From assembly GCA_965197475.1 (NCBI GenBank), contig CBDANF010000003.1, forward strand, positions 2,048,001-2,112,000: a DNA stretch of 64,000 bases. The letters are read 5' to 3'. Every line of letters begins with the position of its first letter. Position 1 is the first letter of the stretch. Shown here in pieces: positions 1 through 64,000 of this stretch. The stretch is from Candidatus Poribacteria bacterium (GTDB lineage Bacteria; Poribacteria; WGA-4E; WGA-3G). Position numbers and translations under genes: made by a program. The notes below the pieces were generated by a model, which worked only from the letters and a program-made list of their open reading frames with translations, was not told where the DNA came from and did no database searches.

Positions 1-940
1 CAGGAGTTTCATAACGCCAGGGTCTAAAGTTTAGTCGGAAGTTGTGTAAACCACAACAAGTTTCCATAACTAAATCACAAAACCCTTTCTTCCAATTCCT
101 GAGTTTATCTTTGACAATGCGGCATCTTTTGACACCACTAATCGCATGTTCAACGCGTATGCGTATAGACGCTATCTTTCTATTGTTTTCTTTTTCTTCA
201 TTCGTCCGTTCTCTACCTCTCGGTTTTTTCTTCGGTTGAATGATGTTTATATCCGGGAGGGTGAAACCCTGAAAACCGGTATCTTGGGACAATGTGCTAC
301 CCTGTGGCACACAATAGCCCACCATATCGGCTATGTGTTTGTCATGGTGTCTTCCTTCAAAAGAAGGTGTCAATAGGACGACTTTGCAGGCCTCATTGAT
401 AATCAGATTATTTTTCACTGTATGGCATTTCTTTTTACCACTATAATACGCCTTTTGAGTTGACGGGTCTTTTGGGCGTCGTATAGGGCGTTCGGTGCTA
501 TCATGAAAAAAATGTTCTCCTTCTTGATTTTGAGTTGATACTTTTGATGGAGCACATATAGGTGCGGGGTCTGTTTCCCGAGATGGCAACTCTCCAAGTT
601 CTGCTAATGCTTTGTTCAATATTGATAAAAGCAAGTGTATCCATTTATTAGCAAGAGGTTGAGACATACCAAAGAGCGCACCCAATAGAACTTGTTTCGG
701 AGCATCACGCAGGTAAATCAAGATAAATAGCAACATATCTTCATGGCAAGCAAAACGACTATTTTTATAGGGTTTATATCTCCGATTTTTGCGTGGTTTG
801 CCATCAAGGGTATGTGTTCGCATATATTCTAAAAAACAACAAGAAAAATGAGGTAATAGTTCTGTAAACTCTTCTAATGTATATCCGGTGAGGGACAGGA
901 GCGTATCAGGTTTGTCCCTTAGTTCTTGAAAACTTATCAT
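1..940 (-). mobile_element. IS5-like (DDE_Tnp_4 type) transposase, ORF open to the left window edge
   Basis: Manual translation from ATG 940 (RBS AGGAGG): MISFQELRDKPDTLLSLTG...FFHDSTERPIRRP...YYSGKKKCHTVK...SQDTGFQG...RIRVEHAISGVKR...CGLHNFRL. It shows a DDE triad and no stop inside the window, so it is absent from the ORF track. Confidence 0.88.
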
Positions 941-1024
941 GAGTTAGCCTCCTATTGTCCGATTGTAATAAGTATAATAGAGACTAACCAAACGGACAAC
1001 TAATTAGTTATAATGTCTAATGTA

Positions 1025-1042
1025 TAGCAAGAAACGTGCCAA
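1025..1042 (-). promoter_or_regulatory. sigma54-type -24/-12 promoter pointing into the transposase
   Basis: Minus strand TTGGCACGTTTCTTGCTA, which is GG-N10-GC and matches TGGCACG-N4-TTGC. Confidence 0.6.
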
Positions 1043-1109
1043 TTTTTTAAGGTGTTCAATTTAGTGTCAGCAGGATGCAAATTCGCGTGTTTGAACTCAA
1101 GAATTTGTC

Positions 1110-1138
1110 TTGATTTATGTTGTAGATATTGGTATAAT
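1110..1138 (+). promoter_or_regulatory. sigma70-type promoter for the nadD operon
   Basis: TTGATT-N17-TATAAT with TG extended -10. Confidence 0.6.
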
Positions 1139-1273
1139 TAAAGACCAAGAAAATATAGTTTCATTCCGAATCTATGTGTTCCTGTGCGCTCATTCGGGAC
1201 ACACTTCAGTTAACAATTGTGAAGAACGATTTATATTATATGTCTTGTCGGTTAGCGAGCGAAAAAGAAGCAG

Positions 1274-1858
1274 ATGAAAATCGCTATCATGGGGGGCACT
1301 TTTAATCCTATTCATTACGCGCATTTGCTGAGTGCCGAGCAGGTGCGTGAGGGGTTAGGCTACGACAAAATCCTGTTTGTTCCCGCTGCGCGGCCTCCAC
1401 ATAAATCACAACCGGACATGGTTTCTGCTGAACATAGGTATCAGATGGTACTGCTGGCAACAGCAGACAATCCGTATTTTGAGGTGTCTCGGATTGAATT
1501 GGATCGCGCCGGTCCCTCATACACAATTCAAACGATCAAAACATTGCGGCACCTTTATGGGAAAACGACAGAACTTGCATGGATTATCGGCGCGGATTCG
1601 TTAATCGAGTATAAGATTTGGAAAAATTTTGACGAAGTGTTGGAGCAGTGTACTATGATTGTTACGACACGTCCCAATTACGATTTGGAGCGTGTTCCGT
1701 CGGATGTTCGCAGCCGTGTTACAACGTTGCGGATAAACGAGTTTGATATGTCGGCAACCGAGATTCGTGAACGCGTTCGGAGCAACTCCTCTATTCGGTA
1801 TCTTGTTCCAGAAGAAGTTGCCGCATATATTAACAAACACCAGTTATACCTACAATAG
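1274..1858 (+). CDS. nadD: nicotinate-nucleotide adenylyltransferase
   Basis: GGTFNPIHYAH (HxGH-like), PPHK, IIGADS and SATEIR motifs. Confidence 0.95.
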   Translation: MKIAIMGGTFNPIHYAHLLSAEQVREGLGYDKILFVPAARPPHKSQPDMVSAEHRYQMVLLATADNPYFEVSRIELDRAGPSYTIQTIKTLRHLYGKTTELAWIIGADSLIEYKIWKNFDEVLEQCTMIVTTRPNYDLERVPSDVRSRVTTLRINEFDMSATEIRERVRSNSSIRYLVPEEVAAYINKHQLYLQ

Positions 1859-1914
1859 ATTAGTAGGACGAAATTCCGCATCCTATAGGTCAAATTAGTT
1901 TGAAAGGAGTTTAT

Positions 1915-2172
1915 ATGAAACTGAAATGTAGTCTCTGCGGAACCGCTTACGAATTTATTTATGAAAAAGGTGTTCCTTTACCCTCGAATTTTCCGTTTTG
2001 CAGTAAAAGGTGTAAGTCTATTGATTTAGGAAAATGGCTCAACGAGGAATATCGTATCAGCACACCGTTGCAGGAAACAGAAAAATTAACAGAATTAGAA
2101 CGTCAAATCCTTACTGAATTGCAGGAAGAAACACTTGGGATGCTGCATGGAGATGATGTGGATTCTGAATAG
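1915..2172 (+). CDS. yacG: DNA gyrase inhibitor YacG
   Basis: CxxC...FPFCSKRCKSIDLGKW signature; ATG 1915 follows AGGAG. Confidence 0.9.
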   Translation: MKLKCSLCGTAYEFIYEKGVPLPSNFPFCSKRCKSIDLGKWLNEEYRISTPLQETEKLTELERQILTELQEETLGMLHGDDVDSE

Positions 2173-2245
2173 GCTGATGACACCTGATTTGACACATTTC
2201 TGTTGATTTTACCTATAGATTTGCAGTTCATAGAAGAAGAGAAAC

Positions 2246-2899
2246 ATGCCGTCAAGTAAGTCATTTTCAGTAAACGAGAAATCAGAATCATCGTTTCCTA
2301 TATTAACAAAACTTAGGGATCACCCAAAATCAAAAGAAATTCTGCGTTACCTTTCGGAAAAACTTGCTCCGGAACGCTATGATCACGTTCTGTCAGTTCA
2401 AGATACAGCAGTAGTTTTAGCTCAATGTCATAATGCGAATGTTTGGAAGACCAATTTAGCCGCTTTGTTACATGACGTTGTAAAATGGATGTGTGACGAT
2501 CAGTTGTACGATGCGATAGCACGTTACGGAATTGAACTTGACCCGATTGAAAAGATAATGCCTGGGTTATTACACGCGATTGTTGGCGTAAAGTACGCTA
2601 TTGAGTTATTCAATGTTACCGATCTGGAGATTCTTGAAGCGATCCGTACCCATACAACCGGCAGCACATCAATGGGGTTAACGGCGAAGTTGATATATGT
2701 CGCAGATTTTGCGGAGCCCACACGAGAATACAAAGAAGCTGCGGAAGTAAGAGAATTGGCGCAGACCGACTTGGATCAGGCAGTCCATAACGTCGCCCTT
2801 CATAAAATTGATTTTCTTCTTCAAAAAGGGTGGATAATTCATCCGAATACCATCCACACCTACAATAGTAGGTTGGTGAAGAATGTGAAAAGTTTCTGA
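2246..2899 (+). CDS. yqeK: HD-domain Ap4A hydrolase YqeK
   Basis: RYDHVLSV, ALLHD, HTTG and YVADFAEP motifs; lies between nadD and rsfS. Confidence 0.88.
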   Translation: MPSSKSFSVNEKSESSFPILTKLRDHPKSKEILRYLSEKLAPERYDHVLSVQDTAVVLAQCHNANVWKTNLAALLHDVVKWMCDDQLYDAIARYGIELDPIEKIMPGLLHAIVGVKYAIELFNVTDLEILEAIRTHTTGSTSMGLTAKLIYVADFAEPTREYKEAAEVRELAQTDLDQAVHNVALHKIDFLLQKGWIIHPNTIHTYNSRLVKNVKSF

Positions 2900-3122
2900 C
2901 ATATTAACTGTAAAGATGGAGATTAGGTTTAACTGTGTTTATGAAGGCTACATAAGTGAGAAACGACAAATGTCGTCAGTGCATTGACGTTGATTTGGCA
3001 ATGAATTGCGCCAGATTAACGCTGATGTTTCAACTGAGTTCTTGCAACAATAAATAAATCACCGATAGCACATACCTTGCAACGCAATTGATGAAATCCC
3101 TCATTTGATTAGGAGACTATCT

Positions 3123-3572
3123 ATGGCAACAAATAATACATTAGAAATAGTAAAAGCAGCTGCATCTGCAGCGGTGAGTCACCGCGCACAGAATCCTGTG
3201 ATTCTTGACCTACGCGAGTTGGATTGTTTTACCGACTATTTCGCGATTTTCAGTGGTATCTCCGATATACAAGTTGAAGGTATTTCAGAAGCGATATTAG
3301 AAGAACTTGAAGAAAACTGGGAACAGCGACCTTGGCATCGGGAAGGAGATAAAAGAGCGGATTGGATTTTGTTAGACTATGTTGATTTTGTCGTTCACAT
3401 CTTTTTAGAGGAGAAACGTGCTTACTATAGTTTGGAACGTTTATGGGCGGAAGCTCCACACATTGAACTTCCAGAGATTGAAAGGATTCCGTTAATGGAT
3501 AAACCGGAAGAATTTGATGCGGATGAATTGGTGTTAGGACTTGTGTCGGCAGACGAAGCGGATCAATCCTAA
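3123..3572 (+). CDS. rsfS: ribosome silencing factor (Iojap)
   Basis: WILLDYVDFVVHIF...RAYYSLERLW; acidic C-terminal extension. Confidence 0.93.
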   Translation: MATNNTLEIVKAAASAAVSHRAQNPVILDLRELDCFTDYFAIFSGISDIQVEGISEAILEELEENWEQRPWHREGDKRADWILLDYVDFVVHIFLEEKRAYYSLERLWAEAPHIELPEIERIPLMDKPEEFDADELVLGLVSADEADQS

Positions 3573-3632
3573 AGAAGGCGTGTTGTTTGTCACAGGGTTT
3601 CTTGTTCAGTGCGGAAATATATTCGGACGTAA

Positions 3633-4370
3633 TTAATCAACAGAAATGAGGAGGACGGTGACGTTATCTGTACCACCGTAGGCGAGTGCACTACTGATAA
3701 GATTTTCGCTTGCTGTCTCAAGCGTAGGTGCTGAAGAAATGATGTTGCGGGTTTCGGTATCATCGGTAATTAGATCGTGCAAGCCGTCAGTGCAGGCGAG
3801 GATGATGTCACCTGGGGCAAGAGGGCAAACGTCCGTAGTAAGCGAAACCTCCTCGGCTAAACCGATAGCTTGGGTAATGATGTTCCGTTTTGCATGAACA
3901 CGACCTTCTTCAGGAGTGATCTCACCTTTTTCAATCATTTTTTGGACTAACGAATCATCAGTGGTGATCTGTGTAAGAATGTCGTTGTGTAGGACATACA
4001 ATCGGCTATCCCCTACGTGGACGTAAGCCAAATAACTCGGCGTAACAAAGCCTGCGGTGAGGGTTGTCCCCATCCTGTGGTATTGATGAGATTCTTCTCC
4101 CATGGAGTAGACGCGCCGGTTCGCTTCGGCGGCAAGTTTTTCTAAGATATTGAGTCTTTTGATGGGTCCCAAATCGCTTGCAGGATCAGGGGTTTCCATT
4201 GCCCATTCTTCAAAAATTTGAAGGGCAACCCGACTCGCAATATCGCCCCGAGCATGTCCACTCATACCGTCCGCGATCGCAAATAGCCGATTCTTCTCAT
4301 CAAAAAAGTATGAATCTTCGTTTCTTTCGCGAAGAGTACCGATATCTGTCTTGGCTACAAAGTTCATCAT
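3633..4370 (-). CDS. PP2C-family Ser/Thr protein phosphatase
   Basis: RERNED, IADGMSGH, HVGDSR, CTDGL and GGTDNVT motifs. Confidence 0.92.
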   Translation of the reverse strand: MMNFVAKTDIGTLRERNEDSYFFDEKNRLFAIADGMSGHARGDIASRVALQIFEEWAMETPDPASDLGPIKRLNILEKLAAEANRRVYSMGEESHQYHRMGTTLTAGFVTPSYLAYVHVGDSRLYVLHNDILTQITTDDSLVQKMIEKGEITPEEGRVHAKRNIITQAIGLAEEVSLTTDVCPLAPGDIILACTDGLHDLITDDTETRNIISSAPTLETASENLISSALAYGGTDNVTVLLISVD

Positions 4371-4474
4371 AAGATAGCCCTTCTCCTATCTGTTGTAATA
4401 TTGTAACGATGATTAAGTAACTTTGTTTCAATTCAGCACATTTGGACATATTTAATTCATATTGGATAGTATTT

Positions 4475-5614
4475 ATGAGTATGAATATTGAATTGAGTCG
4501 GAAAGTAAGTAGATTATCAGTTTCACCGAAACAGCATTTCTTCGGATATTACGGTATTAATCCATGGGATAAATCAGGTAGATATCATCTTGCCTTGGAA
4601 ACAGATTTTCACACATATCGCCCGACTGCATCCGATGTTGCCACTGTTGGACTCGTTGATCGTGAGACACAAAACTTTATGCCTTTTGCAAATACTTCTG
4701 CTTTCAACCTGCAACAGGGAAGTATGATGCACTGGATAGGTGAGGAATTTACTTTTAACGATTGGGAGGATGGAAGCCTTGTATCGCGTGCGCTGAACCC
4801 CAAAACAAAAGAAAGTCGCACGATTCAAGGTGCGATTTCGGCTGTCTCGCCAACAGCACGTGTTGCAATCGGGTTGAACTATCAACGTATGGCACTTTGT
4901 CGTAGCGTTGTCGGCTATGCCAGTGAACTGGAACCAGATGCCATCAAAGCACAACCAGAAGATGATGGTTTATATCTACTTGATCTTCAAAATGGAACAT
5001 CAAAACTTGTACTTTCAATAGCGGATCTTATTTCAACTGTGAGTGACGAAAAGGTTGTCGGTGGAAGAACATGGTTTAATCATGTCCTTTTCAATACAGA
5101 TGGCACTCGGGTTCTGTTTTTCTGCCGCGTCAGGCACGAAAAGGGCTTTCACTCATCCCTGTGGACGGTGAACCCTGATGGTTCAGATTTAGAAATACAA
5201 ATCCCGTTCGGTTATCGTGTTTCACACTTCGATTGGAAAGACTCGACACAAATTCTGGTTTCTTCCGATATAGTGAACGAGATGGGTTTTGTTGAATTTA
5301 CTGACGGTATGCGCAATTTTTCACCTATCGGGCGGAGTGTTTTGCCGAACGATGGGCACGCTTCCTTTTCCCCGGACCGGCAATGGTTGCTTTGTGATAC
5401 CTACCCGCGCGGTCCTGCTCGTTTAGCAGAACTTATGCTTTACGATATTGCCGAAAACCGAAGAATCGTTCTCGGAGAATTTCATCACGATGAGCAGTTC
5501 AGCGGAGACATTCGATGTGATTTGCATCCGCGTTGGTCATCAGATGGAAAGACAATCACCTTCGATTCTGTTCACGAAGACTCACGACAGATATACTGTA
5601 TTGATCTTACCTAA
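4475..5614 (+). CDS. TolB/oligogalacturonate-lyase-like beta-propeller protein
   Basis: FFGYY, QQGSM, GHASFSPD, DTYP and RCDLHPRWS motifs; start chosen at MSMNIEL (the track extends to 4442). Confidence 0.7.
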   Translation: MSMNIELSRKVSRLSVSPKQHFFGYYGINPWDKSGRYHLALETDFHTYRPTASDVATVGLVDRETQNFMPFANTSAFNLQQGSMMHWIGEEFTFNDWEDGSLVSRALNPKTKESRTIQGAISAVSPTARVAIGLNYQRMALCRSVVGYASELEPDAIKAQPEDDGLYLLDLQNGTSKLVLSIADLISTVSDEKVVGGRTWFNHVLFNTDGTRVLFFCRVRHEKGFHSSLWTVNPDGSDLEIQIPFGYRVSHFDWKDSTQILVSSDIVNEMGFVEFTDGMRNFSPIGRSVLPNDGHASFSPDRQWLLCDTYPRGPARLAELMLYDIAENRRIVLGEFHHDEQFSGDIRCDLHPRWSSDGKTITFDSVHEDSRQIYCIDLT

Positions 5615-5681
5615 AAACATGGAATTTATTCAATCTTACCTATTTGATTAAGTTGGACTCACGTTATATATATTAAGGAAC

Positions 5682-6740
5682 ATGCGAATGTCAGTATCTA
5701 CTTCTATTCTTGATTTACATACTCAGTCTCTCGTGATTGATTCCCATAACGATGCGATTGTGGCACATATCCGTAGAGGTAACGTCAGTCTTGCAGACGA
5801 ATATGCAAAAAACGCTGCTCAGTATAGCGGGACTATCGCCTATCTACGTGGATCGGTGCCGCCTGAAGAGGATGCCATCGGTATCCAACTCAACATTCCG
5901 AAAATGCGTCAGGGTGGAATTGACGTGGCGTTTTTCGCTGTTGATGTTACACGGGCGTGGAAGAATCACCTCTCTTATGCATTAGATGCTTTCGGTTGGT
6001 TTGATGCGGAGGTGGCAGCCAATGCGTCTGACATCTGCATCGTACGGAAAGCAGCAGATATCCAAACAGCCAAAGCTGAAGGGAAACTCGCCGCTGTGCT
6101 TGCCATTGAAAACAGCGAAGGAGTGGAACGAAGTTTGAATATCTTACGTTCCCTTTATTTACTGGGTGTTCGATCGATTGGATTGACGCATAACCCAAAT
6201 ACGTGGGCATCATCAGGAAATGATGAAGGCGAGACCGGTGGGGGTTTGACAAAATTCGGTGTTCAGTTGGTAAAAGAGATGAATAATCTCGGCATGTTGG
6301 TTGATGTATCACACATCAGCGAGCGCGGGTTTTGGGATGTGCTTGATATTTCAAGCGCACCTATCATCGCCTCCCATAGCAACTGTAAGACGTTGTGCAA
6401 TCATTCTCGGAACTTAACCAACGAACAACTTAAAGCGATTGCAGTCAACGGAGGCGTAGTAGGCATAACCTTTGTGCCTGGTTTTATTATAGAAGGCGGT
6501 TGGAAAAAAATGCCCCCCTTCGCACAACTCCTCAATCATATTGAGTATGCGATTGACATTGCGGGTCTTGACCATGTCGGTATCGGTTCAGATTTTGATG
6601 GTGGCGGTGATCTCCTAAAGGATGCGACTGAATTCTCCAGAATTACCGAAGGTTTAAGCGAACGCGGCTATTCTGATGAAGCAATTCAGAAAATTCTCGG
6701 TGGAAATCATCTGCGCGTATTCAAAGCTGCATGTGGCTAA
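5682..6740 (+). CDS. membrane dipeptidase (M19 family)
   Basis: DSHND, LVDVSH, ASHSN and GIGSDFDG motifs. Confidence 0.92.
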   Translation: MRMSVSTSILDLHTQSLVIDSHNDAIVAHIRRGNVSLADEYAKNAAQYSGTIAYLRGSVPPEEDAIGIQLNIPKMRQGGIDVAFFAVDVTRAWKNHLSYALDAFGWFDAEVAANASDICIVRKAADIQTAKAEGKLAAVLAIENSEGVERSLNILRSLYLLGVRSIGLTHNPNTWASSGNDEGETGGGLTKFGVQLVKEMNNLGMLVDVSHISERGFWDVLDISSAPIIASHSNCKTLCNHSRNLTNEQLKAIAVNGGVVGITFVPGFIIEGGWKKMPPFAQLLNHIEYAIDIAGLDHVGIGSDFDGGGDLLKDATEFSRITEGLSERGYSDEAIQKILGGNHLRVFKAACG

Positions 6741-6809
6741 TGCGTAATTTTGTTAGATTTGTGCATTTTACATTCTCTGAAAACACCCTTAATTCTTCAT
6801 GAACTATCT

Positions 6810-6887
6810 AATTGATCCCACTCGGTAGGCGCGCTTTGTAAGCGCGCCTAATAGCCAGAAAAAAGATAAATTCGGTTAATTTAGTAT
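6810..6887. repeat. REP-containing MITE-like element, inverted copy of 15975-16065
   Basis: GTAGGCGCGCTTTGTAAGCGCGCC hairpin; the reverse complement aligns with 15975-16052 over about 75 bp. Confidence 0.75.
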
Positions 6888-6917
6888 AAAAGAAAGAATT
6901 TTGTGGAAAAGTAGTGT

Positions 6918-8852
6918 CTATTCCACCAATTCTGCAAGGCGCGTTAGATGCCAATTTGGATCTTCTAACGCTTCATAAACCACGCCGCCTTCAACATTCG
7001 CAGGCATCGGAAATCCTAATAGATAACATAGTGTAGGTGCGACATCTACCACGCGCACCTGCCGTTCCAAGGCGACATCCGCTTTGACACCCGCCCCAGA
7101 AAGAATAAACGTGGAGTGCTGACCACCGATGCCGAAACTTACCGATGGCAACTGCTTGCCGTGTGCACCATCAAACTCCGGACGCAGCGCGTAAACAACG
7201 TCACCGACAAGATCACCATGAAGGTTTAACATCTCCGCATCCGCCCGTGTTACCGCCAATGAAAACGGATGCCGTCCGGTTTCCGGATCGCGGTATGCAT
7301 GCAAAGCATTGATAATCTCTTGTTGTGTCCCTTCATAATCCTCCGATGGAACGATGCCGTTCGGTTCACGTCCCGCAAGGTTGATGAAGATATGTACCAA
7401 ACCGACGTTGACTGCTCGCGTCTTCGTCCAATCTACCGCACCGTTTTCCTTCCTGACAATGAAGCCTATCTCTTCTAAAACCTTTTCAATATCTACAGCA
7501 CGAAATTGATTCGGTGTGCCGCCGTGGTCCGCACAGATAAGGACAACCGTCTCCTCATCCGCAAGTCCTGCAACCTGTCCAATCATCCGATCTACAGATT
7601 CATAAGTACGGCGCAATCCCTCCCGGCACCGGTGGATCGTCTCCGGTGGTGCACCGCTAATTTCATCCGCTTGACTGAGGAAGAAGTGGCTCGCGTAGTC
7701 CGGCGCATGTGTTTCCACCATGAGAACATCCCATTCATTTTCCGAAGCAAGATGTGTGGCAACATCTGCCAAACGTTGGTGGTGGTAGTCTAACAGCTCA
7801 AAATAGGTATCATCATCCACCTGTCCGAGTGCGTCGCGAGCTGGATTTTGAAGGAACGAACCGACGTTTTGGTCAATTGAAGTCGCAATCTCCGAAGGCA
7901 CCGTGTAACCGCTTTGAGGCCAAATCTGTGGCACAAAGAGTTCAAAGGCATCAACCGTTGGCGTGAGCGTAATGAGTTTCATGCGGACATATCCGTCAAC
8001 TTCCGCATTATCAATTTCAAACGTATCAAGCCACCATTCGCTCCACTCACCAACACCGAGGTCTGCGACAATGTCATCTGAAGAACGGCTTTGACACACC
8101 CGTATTCGGTCATATCCGCCTTGATTGGAAGCATAAATTAGTCCATAGAAAAATTTGGGAATGCCGGTTTTGCCTCTGTTCATATTCTCTCTACCGCGCG
8201 CCAAAGGTTGAATAGTGAGTTCTACCTCTTGAATAGGTTTGTTGGAGTCAGGTAATACCCCTTCCCATTCGCTTGTGTCGACCGGCTTGATAGTCACTGG
8301 ATCAATGTGTTTAATTTTCTGTAATGCGCTTGGGTCTAACGTCTCAGGATCGCGTTGTCCACCAATTGGACGAGCTGCCCATCTTCCTGCGACAAATAAG
8401 TGGTAGCCTGCAATTTGATGATGATTTGAAACACCAGGTCCGGTTCCCTCCACCTGAATTCCTGTTTTTACTGTGGGAGGCCAAGACATTTCCCATTTCA
8501 CCAGAATCGGTTTTCCACCCGCACGTTCCACAAGATTCCAAAGATATTCAGATTGGCACAACCCAGTATTGATGCCCCACACCGTCCTATTGAGTTCTTT
8601 CCCGACTGCACGAATGTTAAAATCCATGACTTGATGTGTGCCTGGCCACGAACCGGTAGAAAGAGCTGTCCATCCTGGTGGTGTTAACGTAGGAAATACA
8701 CCGATCATTGCCCGATGTACGCCTGTGTTGCGTAGTCTCGCCATATTCGGGGTGTGTCCCCACGCAATCATGTTATTGACAAGTTCCATGCTTGCACCAT
8801 CCATACCGATAATGATGGCGCGCCTTGCTGGCGAAAGTTTCGTTCGCTTCAC
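6918..8852 (-). CDS. alkaline phosphatase superfamily phosphodiesterase / nucleotide pyrophosphatase
   Basis: IIGMDGA, PTLTPPGW (Thr nucleophile region) and ADHG motifs; GTG 8852 follows AAGGAG. Confidence 0.85.
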   Translation of the reverse strand: MKRTKLSPARRAIIIGMDGASMELVNNMIAWGHTPNMARLRNTGVHRAMIGVFPTLTPPGWTALSTGSWPGTHQVMDFNIRAVGKELNRTVWGINTGLCQSEYLWNLVERAGGKPILVKWEMSWPPTVKTGIQVEGTGPGVSNHHQIAGYHLFVAGRWAARPIGGQRDPETLDPSALQKIKHIDPVTIKPVDTSEWEGVLPDSNKPIQEVELTIQPLARGRENMNRGKTGIPKFFYGLIYASNQGGYDRIRVCQSRSSDDIVADLGVGEWSEWWLDTFEIDNAEVDGYVRMKLITLTPTVDAFELFVPQIWPQSGYTVPSEIATSIDQNVGSFLQNPARDALGQVDDDTYFELLDYHHQRLADVATHLASENEWDVLMVETHAPDYASHFFLSQADEISGAPPETIHRCREGLRRTYESVDRMIGQVAGLADEETVVLICADHGGTPNQFRAVDIEKVLEEIGFIVRKENGAVDWTKTRAVNVGLVHIFINLAGREPNGIVPSEDYEGTQQEIINALHAYRDPETGRHPFSLAVTRADAEMLNLHGDLVGDVVYALRPEFDGAHGKQLPSVSFGIGGQHSTFILSGAGVKADVALERQVRVVDVAPTLCYLLGFPMPANVEGGVVYEALEDPNWHLTRLAELVE

Positions 8853-8865
8853 AATAAAACTCCTT

Positions 8866-10632
8866 TCAGCGTGTATCATTGCGTAATGTCTGACGCAATT
8901 TTTCTAATGGATACGTATTGATGACATCATCCTTCGTTAACCCACTCCGTCGCGCAACATTCACACCAAATTGACGGTGTTCAAATTGCGGAATTGAGTG
9001 TGCATCTGTGTTAATAGAGATGAGAACACCTGCATCTTTTGCCTTACACACATACTCAGGCCCCAAATCCAATCGACTCGGTGAACCATTTATTTCTAAT
9101 ATAGTATCGTTTTCCGCTGCAGCATCAATAATCTCATCAAGATTAATTGGGTACATCGGTCTCCTACCAAGTAGTCGTCCTGTTGGATGTCCGATAATAT
9201 TGACATACGGATTTTCAATTGCACAAATCATACGTTTTGTCATTTCTGTCTCAGATAACGTGAAATGGCTGTGAATACTTGCTATAACGATATCAAGTTG
9301 AGCAAGTATCTCGTCAGGAAAATCGAGTGTACCGTCTTTTCGAATATCCACTTCAGAGCCTGCTAAAATTGTGATGCCTTCCGTTGCAGCATCCAGTTCT
9401 CGAACGTGCTTCATCTGTGACAACAATCGTGCTTGGTCCAAACCGTTTGCCACAGAAGAAGAAACAGAATGATCGGTGATAGCAAAGTATTCGAGACTAA
9501 GTTTGATGGCAGTCGCAACCATCTCATCCATGGTATTTCTACCATCGCTCCATTCGGTGTGGGAATGTAAATCGCCTCGCATGTCGTTGAATTCAAGAAG
9601 AGTCGGTAGCTTATCTTCTAATGCTAACGCTACTGAGTCGGGTTTCTGACGAAGTTCTGGCGGGATATAGGACATACCCAGTTTTTCATATATTTCTGTT
9701 TCCATGCTATTTTGTGTCTCTTGCCAAAAGTCCATTGCATGGCTCGGATCATTAATATTAATGGGTTTATCAGTGGGAAGTGCTGCGAGATGTTCATCCG
9801 CTGCTGTCGTTAGAAACAGTGTTGCTTCATACTCAGCAGCTGTTGACAGATAGATGACTACAGGAAAATCGTTGTCAATGAGGAGGTGAATTGTTCGTAA
9901 AGATTGTAGTAGAAGTGCTTTGGTAGGTTGATCTTGGGCATTTCTGACTTGCGTCGTAATTCTAAACTGGTGTTCGGAAAGAAGTTCAATGAGCACTTTT
10001 TCTGTTGTGTCTATGTCTCTGGCACATTCAGCAACAACTTCAAGGCTACGACAAACCTCCTCCCGTCTCCGTAAATCACCAGTAAATTCATGCTTTGTTA
10101 TAGAAGCACAGTTCTTGAAAATTTCAGAGAGTTTTTCGGCAAGGGCAAAGGACATAGAAATCAGTCGTATCCCTTGGTTATCGGTTAGGAATTGAAGACT
10201 TTCTGAGATGGTTTCAAGTGTCTTTTTTCCTAATCCTTTCATCTCCTTGAGTCTTCCATCTTCAAGTGCCTCAGCAAGTTGATTAAGATTTTTAATACCG
10301 AGTTCGCTATAGAGTCGATTTGCTGTTTTGCCCCCAACCCCTTGTATGTCCAAAAGTTCCAGAACTTCCAACCCCATCTCCGCTATTAGTTTTTGATAGG
10401 CTTGACAGGTGCCGGTCTCAAGCATTTCTTTCGTCTTTTCCTCAATTGTCTTACCAATTCCGGGGATGCTTTGGAACTTTCCGGTCTCAATTAATTCGTT
10501 TACGTCAACTGTCAAATCCGCAATAACTCTGGCAGCTTTTTCGTAAGATCGTATTCGGAATGAAGCATCTCCTCGGATTTGTAAAAATTCTCCGATGTTT
10601 CTGAAAATATTGCTAATTTCTATATTTTTCAT
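8866..10632 (-). CDS. polX: DNA polymerase X / PHP exonuclease with a non-canonical polymerase site
   Basis: N-terminal HhH motifs, GDLRR motif, and an intact PHP domain (DLHSHT, TDHS, HPTGR, NTDAH). Confidence 0.92.
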   Translation of the reverse strand: MKNIEISNIFRNIGEFLQIRGDASFRIRSYEKAARVIADLTVDVNELIETGKFQSIPGIGKTIEEKTKEMLETGTCQAYQKLIAEMGLEVLELLDIQGVGGKTANRLYSELGIKNLNQLAEALEDGRLKEMKGLGKKTLETISESLQFLTDNQGIRLISMSFALAEKLSEIFKNCASITKHEFTGDLRRREEVCRSLEVVAECARDIDTTEKVLIELLSEHQFRITTQVRNAQDQPTKALLLQSLRTIHLLIDNDFPVVIYLSTAAEYEATLFLTTAADEHLAALPTDKPININDPSHAMDFWQETQNSMETEIYEKLGMSYIPPELRQKPDSVALALEDKLPTLLEFNDMRGDLHSHTEWSDGRNTMDEMVATAIKLSLEYFAITDHSVSSSVANGLDQARLLSQMKHVRELDAATEGITILAGSEVDIRKDGTLDFPDEILAQLDIVIASIHSHFTLSETEMTKRMICAIENPYVNIIGHPTGRLLGRRPMYPINLDEIIDAAAENDTILEINGSPSRLDLGPEYVCKAKDAGVLISINTDAHSIPQFEHRQFGVNVARRSGLTKDDVINTYPLEKLRQTLRNDTR

Positions 10633-10720
10633 GATAAAGTAATGCCTATGATTACAGAGTAGATTCAGTGCGATTTTATAGAAAAATCTGAAAATTTATG
10701 GACATTTCGTCCTTTCTTCA

Positions 10721-11590
10721 TTATAGACTTTTCCTATAAGATTTAACATACTTTCTTTGGGCGAATATACCAGCGAACAAACCGATTATTACGCCGGCTA
10801 CCAGAATACTGATGAGTTGATAATACGGAAGGAACTCAAGCACCCCAAGTTGGAAAGTAAACAGACAGTAGAGTAAATAGAAACAGGCTATTCCCAAGAG
10901 AGTGCCGAAGAAACCGAGGTAAATGCCATGGGTTAGGAAAGGAATTCTAAGATAGCCCCGTGTTGCACCGATAAGGTTTAAGAGTTGAATTTCTTCATGA
11001 CGAGTTTGGGCAGTTTTTAGGACAGCAGCACGAATAATAAGTAGTATGAGTAGGCTTGTTATAGCGATACTGGCGATTGTCATCCGATTTGTCTGACGAA
11101 ACAGGTCCATGATTATTCCATACCCTGTCAAAACGACATCGTCAATTTCGGCATTGGATTCGATATCAAAAGATATCTCTTCCAGTGTTTTGCGTGACAC
11201 ATCTGCTGGGTTAACATATATCTCAAAGGATGCAGGATACGGATTGCTGTCTGAAAATCCTTTCTTGATAAATCCATCGAGAGGTCCAAACTGTTTTTCT
11301 GCGCGATTATGGTATTCTTCCTTAGAGATATAATCAATATAAAGGATACGGTCTTTCTTCTGAATCTGGTCTGCAAAAACACGGGCATCATCTTCAGCAA
11401 TTGTATCGTTCAGAAAAGCGATTAGTTGTGGCACTGTTTCCTTAAGATCAAGTTCTTTATAGATGGAAGTGTGATTAAACAGAAATGCATTCAGTAAGAG
11501 CGTGAAAAAAGCAAGCGCGATGAGACTTAAGAGATCGTTTAAGCCGGTGCGACCAATATGGGTAAAGACATTTTGAATTTGATACCGCAT
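10721..11590 (-). CDS. ftsX: cell division permease FtsX
   Basis: Four-TM layout, YISKEE, NPYPASFEI and RHEEIQLLNLIGAT motifs; downstream of ftsE. Confidence 0.85.
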   Translation of the reverse strand: MRYQIQNVFTHIGRTGLNDLLSLIALAFFTLLLNAFLFNHTSIYKELDLKETVPQLIAFLNDTIAEDDARVFADQIQKKDRILYIDYISKEEYHNRAEKQFGPLDGFIKKGFSDSNPYPASFEIYVNPADVSRKTLEEISFDIESNAEIDDVVLTGYGIIMDLFRQTNRMTIASIAITSLLILLIIRAAVLKTAQTRHEEIQLLNLIGATRGYLRIPFLTHGIYLGFFGTLLGIACFYLLYCLFTFQLGVLEFLPYYQLISILVAGVIIGLFAGIFAQRKYVKSYRKSL

Positions 11591-11609
11591 TTTTTAATTA
11601 GAACTTACC

Positions 11610-11747
11610 TTATAAGCACACTGTAGCGTAAACTGTCAGTCTGCACAGATACGACAAAAACTAACAGTTTGTATGACAGCGCACTGAGATAGGCATAGTT
11701 GGGAACCGAGTCTACCAAGTTGTTCACATATTTTGGATTTACTATAA
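11610..11747. repeat. MITE/REP composite between ftsE and ftsX
   Basis: GTAG-initiated hairpins (GTAGCGTAAACTGTCAGT...) and a right end TGTTCACATATTTTGGATTTACTATAA related to 22509-22669. Confidence 0.55.
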
Positions 11748-11781
11748 ACTATTTTATTGATAGGTATTCAGGCAGAAAACG

Positions 11782-12453
11782 TTAGGTCGTAACGAAACCG
11801 TCCTTGAGTTTGAAAACCCGTTTTGGCGTAGTCTTTTTGGTGCGTACATATCTTTCCGGGAGTTCAGGATCAGCAGTTGCAACTAAAACTGTGGTGCCTT
11901 GAAAATTGAGCGCGTCAAAAAGGGAAAGCATTTCAATTGCAAGTTTTGGGTCTAATGTTTCTGTAGGTTGATCTGCAAGAATTAGCAATGGACTATTGAT
12001 AATCGCTCTGGCTATTGCAAGCCGTTGTTTTTCGTTGTTTGATATTTGTGTGGGCAGTGCTTGTTTATGATGTACCAACCCTATCTGGTGCAGAAGATTA
12101 TTTACGTTTTCACGCAGTATCCTAAGTTTCGTTCCAATTAACTTCTGCGGAATCGCGAGGTTTTGCTCAACTGTTTTGGTATTGAGTAATTTCCAGTCTT
12201 GGAAAACTATGCCGATTTTTCTTCTAAAATAGGGCAACGTTGAAGGCGTGAGATCATCAAGAGGTTGTCCGAGCACACTTAAGGAACCCGCAGAAGGTGT
12301 TAATTCACGGTACAAGAGTTTTAGCAGGGTTGTTTTACCCGCGCCACTCTCCCCAACGAGGAATCCGAATTCGCCGCGTTCAAGCCGAAAACTTGCTCGT
12401 TCCAGCACGCTGAGGTCACGATAACTGAAACTGACTTGATGAAGCTGAATCAT
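11782..12453 (-). CDS. ftsE: cell division ATP-binding protein FtsE with degenerate motifs
   Basis: GESGAGKT, LPYFRRKIGIVFQD; adjacent to ftsX. Confidence 0.85.
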   Translation of the reverse strand: MIQLHQVSFSYRDLSVLERASFRLERGEFGFLVGESGAGKTTLLKLLYRELTPSAGSLSVLGQPLDDLTPSTLPYFRRKIGIVFQDWKLLNTKTVEQNLAIPQKLIGTKLRILRENVNNLLHQIGLVHHKQALPTQISNNEKQRLAIARAIINSPLLILADQPTETLDPKLAIEMLSLFDALNFQGTTVLVATADPELPERYVRTKKTTPKRVFKLKDGFVTT

Positions 12454-12523
12454 AAATTGCTCACATCCCATACCGTAGCAAATTGTTTATTACTCAGAGA
12501 TACATTATAAGTACACATCAGGA

Positions 12524-14800
12524 CTACTCAGGTGTTTTGGTATAGTCACAGGTTTTTGAAGCGCAGACGTGCAAAGTATCATCTGATTTTTGCACTTTCT
12601 CCACGAGGTAGGGCGCATCACATTGTGGACACGGTTCCGCGATCGGTTTATTCCAACTTGCAAATCCACAAGTTGGATAGTTACTACAACCGTAAAATAT
12701 TTTTCCGCGTTTACTACGGCGTTCACCTAAGTAGCCGTCACAACCAGTCTCTGGACAATCAACGCCCATCGGAACAGGTTTGGCATTTTTACACTTCGGA
12801 TAACCGCTGCATGCCAAAAACCGTGCCCCCGCACGACTTTGCTTAATAACCATCGGTTCGCCACATTTTTCGCAAAGCGTATCAGTTTCTTCAGGTTCAG
12901 CGGATGCGGTTTCATCTCCGTTCAAAGCCTTGATATTTTGGCATTCTGGATAGTTGGCACATCCGAGAAACCGTCCATATCTACCCCATTTCACAATCAT
13001 ATTTCCACCACACTTTTCGCATTGCACGTCCGATTCCGTTTCCATCGCTTTTCGCGCTTCATACATCTTATCGGGTGCCTCTTTCAGTGCTTCTTGGAAC
13101 GATGGATAAAATTCGCCAAGTGTGTCAATCCAATCCACTTCTCCTTCCGCGATAGTATCAAGTTTCTGCTCCATCTCTTTCGTAAATTCGACATTAACAA
13201 TATCGGGAAATCCGTGGATTAAGAGTTCGTTGACGAGTCTACCTACATCTGTGGGAAGGAGTCTACGTTGTTCCATTGTAACATAACCACGATCTTGAAT
13301 CGTTGAGAGAATTGTTGCATAGGTACTCGGTCTACCAATCTCTTTCGCCTCTAATGCCTTGACAAGTGTAGCTTCATTATAGCGGGGTGGCGGTTGCGTA
13401 AAGTGTTGTTTCGGATCCAACTTGCGTAGATCAAGGGTTTCACCCTCTTTAACCTCTGGCAGTGTTGTATTTTCTTCGTTGGTGTTGTTTTCATCGGTTG
13501 CGACATCGTCTTGACCCTCCATATAGATACGTCTGAATCCATCGAACTTGATAACAGAACCAGTGGCACGGAAGATATATTTTCCAGCTTTGATGTCAAT
13601 TGTTGTAGCATCAAGAATAGCAGGCTTCATTTGACTCGCGATAAACCGCTTCCAAATCAGTTCATAGAGACGATACTGTTCACTACTCAAATGAGGTTTC
13701 AAGGATGCGGGGGTTCGTAGTGGTAATGTCGGTCGAATCGCTTCATGTGCGTCTTGCGCGCCTCTTTTACTCGGATAATGAACAGCCCGGCCAGGAAGGT
13801 ACTCGGCACCGTACGTTGTGCTGATGTATTTCCGAACTGCGCTGAGAGCATCCTGTGCTACACGGACTGAATCGGTACGCATGTAAGTGATAAGACCAAC
13901 CAACCCTTCTTTTCCAATCTCTAAGCCTTCATAGAGTTTTTGTGCAATCCCCATCGTTCTTGCTGCTGTAAACCGAAGTTTTCGAGATGCTTCCTGTTGT
14001 AAAGTACTCGTGATAAACGGGGCAACAGGTTTCGGTTTTCGTTCCCGTTTTTGAACTTTCTCAACAACATAAGTCTGTTCTTTTGCATCTGCAGATAATT
14101 CCTTCGAGCGTGCTTCATCAATACGGAATCCGTAATTATTAATTTCACCTTTTTTGGTGCCTATTTTATGCAATTTAGCGGGAAAGAGGCTTTCCTTTTC
14201 CATCGGTGTTAGCGTTGCGGTGAGTGTCCAATATTCTTCAGGATTAAATGCCTCAATTTCTGCCTCCCGTTCACAAATAAGCCGTACAGCAACAGATTGC
14301 ACTCTACCCGCACTCAATCCGGGTTTAACACTGCGCCACAAAATCGGACTAATCTGATATCCGACAAGTCTGTCTAAAACGCGCCGCGCCTGTTGTGCAT
14401 CAACAAGTGCTTGGTCAATTGTTCCGGGGTTTTGAATCGCTTCTAAAATTGCACTTTGCGTGACCTCATTGTATACAATACGATAGATAGGTTTTTTCGA
14501 TTTCTTTAATTCCTCCGCGAGATGCCAACAGATTGCTTCGCCTTCCCTATCGGGGTCTGCAGCGAGATAGATACAATCAACCTTTTTTGCCTTTTCTCGA
14601 ATCGCTTTAACGACCGGTCCTTTTCCACGAATCAACACATATTTAGGCGTGAAATTGTTCTCAACATCAACCCCAAGTTCCTTGCTCGGTAGGTCGCGGA
14701 TATGTCCAACAGAGGAGTCGACAACATAGTCTTTCCCCAAGATTTTTTTGATAGTTTTCGCTTTCGCTGGTGATTCAACAACAACTAATGATTTCGGCAT
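12524..14800 (-). CDS. topA: DNA topoisomerase I
   Basis: VESPAKA, DPDREGE, ITYMRTDS motifs and C-terminal C4 zinc ribbons. Confidence 0.97.
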   Translation of the reverse strand: MPKSLVVVESPAKAKTIKKILGKDYVVDSSVGHIRDLPSKELGVDVENNFTPKYVLIRGKGPVVKAIREKAKKVDCIYLAADPDREGEAICWHLAEELKKSKKPIYRIVYNEVTQSAILEAIQNPGTIDQALVDAQQARRVLDRLVGYQISPILWRSVKPGLSAGRVQSVAVRLICEREAEIEAFNPEEYWTLTATLTPMEKESLFPAKLHKIGTKKGEINNYGFRIDEARSKELSADAKEQTYVVEKVQKRERKPKPVAPFITSTLQQEASRKLRFTAARTMGIAQKLYEGLEIGKEGLVGLITYMRTDSVRVAQDALSAVRKYISTTYGAEYLPGRAVHYPSKRGAQDAHEAIRPTLPLRTPASLKPHLSSEQYRLYELIWKRFIASQMKPAILDATTIDIKAGKYIFRATGSVIKFDGFRRIYMEGQDDVATDENNTNEENTTLPEVKEGETLDLRKLDPKQHFTQPPPRYNEATLVKALEAKEIGRPSTYATILSTIQDRGYVTMEQRRLLPTDVGRLVNELLIHGFPDIVNVEFTKEMEQKLDTIAEGEVDWIDTLGEFYPSFQEALKEAPDKMYEARKAMETESDVQCEKCGGNMIVKWGRYGRFLGCANYPECQNIKALNGDETASAEPEETDTLCEKCGEPMVIKQSRAGARFLACSGYPKCKNAKPVPMGVDCPETGCDGYLGERRSKRGKIFYGCSNYPTCGFASWNKPIAEPCPQCDAPYLVEKVQKSDDTLHVCASKTCDYTKTPE

Positions 14801-15034
14801 TTTCTTTTCTGAGTGTTCCTTATATTATGAATGCGTTTTGGATGTAAGAGTGAGTAGGCGGTCATATATTACATAATGCTATTAACATTTGACTATTCTG
14901 CAAAGGTCTATACACACAATGACTGCTTTTATTTAAAACGTCTAAAATCCGATAAAGTGACAGAAAAAGGAGAGATTCGCCAATTCATGCCAGTTTTGCA
15001 TTGTATAGGCAGTAATAAGGGGCGCGAGGTTGTA

Positions 15035-15808
15035 TTAGTAGACGAATGAAATTAGGTCGGTCAGTAACTGCCGCATGCCTGAGCGGTGAACAATATGGTC
15101 AATGAACCCATGCGCAACCAAGGATTCTGCTTTTTGGAAATTTTCAGGCAGCTCTTCTTGTAAACTCGCAACAGCAAGCGGACCAGCAAAGCCGATACGC
15201 GCACCGGGTTCAGCAATAATCACATCACCAAGAGATGTATAACTCGCTGTAGCACCGCCAAACGTTGGATCAGTGACGACAGAGATATAGAACCCACCAT
15301 TTTTAGTGTATTCAGCACAAGCGGCGGCGGTTTTTGCCATCTGCATTAACGCTAAGGTGCCTTCCTGCATCCGCATCCCCCCGCTCACAGAAACGATAAC
15401 GAGAGGCAATTGATTTTGACCGGCATATTCGATACGTCGGGTAACCTTTTCACCGATTACAGCACCACAAGTGCCACCGATAAACCCGACATCTCCAATT
15501 GCGATTGCTACCGGATAGCCGCCGATTTTGGCTGTTCCGGAGAGCATCTCTGAGCGGAGTCCTGTTCTTGCGATGTCGCGTTCAAGTTTTTCTGGATACT
15601 CAGGAAACTCTAAAGCATCAATTGAATAGAGATTTGTATCTGCTTCTTCAAAACTCTCAGCATCCACAAGCAGGTTGAGTCGCTCATGAGCACTCATTGG
15701 TTGATGTGCATCGCAAGCAGGGCAAACTTTGAGGTTTTTCGTTAATGCTTCTATTTTGATGTCCGCGTTGCAATTTCTGCAGACAACGGTTTTTGGAGGA
15801 TGGTCCAT
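15035..15808 (-). CDS. accD: acetyl-CoA carboxylase carboxyltransferase beta subunit
   Basis: N-terminal C4 zinc finger, SGGMRMQEG, PTFGGATAS and AEPGARIGFAG motifs. Confidence 0.93.
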   Translation of the reverse strand: MDHPPKTVVCRNCNADIKIEALTKNLKVCPACDAHQPMSAHERLNLLVDAESFEEADTNLYSIDALEFPEYPEKLERDIARTGLRSEMLSGTAKIGGYPVAIAIGDVGFIGGTCGAVIGEKVTRRIEYAGQNQLPLVIVSVSGGMRMQEGTLALMQMAKTAAACAEYTKNGGFYISVVTDPTFGGATASYTSLGDVIIAEPGARIGFAGPLAVASLQEELPENFQKAESLVAHGFIDHIVHRSGMRQLLTDLISFVY

Positions 15809-15974
15809 TTTATATCTCTACGAACTTATCTCGTGACTTATACCCTTTAATGATACTATCTACGACAGGGTTTGTCAACTTTAATGTCCGCTTGTTCTAC
15901 TTCTTGTAATAAGTTCTATAGAATATAGATAAGAAAATGACTCCTAAACTTGTTGTCCCTATCTTTAACGTGTA

Positions 15975-16065
15975 ATACCAAATTAACCGGATTTATCTTA
16001 TTTTTCTGGGTATTGGGCGCGCTTACAAAGCGCGCCTACCGAGTGAGATCAAGTTAATTTGGTAT
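15975..16065. mobile_element. 91-bp MITE-like element with 13-bp terminal inverted repeats and a REP core
   Basis: Perfect TIR ATACCAAATTAAC...GTTAATTTGGTAT; core GGCGCGCTTACAAAGCGCGCCTAC; supplies the stop codon of the LamG gene. Confidence 0.75.
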
Positions 16066-16868
16066 AAATCCTGAATGTTTGATGTGTGCCCACCTTGTGG
16101 CAAGTTTGCCTTCAGAATGTTTGATGTGTGCCCACCTTGTGGCAAGTTTGCCTTCAGGTTGAACCGGGATAAACCCAAAACCGTTGCCTAATGCGTTAAT
16201 CTCATCTTCGTCTAAAGCACGGGAAAATATAGCGGCATCATCAATCGCGCCACCATAACCCTCTCCACCTTCACCGCCAAGACGATAAGTTTCATTTGCG
16301 CCACGGGTTTCTTGGAAATCTGTCTCGGCTACATTTTCACCGTTGGCATAAATTTTGAATTTCTTACCATCGCTTAAGACGGCTACATGTAACCACTCAT
16401 CCATTTCAACTACCCCTGCTCCGGTTTCACATAGTACCGTCCATCCAGCGACCTGTCCACGCCAAGACAATTTACCATCGTTTTTATTCACGAACAAGGA
16501 TTATGTCCAGCATCACCAGATAAACTCCGCCAAATTTGTTGCCATTCACCGCCTTCAAAGGTTGGATTAATCCAGACAGAAATTGTATATGGGTCCGTTT
16601 TGAAAAGATCACCATGCAGCGTATCGGATACCAGCATCTCAACGTGTGCACCTACATCAAGGTGAATTGCATCTCCAAATTTACCTTTATCCCATTTAGA
16701 ACCACCTTTAATCTCGCCATTGTTTTCATTTCCAGAAGAATCTTCTGAGTTACCGTCAAACGAATAGTATGCCACCAAAGTTGCATCTTCAGCGGTAATA
16801 CCTAAATTCACCCACACCAAGAGAAACGTAAATGACATAACAAATATCAATACTTTCATCGTAATCAC
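16054..16868 (-). pseudogene. secreted LamG/concanavalin-like domain protein, split by a 1-nt frameshift near 16500
   Basis: Signal peptide, LVAYYSFD...GKFGDAI, WLHVAV, IDDAAIFSRAL and C-terminal VQPEGKLATRWAHIK. One added base joins the two track ORFs; this may be an assembly indel. Confidence 0.8.
16073..16156. repeat. exact 42-bp tandem duplication encoding EGKLATRWAHIKHS twice
   Basis: GAATGTTTGATGTGTGCCCACCTTGTGGCAAGTTTGCCTTCA at 16073-16114 and 16115-16156. Confidence 0.95.
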
Positions 16869-17052
16869 TCCTTATAAAAATAATTTTCTACGTTATACTA
16901 ATAGTTTTGTTCAATTATGATCTGTTAGGGATTGGTTCAAGTTTTCACTACCGATGAACAATACTAACATACCTGACAAAAAATGTCAAATTTGGGAGGA
17001 TGTAGAGGTCACATGAAGCTATGAGAAATTTGAGATGAAAACAAGATCGAAA

Positions 17053-19079
17053 CTATCTCTGCTCTAAAATAAGATTCGCATACACATCAACGACAGCGAA
17101 AAAATTTGGTGGGATTACAGTCGTCGCACTGAATTCTGTGACAATAGCAGGACCTTCTATCCGATTACCGGGGTGTAACGACTCGCGACGATAGAAATCG
17201 GTTGGATAAACTTCACCATCAAAGATGACACGGTTTTGCTCGATCTGTGCATCGGAAGGGTCAGCATCTGTCCGCGGTTCGGGGTTAAGTGCCGGTTTTT
17301 CGGTTTCACCGATGGCAGTGAGGCGCAGGTTGACTAGCTCCAGTATTGCCTCAGGACGCGCATAACTAAATCGCTGTTCGTGCATGGCATGAAATTGACT
17401 CACAAAATCCGTGTGCACGTCTATATAAGGAATATTCAATTCATAAGATTGTCCCTCGTATCGCATATCAAGTGAACGTTTGATTTTGAGTTGCGATAGA
17501 TCAAATCCTTCCGATTTCATATCGCTTTCCGCTCGGGTTAGCAGCGAGTCATAACCGTTCTCTAATTGTTTGTGTAAATTCGTCACCTTGTCTTCAGTTT
17601 TCCATAGCACCGTCTGTGAGTAATCCTTGACAACATCTGCATAGAGCATGCCGTAAGCAGAGAGCAAGCCGCCGTTCGGTGGAATAAGTACAGTACGTAT
17701 GCCGAGGTTCTCAGCGAGAAATGCGGCGTGTAACCCACCAGCCCCGCCAAACGATACAAGCGTAAAATCGCGTGTATCAAATCCACGTTCCACCGAGATA
17801 ACTTTGATAGCACGTTCCATTGCTGCGTTGGCAATCTTCAAAATGCCATCTGCGGCTTCAAGTGCCGAAAGTCTGATGCGGTCAGAGAACTTTTCAATAT
17901 ATTGACGTGTTGTATCATAAGCAAGAGACATCTGACCTCCTAAAAACAGCGTAGGTGAAATACGTCCCAAAAAAAGATTGGCATCGGTTACCGTAATCTC
18001 TTTTCCGTTGTTACCGTAACATATAGGACCTGGGTCAGCCCCAGCACTTTCAGGACCGACACGTAACGCACCCCCCGAATCTATTGTTGCAATAGAACCG
18101 CCGCCAGCACCGACAGTATGAATATCAATCAACGGCACTTTGATCGGCAAACCGCTGATTGTGCTTTCGGTCGTCATTGAGATACCGTCATCACACAAAC
18201 TAACATCCGTGGAAGTTCCACCCATATCAAAAGTAATAATCTTTTCATATCCTGCTGTTTTAGCAACGTGGTAAGCACCGATAACACCACCTGCAGGTCC
18301 GGAAAGAACTGTTTGAATACCTGCGGATTCAAAATTCTTTGTAGAAATGCAACCTCCGTTTGAGAGCATCAATCGGAACGATTTTGGAAAACTATTTGAT
18401 TCTGCAAGTGTTGAGAGATGCTTTTCCAAGGTAGGACGGATGTAGGCGTTTGCGACGGTGGTACTGAACCGCGCGTACTCTCGGTATTCGGGCAGAATTT
18501 GGTGCGAACATGAAATCGGTATATTGAGTGTTTCGAGACGATCTGCGACAATCTGTTCATTTTCGGGTTTACGTAAGAGAAGAGGAAACAAATTGCGATT
18601 GCATCTAAATCTAACGTTGCGAGATGTGCTGCGAGTGTCTCAAGGTCGGCGAGAGAAATTTCAGTTTGAATCTCACCTGTGTGCAATGTTCGTTCTTCGA
18701 TACCGAATCGGTGTTCTGCAGGCACAAGAGGTGCTGGTCGTTGAACAAACAGATCGTATATATTTGGACGCGTCTGCCTTCCGATTTCCAAAACGTCTTC
18801 AAAACCTTTTGTGGTGACAAGTGCAATACGCGCACCCCTGCGTTCAAGTAGCGCATTTGTGGCAACGGTGGAACCGTGAACAATATCCACGCCATCATAA
18901 GAATTGACGTTCTGCTGACTCAATATTTCACTGACACCTTTTATAACAGCGTGAGCAGGATTGCGTGGCGTAGAAAGCACTTTGTGTGTCCAAAGAGAAT
19001 CTTCCACAGACATAACGATGTCGGTGAAAGTGCCGCCGGTGTCAACACCGATTTTTCTTATAACTTTTTGTTTATGCAT
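17053..19079 (-). pseudogene. hydantoinase/oxoprolinase A subunit, frameshift near 18565
   Basis: GVDTGGTFTD, HGSTVATN, SGPAGG, DMGGTSTD and GPESAGADPGP motifs. One extra C in the CCC run fuses the ORFs as ...SYVNPENEQ... Confidence 0.85.
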
Positions 19080-19121
19080 CTGTTGGTTTGTAGTAGAGTG
19101 AAAAGTTGTATGCCGAAATTA

Positions 19122-29024: not shown

Positions 29025-29190
29025 AACGTCTGAAACGATAATATTAACATGGAGACCTTTTGTACATTATATTATGGTCTTATCGGTTTAGACATCAGGG
29101 TGTCCCAAACCTTTATTCAGCGTGTAGAAGGTCTACCGAAAAGGATAGGGAACCCGATGAAAAATACGATATGCTTTTGATGGCATATCA
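29025..29190 (+). ncRNA. structured leader RNA: two adjacent hairpins with a 13-bp loop-loop pseudoknot, plus a third hairpin
   Basis: P1 29028-29046/29075-29093; P2 29094-29114/29140-29158; loop pairing 29053-29065/29122-29134; P3 29168-29189. The G-U pairs favour the + strand. Confidence 0.6.
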
Positions 29191-29210
29191 CCTTATAGAA
29201 GAAGTATAAA

Positions 29211-30056
29211 ATGCAAAGATTGAAATCAATTGGCATTGCAGTGGCGATGTTGTGTTTGCTGTGCCTCATCGTGGGTGTCAATAGTAGTGATGCCGATATT
29301 GAGATTGTGGAACTAAGGTCTTATAATGACACCACCGTAGAATACGATTATGGAAGCACATATTTCACCTTTTATGTCCGAACAAATGAGCCTTATGGTG
29401 GTCTGCTCTGGTATGTTGATGGGGATTGGGAATGGGGCACTCTGGGTGATCGTAGTAGTCAGGATCATTATTTCGGACTTAACCTCCCCGGAAGCATTAA
29501 GGGAAACACTTATGAGATAGAAGTTTTTGCCGTTGGAATAGCTCCTAATGGTCATCTTGTCCTCCCAACAGATGACACAGATACGGCTACCTACGATTTC
29601 ACTGTGTTGAAACCGATAGTAATTAGCGGCTTCCAAACGCCTTCGTGGGAGAAACCAAGAGTCACCGGTGTCTTCGGATATAACGAACTTACCCGGCACT
29701 ATTTCGACGGAACGAATATCATCATGGAGGGATGGGTCTATGCTTATAACCAAACCGGTGAAGACTGTTCCGCCACTGCCTGGTTCCGGCATACTGGTCC
29801 CAACGGGTTCCAAGAGGAACATCCCGCACCGAGAGGTCTATTTGGCCCTAACCAGCCGAGCAGATCGTATGGTCCTTATAGGGCCAAACCGATGAGACTC
29901 AATTATTTCGTCGGCGGACCGATCGGAGAGAATAGACCGCATACGTTAAATGCGCATATCCATCTTCAAGTGACTGGTAACGGGGCGGTAGATGTCTGGC
30001 ACGGCATAAATGGTTTTGATACCACGTTTACGTCTGCAGACAATCCATCTCCATAA
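29211..30056 (+). CDS. secreted beta-rich hypothetical protein
   Basis: N-terminal signal peptide (...VNSSDA), 281-aa ORF, no family recognised. Confidence 0.75.
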   Translation: MQRLKSIGIAVAMLCLLCLIVGVNSSDADIEIVELRSYNDTTVEYDYGSTYFTFYVRTNEPYGGLLWYVDGDWEWGTLGDRSSQDHYFGLNLPGSIKGNTYEIEVFAVGIAPNGHLVLPTDDTDTATYDFTVLKPIVISGFQTPSWEKPRVTGVFGYNELTRHYFDGTNIIMEGWVYAYNQTGEDCSATAWFRHTGPNGFQEEHPAPRGLFGPNQPSRSYGPYRAKPMRLNYFVGGPIGENRPHTLNAHIHLQVTGNGAVDVWHGINGFDTTFTSADNPSP

Positions 30057-30068
30057 CCCATTGTAACG

Positions 30069-30089
30069 GCAGGGGACGCGGTCCCCTGC
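30069..30089 (+). repeat. intergenic hairpin, repeated at 31167-31193
   Basis: GCAGGGGAC-gcg-GTCCCCTGC; both copies begin GTAACGGCAGGG. Confidence 0.65.
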
Positions 30090-30112
30090 AACCTCTTTTA
30101 AGGAGGATCCTC

Positions 30113-31156
30113 ATGCGTGGACAAAAAATTGTTTCGCTCTGTCTGCTGCTCTTGCTTTTGTCAACCTCGGCACACGCCAAAATCGTTTTTAGTTCTGTAC
30201 GCAACGGTGTAAAGGGTGTCTACGTGATGGACGATGATGGTAGCAACCAGACACTCCTCACAGAAGATAAAGAGTTACAACCATACCCCAGTTGCTGGTC
30301 TCCTGATGGTAAATGGATTGCGTTTAAGAGACGTGTCCGTAGGCATAAAAGGCCTGCCATTTTCTTGATGAATGCGGACGGCACGAACATCCGGCAACTC
30401 ACAGAAGACGATGGGAGTGATATCGGTAGAGTCTCATTTTCACCGGACGGTAAATCTATCGTTTTTAATAGGATAGTTCGGATAGACAACAGGGAGAAAT
30501 ACAGTATCACCGTGCTGAATATTGAGACGGGGAAAATGAAAGAAATCGCGAATATCAATGTTAGCTTCTGCGATTGGTCTCCGGATGGCAAGCATATTAT
30601 CTTTTCAAAGCCGCTGGAGGTTGCAGGCGGTGGAAACACAATCTGGATTATGAGCGCAGATGGACATAACCCACGCCCACTTGTCCCGGTACCACTGGAC
30701 GGGGGAGGAGTTATTCACAGATGGAAACAGAGATGGTCACCAGATGGTAAAAAGATTGTGTTTGCACAACGTGAGTATGCCTGGGAGAAAATACCCGGTG
30801 GAGGGACCGCGCTGATCGACAAGGCACATCGGTATATGATTTGCGATCGCAACGGAGAGAACCTTAGACGGCTACAGGTACCGAAAGAGTGGCGACCGCT
30901 CGGCATCGACTGGATGGATGACGGTAAATCCGTTGTTTTCAGTGCGTACGTCGGTATCCCTTTGAACGAACCGATACTGCATGGTTTTGTGTTCCCACCT
31001 GCAAATATCTATAAGTATCATATCAAAACAGGCGAGATTACGCAGTTAACAGACCATCCGGGCACAGATGGGGTACTGGATTGGATAAGCGATGATGTGT
31101 TATCTGTGACACCACACGGCAAAAAAAAAGTAACGTGGGGCGCGCTGAAAAAATAA
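30113..31156 (+). CDS. secreted TolB-like (PD40 repeat) beta-propeller protein
   Basis: Signal peptide ending AHA, repeated WSPDGK, C-terminal VTPHGKKKVTWGALKK. Confidence 0.88.
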   Translation: MRGQKIVSLCLLLLLLSTSAHAKIVFSSVRNGVKGVYVMDDDGSNQTLLTEDKELQPYPSCWSPDGKWIAFKRRVRRHKRPAIFLMNADGTNIRQLTEDDGSDIGRVSFSPDGKSIVFNRIVRIDNREKYSITVLNIETGKMKEIANINVSFCDWSPDGKHIIFSKPLEVAGGGNTIWIMSADGHNPRPLVPVPLDGGGVIHRWKQRWSPDGKKIVFAQREYAWEKIPGGGTALIDKAHRYMICDRNGENLRRLQVPKEWRPLGIDWMDDGKSVVFSAYVGIPLNEPILHGFVFPPANIYKYHIKTGEITQLTDHPGTDGVLDWISDDVLSVTPHGKKKVTWGALKK

Positions 31157-31252
31157 AACGCTCCGAGTAACGGCAGGGACACGTTCCCCTGCCATTTTTA
31201 CTTAAAAGTATGGCGGACTTTTTTTAATGAGAAGGTTTACGGTAGAGTCGTT

Positions 31253-31570
31253 ATGACAAATAGCAACTCTGTCATTCCACTTGAGGGGGTTAAAATTTCC
31301 TATAGTGCGCTTAATTTAACAAAGCCGTGCACACCCGTTTTGACCAACTCAGCGGAGGAATTCCGTTTTGAACGTGATGTGCCCGTAGGGTACTATCTCA
31401 CGCTAACAGCAAAAATAGCAAATCATCGCGAGATGCGTAGATATGTGGGGGAAATAGATGACGTAAAATGGTTTCTTGGCAGGCGTTGGCTTGGATTGCC
31501 TATATCATCGGGCACCCCAAAATGCCTTGATTTTGTCGTCTGTTTCCCCTCTATATGCACTAATCGCTAA
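31253..31570 (+). pseudogene. probable gene remnant (beta-sandwich, carboxypeptidase-regulatory-like fragment)
   Basis: VYGRV...IPLEGVKIS...TNSAEEFRF pattern; no signal peptide and a degenerate 3' end. Confidence 0.3.
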
Positions 31571-31609
31571 TGACTTACCATTTTATTTTGTTTTTGGAGA
31601 AAAATAAAA

Positions 31610-32844
31610 ATGCGTCAAAAATTGAGGCAGATTATCTGTAAGAGTGTTTTTCTTCTGTGTGGCTTGATACCCTTGCTTGCCGGGGCAGAAGTTCAATATC
31701 TCGGACTTGTTCACGAACCCCACTTTTCACCTAACGGTAGACATAATGCTGTGATTGTGGAGGACAGGTATCCTGGAGGATCGGAATTCTCGCTCATGTT
31801 GTTGACAATGAGGAAAGATGGATTTACTCGGCTAAATTCATATTGTCTAACGCCACGGTATGATGAATTTGTGTTGACTCCCGAAAGAAATATTGCTTTT
31901 GTGGTATTTGACACGTCAAATCATTATAGGGTTCAAGTGTATAACCCAAAGGAAAGAAAGATGGTCCACACCTTAGAATATGAGAGGGTCAAGATAACAC
32001 AACCCCAATTTTCTAAAGACAGGCGCGCCTTCTGTTATTATAGTGACTTTGATGCACATCCCTTCGCTTCACTAAAACAAAAAATTGAAGGAAAACTAAG
32101 ACCTAACGGGTGGGTGATCTATAGTAGTGATAGTGAGCGTGGACTTGCTGTCGCAAAGGATGGCAATGTTGTTTTTTCAAAGGAAAAGAAGGATGCCTTT
32201 ACAGAATGGGCCCCATTGAGAGACCTAAAAAACTTCCACAGTTTTTTACACAACCGATGCCAAAAATCGCTTTAGACACACAAATACATTGGGCCGCTGA
32301 TTCTAAATATGTCTATGTTTTAGATGAAACCGGCATCTGGCGACTTGAACTCGGAATTATCTATTTTCCGCTGTGGACAAAGGTTGTGAATTCCAATACC
32401 ATCACTCGCTTTCAACTTCCAAGGACAGGAACATATTTGCTGTACGAAACGCTACCGGATACCAATTCAAAAGGAGATGATAACTTCCTTATCAAGTTGG
32501 ATGACTTCTCAAAAGGTGTGTATGATCTACCAGATCCGCACAAACTCACGCGTGATATTTGGTTCGTAGATACCCGAGCAATCAACGAAAAGGAAGAGAA
32601 CGAAAAGCCCACAGTTGCAGAAACGGAAGCCGCCCAAGGGCCGATCTGGTTACTTGACGCGACATCTATACTTTCACCTACAAAAATTGTGCGCGGTTGG
32701 GGCGCATCCTTTAATCCTATAAGTGATAAAGTTATCAGTTATAGTACCTTTGAAGGTAACTATCTATTAAATCTTGAGAAGCCACCAACGAATCCCATGA
32801 TCCCAATAGGCAATGTCCTGTCAACACAGTGGGCATACGATTAG
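31610..32844 (+). pseudogene. secreted TolB-like protein split by a frameshift in the A-run at 32227-32232
   Basis: Signal peptide, PHFSPNG, PQFSKD and IHWAADS motifs. One extra A fuses the ORFs as ...LRDLKKLPQFF... Confidence 0.65.
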
Positions 32845-32972
32845 GTAGAGTAGACAACACTACCACTGTTGAAGCAAATAAAAAACAGGTAGGAATCTTC
32901 TGGGTATCTGCCTGTTCTTCTTCGGTATGCGGGATTGATAAAACAAATTCTTAAACGTTATATGCCCCGAAA

Positions 32973-34823
32973 TCAAGCACTCAATCCAAGTTCCTTACTG
33001 AGTTCCATCAATTTAGTGTTAATCTTTGTTTTGTCAATCTGGTTTTCACTCACAAACTCTTGGTATGGTCGCGGTAGTCTGTCTGGTAGCATTGCACGGG
33101 AATTCGCCTCCTGTAACGCCAGTAACGACATGAACATTTGCATCTCCGATGAATAGTTTGGCATAAAATCTGCTATCGCCTCGCGCAAATCTTCTTCTGT
33201 GAAAGCATTACGATTCTTGCGTTTTGCGATATTATGGCTCCGTTGTGCAATTTGCATAAGGTCGCTCACACTCACACCACGCAATTTGGCATCTCTTGCA
33301 ATTTCCTGATAATTCATCTCTTCACGTGTGTGGAACCGACAAAAAAACTGCAAAATCCCGCCCCGACTTTCCCGCATAGGGGGTAGCAGTACTAATTTGT
33401 GACTGAATATTTCAGGTCGTCGGAAAATAGGAGGTATTAAATCGGGACGACTTGAAGTACCGATCCATATCACCTTGCCATGCAAGGAAGCATCACTAAT
33501 AGCATTTGTAAGAATAGCAGGAAATGCGCGCTCCATGTTTCCTGTTTTCATACTTGTATGTGGGGATGCTTGTTCAACTTCATCCATAAAAACAACGACC
33601 GGTGCCAGTCCACGAATAAAGTTAATAGCGGAATTCAAGTTCCTCTCATAACTATTTCCATTATCATTAATGTTTATTGATACCTCGCTTATCTGACTCG
33701 CGTAACGGAGTCGGACAAATGCCATATTTGTCTGTCCAGCCAACATTCGTGCTGCAAAGATGTTCCCGTTGCCGGTAGGCCCGAGAAAAAGCACACCACG
33801 TGGCACACGCCTCAAATCCTGTTCTTTTAAACCGTCTGCAATGTCTTCAACAACCCTTGTTACATGAGTCGACCAATGCTGGCGCGGATTAGTAAGCGGT
33901 TCGTTAACTTCAATAATTCCGTGACTGAATGTCTTGACGCTTTCACGTCGATAGTTTGTGAGTATAGGTCCTTCTACTTTCTGTTTTAAAGATGCTGCGT
34001 GCCGCACCAGATCGTGGATGGCGAAAAGATTTAATCCAGCTGCATCTCGTGCTAATGTTTGTTTATCGCGTGCATTTCCAAGGTTTAATTGCACTTGCAC
34101 TTTCGCATCTGGAGAATCCTCTTGAGGTATTTCTTGCGGGATTTTGCTTAAATGCTCAATAAACTTCAGACGTTCATCATAATCTGGAAACGGTACTTCT
34201 ACGATAGGTATTTCTTGGTTCACAAGGAAATGTGAATGAATATCGTAAGTATTTTGCGTGAGAAGTAAGATAATATGCTTTTTTCTACGTATTTCCAGAT
34301 CTGATGCCCAATTTTGGAGTTGATAAAAGAAAAATTGTTGGTTGTCTTTCGCCCCCGTTTCAAACATAGGATGATTCGGTGCGATCTGTTCAAGATGATT
34401 GATTACCAAGCCTATCCTGACCCTGTCTTGTTTCAAGAGCTTATGCATTTTATTTGCCAAATCCTTCGTTGGTAATGGATCGCTTTTAAGAAATGGGTCC
34501 TCATTAAGTTTATTAAGTGAAAGTTGGCTATTAATTCTTTTTCGCATCTCAGTCTCTTCGGGCGGTTCTTGCTCTTTAGGAATAAGTCCTAAAATTTTCT
34601 GCGTTTCCAACCATTTACCTACCCTAGGCCACGTAAATCCTTGTGTTGCATTGTATCCGAGAACTAAACGACATCCTATCGTGTTCAGTTTCTCCATCAA
34701 ATAGTCTATAGCGGGTAAATAACCGTAAGCTTCATCGTACTGCAGATCACTTACATTAAAATGTAATAAAAATTGGTGTGCGGCGGCGACTTTGAATTGT
34801 GATTCAATGTTTTCCCAAAACAT
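32973..34823 (-). CDS. AAA+ ATPase family protein with a degenerate Walker A
   Basis: VPRGVLFLGPTGNGNI, Walker B VVFMDEVE and SRH-like TSSRPDLI. Confidence 0.8.
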   Translation of the reverse strand: MFWENIESQFKVAAAHQFLLHFNVSDLQYDEAYGYLPAIDYLMEKLNTIGCRLVLGYNATQGFTWPRVGKWLETQKILGLIPKEQEPPEETEMRKRINSQLSLNKLNEDPFLKSDPLPTKDLANKMHKLLKQDRVRIGLVINHLEQIAPNHPMFETGAKDNQQFFFYQLQNWASDLEIRRKKHIILLLTQNTYDIHSHFLVNQEIPIVEVPFPDYDERLKFIEHLSKIPQEIPQEDSPDAKVQVQLNLGNARDKQTLARDAAGLNLFAIHDLVRHAASLKQKVEGPILTNYRRESVKTFSHGIIEVNEPLTNPRQHWSTHVTRVVEDIADGLKEQDLRRVPRGVLFLGPTGNGNIFAARMLAGQTNMAFVRLRYASQISEVSININDNGNSYERNLNSAINFIRGLAPVVVFMDEVEQASPHTSMKTGNMERAFPAILTNAISDASLHGKVIWIGTSSRPDLIPPIFRRPEIFSHKLVLLPPMRESRGGILQFFCRFHTREEMNYQEIARDAKLRGVSVSDLMQIAQRSHNIAKRKNRNAFTEEDLREAIADFMPNYSSEMQMFMSLLALQEANSRAMLPDRLPRPYQEFVSENQIDKTKINTKLMELSKELGLSA

Positions 34824-35038
34824 ACTCTTTCTCCAGAGATAACTATATGTGTGGGGTAAGGTGCCCCTGCTACATTTCTTAAGTTCATAAACAATCGCTT
34901 AATTAATAGAATAACATAGAAACTCAACCAAAGTCAAACGATTCAGAGTTTGACAATAATCCTGATTTATGATACTCTATTTCTGTTTTACGGTTAATAA
35001 CAAATTTGAACGAAAGCATAGAAAAATGGAAAAATAAT

Positions 35039-35671
35039 ATGATTAGACCAATCACCGTAGGTATTATGGGAGGTTCCGCATCTGGAAAAACAACGTTCGC
35101 TACCGCTTTGGCAGAAAAGCTTACCGATTTTTCTCCTATCACGCTTCACCAAGACTCCTATTTTCGGGATTGGTCAGAATATTCCCCTCAAGAACGCGAG
35201 AAGGTCGTCACCGCTAATCATCCGGATGCAGTGCGCTGGGATGTGCTTATAGCAGATGTTGAAAAACTTCGATCTCGAAATCCAATTGAAACGCCTACAC
35301 CCGGCACCCGTGCAGCCCACCGTGGCGATGAAAAGAAAGTTACACAGCCGAGCGATGTCGTGATTGTGGAGGGACACCTCATCTTTTGGAACGAACACCT
35401 TCGTGAGTTAATGGACATCAAACTCTTCTTGGATGTTGACGCGCATGAACGCTTGCTACGACGAATGCTCCGTGATGTCGGCAAAAGTGGCGGCAATCTT
35501 GAGGGAGCGATAAATTGGTACAGACGGGATGTCCTCCCAAATTTCCCTATCTACACAGAGCCATGCAAAAAGTACGCTGATCTCATAATTCCGTTTTTGA
35601 ATGATAATCCTGTTGCATTACATACAGTTGCTGCAGGGATACGCACTCAACTTACTGATCGGAATGAATAG
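35039..35671 (+). CDS. udk: uridine kinase
   Basis: GGSASGKTT, QDSYF, NHPDA, IVEG and RLLRRMLRD motifs. Confidence 0.88.
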   Translation: MIRPITVGIMGGSASGKTTFATALAEKLTDFSPITLHQDSYFRDWSEYSPQEREKVVTANHPDAVRWDVLIADVEKLRSRNPIETPTPGTRAAHRGDEKKVTQPSDVVIVEGHLIFWNEHLRELMDIKLFLDVDAHERLLRRMLRDVGKSGGNLEGAINWYRRDVLPNFPIYTEPCKKYADLIIPFLNDNPVALHTVAAGIRTQLTDRNE

Positions 35672-35726
35672 AACCTACCTTCTCTGCCTATCCTAATCTA
35701 CTCACAACTCTACTATTATCACAACC

Positions 35727-35780
35727 CGCCTTTTTGGCATATACACCGTTTCAAAATGGCACGGATATGCCAATGTGGCA
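35727..35780. promoter_or_regulatory. putative enhancer (bEBP) sites
   Basis: Three TGCCA-N3-TGGCA-like 13-mers at 35727, 35749 and 35768, 100-150 bp upstream of a sigma54 promoter. Confidence 0.4.
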
Positions 35781-35880
35781 GATTCGTTTTTCATATAAAT
35801 ATAACTCGTTTCTATTAAATCTGTTAACCTTAGGCTATATTGAGGCATAACCACACATAATGAATGGAGAAGCGGTGTTT

Positions 35881-35968
35881 TGGCACATAAATTGCTTATA
35901 TCTATTAGTAGACGTAGTAGACGGCAAGAACTTTGGATAGGCTATCAAAAATTGGCATAAAATTTGCA
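35881..35968 (+). promoter_or_regulatory. two tandem sigma54-type promoters
   Basis: TGGCACATAAATTGCT (35881-35896) and TGGCATAAAATTTGCA (35953-35968), both GG-N10-GC. Confidence 0.7.
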
Positions 35969-36008
35969 CATTATGCTTACAGAAAACAATAATTTAAGGG
36001 GAAGAAAC

Positions 36009-36461
36009 ATGACAAATTTAGTGACACGCAGACCAATAGGAAACTTATTCAACCTCCACAACGAAATGGGGCGGATTTTCGGAGACTTTTTCACCTCTCA
36101 CACTGGTGGAGCGGATGAGCACAACACCTCTTGGGTTCCGACAGTAGACATCTCTGAAACGGAAAACGGTTTTGAAATTTACGCCGAACTCCCAGGGGTA
36201 AAAGAAAACGATGTCCAAGTCTCAGTAACTGAAAACCTGCTCACAATCAAAGGTGAAAAGCAGCAGGAAGAGAAGACAGATAACAAAAATTTCCATCGTG
36301 TAGAAACGCGGTACGGGAGTTTTCACAGAAGTTTTACGCTACCACAGCAAGTTAAAGCAGATGATATCAAAGCTGGATTCAGAGACGGTGTTTTGACTCT
36401 CAACATTCCAAAGGCAGAAGAGGCAAAACCGACTGAAATCCCGATCACAGTAAATTCTTAA
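36009..36461 (+). CDS. small heat-shock protein Hsp20 (intact)
   Basis: WVPTVDISET, AELPGV, YGSFHRSFTLP, DGVLTLNIPK and IxI motif EIPI. Confidence 0.93.
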   Translation: MTNLVTRRPIGNLFNLHNEMGRIFGDFFTSHTGGADEHNTSWVPTVDISETENGFEIYAELPGVKENDVQVSVTENLLTIKGEKQQEEKTDNKNFHRVETRYGSFHRSFTLPQQVKADDIKAGFRDGVLTLNIPKAEEAKPTEIPITVNS

Positions 36462-36472
36462 CCTCACAGAAC

Positions 36473-36511
36473 GGGCATGCCTCATTTACCGAATAGTTTT
36501 GAGGCATGTCC
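36473..36511 (+). terminator. intercistronic hairpin
   Basis: GGGCATGCCTCA...TGAGGCATGTCC. Confidence 0.5.
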
Positions 36512-36555
36512 TATATGATACAAGCAATAAACTATAGCATATAAGGAGAAGAAAA

Positions 36556-36927
36556 ATGACCTATTTGGCCTTACGCAGACCTTCAGGCAACCCGTTCAGA
36601 TTTTACAACGCACCGTTCGCTCTACAGCGCGTATTTACTCCGGCGAAAGAAAACAAATGGATGCCCTCTACAGACATTTCTGAAACTGATGGCAGCTTTG
36701 AAGTTCGTGCTGAACTCCCCGGCGTTACAAAGGACGATGTCCAGATTTCTGTCAAAGATGGCCTTTTAACGATAAAAGGAGAAAAGCGACAAGAAAAAGT
36801 TGACGACATCAAAGCCGAATTCAACGATGGTGTCCTGACGTTGTCCATTCCAAAACCGGAAGAGGCAAAGCCGAAAGAAATCCCGATCAGTGTTGAATCG
36901 TCTGTGGATTCTCCACAAGAGAACTAA
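36556..36927 (+). CDS. Hsp20 paralog with a 28-aa in-frame internal deletion
   Basis: KGEKRQEK joins directly to VDDIKAEF; the segment containing YGSF.RSF.LP is missing relative to the first paralog. Confidence 0.85.
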   Translation: MTYLALRRPSGNPFRFYNAPFALQRVFTPAKENKWMPSTDISETDGSFEVRAELPGVTKDDVQISVKDGLLTIKGEKRQEKVDDIKAEFNDGVLTLSIPKPEEAKPKEIPISVESSVDSPQEN

Positions 36928-36941
36928 AACATTTCACAAAA

Positions 36942-36977
36942 AACAGGGTTGGCACAATTAATTGTGTCAACCTTGTT
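36942..36977. terminator. hairpin or terminator after the second Hsp20
   Basis: AACAGGGTTGGCACAAT-ta-ATTGTGTCAACCTTGTT. Confidence 0.55.
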
Positions 36978-37078
36978 GACGTTGCAATACTTTTGCCGAA
37001 CATTTCAAAGGTATAATGGTCAAAAACAGTGAAAGAATAAAATGATTAGATTACAAATTAGATAAAGGAGAATTTTTA

Positions 37079-37765
37079 ATGAGAAATTCACAACAACATT
37101 GCCCCAGAGGTGATTTCCGAGGGGCACGGAGAGAACACCCCAGACAGGGTGGAGGTGGTAGAAGGAAAAATTACCGTCGTTCGGAACATCCTGAAGGGGA
37201 GAGACAGGGACCACCACAAGCAAGAGGTCCTCGACGACAACACCGACCTGAAGCACGTGGAAATTCGGAACAACACCGACCAAGAGCCAGAAGAAATCGT
37301 CGTCGCGCACGACAAGAAAACTTCAGACCGCATCACCCAATGAGCGATTTTTTCCTTCATCACAATAGGAGGAGACATGTATTTGAAGGGAGATTTGCAT
37401 TTGGTGGGAGAAAAAACAGAAAAAGAAAATCTGGTTGGCATCCATCAATTGAATTTTCTGTTTTTGAAGATAGGTTTGAAGTAATAGTTGAACTCCCCGG
37501 CGTTTCCCAAGACAGTGTCAATGTCTCTGTAACCAATAAATTATTGATAGTAAAAGGGAAAAAGCAGCGGAAGCAAACGGACGAAAAGCATAAGGTACGC
37601 AGGTCTGAATTGCGATACGGTAGATTTAAACGTGTACTTCCACTTCCACCGAGTGCTAAAGCAGATGGAATAAAAGCCGAATTCAAGGATGGTGTTTTAA
37701 CAATAGTGATTCCGAAAAAGGAAGATGCCAAACCGACTGAGATTCCGATCAACGCTGACGTTTAA
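37079..37765 (+). CDS. Hsp20 paralog with an Arg-rich disordered N-terminus of about 120 aa
   Basis: RBS AAGGAG; C-terminal alpha-crystallin domain (VELPGV, RYGRFKRVLPLP, DGVLTIVIPK, EIPI). Confidence 0.85.
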   Translation: MRNSQQHCPRGDFRGARREHPRQGGGGRRKNYRRSEHPEGERQGPPQARGPRRQHRPEARGNSEQHRPRARRNRRRARQENFRPHHPMSDFFLHHNRRRHVFEGRFAFGGRKNRKRKSGWHPSIEFSVFEDRFEVIVELPGVSQDSVNVSVTNKLLIVKGKKQRKQTDEKHKVRRSELRYGRFKRVLPLPPSAKADGIKAEFKDGVLTIVIPKKEDAKPTEIPINADV

Positions 37766-37813
37766 TCTGTTATATGTAATGCAAGGTTATCTTCCTTGCG
37801 ATAGTTAAAGAAA

Positions 37814-37844
37814 AGGCTAGTGCATAAAGCACCAGCCTGTTTTT
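37814..37844. terminator. bidirectional terminator between hsp20 and aquaporin
   Basis: AGGCTAGTGC-ataaa-GCACCAGCCT flanked by A and T runs. Confidence 0.55.
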
Positions 37845-37858
37845 ATTGCATTAACTAT

Positions 37859-38533
37859 TTACTCTGTCCCAGACTCTTTCTTTTTCAACACTCCGATATA
37901 GAGAAGTGCGGCAAGCACCGCTCCTACAAACGGACCGACAAAATAGAGCCAAAGATCAGCAAAATTTCCGCTGGCTATGGCGGGTCCCAGTGTCCGTGCA
38001 GGATTGAGTGAGGCACGTGTCAACGGGCCACCCATCAGGATGGCAAGCACCAAAGTTAGTCCGATTGCAAGTCCAGCAAAATTTCCGACTTTTCCGCTTA
38101 CGGCTGTATTGAAAATCGTATTGACAAGGAAGAAAGTCAGTATGATTTCAACGAAAAGCCCTTGAATAGGGGTAACCGTAAATGCTCCGCCTGCTTCCGT
38201 TGTTGTTAAAATCGTCACACCGAGATCACTTGCCATCGGTAGCACTGCTTTGAGCACCAACGCCCCTAAAATTCCACCAGCAAACTGAACAATCCAATAA
38301 CCTATGGCTACAGTAAATTGGATTTCACCTGCTACGAGGAGCCCAAGTGTCACAGCTGGATTGATATGCGTACCAGAAATATGTCCATACGCATAAGCAA
38401 ACGTTACAATGACTAATCCGTGTGCAAGTGCGACAGCAACTAAATTCCCTGGGCTAATAGCCAACGCGCCTGCACCGACAAAGATGAGCGCGAAGGTTCC
38501 GATAAATTCTGTTACTAAATTACGAGTATTCAT
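37859..38533 (-). CDS. MIP-family aquaporin
   Basis: Two NPA motifs (HINPAVT, SLNPART) and EFIGTF. Confidence 0.95.
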   Translation of the reverse strand: MNTRNLVTEFIGTFALIFVGAGALAISPGNLVAVALAHGLVIVTFAYAYGHISGTHINPAVTLGLLVAGEIQFTVAIGYWIVQFAGGILGALVLKAVLPMASDLGVTILTTTEAGGAFTVTPIQGLFVEIILTFFLVNTIFNTAVSGKVGNFAGLAIGLTLVLAILMGGPLTRASLNPARTLGPAIASGNFADLWLYFVGPFVGAVLAALLYIGVLKKKESGTE

Positions 38534-38600
38534 AAGGTTCTATAGGCTCAGAGAGTCGCCTCCCTTAGGTATGCACGCTTTACCAGCGTGCTGTTTGAAG

Positions 38601-38741
38601 TTATAGTAAAGTTCACAATTACTTGAACATTACTGAAGCGCGCTTACAAAGCGCGCTTACCTCTCATCTATGTTATATCAGAATTATAGTTTTGCGTCAA
38701 GAAAAGCCAATTTTAAATCGGGGTTACAAACCCCTCCTACA
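38601..38741. repeat. MITE end plus GTAG-type REP hairpins
   Basis: TTATAGTAAAGTTCACAATTACTTGAACA (38601), GCGCGCTTACAAAGCGCGC (38638) and GGGGTTACAAACCCCTCCTAC (38720). Confidence 0.6.
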
Positions 38742-38747
38742 AGATTG

Positions 38748-40106
38748 CTAAATGTTCCATCGATTCTGGAATTGTTCAACCATAGCCTCCGGCCCGCCGT
38801 GCTGCCCCAAGAATTCCAAAAACGCTTGGTAGAGTCGGCGCGCCTCGTCTGTATCCGATTCAAATCGGTTTTTCATCTGCTCCGGATCAGAGGGAAGATG
38901 GAATAAATGTTTAGGTGCGCCCTTGTTTTCCAACAAAAGTGACCAAGTTCCATCTGTTACGCTTCCATGTGCACTTCCGCCATCAGGGCTCCATCCACCA
39001 CCCCATGCGCCATGTGTGATTGCATAATCTCTGCCCGTATCTGTTTCTCCCATGACTATTGGAAGCAGACTATTGCCTTCAACCTGTTTACCGCGCTCCG
39101 CACCGAAAACATCAATCACAGTTGCCGGAATATCAATAATACTCACAAGTGCGTCCGTGTGGCGGGGTGTAACCTCAGGATGATAAATGAGCAGAGGGAT
39201 GTGGACAATCTCCTCGTACATACCGAGGTTTTTAGCGATGAGACCATGTTCACCTAACAAGAAACCATGGTCAGCCATAAAAATGATCATTGTGTTTTCC
39301 ATCAACCCCATATAGTCAATTTTCCGCAGCAATTGCCCGATCCAGTTATCTACGAGACACGCTTCGGCGCGGTATAGCGCATTGAGACGTTGGGTTGTGC
39401 GCTCATCCATTTTATTGGGACCGTAGGTTGGATAGATAGGTTCCGGTCCGTCGTAATCATCCGGATCGAACCGTCTGACGTACCAATCTGGCACATCCCA
39501 CGGCTCATGTGGGTCAAAGGTGTCTACCATCAGATAGAAATTTTCGTGTTGATAGTTGCGTTCCAGCCAGTCACAAGCGGTTTGCATGGTTTGTGCAACA
39601 AAGGTATCTCCTTCATTCTTTCGAAAGTCAGTATTTCTGAGGTGGTTGCCCAGTCCTGGTGGCAATTTTTCTGGATGCGGTCGCGTGTGTTCACGATACC
39701 GCCATGCTATCTCTGATTCATAGTCGTAAGGATGCGTCTCTAAAATATCGGTTTCCTGCCCACGGATCCAATTCCATCCTGTGAACCCTCGGTTATACAG
39801 AAATCCGTCTTTGAGATGGTGTGGGGTATCGGCGATCATCATGCTGACAACACCCGCTTTTGTTAAGGCGTTCGCGATGACAGGCACGTTCCCTTTAAGC
39901 GGTTCCCATCCTCGGCGACATATACCTACCTCTCCAGTCACCAGGTCGCCACGAATTGGCACTGTAGGATAACTACAGACATAGGCTTTGTCAAAGACAA
40001 CACATTTTTCAGCGAAGGCGTTGAGTGCCGGACTATAACCCTTTCCGCCATAAATCTCTAAATTATCTCGTCTAAATGTATCTGAAATAATATGGATAAT
40101 GTTCAA
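38748..40106 (-). CDS. sulfatase-like hydrolase with Thr at the formylglycine position
   Basis: NIIHIISDTFR, SYPTVPIR, FDPHEPW and ADHGFLLGEH motifs; TTG 40106 follows AAGGAGG. Confidence 0.85.
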   Translation of the reverse strand: MNIIHIISDTFRRDNLEIYGGKGYSPALNAFAEKCVVFDKAYVCSYPTVPIRGDLVTGEVGICRRGWEPLKGNVPVIANALTKAGVVSMMIADTPHHLKDGFLYNRGFTGWNWIRGQETDILETHPYDYESEIAWRYREHTRPHPEKLPPGLGNHLRNTDFRKNEGDTFVAQTMQTACDWLERNYQHENFYLMVDTFDPHEPWDVPDWYVRRFDPDDYDGPEPIYPTYGPNKMDERTTQRLNALYRAEACLVDNWIGQLLRKIDYMGLMENTMIIFMADHGFLLGEHGLIAKNLGMYEEIVHIPLLIYHPEVTPRHTDALVSIIDIPATVIDVFGAERGKQVEGNSLLPIVMGETDTGRDYAITHGAWGGGWSPDGGSAHGSVTDGTWSLLLENKGAPKHLFHLPSDPEQMKNRFESDTDEARRLYQAFLEFLGQHGGPEAMVEQFQNRWNI

Positions 40107-40178
40107 AATTTCCCTCCTTATATGGAAGATGTTGTTTGTATCGTATGAAACCACGCTAAGGATATGGGTTGTTAGATT

Positions 40179-40313
40179 ATACCATTTCTGAAAAATAAAA
40201 TATCAATATAAGATTTTGGGATTCACACTAAGGCAAGCGTGCAAGAGGCGTAATGAATTGCGCGACTACAAACGCGTTTTTGCTAGTGATAGACGATCAT
40301 TCAGAAATGGTAT
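40179..40313. mobile_element. 135-bp MITE-like element with 14-bp TIRs and a REP core
   Basis: Perfect TIR ATACCATTTCTGAA...TTCAGAAATGGTAT; core GCGTAATGAATTGCGCGACTAC. Confidence 0.75.
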
Positions 40314-41722
40314 TATATCGTATTTTCGTTTTCTTGTGGCGTAATTTCCTTTTCCTGTTCAGCAATTTGCACAACAGCTGGCAACAAACCGTAGATACCC
40401 CAGAACGGTACTCCGATGGCATCTCCATTTAGTAGGTTGTTTACTATAAAATGCACCATCAATGAGATTTCGGCTGCCATGAGTCCTATGACAACAGATC
40501 GGTAAAAGCCATTCTCAATTCTTTTAAGTGCGCGAAAACCGTAACGTAAAAATGCAAAGTTAAGCCATATCCACACCGCTAATCCGACAATTCCCAGTTC
40601 TGCCATAACTTGAAGATATTCGCTGTGTGCACCCAACTGAAACTGTGCTATGTAGGTGCCCACAAGCGCAACATCCTCCTCGTAAAGCATGGCAAAAGCA
40701 CCGTATCCCTTCCCTAAAATAGGACTTTCAAGGAACATTGTAGCGGCTTGACCCCACCGCATAAGTCGTGCCCGGTTAGAAGCGTAGTTAACATCTACCG
40801 TAGACGAAATCCGTTCCACGACAGAACTATAAACACCCGGCAAACTTAAACAAACCAATAGGATTAGGCATGCAGCACCAATAAATAGAATCTTTTTATG
40901 CGTAACGCCTCTGCCTAATTGTATCAGCATAAATCCAACTGCAACGATAACAGAGAGCCATACCCCCCGTGAAAAACACATAATGAGACCAAATCCGAAG
41001 CAGATGAACCACCCTATCCACATCACACGGTCAAACGGTTGATTATCAAATAGTAGACGACTGAGGCAGATTAGGAAAAAGATTGCTGTGAATGAACCGT
41101 AGACAGAGTAATTCGTGAACGGGGAACTCCGATATGCGCTTGTCCATTGCCATTGGTCAATATGATAGAAAAGCACAATAACCGTCCAAATAACAGCTAT
41201 CGCTGCACTTGGAAAAGAGGCGATAAATAAGCGATTCAAATGCTGGCGATGCTGGATTATGTCATATATCACCAAACTGAAAATGATGTAGGTAGAAGCC
41301 CGAAACGCCCCTTTTAAAGTGCCGAAAAGGTCGGGGGTATTGATAGTGGATAGGAACGTGACGAAAATAAAAAAACAGAGTGGTAGTAGAAATGGAAAGG
41401 TTGGGGTGCGCTGTCGCTTTCCGAGCGCGTAATCCACGATCTTTTTTAACCAATAAACGGCACTGAGCATGCCTAACAACGGTTCAGTAGGGGTCTGAAT
41501 CTCAAGAAGTTGGGGGATGATGTAACGAAAGGAGAACGGCAAGCAGATTAGCAGAACATGGACTGCTAGCTCCATACCAATGAATACAAATGCTCCTGTT
41601 GCAGCCAATAGACAAAGAACAGCAAGCGGCGTTTCTGAATACCGTCCGAGGATTACCCCGAACACGATGCAAATTAGAAACGGAAGGATGTGTTTTGCTG
41701 GCTTCAAGGACATCCGTAGCAA
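40313..41722 (-). CDS. O-antigen ligase / Wzy_C family membrane protein
   Basis: Multi-TM, FSRGVWL, PILGKGYG and AHSEYLQVMAELG motifs. Confidence 0.9.
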   Translation of the reverse strand: MLRMSLKPAKHILPFLICIVFGVILGRYSETPLAVLCLLAATGAFVFIGMELAVHVLLICLPFSFRYIIPQLLEIQTPTEPLLGMLSAVYWLKKIVDYALGKRQRTPTFPFLLPLCFFIFVTFLSTINTPDLFGTLKGAFRASTYIIFSLVIYDIIQHRQHLNRLFIASFPSAAIAVIWTVIVLFYHIDQWQWTSAYRSSPFTNYSVYGSFTAIFFLICLSRLLFDNQPFDRVMWIGWFICFGFGLIMCFSRGVWLSVIVAVGFMLIQLGRGVTHKKILFIGAACLILLVCLSLPGVYSSVVERISSTVDVNYASNRARLMRWGQAATMFLESPILGKGYGAFAMLYEEDVALVGTYIAQFQLGAHSEYLQVMAELGIVGLAVWIWLNFAFLRYGFRALKRIENGFYRSVVIGLMAAEISLMVHFIVNNLLNGDAIGVPFWGIYGLLPAVVQIAEQEKEITPQENENTI

Positions 41723-41725
41723 CGA

Positions 41726-42442
41726 TTAAAACTGCGTCCGGACTCCGAGTCCAATCGCAGTTCCGTCTAAAATAATATTAATCGGTTGAGTGCCGGTGGT
41801 TTCAATAGTTTTGAGGATACGTTTTAATTCAAAGTTGATTGATGCGTTATTGCTTATCGTGGCACGGGTACCAGGTTGCGACTCCCATTGAAGCAGCTCC
41901 GCTCCAACGATGACATACCCCGTAGTACTAGAAGCACTGTTAGCAAGTGAAATGCCTGCCTCTTCAAGCACATTAACCATGTTACCGCTAAAATTTGCTC
42001 TCAAAATACCGATACCTGCCCCGAAATAAATCGGAAAATAGTCATGTAACAGCATAGGACGATAGATCAATTGATACGAGATAGGCACAAGTGTGGTTGT
42101 GAGAGATGTTGAAGTAGGTGGTGGCGTATCAAGTTGAGTTCGCCAATAGCCAATTTCCAACCGGGAATCCAGTTCAGGCATGTGCTGCAGAACAATTGAA
42201 AGTGTTGGCATAAGCGAGGTTGGGATTTTGGATATTCCGAAATTGTGGAGAATATCAGCCAAGCCGCCCAACGTTGGTTTGTATGAATAGATGGAAAATT
42301 GTAGGGATGGAGTTTTGATGTGTTGTCTTAAAAAATTGTGTAAGAAAGGTGATGGTTGCAAGGGCTGCACATTTGGGGGTTCAGCAAGTGAAATGCCTGA
42401 GATAATGAAAACAGAAAATAGGATTATTAAAAGATAACGCAT
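41726..42442 (-). CDS. putative outer-membrane beta-barrel protein
   Basis: Signal peptide, YFGAGIG, alternating strands and a C-terminal Phe. Confidence 0.6.
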   Translation of the reverse strand: MRYLLIILFSVFIISGISLAEPPNVQPLQPSPFLHNFLRQHIKTPSLQFSIYSYKPTLGGLADILHNFGISKIPTSLMPTLSIVLQHMPELDSRLEIGYWRTQLDTPPPTSTSLTTTLVPISYQLIYRPMLLHDYFPIYFGAGIGILRANFSGNMVNVLEEAGISLANSASSTTGYVIVGAELLQWESQPGTRATISNNASINFELKRILKTIETTGTQPINIILDGTAIGLGVRTQF

Positions 42443-42493
42443 TTATTCAGGATACCCATGCTAAAAAAGCTACAAGTGGTTAGGTATTATCTA

Positions 42494-42826
42494 ATACCAT
42501 ATCTAATTGACAAAATATCATAATAGCTTGTTTTATACTATACACCTTTCGCACCGCTGGTGCTTGGTGTCTTGTGGTATACTTTTCTATACACCTTCCG
42601 CACCGCTGGGGCTGAGATATGATTGACTATAGCCTCAGAAAGGCAGCATGCGCTTATGGCATGCTGCATGAGGTGTCCAGCAGCTGATGTCTGTGTTTAC
42701 CAAGCCCTAGAGGAGCGACAGAGTGTATATTTTTTCCACCGCATAACACTAAAATTGACGCATAAGGGTATCGCAAACTCTGCACGACGGACGAAATAAT
42801 GCAATACAATCTCTTAGAAATGGTAT
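42494..42826. mobile_element. 333-bp MITE-like composite with internal 27-bp hairpin repeats
   Basis: TIR ATACCATATCTAA / TTAGAAATGGTAT (12/13); CTATACACCTT(T/C)CGCACCGCTGG(T/G)GCT at about 42538 and 42587, with an inverted copy at about 42703. Confidence 0.65.
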
Positions 42827-42948
42827 AACTTTCTGAAATATAGACAAAAAATAGGCATAATCGCGTTAAAAGGATAGGATGCCCCGAATTAGGACATCCT
42901 AACGACACTGGACGGAAAAATCAAGGAAATATCTTAGGGGATCAAAGG

Positions 42949-43824
42949 TTACATCATTGAGCCAGTTGGGTTGAGAATTACTTCTACCCGGCGATTCATA
43001 GCTCTGCCAGCAGAGGTATTTTGCGGAGCGACAGGATCAGTATGTGCCTTTCCAACAGCCTTGATTCTGGCAGCGTCAATACCTTTACCTTTCAGATATT
43101 TAGCGGCTGCATTTGCGCGCGATTGAGACAGGTCCCAATTGCTTCGATGGCTGCCACCTAATACTGGTGTGCCATCCGCATGACCAACAACCAGTATCTC
43201 GGCTTCCGGATTTTCCATAATCTGACCAACGATACCGTCAAGCATCTCTTTAGCCTCTTTAGAAAGGCCCGTCTGTCCACTACCAAAATTGGCGGTAGCT
43301 AATAGCGTGGGTTTTGCCTCCACCTCGGCTTTCAATTCAGCTATATCCGATAAAATAGCTGCAATTTCAGACGCAAGTTTCTTAACATCAGCACCTTGTC
43401 CCTTGAAGCTATCGGCAAGTGCCTTAATCTGTTCCTGGAGTTTGGCATCTCCAGCTTTAGCAGATTCCATCGCTTTTTTACCCTGACTATCAATGTTTTT
43501 TGTTAAGTCAGAGCGAGCTTTTGCGATCTCTTCTTTGGTATTTTGCTTGGCAGCAGCGATAGTGTCAGCATCCCCTTGTTGCGAAGTGGCAATTGATTCA
43601 TCCTTCGCTTTAGAGATTGCCTCCATATTATCCTTATTGTTCTGATTGACCTTTCCTTCAATCTCAGTAATCTGCACTTTTATTTCTGTATTGGTTTGGT
43701 CGATCTGCGCAACGTGTTCATTCTTCCACATTTCAAACTCTTCTTGGTTAAGCTTACCGCAACCAATAACGGCAATGCTTAATACCAAAAGAGCAGCAAC
43801 AGTAAGTGTTCCTCTGGTTTTCAT
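42949..43824 (-). CDS. OmpA/MotB-family peptidoglycan-binding lipoprotein with a coiled-coil stalk
   Basis: Lipobox VIGC, VGHAD, NWDLSQSRA and NRRVEV motifs. Confidence 0.9.
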   Translation of the reverse strand: MKTRGTLTVAALLVLSIAVIGCGKLNQEEFEMWKNEHVAQIDQTNTEIKVQITEIEGKVNQNNKDNMEAISKAKDESIATSQQGDADTIAAAKQNTKEEIAKARSDLTKNIDSQGKKAMESAKAGDAKLQEQIKALADSFKGQGADVKKLASEIAAILSDIAELKAEVEAKPTLLATANFGSGQTGLSKEAKEMLDGIVGQIMENPEAEILVVGHADGTPVLGGSHRSNWDLSQSRANAAAKYLKGKGIDAARIKAVGKAHTDPVAPQNTSAGRAMNRRVEVILNPTGSMM

Positions 43825-44009
43825 GGAATTCCTCCAAAAATTGATGCGTAATACGTAAACTGCGTAATATATTTATTTCACATAAGACATGTTATAATAG
43901 TTTAACACAATTCAGTTTATAATTCAAAAAAATTTGACATGCGATTGTTTTTCTGCAAAAACGATGTATGGAACTTGATATTTCAAGAAAAATAATGTAA
44001 ACTAATTTT

Positions 44010-45374
44010 ATGGGACAATTGAGTATTATTTTAATTGTAGGCTTCTTGTGTCTTTTTGCTTATGAACCGCTAGAAGGCATTGGAACAATAGATATCGCAC
44101 AAACGTATCTCTGGAACGTAGTGCTAACATTCGGTCCAATCCTCATTGCCTATCTTTTTACAACCTTAATTTCGCGAGTTTCAAAATCACAAAAACCCTT
44201 TACGGAGAAGGCTTTTTCCCACCTTGGAATCTTCCGGATTGTTTTTGAAGTGCTGTGTTTAGGTGCCTACTTATATAATCTGTATCTGTTAGACTTGCCG
44301 TTGTTCATTCACGTACAGTTTGCCTTCTTTCCAATGACTGAACTACGTCAAGGGTTCGCAATTCTACCACTTGTTATCGGTTTAATTGGTGTTCGTTTAG
44401 TATTTCATCAATTGAATCGTGAAAGTAGTGCACGCTATAGCGAGTTACTTTCCTTTCATCTAAAATTCTTACTTCTTCCACTTGCTCCGCTACTAATCTA
44501 TTTAACCTCGCTTGATCTACTGGTAAGGCTTCCAGAACAGGTAAAGTTATTCTTGGTCACACATCCGTATATATTGATAGGGTTACTTATCCCCGTAGTG
44601 GCAGGAGCATATATTTTCGCGCCTTTACTGATGCAGTTTATGTGGAAGACAATACCACTTCCAGATGGTGAGTTACGAGAGAAGTTGGGACAACTTACAA
44701 AACGAAGTAAAATGAAATATAGAGATATTGCGGTATGGCAAACAGGGTCGTTATTAATCGCCAATGCCGCGGTTGCTGGGACCTTTGGATGGAATCGGCG
44801 AATCTTTTTGACAGATGCGCTCCTACGCTATTTTTCGGACGACCAAATAGAGACAATTGTAGCACACGAACTCGGGCATATCCGCTATAAACACATTCCT
44901 ACCTACATTCTGTTTTCGTGTCTCTACCTTCTCAGTTATCCGCTGTTTTACAGATATATTGAACAACCAATAATGCAATTTCTGCCGACAAATCTGGTTG
45001 AGAACTATCCGATTGTTTCTTCAATTGGTTCAATGCTATTCTTTATCTTTTACTTTATTTTCGGATTTCGTTATGTATCTCGACGTTTTGAACACCAAGC
45101 CGACTTATATGCTGTTTCCTTGACTAACAGGCCAGAAGCGTTTATATCAGCACTTGAACGATTAGCTATTTTCAACAGTATTCCAAGATATGTTCGGCGT
45201 ATTTTTGAACTTTTCAATACCCATCCTTCCATTTATCGGCGCGTTAACTTCGTGAATAGGTCTATCATAGGCGATGTAGGTATTACGCGCTACCAAAACT
45301 ACTTACTCGAAGCCAAAATTTTAGTTGTTTTACTACCGATATTTTCTGCCGCAATAATTCTACTGTTTTTGTAG
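44010..45374 (+). CDS. M48 (Ste24/HtpX-like) membrane metalloprotease
   Basis: ANAAV, AHELGH, RRFEHQAD and THPS motifs. Confidence 0.9.
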   Translation: MGQLSIILIVGFLCLFAYEPLEGIGTIDIAQTYLWNVVLTFGPILIAYLFTTLISRVSKSQKPFTEKAFSHLGIFRIVFEVLCLGAYLYNLYLLDLPLFIHVQFAFFPMTELRQGFAILPLVIGLIGVRLVFHQLNRESSARYSELLSFHLKFLLLPLAPLLIYLTSLDLLVRLPEQVKLFLVTHPYILIGLLIPVVAGAYIFAPLLMQFMWKTIPLPDGELREKLGQLTKRSKMKYRDIAVWQTGSLLIANAAVAGTFGWNRRIFLTDALLRYFSDDQIETIVAHELGHIRYKHIPTYILFSCLYLLSYPLFYRYIEQPIMQFLPTNLVENYPIVSSIGSMLFFIFYFIFGFRYVSRRFEHQADLYAVSLTNRPEAFISALERLAIFNSIPRYVRRIFELFNTHPSIYRRVNFVNRSIIGDVGITRYQNYLLEAKILVVLLPIFSAAIILLFL

Positions 45375-45388
45375 AGGGAAATAATCAC

Positions 45389-45700
45389 CTACTCGGGTTC
45401 AAGCACAAACTTGAGTTTGTCAATTGCACGGTTAATGGGCAATTCGTAGAACTTTTGCAGCTCCCGCAACTCATTCGCGATGTCAAACGCGACAAGAATC
45501 GGAATCCGTGTTTCATCATAACCTTTTTTCGTATAACTTTCTATCCGATTCTTGACATAGGTAACCAGGACATCAATGTCGTCAGCGGTTAACTCCTCGC
45601 TCGGTTTAATAGAATAAGGGATACCCAAAATGACAAATCGGATAGCTTTAGTATCTTGAATAGGTTGTTTTTCTTCTTCAGTTTGCTGTTCGTCTTGCAT
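45389..45700 (-). CDS. zapA: cell division protein ZapA-like
   Basis: Size and pattern (ILGIPYSIK...YVKNRI...ILVAFDIANEL plus coiled coil). Confidence 0.65.
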   Translation of the reverse strand: MQDEQQTEEEKQPIQDTKAIRFVILGIPYSIKPSEELTADDIDVLVTYVKNRIESYTKKGYDETRIPILVAFDIANELRELQKFYELPINRAIDKLKFVLEPE

Positions 45701-45805
45701 ATCGGTTCCTTTCAATTAAAATTCCAAATAACGTCGCTGCGTCAAGATTACTAACAAGTTTTGGTCAACTGTAAAGTGGGATAGTCTAAAACCCGTATCC
45801 CGTTC

Positions 45806-46693
45806 CTATGAAAGTGCTTTTCGCATCGTGTTCACACAAGGTTCAACACCTGTCCATCGCTCAAAAGCAATTGCCCCCTGATGTATCAACATGCCAAGGC
45901 CTCCAACAATTGTGCATCCCTTTTTCGATGCGACTGTTAACAACGATGTCATCGGTGGCGTATACACAATATCGTAAACGGTAGTGTTCGGCTGAAGCCA
46001 ATCCGGATCAATCAAAAGCGGATGAGAAACATCCATACTTGATGAGGCAGTATTTACGAGCAATGCGCTGCCTTTCACCGCATCCGCCAGTTGAGAATCC
46101 TGCAATTCCATACCTGTCAAAACGGTTTGATGTTTGGCTTTCTCTCCTTCATCCTGCTGTCTTATCTTGTCGGCAAGCTCATCTGCTAAAGCAACTGCTT
46201 TTGATACCGTTCGGTTGGCAATGATGACTGATTTGACACCTGCCAATGCCAATGCAACGACAACTGCCCGTGCTGAACCACCCGCACCAAGTACTACAAC
46301 ATCCTTACCGACTGGGATTGATGCTCCTGTCTCCTCCAACGCTCTTAAAAACCCGGGTGCATCCGTGTTCTCCCCATGTATCTCATCATCAACAAAGGTG
46401 AGCGTATTCACTGCGCCTATGAGTTCCGCTTCCCGCGAGATAGATGTCAAAAACGGGATGACCGCCTGTTTATGTGGAAGCGTGGCATTGATTCCGACTA
46501 CATTGAGTGCCTTAAATCCATTCATCGCCTCAGCTACTGCGTCAGCAGCCACGTGGAACGGGACATAGATGTAATCAAGTCCTGCTTTAGCAATAGCAGC
46601 GTTATGCATCTGAGGAGAACGGCTATGTGAAACCGGTGCCCCTATGACTCCAACAATCTTTGTGTGACCTGTGATTGTGTGCGGCTTGTCCAT
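45806..46693 (-). CDS. aroE: shikimate dehydrogenase
   Basis: HSRSPQMHN, TLPHK, GAVNT, NTD, GAGGSAR and GMLIHQG motifs. Confidence 0.95.
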   Translation of the reverse strand: MDKPHTITGHTKIVGVIGAPVSHSRSPQMHNAAIAKAGLDYIYVPFHVAADAVAEAMNGFKALNVVGINATLPHKQAVIPFLTSISREAELIGAVNTLTFVDDEIHGENTDAPGFLRALEETGASIPVGKDVVVLGAGGSARAVVVALALAGVKSVIIANRTVSKAVALADELADKIRQQDEGEKAKHQTVLTGMELQDSQLADAVKGSALLVNTASSSMDVSHPLLIDPDWLQPNTTVYDIVYTPPMTSLLTVASKKGCTIVGGLGMLIHQGAIAFERWTGVEPCVNTMRKALS

Positions 46694-46714
46694 CTAACTA
46701 TGATGCCAACTTTC

Positions 46715-49700
46715 TTAAGCAAGTAATTTCTCGACCGTTTGTTTCGCCTCTTCCATTTTTGGGTACCGAATTTGCCTATACCCTCGAACGTGTTCAACGC
46801 ATTCTAATGCTTCAACATGTTTGTCATAGTTCTTTTCATCGGATGGGGCAAACGTATCTATTACTTCTCTGATATACCACTCTCTGAATTCCCGCTCTTT
46901 TGCGTGCCACTGCAATAACCAGTGTCTCAGAAACTTCATGTGTTTCATCATGTGCAACATCCAATTTCGGGTATCAATATCATGTTGAATATCAATTCCC
47001 ATCACGTTGAAATGAGGACGATTTAGATGAAGGTATCGGATTTTATCACCGTTTTTCTCATCTACATTATAGCGTATCTTGTCTCGATCGAGTTTTTCTT
47101 TACTTGTCAGCAGGTGTGAAACATATACTTCATCCTTAATCAGCATTACTTTATGTAAATACTTAATGGCAGCTTTGGTGGCACGGTAATCACCAAAGTC
47201 TTTTTCGTAAACTTGTTCAATCTTTTCTATGTATATCTGTGCATAGTTTATATTTTCAAACTGAATCAGATCGCAAATATAGAGTGCAAGACTTTGATGT
47301 GTGGGGTCATCTAATTCAACTTTTTTAACGATACCCTCAACTAAACTAACGTATGAATCAGCAAGACGTTTACCACGAAATTTTTCTGCAAGAATACGTT
47401 TTTTCTCTTCTAATGTGTCTGCATAAGATTGTTTCAAGACATCAGACATAGGTTGCGATAGGATGTTGTCAGCATTTTCATTTGCTGCGAGGTATCTGCC
47501 GACTTCAAAAGCATTCAGATTCTGTTGTAAATCGGAACGTTTGACCATCTGCTTCAATGCGAGTTTCATCGGTTCCAGTTCAAGCGGCATCAACCTTTTT
47601 TGGAATGCCACTCCTAATAGCATGATATTTGCGTACAGTTTTGCGCCGAATAATTTTTCAGAAATCTCAAATAGATTCAGTCCAAAATACATATTGGTAC
47701 AATGTTTAATAGTTTCTTCTAAATCGGCGATTTCAAAATTATCTTTTCCGATGAGCGTTGTCACCGTATCAGTTTTGGCAGTATTGACAACGGCAGCGGT
47801 ACGTTCAGTTGATGCGACACGGAAGACTGATCCTGCTGTAATCCCCCGAACTGCCTCTAAAATGTCAAGACCCAAGACGAGATCCGCCTTGCCGTAAGGA
47901 ATAATCGGTGAAATCTTAGTACCCAAATTTGAATAGGTGACGTGTGTATAGACACCTCCATTACGAATCGCTAAACCCTTTCTATCACAGAAATGCACAT
48001 CATACCCCTGGATATACCCGGCAACGACAAGTATTTTAGAGATCGTTCCGATACCCATCCCGCCGACCCCTGCAGCGTAAGCACTCCAGGCTCTATCAAA
48101 AGTTCGTGGGGGTGGTGGTGGCAAAGGATGCCCTCCGTTCAATCCAAGTTGCGAAAGTAAATCGGATAGCCCTGATTCCTCCCATTCATTTGATATGCTT
48201 GAGTCCTGCTCTTTAGGTTTTTCAATCTGATGAACATGTTGTAGGCGAGGAGGGCGTTTTCGTGTGACTATGACTTCTTCAAAGGACGGACACGCCCATT
48301 TTATGCGCGCACAAGCACCATCGGTTACACAGTTAGAACGATCAATCGCTATTTTGTTGCCATAGTCGGTATCAACAATTTTTAAGGCGGGGCATCCCGT
48401 AGATTTTGTGCACTCTAAACAAAATTCACAAACTTCTGATGTAATGTTAATATGTTTTTCGACCTTTAAGAAGCCGTTTTTCTCTTTGATCGCTTGTTGT
48501 TCGCGTCTAAGTCGTCGGTGGAAAGTAATCGCACACTCTTTATCCGCAATAATAATTTTGACACCTGGTCTTAGTATCGCCTTCTCAAGATATTTTTTAT
48601 AGTTCAGTCGGTCTTCGGGGTTTACCCGCACAATAGTAATCTCGGAATTTCCAGCCAACCCTTGTGCGACCTTCTCAATATCTTGGGCAAACGTAGGATT
48701 ACCGAGTATGTCAACATCACCAGCAGGTGTCGGTTGGTGACCGGTCATTGCTGTTGTCTGGTTATCTAAAATAATATATGCGATATCTTGGTTATTTTTG
48801 ATTGAATCAGAAATTGCGGAGATTCCGCCGTGAAAGAAGGTTGAGTCTCCCATGAATACAACCTGCTTGTTGACGATGAAAGGGTCAATGCCTGCGCCTG
48901 CCCCACCGCCGAGTGTCATTGCAGAGAGATTGTGCATCAAGCGCGGAAACGGTTCGTATTTTAGCATTGAATAGCATCCGATATCCCCGTGAAAAACGAG
49001 ATCAACGGGGGATGAATCGTGATGCTTCTGCATATACGCAGTATCCATGAATTGATTTGTAATTTCAAGAAGGACACTTGAGGAATCACGGTGTGGGCAT
49101 CCTGGGCAGAAGGTAGGCGTGCGTTTCGGGATATCAGCCTTAAAATCAGCTATCTGTTGCTGTAACTGTGCTTCTTTTGCCAAGAGTTCCATATCAACGG
49201 GAACACCCTTTGCAAATCGCCCCTCTTTTCCGTTTTTTGAAAAGAGCGGTATTAAGCGTTGGATTAGAATAGATGGGTCCAATCCGGCTTCCATGGGTAT
49301 TCCGGGCAAACCTTCAGGAAACTGTTTACCCCATACCTTCACAAGCTTATCAAGATTACCCGCCTGATACATTTGCATTAGTAATGCCTTAATCTCATTT
49401 TCAAGGACAGGACGTTTTTCTTCAACAACAAACAGTTCATCTATTTCTTGTGCAAACTCACGAAGAATATCTGGATCAATCGGATGCGTCATACCGAGTT
49501 TGAGGATGGGAATAGATCCGCTGAGATTCAGTTCAGACAAGGCATGTTCCAGATAAGCATAACTGAAACCAGCTGTCAAGAATCCGATTTTTTTCTGTTT
49601 TTGATCTGAGGTTGAATGGTTATTTGAATTTGTTGGATAGAGAATCTCGTTGAGACCTAACCGCTTGGCAGTTTTGAGTGCGGCGGGTAGTCTTTTTTGA

Positions 49701-50380
49701 AGTGTTTCAACTTCAATGCGAGCGGTATCAGGTGGTAACACCACGCGGTCATCTATAGAAATTAACGCTGTATCCAATTCTATTTGTGCGATTTGGCTAA
49801 TGGTTGGATAACAATTTGGATGTAGTTCAACATTTCCGCCGCCATCTGCCTGATTTTGCGTCGTTAGAAAGCAGGTATAGAGGTTTGCCTCCGCAGAAAT
49901 TTCAAAGGCGTAATTAATCCAATTTTTGAGTTCTTGCCAAGTAGATGGTTCTAAAAGAGGCATATAGAGGTGTCGTGCCAAAAAACGAGAATCGGCAGGG
50001 ACCTGTGTGCTATACGACCATGTATCATCGCCTACTACAACAACAGCACCGCCGGTTGTACCTGCAAGATTGCAGATCGCGAGCGCATCAGACGCAACGT
50101 GCAAACCGACACTTTTCATGAATGCTATTGCGCGCATATCTGCCATTTGTGAACCATTCAACCGGGCAATGCTCAATGCCTCATTATTGGCTATTTGGGC
50201 TACGATGCCGTGTGATTTGAGGAGATCCGAATTACGCTGCAGAATATCAAATACCTCTGCAAGCGGTGACCCTGGATACCCTGTCATCAGGCTAACGCCG
50301 CTTTCTAAAGCACCTTTGACTAGCAACTCACAGCCAGTATAGACGTTTGTGCCGTTTGATTGTGTAAACCTTTCATCCAT
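46715..50380 (-). CDS. fused indolepyruvate:ferredoxin oxidoreductase family protein
   Basis: GYPGSP, FCPGCPH, GDIGC, GDSTFFH, ferredoxin Cys motifs, GVGGMG and C-terminal VRGY. Confidence 0.88.
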   Translation of the reverse strand: MDERFTQSNGTNVYTGCELLVKGALESGVSLMTGYPGSPLAEVFDILQRNSDLLKSHGIVAQIANNEALSIARLNGSQMADMRAIAFMKSVGLHVASDALAICNLAGTTGGAVVVVGDDTWSYSTQVPADSRFLARHLYMPLLEPSTWQELKNWINYAFEISAEANLYTCFLTTQNQADGGGNVELHPNCYPTISQIAQIELDTALISIDDRVVLPPDTARIEVETLQKRLPAALKTAKRLGLNEILYPTNSNNHSTSDQKQKKIGFLTAGFSYAYLEHALSELNLSGSIPILKLGMTHPIDPDILREFAQEIDELFVVEEKRPVLENEIKALLMQMYQAGNLDKLVKVWGKQFPEGLPGIPMEAGLDPSILIQRLIPLFSKNGKEGRFAKGVPVDMELLAKEAQLQQQIADFKADIPKRTPTFCPGCPHRDSSSVLLEITNQFMDTAYMQKHHDSSPVDLVFHGDIGCYSMLKYEPFPRLMHNLSAMTLGGGAGAGIDPFIVNKQVVFMGDSTFFHGGISAISDSIKNNQDIAYIILDNQTTAMTGHQPTPAGDVDILGNPTFAQDIEKVAQGLAGNSEITIVRVNPEDRLNYKKYLEKAILRPGVKIIIADKECAITFHRRLRREQQAIKEKNGFLKVEKHINITSEVCEFCLECTKSTGCPALKIVDTDYGNKIAIDRSNCVTDGACARIKWACPSFEEVIVTRKRPPRLQHVHQIEKPKEQDSSISNEWEESGLSDLLSQLGLNGGHPLPPPPPRTFDRAWSAYAAGVGGMGIGTISKILVVAGYIQGYDVHFCDRKGLAIRNGGVYTHVTYSNLGTKISPIIPYGKADLVLGLDILEAVRGITAGSVFRVASTERTAAVVNTAKTDTVTTLIGKDNFEIADLEETIKHCTNMYFGLNLFEISEKLFGAKLYANIMLLGVAFQKRLMPLELEPMKLALKQMVKRSDLQQNLNAFEVGRYLAANENADNILSQPMSDVLKQSYADTLEEKKRILAEKFRGKRLADSYVSLVEGIVKKVELDDPTHQSLALYICDLIQFENINYAQIYIEKIEQVYEKDFGDYRATKAAIKYLHKVMLIKDEVYVSHLLTSKEKLDRDKIRYNVDEKNGDKIRYLHLNRPHFNVMGIDIQHDIDTRNWMLHMMKHMKFLRHWLLQWHAKEREFREWYIREVIDTFAPSDEKNYDKHVEALECVEHVRGYRQIRYPKMEEAKQTVEKLLA

Positions 50381-50403
50381 ATTAAATGATCCTTTAAATG
50401 GCA

Positions 50404-52173
50404 TTATCCATTCAATAGTTCACGCGCATGGGCGAGACCAACTTCTGTCTCTTTTCCACCGTGCATACGTGCAATTTCCGTTACACGCTCGGATTCAGTC
50501 AACGGTTTGGCAGAAATCAAAGTTCGTTCACCTACAACCTCTTTCTCAACCAAGAAATGTCGATCAGCAAAACGGGCAATCTGTGGCAGATGTGTTATAC
50601 AGATAACTTGAGCAGACTCGGAAAGTTCCTTCAATTTCTTGCCAACAACATCTGCGATTTTACCGCCTATTCCGCTATCAATTTCATCAAAAAGTACGGT
50701 CGGAATACTATCAACCTGAACCAACACTGTTTTTAGGGCAAGCATGACACGGGATATCTCACCACCGGACGCAATTTTTGCCAGAGGACGCAACTCAGAA
50801 CCGACGTTAGGGGCAATCAAAAACTCAACTTTATCCATACCGTGCTCGCGAAAAGCATACCGTTTTCCATCAATTAAGAATAAACCGTTATCATCTCGGA
50901 AAGGCTCAACCGATGTCCGAAATTCTGCTTTTTCCATGCCTAATTCTTGGAGTTCCTTTTCAACTGACGCTGAAAGCCTTTCAGCAACTTTTTTGCGTTT
51001 ATCCGACAACGCAACACATAACTGCTGTGCCTCTTGTTTCATTTCACGAATTTGGTCTTTAAGAAAATCAATTTTTTCAGAACCGAGTTCTAAATCCTCC
51101 AATTTACGTTGTGCTTCGGCTTGGTAATTTAACATCTCTGAAATAGTGTTACCGTATCGTCTTTTGAATTTAGAAATAAGTTCTAATCGGTCCATTACTT
51201 CGGCAAGACGCATCGGATTGAACTCTACAGTGTCTGCGTACTGACGGATTTGTGATGCGATATCTTCAAGTTCGTATAACGAAGAATCTATTCGCTCGCT
51301 CAATTCAGAAAGATTAGCATCGATTTCAGACAATTTCGCAACGGATTTTACGGCATCCCTTAAATTTTGCAACACTGATACACCACTACCAGCATTTGTT
51401 CCTCCAAATATTCCCTGTTTATCACCATCAAGTTGGTCATATACATGATTTGCAGATTCATATAATTGTTCAGCGTTGCTGAGTATTCCTATCTCTGCTG
51501 TTAGTTCTTCCTCTTCACCTTCTTGAAGATCTGCTGATGCAAGTTCCTTAACCTCAAATTCAAGCAGTTCCTTTTCGCGTTCAGATGTTCTCAATGTATG
51601 TATGAGTGAATCCATCTCTCGTTGCAAATCAAGGAGATGGTGGTATTTTTCGCTAACTTGTTGCCGCTCTGTATCGGTTTCTCCGAAATCATCTAATAGT
51701 TCAAGATGTGTTTCAGTTCTAAACAATGATTGGTGTTCGTGTTGTCCATGAATATCAACCAGCACTGCGCCGAGTTCTTCAAGTTGTTTTAAATTTGCCA
51801 ACTCTCCGTTGATACGACAACGACTTCTGCCATTTGCACTTATTTGTCTGGAAAGAACCAAGGAACCGTCTGTTTCAGTAACTATTGGTACCGGCGATGA
51901 TGGCATAACACTGACTTCCACAGCCGCAAAGTCAGTGCCTTCCCGCACAATATCAGCAGATGTTCGTTCTCCTAAAACCAAGCCAATTGATTTGAGGATA
52001 ACTGATTTTCCTGCACCGGTCTCACCAGTAAAGATGTTCAATCCAGGTGAGAGCTCCAATTCCAATTCGTCTATCAGGGCAATATTGCGGATAGAGATCG
52101 CTTCTATCACGGGTTTTTCCTTGTTGTTTTCCTTACAAGTCCCTTCTGACAATGTTTTATTTGATTCTTTCAC
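50404..52173 (-). CDS. recN: DNA repair protein RecN
   Basis: TGETGAGKS, HGQHEHQ, ASGGEISR, FDEID and ITHLPQ motifs. Confidence 0.96.
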   Translation of the reverse strand: MKESNKTLSEGTCKENNKEKPVIEAISIRNIALIDELELELSPGLNIFTGETGAGKSVILKSIGLVLGERTSADIVREGTDFAAVEVSVMPSSPVPIVTETDGSLVLSRQISANGRSRCRINGELANLKQLEELGAVLVDIHGQHEHQSLFRTETHLELLDDFGETDTERQQVSEKYHHLLDLQREMDSLIHTLRTSEREKELLEFEVKELASADLQEGEEEELTAEIGILSNAEQLYESANHVYDQLDGDKQGIFGGTNAGSGVSVLQNLRDAVKSVAKLSEIDANLSELSERIDSSLYELEDIASQIRQYADTVEFNPMRLAEVMDRLELISKFKRRYGNTISEMLNYQAEAQRKLEDLELGSEKIDFLKDQIREMKQEAQQLCVALSDKRKKVAERLSASVEKELQELGMEKAEFRTSVEPFRDDNGLFLIDGKRYAFREHGMDKVEFLIAPNVGSELRPLAKIASGGEISRVMLALKTVLVQVDSIPTVLFDEIDSGIGGKIADVVGKKLKELSESAQVICITHLPQIARFADRHFLVEKEVVGERTLISAKPLTESERVTEIARMHGGKETEVGLAHARELLNG

Positions 52174-53020
52174 CTAACATCAACTTTTCGCGCAATGCTT
52201 TGTAGTAACTATGACTTCGGGACCTGATAAGCTGAATTGTTCGTTTTGCCTTACGCACCTTTATTTCCGCTTCTCTTGCGAGGGTGTGTGTTTCGCGCTG
52301 TCCATCAATAAACAGGTCTAAGCTATCATAAGCAGAGTGCATCTCTACCTTTATCTCTGCATCACCGTGTGCGATAAAGGGACGCACAGTAAGACTATGC
52401 GGTGCAATGGGTGTTAGTAGAATTGCCTCCAATTGAGGTGCGACAATTGATCCATTACACGCAAGCGAATATCCTGTTGAACCACTTGGTGTGGCAATTA
52501 TCAATCCATCTGCCCTATACGGAATAAATAGTTCTCCATCAACGTACGCATCCAACTCAATTAGTCGTGTATAGTGCCGGATTACAACATCGTTCAGCGC
52601 GAATGCATGGAATGGACGCGGACTCTGACTATTGACGAAAACTTCCAACATCATTCGATGCTCTATCCGATAATCACCTTTTAATGTTGCCTTTAAGGTC
52701 GGTTTAAGTTCATCAAGCGATGCATCTGTTAGAAAACCGAGATGTCCAATATTGATAGCGAGGATCGGCACGTTTTCAATCTGTGGTGTATGGGCTGCAC
52801 TTAGAAGAGTCCCATCGCCGCCGAGGACAAGTACTATATCCGCCTCTTCTACCATTTCCGCGGTAGCGATTCCTGTTAGTGGGAGCCCGAGTGCTTTTGC
52901 TTGTTCATCAGGCACTAACGGAACCACCCCATCTTTCTTTAATAACTCCGACACGTCTGCTACGATTTGGGGTGCTTTCTCCTTAGTAGTGTTGACAAAA
53001 AAACCGACCTTTTTCGTCAT
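52157..53020 (-). CDS. nadK: NAD kinase
   Basis: GGDGT, GHLGFL and ADGLIIATPSGSTGY motifs; upstream of recN. Confidence 0.95.
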   Translation of the reverse strand: MTKKVGFFVNTTKEKAPQIVADVSELLKKDGVVPLVPDEQAKALGLPLTGIATAEMVEEADIVLVLGGDGTLLSAAHTPQIENVPILAINIGHLGFLTDASLDELKPTLKATLKGDYRIEHRMMLEVFVNSQSPRPFHAFALNDVVIRHYTRLIELDAYVDGELFIPYRADGLIIATPSGSTGYSLACNGSIVAPQLEAILLTPIAPHSLTVRPFIAHGDAEIKVEMHSAYDSLDLFIDGQRETHTLAREAEIKVRKAKRTIQLIRSRSHSYYKALREKLMLGERIK

Positions 53021-54015
53021 CCCATCTCCTTTTCTAATCGGGAAAACCCAAAGATAATCACACATCCAACCAGAAAAACACACACTGTAATAAGCAAATT
53101 CATGTCAAGTTGTGGTAGCAGATGTGCCGTATCATAGCGTTTTTCCCCAACTATCACTGCATCGCGAAATGGCCATAAACCATACAAAGAACCCACCATT
53201 AAACCTATTAAAAAAGCGATTGTCAGATTGCGGTAGCGTTCCAGCAGAAAGTTTAGAAGCCTTGTAAATGCTAATACACCAAACAGACAACCGAGTGCAA
53301 AAAAAACGAGTATCAGTAGATTATCCAGAAATGACTGACTTATGTCTCCCTTCAATATAGTTGGGATACCGTCCATAAAATTACTAATCGTGGTTAAAAG
53401 CGGGAAATACACACCGAATGCAACTAATAGAAACGAACCACTGATACCGGGGAGAACCATTGCGGAAATAGCCAACGCGCCACATACAAAAAACATTGTG
53501 AGCGTTCCGACCGTGACTTCTAACCCAATATTTACCTCTGATGCGCTACCCGCAGCAGTTTTTTTGAATTCTTCCACAAAAACAATCAGTGAAATTGCTA
53601 CGAGCAAGATTAGCAGTTCTTTCCAACTGAATCCTTTTAGCATCCGCACTGGTATCAAAATAGATGTTAAGACCAAACCGCAAAAGAAGCCATAAGTCGT
53701 ATCATGCTGAGAATCCAAAAGATAAGCAATTAGTTTTGTCGATAGCAATACTGCGGCGACAGCACCAATTCCTAATATCGTTAGAAAACTGAAGTCAATA
53801 CGGCGGAGTTCATCTCGAAAATCCAAGAATGCTGTCTTTCTAAAGGTAAAAATGTTAAGCAGTCGCTTCACAGTCGCAAGTCCGATGTTGCGTAATGCTG
53901 TGATTAAGCGTTCATAAATTCCTAAAATAAGGGCGAGAGTGCCACCACTCATACCCGGAATAATGTTGGCGATGCCTATCAGAAAGCCGTTAACAAATAG
54001 ACGGAGTGCATTCAT
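53017..54015 (-). CDS. DUF368 family membrane protein
   Basis: IPGMSGGT and LPGISGS internal repeats, LWPF. Confidence 0.88.
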   Translation of the reverse strand: MNALRLFVNGFLIGIANIIPGMSGGTLALILGIYERLITALRNIGLATVKRLLNIFTFRKTAFLDFRDELRRIDFSFLTILGIGAVAAVLLSTKLIAYLLDSQHDTTYGFFCGLVLTSILIPVRMLKGFSWKELLILLVAISLIVFVEEFKKTAAGSASEVNIGLEVTVGTLTMFFVCGALAISAMVLPGISGSFLLVAFGVYFPLLTTISNFMDGIPTILKGDISQSFLDNLLILVFFALGCLFGVLAFTRLLNFLLERYRNLTIAFLIGLMVGSLYGLWPFRDAVIVGEKRYDTAHLLPQLDMNLLITVCVFLVGCVIIFGFSRLEKEMG

Positions 54016-54596
54016 ATTTTGGTGTGTTGAGATCAGTCAGTTTCTAATATTATAGCATCTGTCTCACTACAATTTCTCCGTTTCAGTAAGCAGTGTTCAT
54101 AGTTTCGTTTATGCTTTTTTAAAACACTGTCAGAAATTATACTACAAAACCCAAATTATGTCAACCGTTTATATTTATATAAAGGTATTCAGAAAATAAG
54201 ACGAATTTTAGAAACGATATGTTGATTGTACCAAAAGATATTCTTGATTGCCAATCGTTTTCAGTTTCGTATTAGTTATTATACAGACCAGATTCCTATC
54301 AGAATCGCTTTTCTTAGCATTAATTTATGTTTTCCGATAAGCTTTACCGCTAATACCACTCAATTATGGCTAAAATACGAGAATTGGCGTATTTGAAGGA
54401 TATTAGATTAACGTGAGTTCGTAATAATACCATTTCTGAAAATTTCAGAGTATTCAGGGTAAAGTGCAAAACATTTTGATGTGGTTTTCGGTTCAAGAAC
54501 CCGACATATTCTTAATAATTTGCCGAATATCACATATAACATATCATATAATAAGCCATAGTATAATTATAAGCATTCGTAACATATAGATATACT

Positions 54597-54713
54597 TAAT
54601 AATGAGACTCAATATCATATCCATTTAATAATACTGAGTCTCATTATCATATTTATTAAACGAGAATGAGACTCAATTACGATAAATCTAAATGATAATA
54701 AGTTTCATTCTCA
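54597..54713. promoter_or_regulatory. array of four Fur-box-like palindromes with a 32-bp period
   Basis: 21-mers centred at 54607, 54639, 54671 and 54703; consensus TGATAATGAG-N-CTCATTATCA. Confidence 0.7.
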
Positions 54714-55035
54714 TTTAGATAAAGTTACCAACGTTAAATCAAAATGCCATTTTCGTGACAACAATTCAAAATTTACTATAGTGTTAAAATTGGGTTTATT
54801 TTTCAAATTATCTGTTTTCTGCCGAATTTAAATTCTGTATATTGCCGTGGTTTCTCAGAAAAATACATATTAATCCTCACAAAACCTTATTAACGTCTAT
54901 CTTCAAAATCCCTCTGCGAATTTAGATGTTATGATTTCGAGATATTTAAAACAAATCTATTGACTTTCACACCTGATAATATGATACACTATGCAAAAAT
55001 TCTCATTCAATCCTGAACAGTAAAGGTAAACACTT

Positions 55036-55953
55036 ATGAACTTCCCAATCTTGTCCGAATCAAAACGTATTGAGATGTTGCAACCTCCACAGGGACGTGT
55101 GCGGATGGTACTTGACACAGACACATACAATGAAATTGACGATCAGTTTGCAGTCGTTCACGCGCTTCTCTCACCAGAACAACTCAACGTTGAAGCGATA
55201 TACGCTGCTCCTTTTCACAACAACCGTTCAGCGAATCCCGAAGATGGAATGGAAAAAAGTTATGACGAGATTTTGCGGCTTTTGGACTTTCTTGAAGTCA
55301 AATCTGATGGTTTTGTTTATCGCGGTTCAAAGGGATTTCTCTCTGATGGAGAAACACCTTTACCAAGCGAAGCAGCGACAGATATGGTTGAACGAGCAAT
55401 GGCAAATACAGACGAACCTCTCTATATTGTTGCTGTTGGTGCTATAACCAACGTTGCTTCTGCAATCTTACTTGAACCGAAAATTATCAAAAAGGCAGTC
55501 GTCGTATGGCTTGGTGGTAATCCGCTATATTGGTCTCATACCCGAGAGTTCAACCTTGCACAAGACATTCACGGAGCGCGAGTGGTCCTCAATAGTGGTG
55601 TGCCGTTTGTACATCTACCCGCACGCGGAGTTGTCTCGCACCTGTTAACAACAGTGTCAGAAATGGAGCGTTATGTCCAAGGACAGGGAAAAATTGGTGA
55701 CTACCTTGTTGAAATTTTCAAAGATTACCACAAAGACCACTTTGCTTGGTCAAAGGTTATATGGGATATATCTGCCACCTCTTATCTTGTGAATAACAGC
55801 TGGGTGCCAACAGAAATTGTGCATAGTCCTATTCTGACAGATGCTGTAACGTGGAGTTTTGATAACAGTCGGCACCTCATGCGTGTTGCGACGGGTGTGA
55901 ATCGGGATGCGATCTTCCGTGACCTATTCCAAAAGTTACAGCGGGCTAATTAA
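55036..55953 (+). CDS. inosine/uridine-preferring nucleoside hydrolase family protein
   Basis: DTDTYNEIDD, GAITNVA, EFNL and IWD motifs. Confidence 0.88.
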   Translation: MNFPILSESKRIEMLQPPQGRVRMVLDTDTYNEIDDQFAVVHALLSPEQLNVEAIYAAPFHNNRSANPEDGMEKSYDEILRLLDFLEVKSDGFVYRGSKGFLSDGETPLPSEAATDMVERAMANTDEPLYIVAVGAITNVASAILLEPKIIKKAVVVWLGGNPLYWSHTREFNLAQDIHGARVVLNSGVPFVHLPARGVVSHLLTTVSEMERYVQGQGKIGDYLVEIFKDYHKDHFAWSKVIWDISATSYLVNNSWVPTEIVHSPILTDAVTWSFDNSRHLMRVATGVNRDAIFRDLFQKLQRAN

Positions 55954-56290
55954 GATCAGTTTTTCTACAATAGACAGTTGGATTTCCCAAAATGTCTTAT
56001 AATCCTATAATTCCGAGAATCCAGTGAATCCTGGTTCAGACATAACCATAATTTCTCCAGAAACATTCAATTGTTGATATTTATTCCTATATGAATTATA
56101 GATACCAACCCATTTTCAACAATTGAATGCCTCTGATTCGTACACCTTTTTCTTGAAAAAAGATCTGTATTCTGTTAAAATCATAGAAATAAGTTAAACT
56201 TGTTTACAGATACATTCAAACGGTCTGAGAGTTCTTTATACCGTACTCCTACGATTCGTGTTCCTGCCTTTATTCACAACGGAGATAATC

Positions 56291-57175
56291 ATGGATACAC
56301 TGAACGATTTCAGAATCAAACAAAATAAATATATCCCCAACTTTCCTAAAGCAAATGGGAAACCGACCATTTACATAGAAGGCTATCCGTGTGAGGACGA
56401 TGAACCTATGGCCGCAACCGATTTTCACGCTGAGCAGATAACTACGTTCTCCGACCAACTCAAGCGATATTTCGCAATCAACGAACTAATCCACATTGGC
56501 GTTGACAGTTTTATCTATTATAGCGAAGGGGATATCACAAAAGTTGTCGCACCTGATATCTACATCGTTTTTGGTGTAGAAAAATATCCGCTACGTCGTA
56601 GTTTCTATACGTGGGCGGAAGGGACAGTACCTATAGCGGTTTTTGAGTTTCTCTCTGACTCAACTGCGCGTCTGGATCGGCAGAAAAAAGTAGACTTGTA
56701 TATGACAGAAATAGGAGTTCAAGAATACTTTATCCACCAACCTGAAATGGAGAAACCTGCGGAATTTCGTGGTTGGCAGCGAAGTACTTCTGGGAATTAT
56801 ACTGAGATTGTGCCTGATGCCGAAGGTGGATTGTTCAGTAATGCGTTAAATCTCTGGTTTCGATGGAAAGATGACCTAACGACACATGTGAGACTGTTGC
56901 GCCCGTCCCTTCCTGATGGCACGCCTATAACAACTTCTATGGAGGAAGAACAACTCCGGAAGCAAGAAAGACAACTGCGAGAGCAAGAACAAAACCTTCG
57001 TATCCAAGAACAACACCTACGAGAAGAAGCAGAAGCGATGGCAGCAGAAGAAGCAGAACGACGACAAGCAGCAGAGGCACTTGCTAAACAGGAAACTGAA
57101 CGGTGTCAGGAGTTAGAAACTGAGTTAGAACAACTTCGTACCCAAATCGCTAATAACGAAAATGGAACCTCTTGA
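56291..57175 (+). CDS. Uma2/DUF820 endonuclease with a C-terminal coiled coil
   Basis: VAPD, EFLSDST, GVQEYF motifs and an E/Q/R-rich tail; ATG 56291 follows GGAG. Confidence 0.85.
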   Translation: MDTLNDFRIKQNKYIPNFPKANGKPTIYIEGYPCEDDEPMAATDFHAEQITTFSDQLKRYFAINELIHIGVDSFIYYSEGDITKVVAPDIYIVFGVEKYPLRRSFYTWAEGTVPIAVFEFLSDSTARLDRQKKVDLYMTEIGVQEYFIHQPEMEKPAEFRGWQRSTSGNYTEIVPDAEGGLFSNALNLWFRWKDDLTTHVRLLRPSLPDGTPITTSMEEEQLRKQERQLREQEQNLRIQEQHLREEAEAMAAEEAERRQAAEALAKQETERCQELETELEQLRTQIANNENGTS

Positions 57176-57236
57176 CATATTCGAGACATAATAGCACACC
57201 CAGCGCGTTCCGTCAGTATTTGACACATCTGCACCG

Positions 57237-57521
57237 TTAAAGAGATTTTAAGCAATTTTGCCGTTCCTCCCAATCTGGTAAATACGCTGACATATACCCC
57301 TTAAACAACTGACCGTGATTCGGCACAAGTAGATGCACTAATTCATGCACAATCACAAATTCTGCCAACGTTTCTGGTAGATTAAGCAACTCTGTGTTGA
57401 GCGTCAATCTACCTTTGGTTGATATAGATGCCCATTTTCGTCGCATGGCGCGCAAATGCACCTCCCGCACCTCAACACCAATGCGGTCTGACCATTGCCA
57501 CACAACATCTTTCAAATCCAT
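57237..57521 (-). CDS. YgjP/DUF45-like zinc metalloprotease associated with type I R-M
   Basis: MRRKWAS and HELVHL...NH motifs. The start may be ATG 57550 with one A lost. Confidence 0.85.
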   Translation of the reverse strand: MDLKDVVWQWSDRIGVEVREVHLRAMRRKWASISTKGRLTLNTELLNLPETLAEFVIVHELVHLLVPNHGQLFKGYMSAYLPDWEERQNCLKSL

Positions 57522-57546
57522 CGGGTTATCCCATGCTTTTCGGTTT

Positions 57547-60420
57547 TCATATCCGTTTCAACTTTAGCAATTTGTTAGTTGTTTCAATCAGATTTTTTGT
57601 CCCAACTGTTGGGCTTAATGTTTTATAGAGCATACTGCGTAACTCTTTTGCTTGGTGTTTGTCCCACTGATGGTCAGGGTATTTTTCAAAGATTTGATTG
57701 ACGGCTTGTGCTTGTTCTGGTGTAATATCTTCTCTAACATTTCTGAGGACTGTATAGATGGCAAAAGCGTTATCATCCAATTCAGTCTGGTTTTGTTCTC
57801 TTTCAGCGCGTGAAACTTCTTCAGCAAACTTCATCAACTCAGTTAATGCATCTTTTGTTCCTAACTGACGATTGTCATAGGTTTCTATAGCTGCTTCTGC
57901 GCGTTCGCCAATTGGGATCAGAAACGGTTTTGATTCCCCTTCCTTGATTACTGTTTGCCGCAGTGCTTTCCGCAAATTCATCACTTTAACCGCATCAGAT
58001 ACATCGCTCTGATCTATTTCCTTCAAAGTGGTTTCGTTCAATTCATAAATATCATCGGGTAATTCTAATATATTGCCTTCCGTATGCGCTTGCAACAGTT
58101 CCTGTGTTTTAGCGGTTAACTCTTTATCAACGGAAATATTGTCAGAATTTGCATTACGAATTAATCTATATAGCGATGCAAGAGTTTGGTAATCCTCTAA
58201 AAATGGGTGTAAGAAGGGATCAGGTGAAAGGATGTTATAGAGATTCTGTAACTGTTTGAAGAACGTGAAAAATGCTTCTCGGACATCCTTATCTGCAAAA
58301 TGTTCAATCGCGCGTTCTATTGCTTTATCGTCCGTTCCTTCGGCAAAGGGTAAATATTGTTGTGCGTCTTCACGCATCATCTCTGCAAATCTATCTTTCA
58401 GTTCATCAATGTTTTGAATTACGCTTTCCACTTCGTCAGAATCAAAGACGAGTGCCTTTTTCATGTTTTCAAAGATACCGACAAAATCAAATACAAACCC
58501 CGCGGGTTTTAGCAATCCATCCTCATCTTCATAAGGTCGATTGACACGCGCAATTGCCTGTAACAACACATGGTCACGCATCGGTTTATCAAGATACATG
58601 CAGTAAAGGATCGGTGCATCAAATCCAGTCAATAATTTTTGGGTCACAATCAGTATTTTCGGTTGTTCGTTTTTGTCAATGAATTGCTTACGAATTTCTT
58701 TCTCTTGATCTGGTGTGTGGTGGAATGATTTCATCAGTTCGGAGTCGTTATTGTTGTGAGAGTAGACTACCTCCGAATATTCTGGTGATAGGTGCTTATC
58801 CAATTCTTCTTTGTAAAGGGCGCACGCCTCACGGTCTACTCCGACCAGAAACGCCTTGAATCCCATCGGCTCAATTCTTTCCTTGAAATCTTTTGCTACA
58901 AACTTAGCAATTTCTGCCACCCTATTAGGTGCTTTCATTATCGCTTTTAGATTGACAGCGCGGTCAAGGATTGCGTTCAGTTCGTCTGGGTCGCTAACGC
59001 CTTCCGCTTCTGCAAGGCTTAGAAATTCCTGATCTAATATCTCTGGATCCACCCGTAATCCAGATGGTGCAAGGGCGTAGTTTAACCTTAAAGTTGTGCC
59101 ATCTTCAATAGATTCCGCGATACCATATTTATCAAGATATCCCTGTTCATCATCTTTGCCGAATACTTTGAAAGTGCCTTCACCTTTAGAAAGGTTATCA
59201 ATCGGTGTACCAGTAAATCCGATATAGGTTGCATTCGGCACGGCAGCCATTAAGTAATTTCCAAAGTCACCACCTGTGGTTCTGTGTGCTTCGTCAATTA
59301 AGACAATTACGCTCTCGCGGGTATTGAGATCTGCTGGTCTCTTGTCGAATTTATGAATCATGGACACAATCAAACCGCGATAATCGGATGCTAAAGCATC
59401 TTCCAAGTCATTCTTGCTCTCTGCTACTCTGGAGGTTGAAAAACCGTAAGCGGTGAGATTTTTAAAGAGTTGGCTTTCTAATTCATTGCGGTCAACAATC
59501 ATTAGCACGGTAGGCTTTTCAGACTGCTTTCCACCGCGCAGGAGTCGTGATGCAATTGAAATCATAGTGAGAGTCTTACCGCTGCCCTGTGTATGCCAAA
59601 CAAGCCCGCGCCGTTTGTTCTGATCGTTAACCCGATCAATCACTTTTTCTATTGCGCGCGTTTGGTGTTGACGCAACACAACTTTAGAAAGTTGGTTATC
59701 TCTACTCTGAAAAATAATAGACCGCTGCAATTCATAAAGTATACGTTCGCGCTGGAAAAAAGTCTTTACCTTCTGTTCATAGTTTGCAGACTCATCTGTT
59801 TTCCAATCGAAGATATTTTTGCGGTTGGTGTTCCACGTCACGCTATAGAGGAGGTTTTTTAGGTCCGTGACACCAAATAGTTGCGCAGTGGTAAACATCT
59901 CAGGTGTTTCGCGATGGTAGCGGCGAATTTGATCCACCCCTTGGGCTAATCCATCCCGTTTCTTTGCGGATTTTGTTTCTACTACTGCAATCGGTATTCC
60001 GTTAATGAGAAATACAACATCAGCGCGATTGGTGTGGACAACACCTTGTTGCACCCATTCATCGGTAACATGAAACAGGTTATTGTCGGGGTTCTCAAAA
60101 TCTATCAGGGTAACGTTGCGTTGGCGGTTTTCACTGTGAACAAAAGTTGACTCTCTACCGTGCATCCATGAAAGTGCGTCCTGATTTCCCTCAAGTGTGG
60201 ATTTAAGCAAATCAAGCAGCCGCATAACATCATCGCAGTTGGAGTCGTCTACGACATCCTTGTTAAGTTTTAAGAGTTGCGCTTTTAGCACATCCGTAAA
60301 ATAGCGCGCGGAGGTATTGCCGCCCCGCATACGTCTTGCATCTGATGGCGAAATATATTGCCAACCGATTTCATTGGCGTATTTGAGTAGTGGGTCTTGG
60401 ACTGCGGAACGTTCAGACAT
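57547..60420 (-). CDS. hsdR: type I restriction endonuclease subunit R
   Basis: RADVVFLINGIPIAVVETK, HTQGSGKT, DEAHR, FTGTP, LLTGFD and QAIARVNR motifs. Confidence 0.96.
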   Translation of the reverse strand: MSERSAVQDPLLKYANEIGWQYISPSDARRMRGGNTSARYFTDVLKAQLLKLNKDVVDDSNCDDVMRLLDLLKSTLEGNQDALSWMHGRESTFVHSENRQRNVTLIDFENPDNNLFHVTDEWVQQGVVHTNRADVVFLINGIPIAVVETKSAKKRDGLAQGVDQIRRYHRETPEMFTTAQLFGVTDLKNLLYSVTWNTNRKNIFDWKTDESANYEQKVKTFFQRERILYELQRSIIFQSRDNQLSKVVLRQHQTRAIEKVIDRVNDQNKRRGLVWHTQGSGKTLTMISIASRLLRGGKQSEKPTVLMIVDRNELESQLFKNLTAYGFSTSRVAESKNDLEDALASDYRGLIVSMIHKFDKRPADLNTRESVIVLIDEAHRTTGGDFGNYLMAAVPNATYIGFTGTPIDNLSKGEGTFKVFGKDDEQGYLDKYGIAESIEDGTTLRLNYALAPSGLRVDPEILDQEFLSLAEAEGVSDPDELNAILDRAVNLKAIMKAPNRVAEIAKFVAKDFKERIEPMGFKAFLVGVDREACALYKEELDKHLSPEYSEVVYSHNNNDSELMKSFHHTPDQEKEIRKQFIDKNEQPKILIVTQKLLTGFDAPILYCMYLDKPMRDHVLLQAIARVNRPYEDEDGLLKPAGFVFDFVGIFENMKKALVFDSDEVESVIQNIDELKDRFAEMMREDAQQYLPFAEGTDDKAIERAIEHFADKDVREAFFTFFKQLQNLYNILSPDPFLHPFLEDYQTLASLYRLIRNANSDNISVDKELTAKTQELLQAHTEGNILELPDDIYELNETTLKEIDQSDVSDAVKVMNLRKALRQTVIKEGESKPFLIPIGERAEAAIETYDNRQLGTKDALTELMKFAEEVSRAEREQNQTELDDNAFAIYTVLRNVREDITPEQAQAVNQIFEKYPDHQWDKHQAKELRSMLYKTLSPTVGTKNLIETTNKLLKLKRI

Positions 60421-60470
60421 AACTGTCTCCGAATTGAGAGATTAACTAAATAAAAATATGCAACGTAACT

Positions 60471-60728
60471 TTATTCTTCCTCTTCTGCCTCAGAAACGCG
60501 ATGGGAACGAATTTCTTGAATATGTTTTACACCTTCAGATATATCAAGTACTGCAATTAACACATGCCATAAACCGATGATAGTTACTCCATGGTGACTC
60601 CTTAGATTCAATGCTTTGATATCTTCTAAAAAAGGTGGCAAAACTTCAATCAAACCTGTGATAACGAGAAAAACGCCAAAGAAAAAATTCAGAATTGCAA
60701 CAATTATTTTCCATTTTTTATTCTTCAT
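60471..60728 (-). CDS. small two-TM hypothetical protein inserted between hsdS and hsdR
   Basis: Two hydrophobic segments separated by RSHHG; overlaps the hsdS stop. Confidence 0.6.
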   Translation of the reverse strand: MKNKKWKIIVAILNFFFGVFLVITGLIEVLPPFLEDIKALNLRSHHGVTIIGLWHVLIAVLDISEGVKHIQEIRSHRVSEAEEEE

Positions 60729-61920
60729 GTGAAATTTTATCATTTTTGTAAGAACCACCTTGTGAATTTAGTAATCCCACATCAATCAACGGCACAGCAG
60801 ACCTTTGCCCTGTCATCAGTTCATCAAGCATGGCGTGAAAGAGTTCATCTATCAGTTCAACTTCTCGTTCAAGAGCTGCTATTTTTTCGTCACAACTGAC
60901 CAACACCAAAGCAATCTTGTCTGTTTCCTCTTTGCTGGGTCTTGGTACCGGAATATTTAATAGCGATGCTTTATTCAATTTTGGTCTCGTTGCTCCACTC
61001 AAATACGGAGCTAAATCAATTGAATTAAAATAATATTCCAAGAAAAATTGTTTAATATCATTAACTCTTAAGACATGGGCGTGATTATTAACCCACGATT
61101 TACCCTCTATTGAATAAGCAATTGGTAGTTTTCTTGAAACAAGATTTTCTCCATCTTCAGCAATAAGCAGTAACGGTTCATCAAACAAATAATCATCTAT
61201 CCAGTCGATTTGACCGCTTGCCCCGTAATATGGCACTTCTCCTTTTCGTTCATTCCTGTCACTCTGTTTTATAGGAACACGCTTTGAATCTAAGCATTCA
61301 CATAATTTTTCGAGTTTTACAACTTTCCAATTCTCAGGAATCTCGCCAATTTCTGTCTGTTTGTGGGGTTCACCTTTTGTGCCGTGAGAAAAGAGAAAAT
61401 CCATCAATGCCGCTTTGCGTTCCCGTTCTAATGCAATTTCGCGTTGCCGGGTGAACTTTGCTTCTTGGATTGTGTGTAAGATGTGGGCGATGGCGCGTTG
61501 TTCGGGTAGTGAAGGACACACAACTGAAAATTCTTGTAAATACCTATAGTGCCGATTATATCCTTTATTGGGCACGTTAAGATTCGAAAGCGCGTAATAG
61601 AAAAAACGGGCATCAAGAATTTCATCGTTTGGGTAAAGAAGTTGTGTTCCATCAGCCCCAAGCACAAATGGGAAATCAACATATTTGAAAATACGTGTAT
61701 GATCTCCAAAAATCACAGCAGGCAAATTATCAGAGATCACAGACTCAAATGAGTCTGTCCAACCGGCAATAAATGATGCCCCTTGGTCAATTACTGGAAA
61801 TTCGCCTGATTCTTGGTAGTCTTTTTTAGGAATTGAAGGCTTCTTCTTAGATTTAACCTTTTTTAAACAATCTATAAAGGGTAGAATTTTCCAATGTTCT
61901 GGTAAATTTATTCCATCCAT
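60718..61920 (-). CDS. hsdS: type I R-M specificity subunit
   Basis: Two TRDs, LPEHW/IPENW repeats and the PSLPEQRAIA helix. Confidence 0.93.
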   Translation of the reverse strand: MDGINLPEHWKILPFIDCLKKVKSKKKPSIPKKDYQESGEFPVIDQGASFIAGWTDSFESVISDNLPAVIFGDHTRIFKYVDFPFVLGADGTQLLYPNDEILDARFFYYALSNLNVPNKGYNRHYRYLQEFSVVCPSLPEQRAIAHILHTIQEAKFTRQREIALERERKAALMDFLFSHGTKGEPHKQTEIGEIPENWKVVKLEKLCECLDSKRVPIKQSDRNERKGEVPYYGASGQIDWIDDYLFDEPLLLIAEDGENLVSRKLPIAYSIEGKSWVNNHAHVLRVNDIKQFFLEYYFNSIDLAPYLSGATRPKLNKASLLNIPVPRPSKEETDKIALVLVSCDEKIAALEREVELIDELFHAMLDELMTGQRSAVPLIDVGLLNSQGGSYKNDKISHEE

Positions 61921-61972
61921 AACAACTTTTCCTCAAGTTAATTGAGAGATCATACCTGAACGATGTTCTTTT

Positions 61973-62710
61973 TCATCTCCTACTGCTCGGTTTTCCAGGT
62001 CCGCTTCTCGTGGATCCTGTCGGTGTTCCTCGGGTTTGACCTCTTGATTCTGACTGACTTTGTCCTCTCTGGCTTTTTGGAGTACTTGGAGGTGCTGTCC
62101 GATTTGCATGTGAACGGACTATCCGCCTTGCATGTGAACGGACCATTCGATTTGAATAACCTTCTACAGAGCTACTTTGCTTGTCAGAAACAGTGGATTG
62201 ATCCTCCGCATACGGTCCCGAATCAAAAGCTCTATGTACTACCTCAAAGGTATAAAGTGGTTTGCCATTAGTAGTCAATTCCTGAAGTTGAGTTTGGATA
62301 ATTTTTCGATCTATCAAACCTGGGTCTAATATGGCAAGGTCAAAATCAGGACGCACGATATGTAGACCCATTCCATATTTATCAGCAACACCCTTTACTC
62401 CATCATCAAACCCAGTGTTGGTAATCAATATGGCTTTATTAGCATTATTTATGTCATTCCTAACAAACTGTAATTCTTTTGCTCTCCCTATTTGCACATT
62501 ATCTGATCCGCGCCACTTTGCATCGGCAATATTTAAATATAGTGCAACTTCATTTCCATCTTCCCAATAAAGGTCAATCTGATTCTCATATTTCACTAAA
62601 CCAGGGTGAGTTGGACTTGGAATCCTGACAGATTTTACTTCCTCAATGGAAGTTTCAAATTTATCAGCTATAAACAACCGACATAATTCTTCATACTGTA
62701 TGTAATGCAT
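61973..62710 (-). CDS. Mrr_cat-like PD-(D/E)xK nuclease with a disordered S/R/G-rich tail
   Basis: YEEL...QIDLYW...ADAKW...AILITNTGFD pattern. Confidence 0.7.
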   Translation of the reverse strand: MHYIQYEELCRLFIADKFETSIEEVKSVRIPSPTHPGLVKYENQIDLYWEDGNEVALYLNIADAKWRGSDNVQIGRAKELQFVRNDINNANKAILITNTGFDDGVKGVADKYGMGLHIVRPDFDLAILDPGLIDRKIIQTQLQELTTNGKPLYTFEVVHRAFDSGPYAEDQSTVSDKQSSSVEGYSNRMVRSHARRIVRSHANRTAPPSTPKSQRGQSQSESRGQTRGTPTGSTRSGPGKPSSRR

Positions 62711-62723
62711 TTCTAACTCCTTT

Positions 62724-64000
62724 TTATTTAATTTTTAGTTTAAGTTGTACTAATATTTCTTCCAATGTGTTATCCGCTTTTTCGCGTGCGATGCGGGCTA
62801 CTGTTAAGTCAGCCAAAATCTCATTCACCGGACGGTGTTCAACTTTATCGCCGACATCCACAAACTGGGACGGGCTCAAGTTGTAATCGGTTTTCTGTGC
62901 ATCCTCAAGTGTGATAACTTTGCTTAACTTTTCACGCGATTCCCAGGCTTCATAGACTTCAGTTGCTGCTTTGATTGCTTCATCGGTTAGGACATTTTTC
63001 GGTTTTCCCTTCTCAAAATGTTGGGATAGGTTGATAAGCAGGACCTGTTCTCTTCGTTCTTCCGTTTTGTTGCGGTTCAGTAGCAAAATTATGCCCGGCG
63101 CGGTTGTGTTGTAAAACAGATTTTCGGGAAGTAGGACTACACCTTCAATCAGGTCCTCTTCAACAAATTTTTTGCGGATATCGCGCTCCCGATTAGTCTG
63201 TTTAGCACCAGAACCGCGAGAGACTGCGCCGGTATCCAGCACAATCGCTGCGCGTCCATTATCCTTTAGAGAAGCGAGCATGTGCTGCACCCATGCCCAA
63301 TCTGCTGAGGAGCTGGGCGGGGTTCTGTCCGAGAATCGGTTCCAATTATCATTTTCGTAAAAATCATCGTCATATTCTTTCTGATTCCACATCGGGTTTG
63401 CCACCACATAGTCAAAACGTTGGAGTTTTGAATTATCAGCGGCAAAACGTGGGTTACGGAAAGTATCGCCTATCTGAATATCCGCGCTGATAAAATCGTG
63501 TAGAAAGGCGTTCATTTTTGCCATTGCGTAGGTGGTCGGAGTCAATTCTTGTCCATAGATGCGTGGTGCTTGGCTCTTTTCGTCCGGGTGCATTTCATCA
63601 AATTGCAATCGTCCTTTGATAAGCAGCCCGCCTGATCCGCACGCGGGATCGTAGATAGTGGAATAGGGTTCAGGGTTAAGGAGTTTTGCCATTAGCCATC
63701 CGACCTCTTTCGGCGTATAGAACTCGCCTGCGCTCTGTCCTTGTCCTTCAGCGAACTTGCGCAATAGATACTCGTAGGCACGTCCGAGGATATCCGGCTC
63801 CGCATCTTCAAGTCCAAGCCGATGTTGACTTATAACCTCAATCAGTTTTTCAAGGCGTTCGTCGTCAATAAGTCTTTGTCCGCTTTGGGTTTCGCTGAAA
63901 TCTTCTACGTCAAGCACGCCCTGTAAACGTGGGTTTAGACGTGCAACCTCGCGCATTGCACCGGTAACAAACTGTCCCAACCGACCATCCGCGGGCTGGT
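62724..64000 (-). CDS. hsdM: type I R-M methyltransferase subunit (5' end outside the window)
   Basis: GEFYTP, YDPACGSGG, motif IV NPMW and NLFYNT. Confidence 0.95.
   Translation of the reverse strand, partial: QPADGRLGQFVTGAMREVARLNPRLQGVLDVEDFSETQSGQRLIDDERLEKLIEVISQHRLGLEDAEPDILGRAYEYLLRKFAEGQGQSAGEFYTPKEVGWLMAKLLNPEPYSTIYDPACGSGGLLIKGRLQFDEMHPDEKSQAPRIYGQELTPTTYAMAKMNAFLHDFISADIQIGDTFRNPRFAADNSKLQRFDYVVANPMWNQKEYDDDFYENDNWNRFSDRTPPSSSADWAWVQHMLASLKDNGRAAIVLDTGAVSRGSGAKQTNRERDIRKKFVEEDLIEGVVLLPENLFYNTTAPGIILLLNRNKTEERREQVLLINLSQHFEKGKPKNVLTDEAIKAATEVYEAWESREKLSKVITLEDAQKTDYNLSPSQFVDVGDKVEHRPVNEILADLTVARIAREKADNTLEEILVQLKLKIK

Follow-up and report, generated by a model that had tools for sequence, protein, structure and literature searches.

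The window, by which we mean the whole 64-kb stretch of Poribacteria DNA that was analysed, holds a promoter followed by three predicted hairpins (P1, P2 and P3), a Shine-Dalgarno-like tract and a cassette of two genes, the first for a secreted protein (ORF1) and the second for a PD40 beta-propeller protein (ORF2) (Table 1). The initial annotation had picked out this promoter, the three hairpins and a 13-bp complementarity between the loops of P1 and P2; all of them are present in the sequence, and to a greater degree than chance would give. Two more ORFs lie 3' of the PD40 gene at 31610-32844 (+; 221 and 212 aa), neither with a Pfam family and the first with a signal-peptide-like start. Elsewhere in the window a 42-nt unit is perfectly duplicated in tandem at 16073-16156 (family D2), and three copies of a 100-nt stretch stand within 36348-37751 at 72-76% identity and spacings of 442 and 862 nt (family D1); the latter repeats probably belong to three paralogous small genes.

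Table 1. Features of the leader and its cassette, in window positions
Feature	Position	Strand	Remarks
Sigma-70-type promoter	28990..29018	+	TTGACT 28990-28995, 17-nt spacer, TATAAT 29013-29018; 11 of 12 consensus positions
P1, long imperfect hairpin at the predicted 5' end	29028..29093	+	MFE fold; conserved AAAAC/GGUUU internal A.G mismatch
P1b, small apical hairpin within P1	29047..29063	+	ACAUGG-AGA-CCUUUUGU in the window; contains most of the 'P1 loop' 29053-29065
P2, irregular 65-nt hairpin	29094..29158	+	MFE fold; most conserved module, in 42 of 42 copies
P2 apical hairpin, CG-U-GUAGA-AGG-UCUAC-CG	29121..29138	+	MFE fold; contains the 'P2 loop' 29122-29134
P3, 8-bp hairpin	29168..29189	+	MFE fold; ends 21 nt before ATG 29211 and 7 nt before the Shine-Dalgarno-like tract
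Purine-rich ribosome-binding tract AGAAGAAG	29197..29204	+	Shine-Dalgarno-like; 6 nt before the ATG
ORF1, 281-aa secreted protein	29211..30056	+	signal peptide; no Pfam family; modelled as a tandem beta-sandwich
Terminator-like hairpin between ORF1 and the PD40 gene	30069..30089	+	spanned by one RNA-library contig (29770-30165)
ORF2, PD40 (TolB-like) beta-propeller protein	30113..31156	+	signal peptide; PF07676, E 1.7e-18; conserved second gene of the cassette

The TTGACT-N17-TATAAT promoter is as it had been described, and the transcript of the window is predicted to start at about 29025-29026, that is, 2-3 nt 5' of P1, because the -10 hexamer stands at a fixed distance upstream. Among the 35 copies of the leader that bear P1 (copies are described below), the best-scoring -10 hexamer ends 1 nt before the start of our model in 34 (all but L077), and in 28 copies the hexamer reads exactly TATAAT; for L080 and L044 the distance was scored as 2 nt, not 1 nt. 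Across copies the leader sits between the -10 hexamer and the ORF, the promoter spacer is conserved along with it, and AGGAG or GGAGG is found at the ribosome-binding position in copies other than that of the window.

Folding of 29025-29215 yields P1, P2 and P3 together at -48.6 kcal/mol (z = -3.19 against dinucleotide shuffles, 1 of 200 shuffles being as stable), and the reverse strand of the leader folds more weakly (-45.1 kcal/mol, z = -2.82). The P1 arms (29028-29041 and 29080-29093) face each other over 14 positions, namely 12 Watson-Crick pairs, one G-U pair and one A.G mismatch. At the tip of P1 the small hairpin P1b has the family consensus AGAUGG-GGCC-CCUUCU; its pair 32-49 is GC in 17 copies, AU in 7 and CG in one, which is the window copy. 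The apex of P2 follows the consensus CGGUGGA-AGG-UCUACCG, and all seven of its pairs form in 25 of 35 copies. It had been suggested that the P2 loop could fold on itself, and the self-folded form is indeed the MFE prediction for the window; the third hairpin, which had been placed about 20 nt ahead of the ATG, corresponds to P3. The 5' arm and loop of P3 (29170-29178) are complementary over 9 bp to the ribosome-binding region (29200-29208) in the window copy only, inspection of the other copies by eye having revealed no counterpart.

Evidence for transcription comes from RNA-library contigs of one study, on which the leader continues into ORF1. Of the words sampled from 28500-30100, 53-70% are present in four sponge metatranscriptome runs of that study. 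A 746-nt contig equals 29048-29793 with no differences, running from inside P1 into ORF1, and a second contig (29113-29655) likewise joins the leader to ORF1; 5' ends, strand, level and the continuity of a single molecule cannot be read from such contigs, and DNA carry-over is possible. Contigs of the four runs leave 28859-29047 uncovered and two contigs begin at 29048; the gap would agree with a start near 29025 but is given no weight as evidence, since contigs do not reveal ends. Just upstream of the leader lies a 95-aa RRM-domain gene (28509-28796, +; PF00076, E 1.2e-24), followed by a strong terminator-like hairpin at 28851-28881, and word depths in the RNA libraries are 27-46 for the contigs of this gene and 2-9 for the leader and ORF1. 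The RRM gene was rejected as a dedicated partner of the leader, which it adjoins only in the window and in the orthologous, decayed locus L022. Two copies without P1, namely L002 (1470-1500; contig C3 of the window's own genome, about 3389550) and L014, carry TGGCAC-N5-TTGC at 11-12 nt before P2, an element that resembles the -24/-12 consensus of sigma-54; the window's genome has an rpoN-like gene. RNA-library contigs include this element in L002, and a transcript start there is unsupported.

The cassette behind the leader is variable in its first gene. The predicted structure of ORF1 has a mean pLDDT of 67.3, a moderate confidence, and a comparison with the PDB ranks chains of RbmA, a matrix protein of Vibrio cholerae, first (E 1e-6, TM 0.25-0.33); we regard this modelled likeness as a weak lead and nothing more. 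Four sets without any BLAST link to one another can be told apart among the first genes: an A/B group of 22 members, a group of 8, a group of 2 and a singleton. All first genes begin with a signal-peptide-like sequence; a Pfam scan of five first-gene proteins returned no family for any. In 30 of 42 loci the leader is followed by a PD40-like match, and for most of the remaining 12 the stretch fetched was too short to include a second gene. Conservation at the nucleotide level reaches into the signal-peptide codons, over the first ~40 nt of the ORFs. Within these codons the window has a hairpin-like palindrome at 29231-29252 (+; core AUUGC-AGUG-GCGAU), which recurs in many ORF1 paralogues as ATCGC-NNNN-GCGAT, even where the middle residue differs, and which may reflect codon bias or form part of the regulatory region.

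To establish the distribution of the leader we used two models, R1, which covers P2 and P3 and was built from 29 sequences, and R2, which is full-length. Within the window's genus, R1 matched 16 of 40 genomes. At the level of the family the count was 17 of 112, the extra one being the sole genome of genus g6, with three copies; in a sample of the phylum it matched 16 of 151 genomes, from one of 22 genera. Each carrying genome has 1-5 matches. R2 gave 44 matches in the loci, and 42 were accepted as copies once a 26-bit match in L037 and a reverse-strand 24-bit match in L038 had been discarded; homologues upstream of paralogous secreted-protein genes, which the initial annotation had proposed to look for, do exist. 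In the window's own genome a second copy precedes a paralogous secreted-protein gene with its PD40 gene, and there is also a weaker third copy. This third copy (L077 1001-1168, -; C2:568512-568679) has a promoter, P1, P2 and a P3-like hairpin, and is followed by small ORFs only, with no typical ORF1 or PD40 gene. Two full leader cassettes stand in tandem, 2.3 kb apart, in genome G034 (L013 and L029; C1:5073528 and C1:5075867), one of them with an early stop in its ORF1. In genome G038, L022 (1090-1560) appears as a decayed orthologue of the window leader, whose promoter and P1 5' arm are intact, with ~320 nt inserted inside P1, a degenerate P2, ORF1 lost and the PD40 gene still in place.

Searches further afield came back empty. 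A Poribacteria MAG with a relative of ORF1 at 59% identity (L085) has no leader by R2, and BLAST matches of 23-25 nt in genera g4 and g5 were not confirmed by R1 (0 of 2 and 0 of 65 genomes). A metagenome scan with two conserved blocks of P2 collected 75 stretches, among which R1 recognised no real homologue; it gave three identical 24.8-bit matches (GC 0.62, E 0.008).

Comparison of the copies supports the predicted fold. For pairing counts we used alignment A4, the 35 P1-bearing copies aligned to R2; standard pairs fill 87.7% of its cells against 78.7% in column shuffles, and none of 500 shuffles reaches the observed value, with the reservation that an alignment made in this way leans towards the model. 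When the partners are slid by 1-3 columns, the paired cells drop to 40-51%. Changes on both sides were found in 31 of the 53 model pairs of A4: 13 of 18 in the P1 stem (helix 1; 87% of cells paired), 7 of 8 in P3 (helix 7; 93.9%), and 3, 3 and 2 of 7 pairs each in P2 helices 4-6 (89-93%, with 90.8% in the apical hairpin, helix 6). P1b (helix 2) has both-side changes in 3 of 5 pairs, and a conserved U.U keeps the share of paired cells in it down to 66%. A mutual-information scan across the whole alignment placed 12 model pairs within its top 45. Covariation thus bears out P1 and P3 strongly and P2 in part, whereas the proposed loop-loop helix fails this check. G-U cells outnumber C-A cells by 175 to 69, which indicates an RNA on the + strand, and in this respect what the wobble pairs of the window had suggested holds across the copies. 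Judged by these comparisons, the element is a conserved structured 5' leader with covariation, on the sense strand and lying between promoter and start codon.

The modules of the leader differ in how firmly they are kept. P1 is missing from 7 of 42 copies (L002, L014, L017, L062, L073, L081 and L082). The mean pairwise identity of P2 is 0.82 against 0.64 for the P1 stems (27 core copies), and its conservation extends to unpaired positions such as GAAC and AA. The G-C stems of P2 hardly vary, and some of the conservation of P2 may be due to how little copies from a single genus have diverged.

No catalogued RNA family accounts for the leader. Rfam 15 (4227 models) gave no match at the gathering score anywhere in the 64-kb window. 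With E up to 10, five matches were obtained in 28800-29400, none of them on the + strand of 29025-29190; two lie upstream, and one is snoZ5, at 29174-29289 of the minus strand (19.6 bits, where the gathering score is 60). Ten other copies, searched with E up to 1, gave only tRNAs and chance matches in L079. The initial annotation had advised comparison with a Poribacteria-1 RNA motif, said to be an Rfam entry. The two would be alike in being structured RNA candidates of the same phylum; however, no Rfam match with E up to 10 falls on the + strand of the leader, hence none by that name, and RF03071, which is the Sodium family, does not match either. If Poribacteria-1 is among the 4227 models, the leader is not a member of it. 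A literature search on 'Poribacteria-1' found no paper, and supplements, which such a search does not cover, may name the motif; a search on Poribacteria with riboswitch or propeller found nothing relevant. The leader is best described as a real RNA motif with solid covariation and a narrow distribution that is absent from Rfam and of a kind already known, the structured 5' leader.

What might such a leader do? The inference of a riboswitch-like cis element stands in so far as there is a structured leader RNA of a secreted-protein gene, but no expression platform was found. P3 has no U-run behind it in most copies, which leaves a terminator at P3 unsupported, and the 18 copies computed show no conserved pairing partner of the ribosome-binding site, which leaves its sequestration unsupported as well. 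In these 18 copies, which do not include the window (judged from its MFE fold), the probability that the ribosome-binding site is unpaired ranges from 0.22 to 0.91 and is at least 0.5 in 11. Two other known modes of control were rejected. GGA motifs belong to the consensus for CsrA, and GGA occurs in the P2 apex and ACAAGGAU in the P2 3' strand; PF02599, which does match control genomes, finds nothing in the window's genome (92.7% complete), and CsrA/RsmA control was set aside. For a leader-peptide attenuator no conserved upstream ORF was found: the AUG inside P1b (29050 in the window) is present in 19 of 35 copies, and its frames differ because of indels.

Our best explanation, to which as a whole we give a probability of about 0.5, is that the leader of ~165 nt (P1, P2 and P3) represents an uncatalogued family, confined to one Poribacteria genus and one sister genus, that would act in cis on a cassette of a variable secreted protein and a PD40 protein, with P2 serving for recognition and P1 being optional; the mechanism is inferred. 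The leader would act after initiation, on the translation or the mRNA life of ORF1. The module recognised by a trans factor, be it a protein or a small ligand, would be P2, because it is never lost and is the best conserved part. P1 may be a dispensable hairpin at the 5' terminus with a protective or tuning effect on the mRNA, and P3 a structural spacer that keeps the ribosome-binding site open.

Alternatively, the leader may be constitutive and sense nothing, P1 stabilising the mRNA while P2 and P3 shape efficient ribosome entry for highly expressed secreted proteins. The ompA leader is an example of a 5'-terminal stabiliser hairpin in bacterial mRNA, and the likeness to it is one of layout, with the 5' end being predicted: a stem-loop few nucleotides from that end, an mRNA for an exported protein, and further hairpins before the ribosome-binding site. 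P1 does begin 2-3 nt after the predicted start in the P1-bearing copies, with the -10 spacing fixed in 34 of 35, the promoters are near consensus, and the ribosome-binding site is mostly open, with neither a conserved sequestering partner nor an expression platform. The present leader differs in that its 5' hairpin, P1, is optional and its strongly conserved part, P2, is internal. P1 is dispensable and P2 is never lost, and the sequence of P2, unpaired GAAC and AA included, is conserved beyond what a generic stabiliser would need. We therefore hold this alternative to be improbable, although it deserves to be kept in mind.

A bolder version of the recognition idea is that P2 is the aptamer of a new, narrow riboswitch class for a Poribacteria-specific regulon of secreted matrix-like proteins and PD40 proteins, whose ligand might be a signalling nucleotide or a metabolite from the host, and that the P1 tip and the P2 apex, complementary over 6 bp, form a ligand-sensitive alternative pairing, extended to 13 bp in the window. 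We consider this speculative and distinctly unlikely. c-di-GMP-I (GEMM) riboswitches occur upstream of adhesin and matrix genes, and the leader resembles them as a multi-copy element with side-by-side hairpins ahead of secreted proteins, here perhaps matrix-like. On the other hand it has no Rfam match, and P2 stands without P1 in 7 copies, which implies that there is no obligate two-hairpin aptamer.

The reading given in the initial annotation, a riboswitch-like switch that controls expression through a kissing contact of the P1 and P2 loops, fares slightly worse still. In the window the complementarity is real: 29053-29065 pairs antiparallel with 29122-29134 at 13 of 13 positions, three of them G-U, the longest such run in the leader. 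Shuffling the two hairpin interiors 5000 times produced a run of at least 13 in 9 cases, and 4 of 300 shuffled leaders had one. A crude energy balance for the window copy (opening +9.6, duplex -13.2 kcal/mol) nets -3.6 kcal/mol before any loop-loop penalty. The 13 bp are not a feature of the family, however. In the register of the window, column pairs 46-135, 49-132, 54-130 and 55-129 fail to form in 28-31 of 35 copies, the main run of 11 pairs has 69% of its cells paired and the outer run of two pairs 19%. What the copies have in common is a 6-bp core, CCUUCU/GGAAGG. It is fully complementary in 22 of 35 copies; of the others, 7 match at five positions, 2 at four and 4 at no more than two. 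Paired cells make up ~90% of the core, yet a single cell with both sides changed is its only covariation, and no pair between P1 tip and P2 apex falls within the top 45 of the mutual-information scan. Four consensus-like copies net +0.2 to +4.1 kcal/mol for the duplex in the same crude balance, with the penalty for loop-loop geometry not counted.

The two partners also change independently. P2 apical-loop variants AAG (L020, L059), UGG (L036) and AGA (L040) have no answer in P1, and both P1-less copies of genome G006 have an AUG variant of this loop. Conversely, the common C-to-U change at column 49 of the P1 tract is compensated inside P1b, by G to A at column 32. Four copies (L078, L083, L079 and L084) have a different P2 apex without GGAAGG and keep CCUU(U)CU in P1, L044 is the reverse case, in which GGAAGG is retained and the P1 tract is not, and 4 of the 7 copies without P1 retain [G/A]GAAGG in the P2 apex. 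Both 'loops' are parts of small hairpins, P1b and the P2 apex, each of which is itself conserved. An obligate two-hairpin kissing switch was rejected on these grounds: its partners dissociate, with 7 of 42 copies lacking P1 and 4 of 35 lacking GGAAGG, and the loop-loop pairs are not kept. The guanidine-II (mini-ykkC) riboswitch, in which two short hairpins with ACGR tetraloops form kissing loops, is similar in its adjacent hairpins within a 5' leader and a possible loop-loop pairing upstream of the ribosome-binding site; the present leader differs in its 65-nt hairpins, its other loops, its unconserved loop-loop pairing and its lack of a match in Rfam. Taken together, a kissing switch appears very unlikely, and the 13-bp duplex is, on the evidence of the aligned copies, specific to the window copy, a possible alternative conformer there and not a property of the family. 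The case illustrates that when one sequence shows a long loop-loop complementarity of a statistically unusual kind, this can be peculiar to a lineage and not shared by the family.

Least credible of all, and to our mind barely tenable, is that the 5' end of the cassette simply spreads as an upstream homology module by duplication and gene conversion, the RNA fold having no role of its own: the conserved promoter spacer and first ~40 nt of the ORFs, the several copies per genome, the tandem cassettes of G034 and the patchy occurrence within the genus (16 of 40 genomes) agree with it, but paralogues in the same genome carry P1 stems that differ by compensating changes, the three versions of G062 being shared with orthologues in other genomes, covariation in P1 and P3 is far above the shuffled and slid controls, and homogenisation would erase compensating changes rather than preserve pairing. 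Borrelia lipoprotein families carry upstream homology boxes, and they are alike in joining promoter, leader and signal peptide into a module, in serving unrelated secreted-protein genes and in having several copies per genome; in the present case the transcribed part has compensatory base-pair changes, which points to selection on the RNA fold. Duplication or gene conversion of the 5' module as a whole may nevertheless account for part of the likeness among copies.

To conclude, a cis-acting leader in which P2 is the recognition module and P1 an option would have a bearing on the biology of the Poribacteria, which are uncultivated sponge symbionts, since it touches the regulation of host-facing secreted proteins. 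The leader ties together orphan families of secreted proteins that BLAST does not link, and in so doing marks a regulon and offers a handle for its study.
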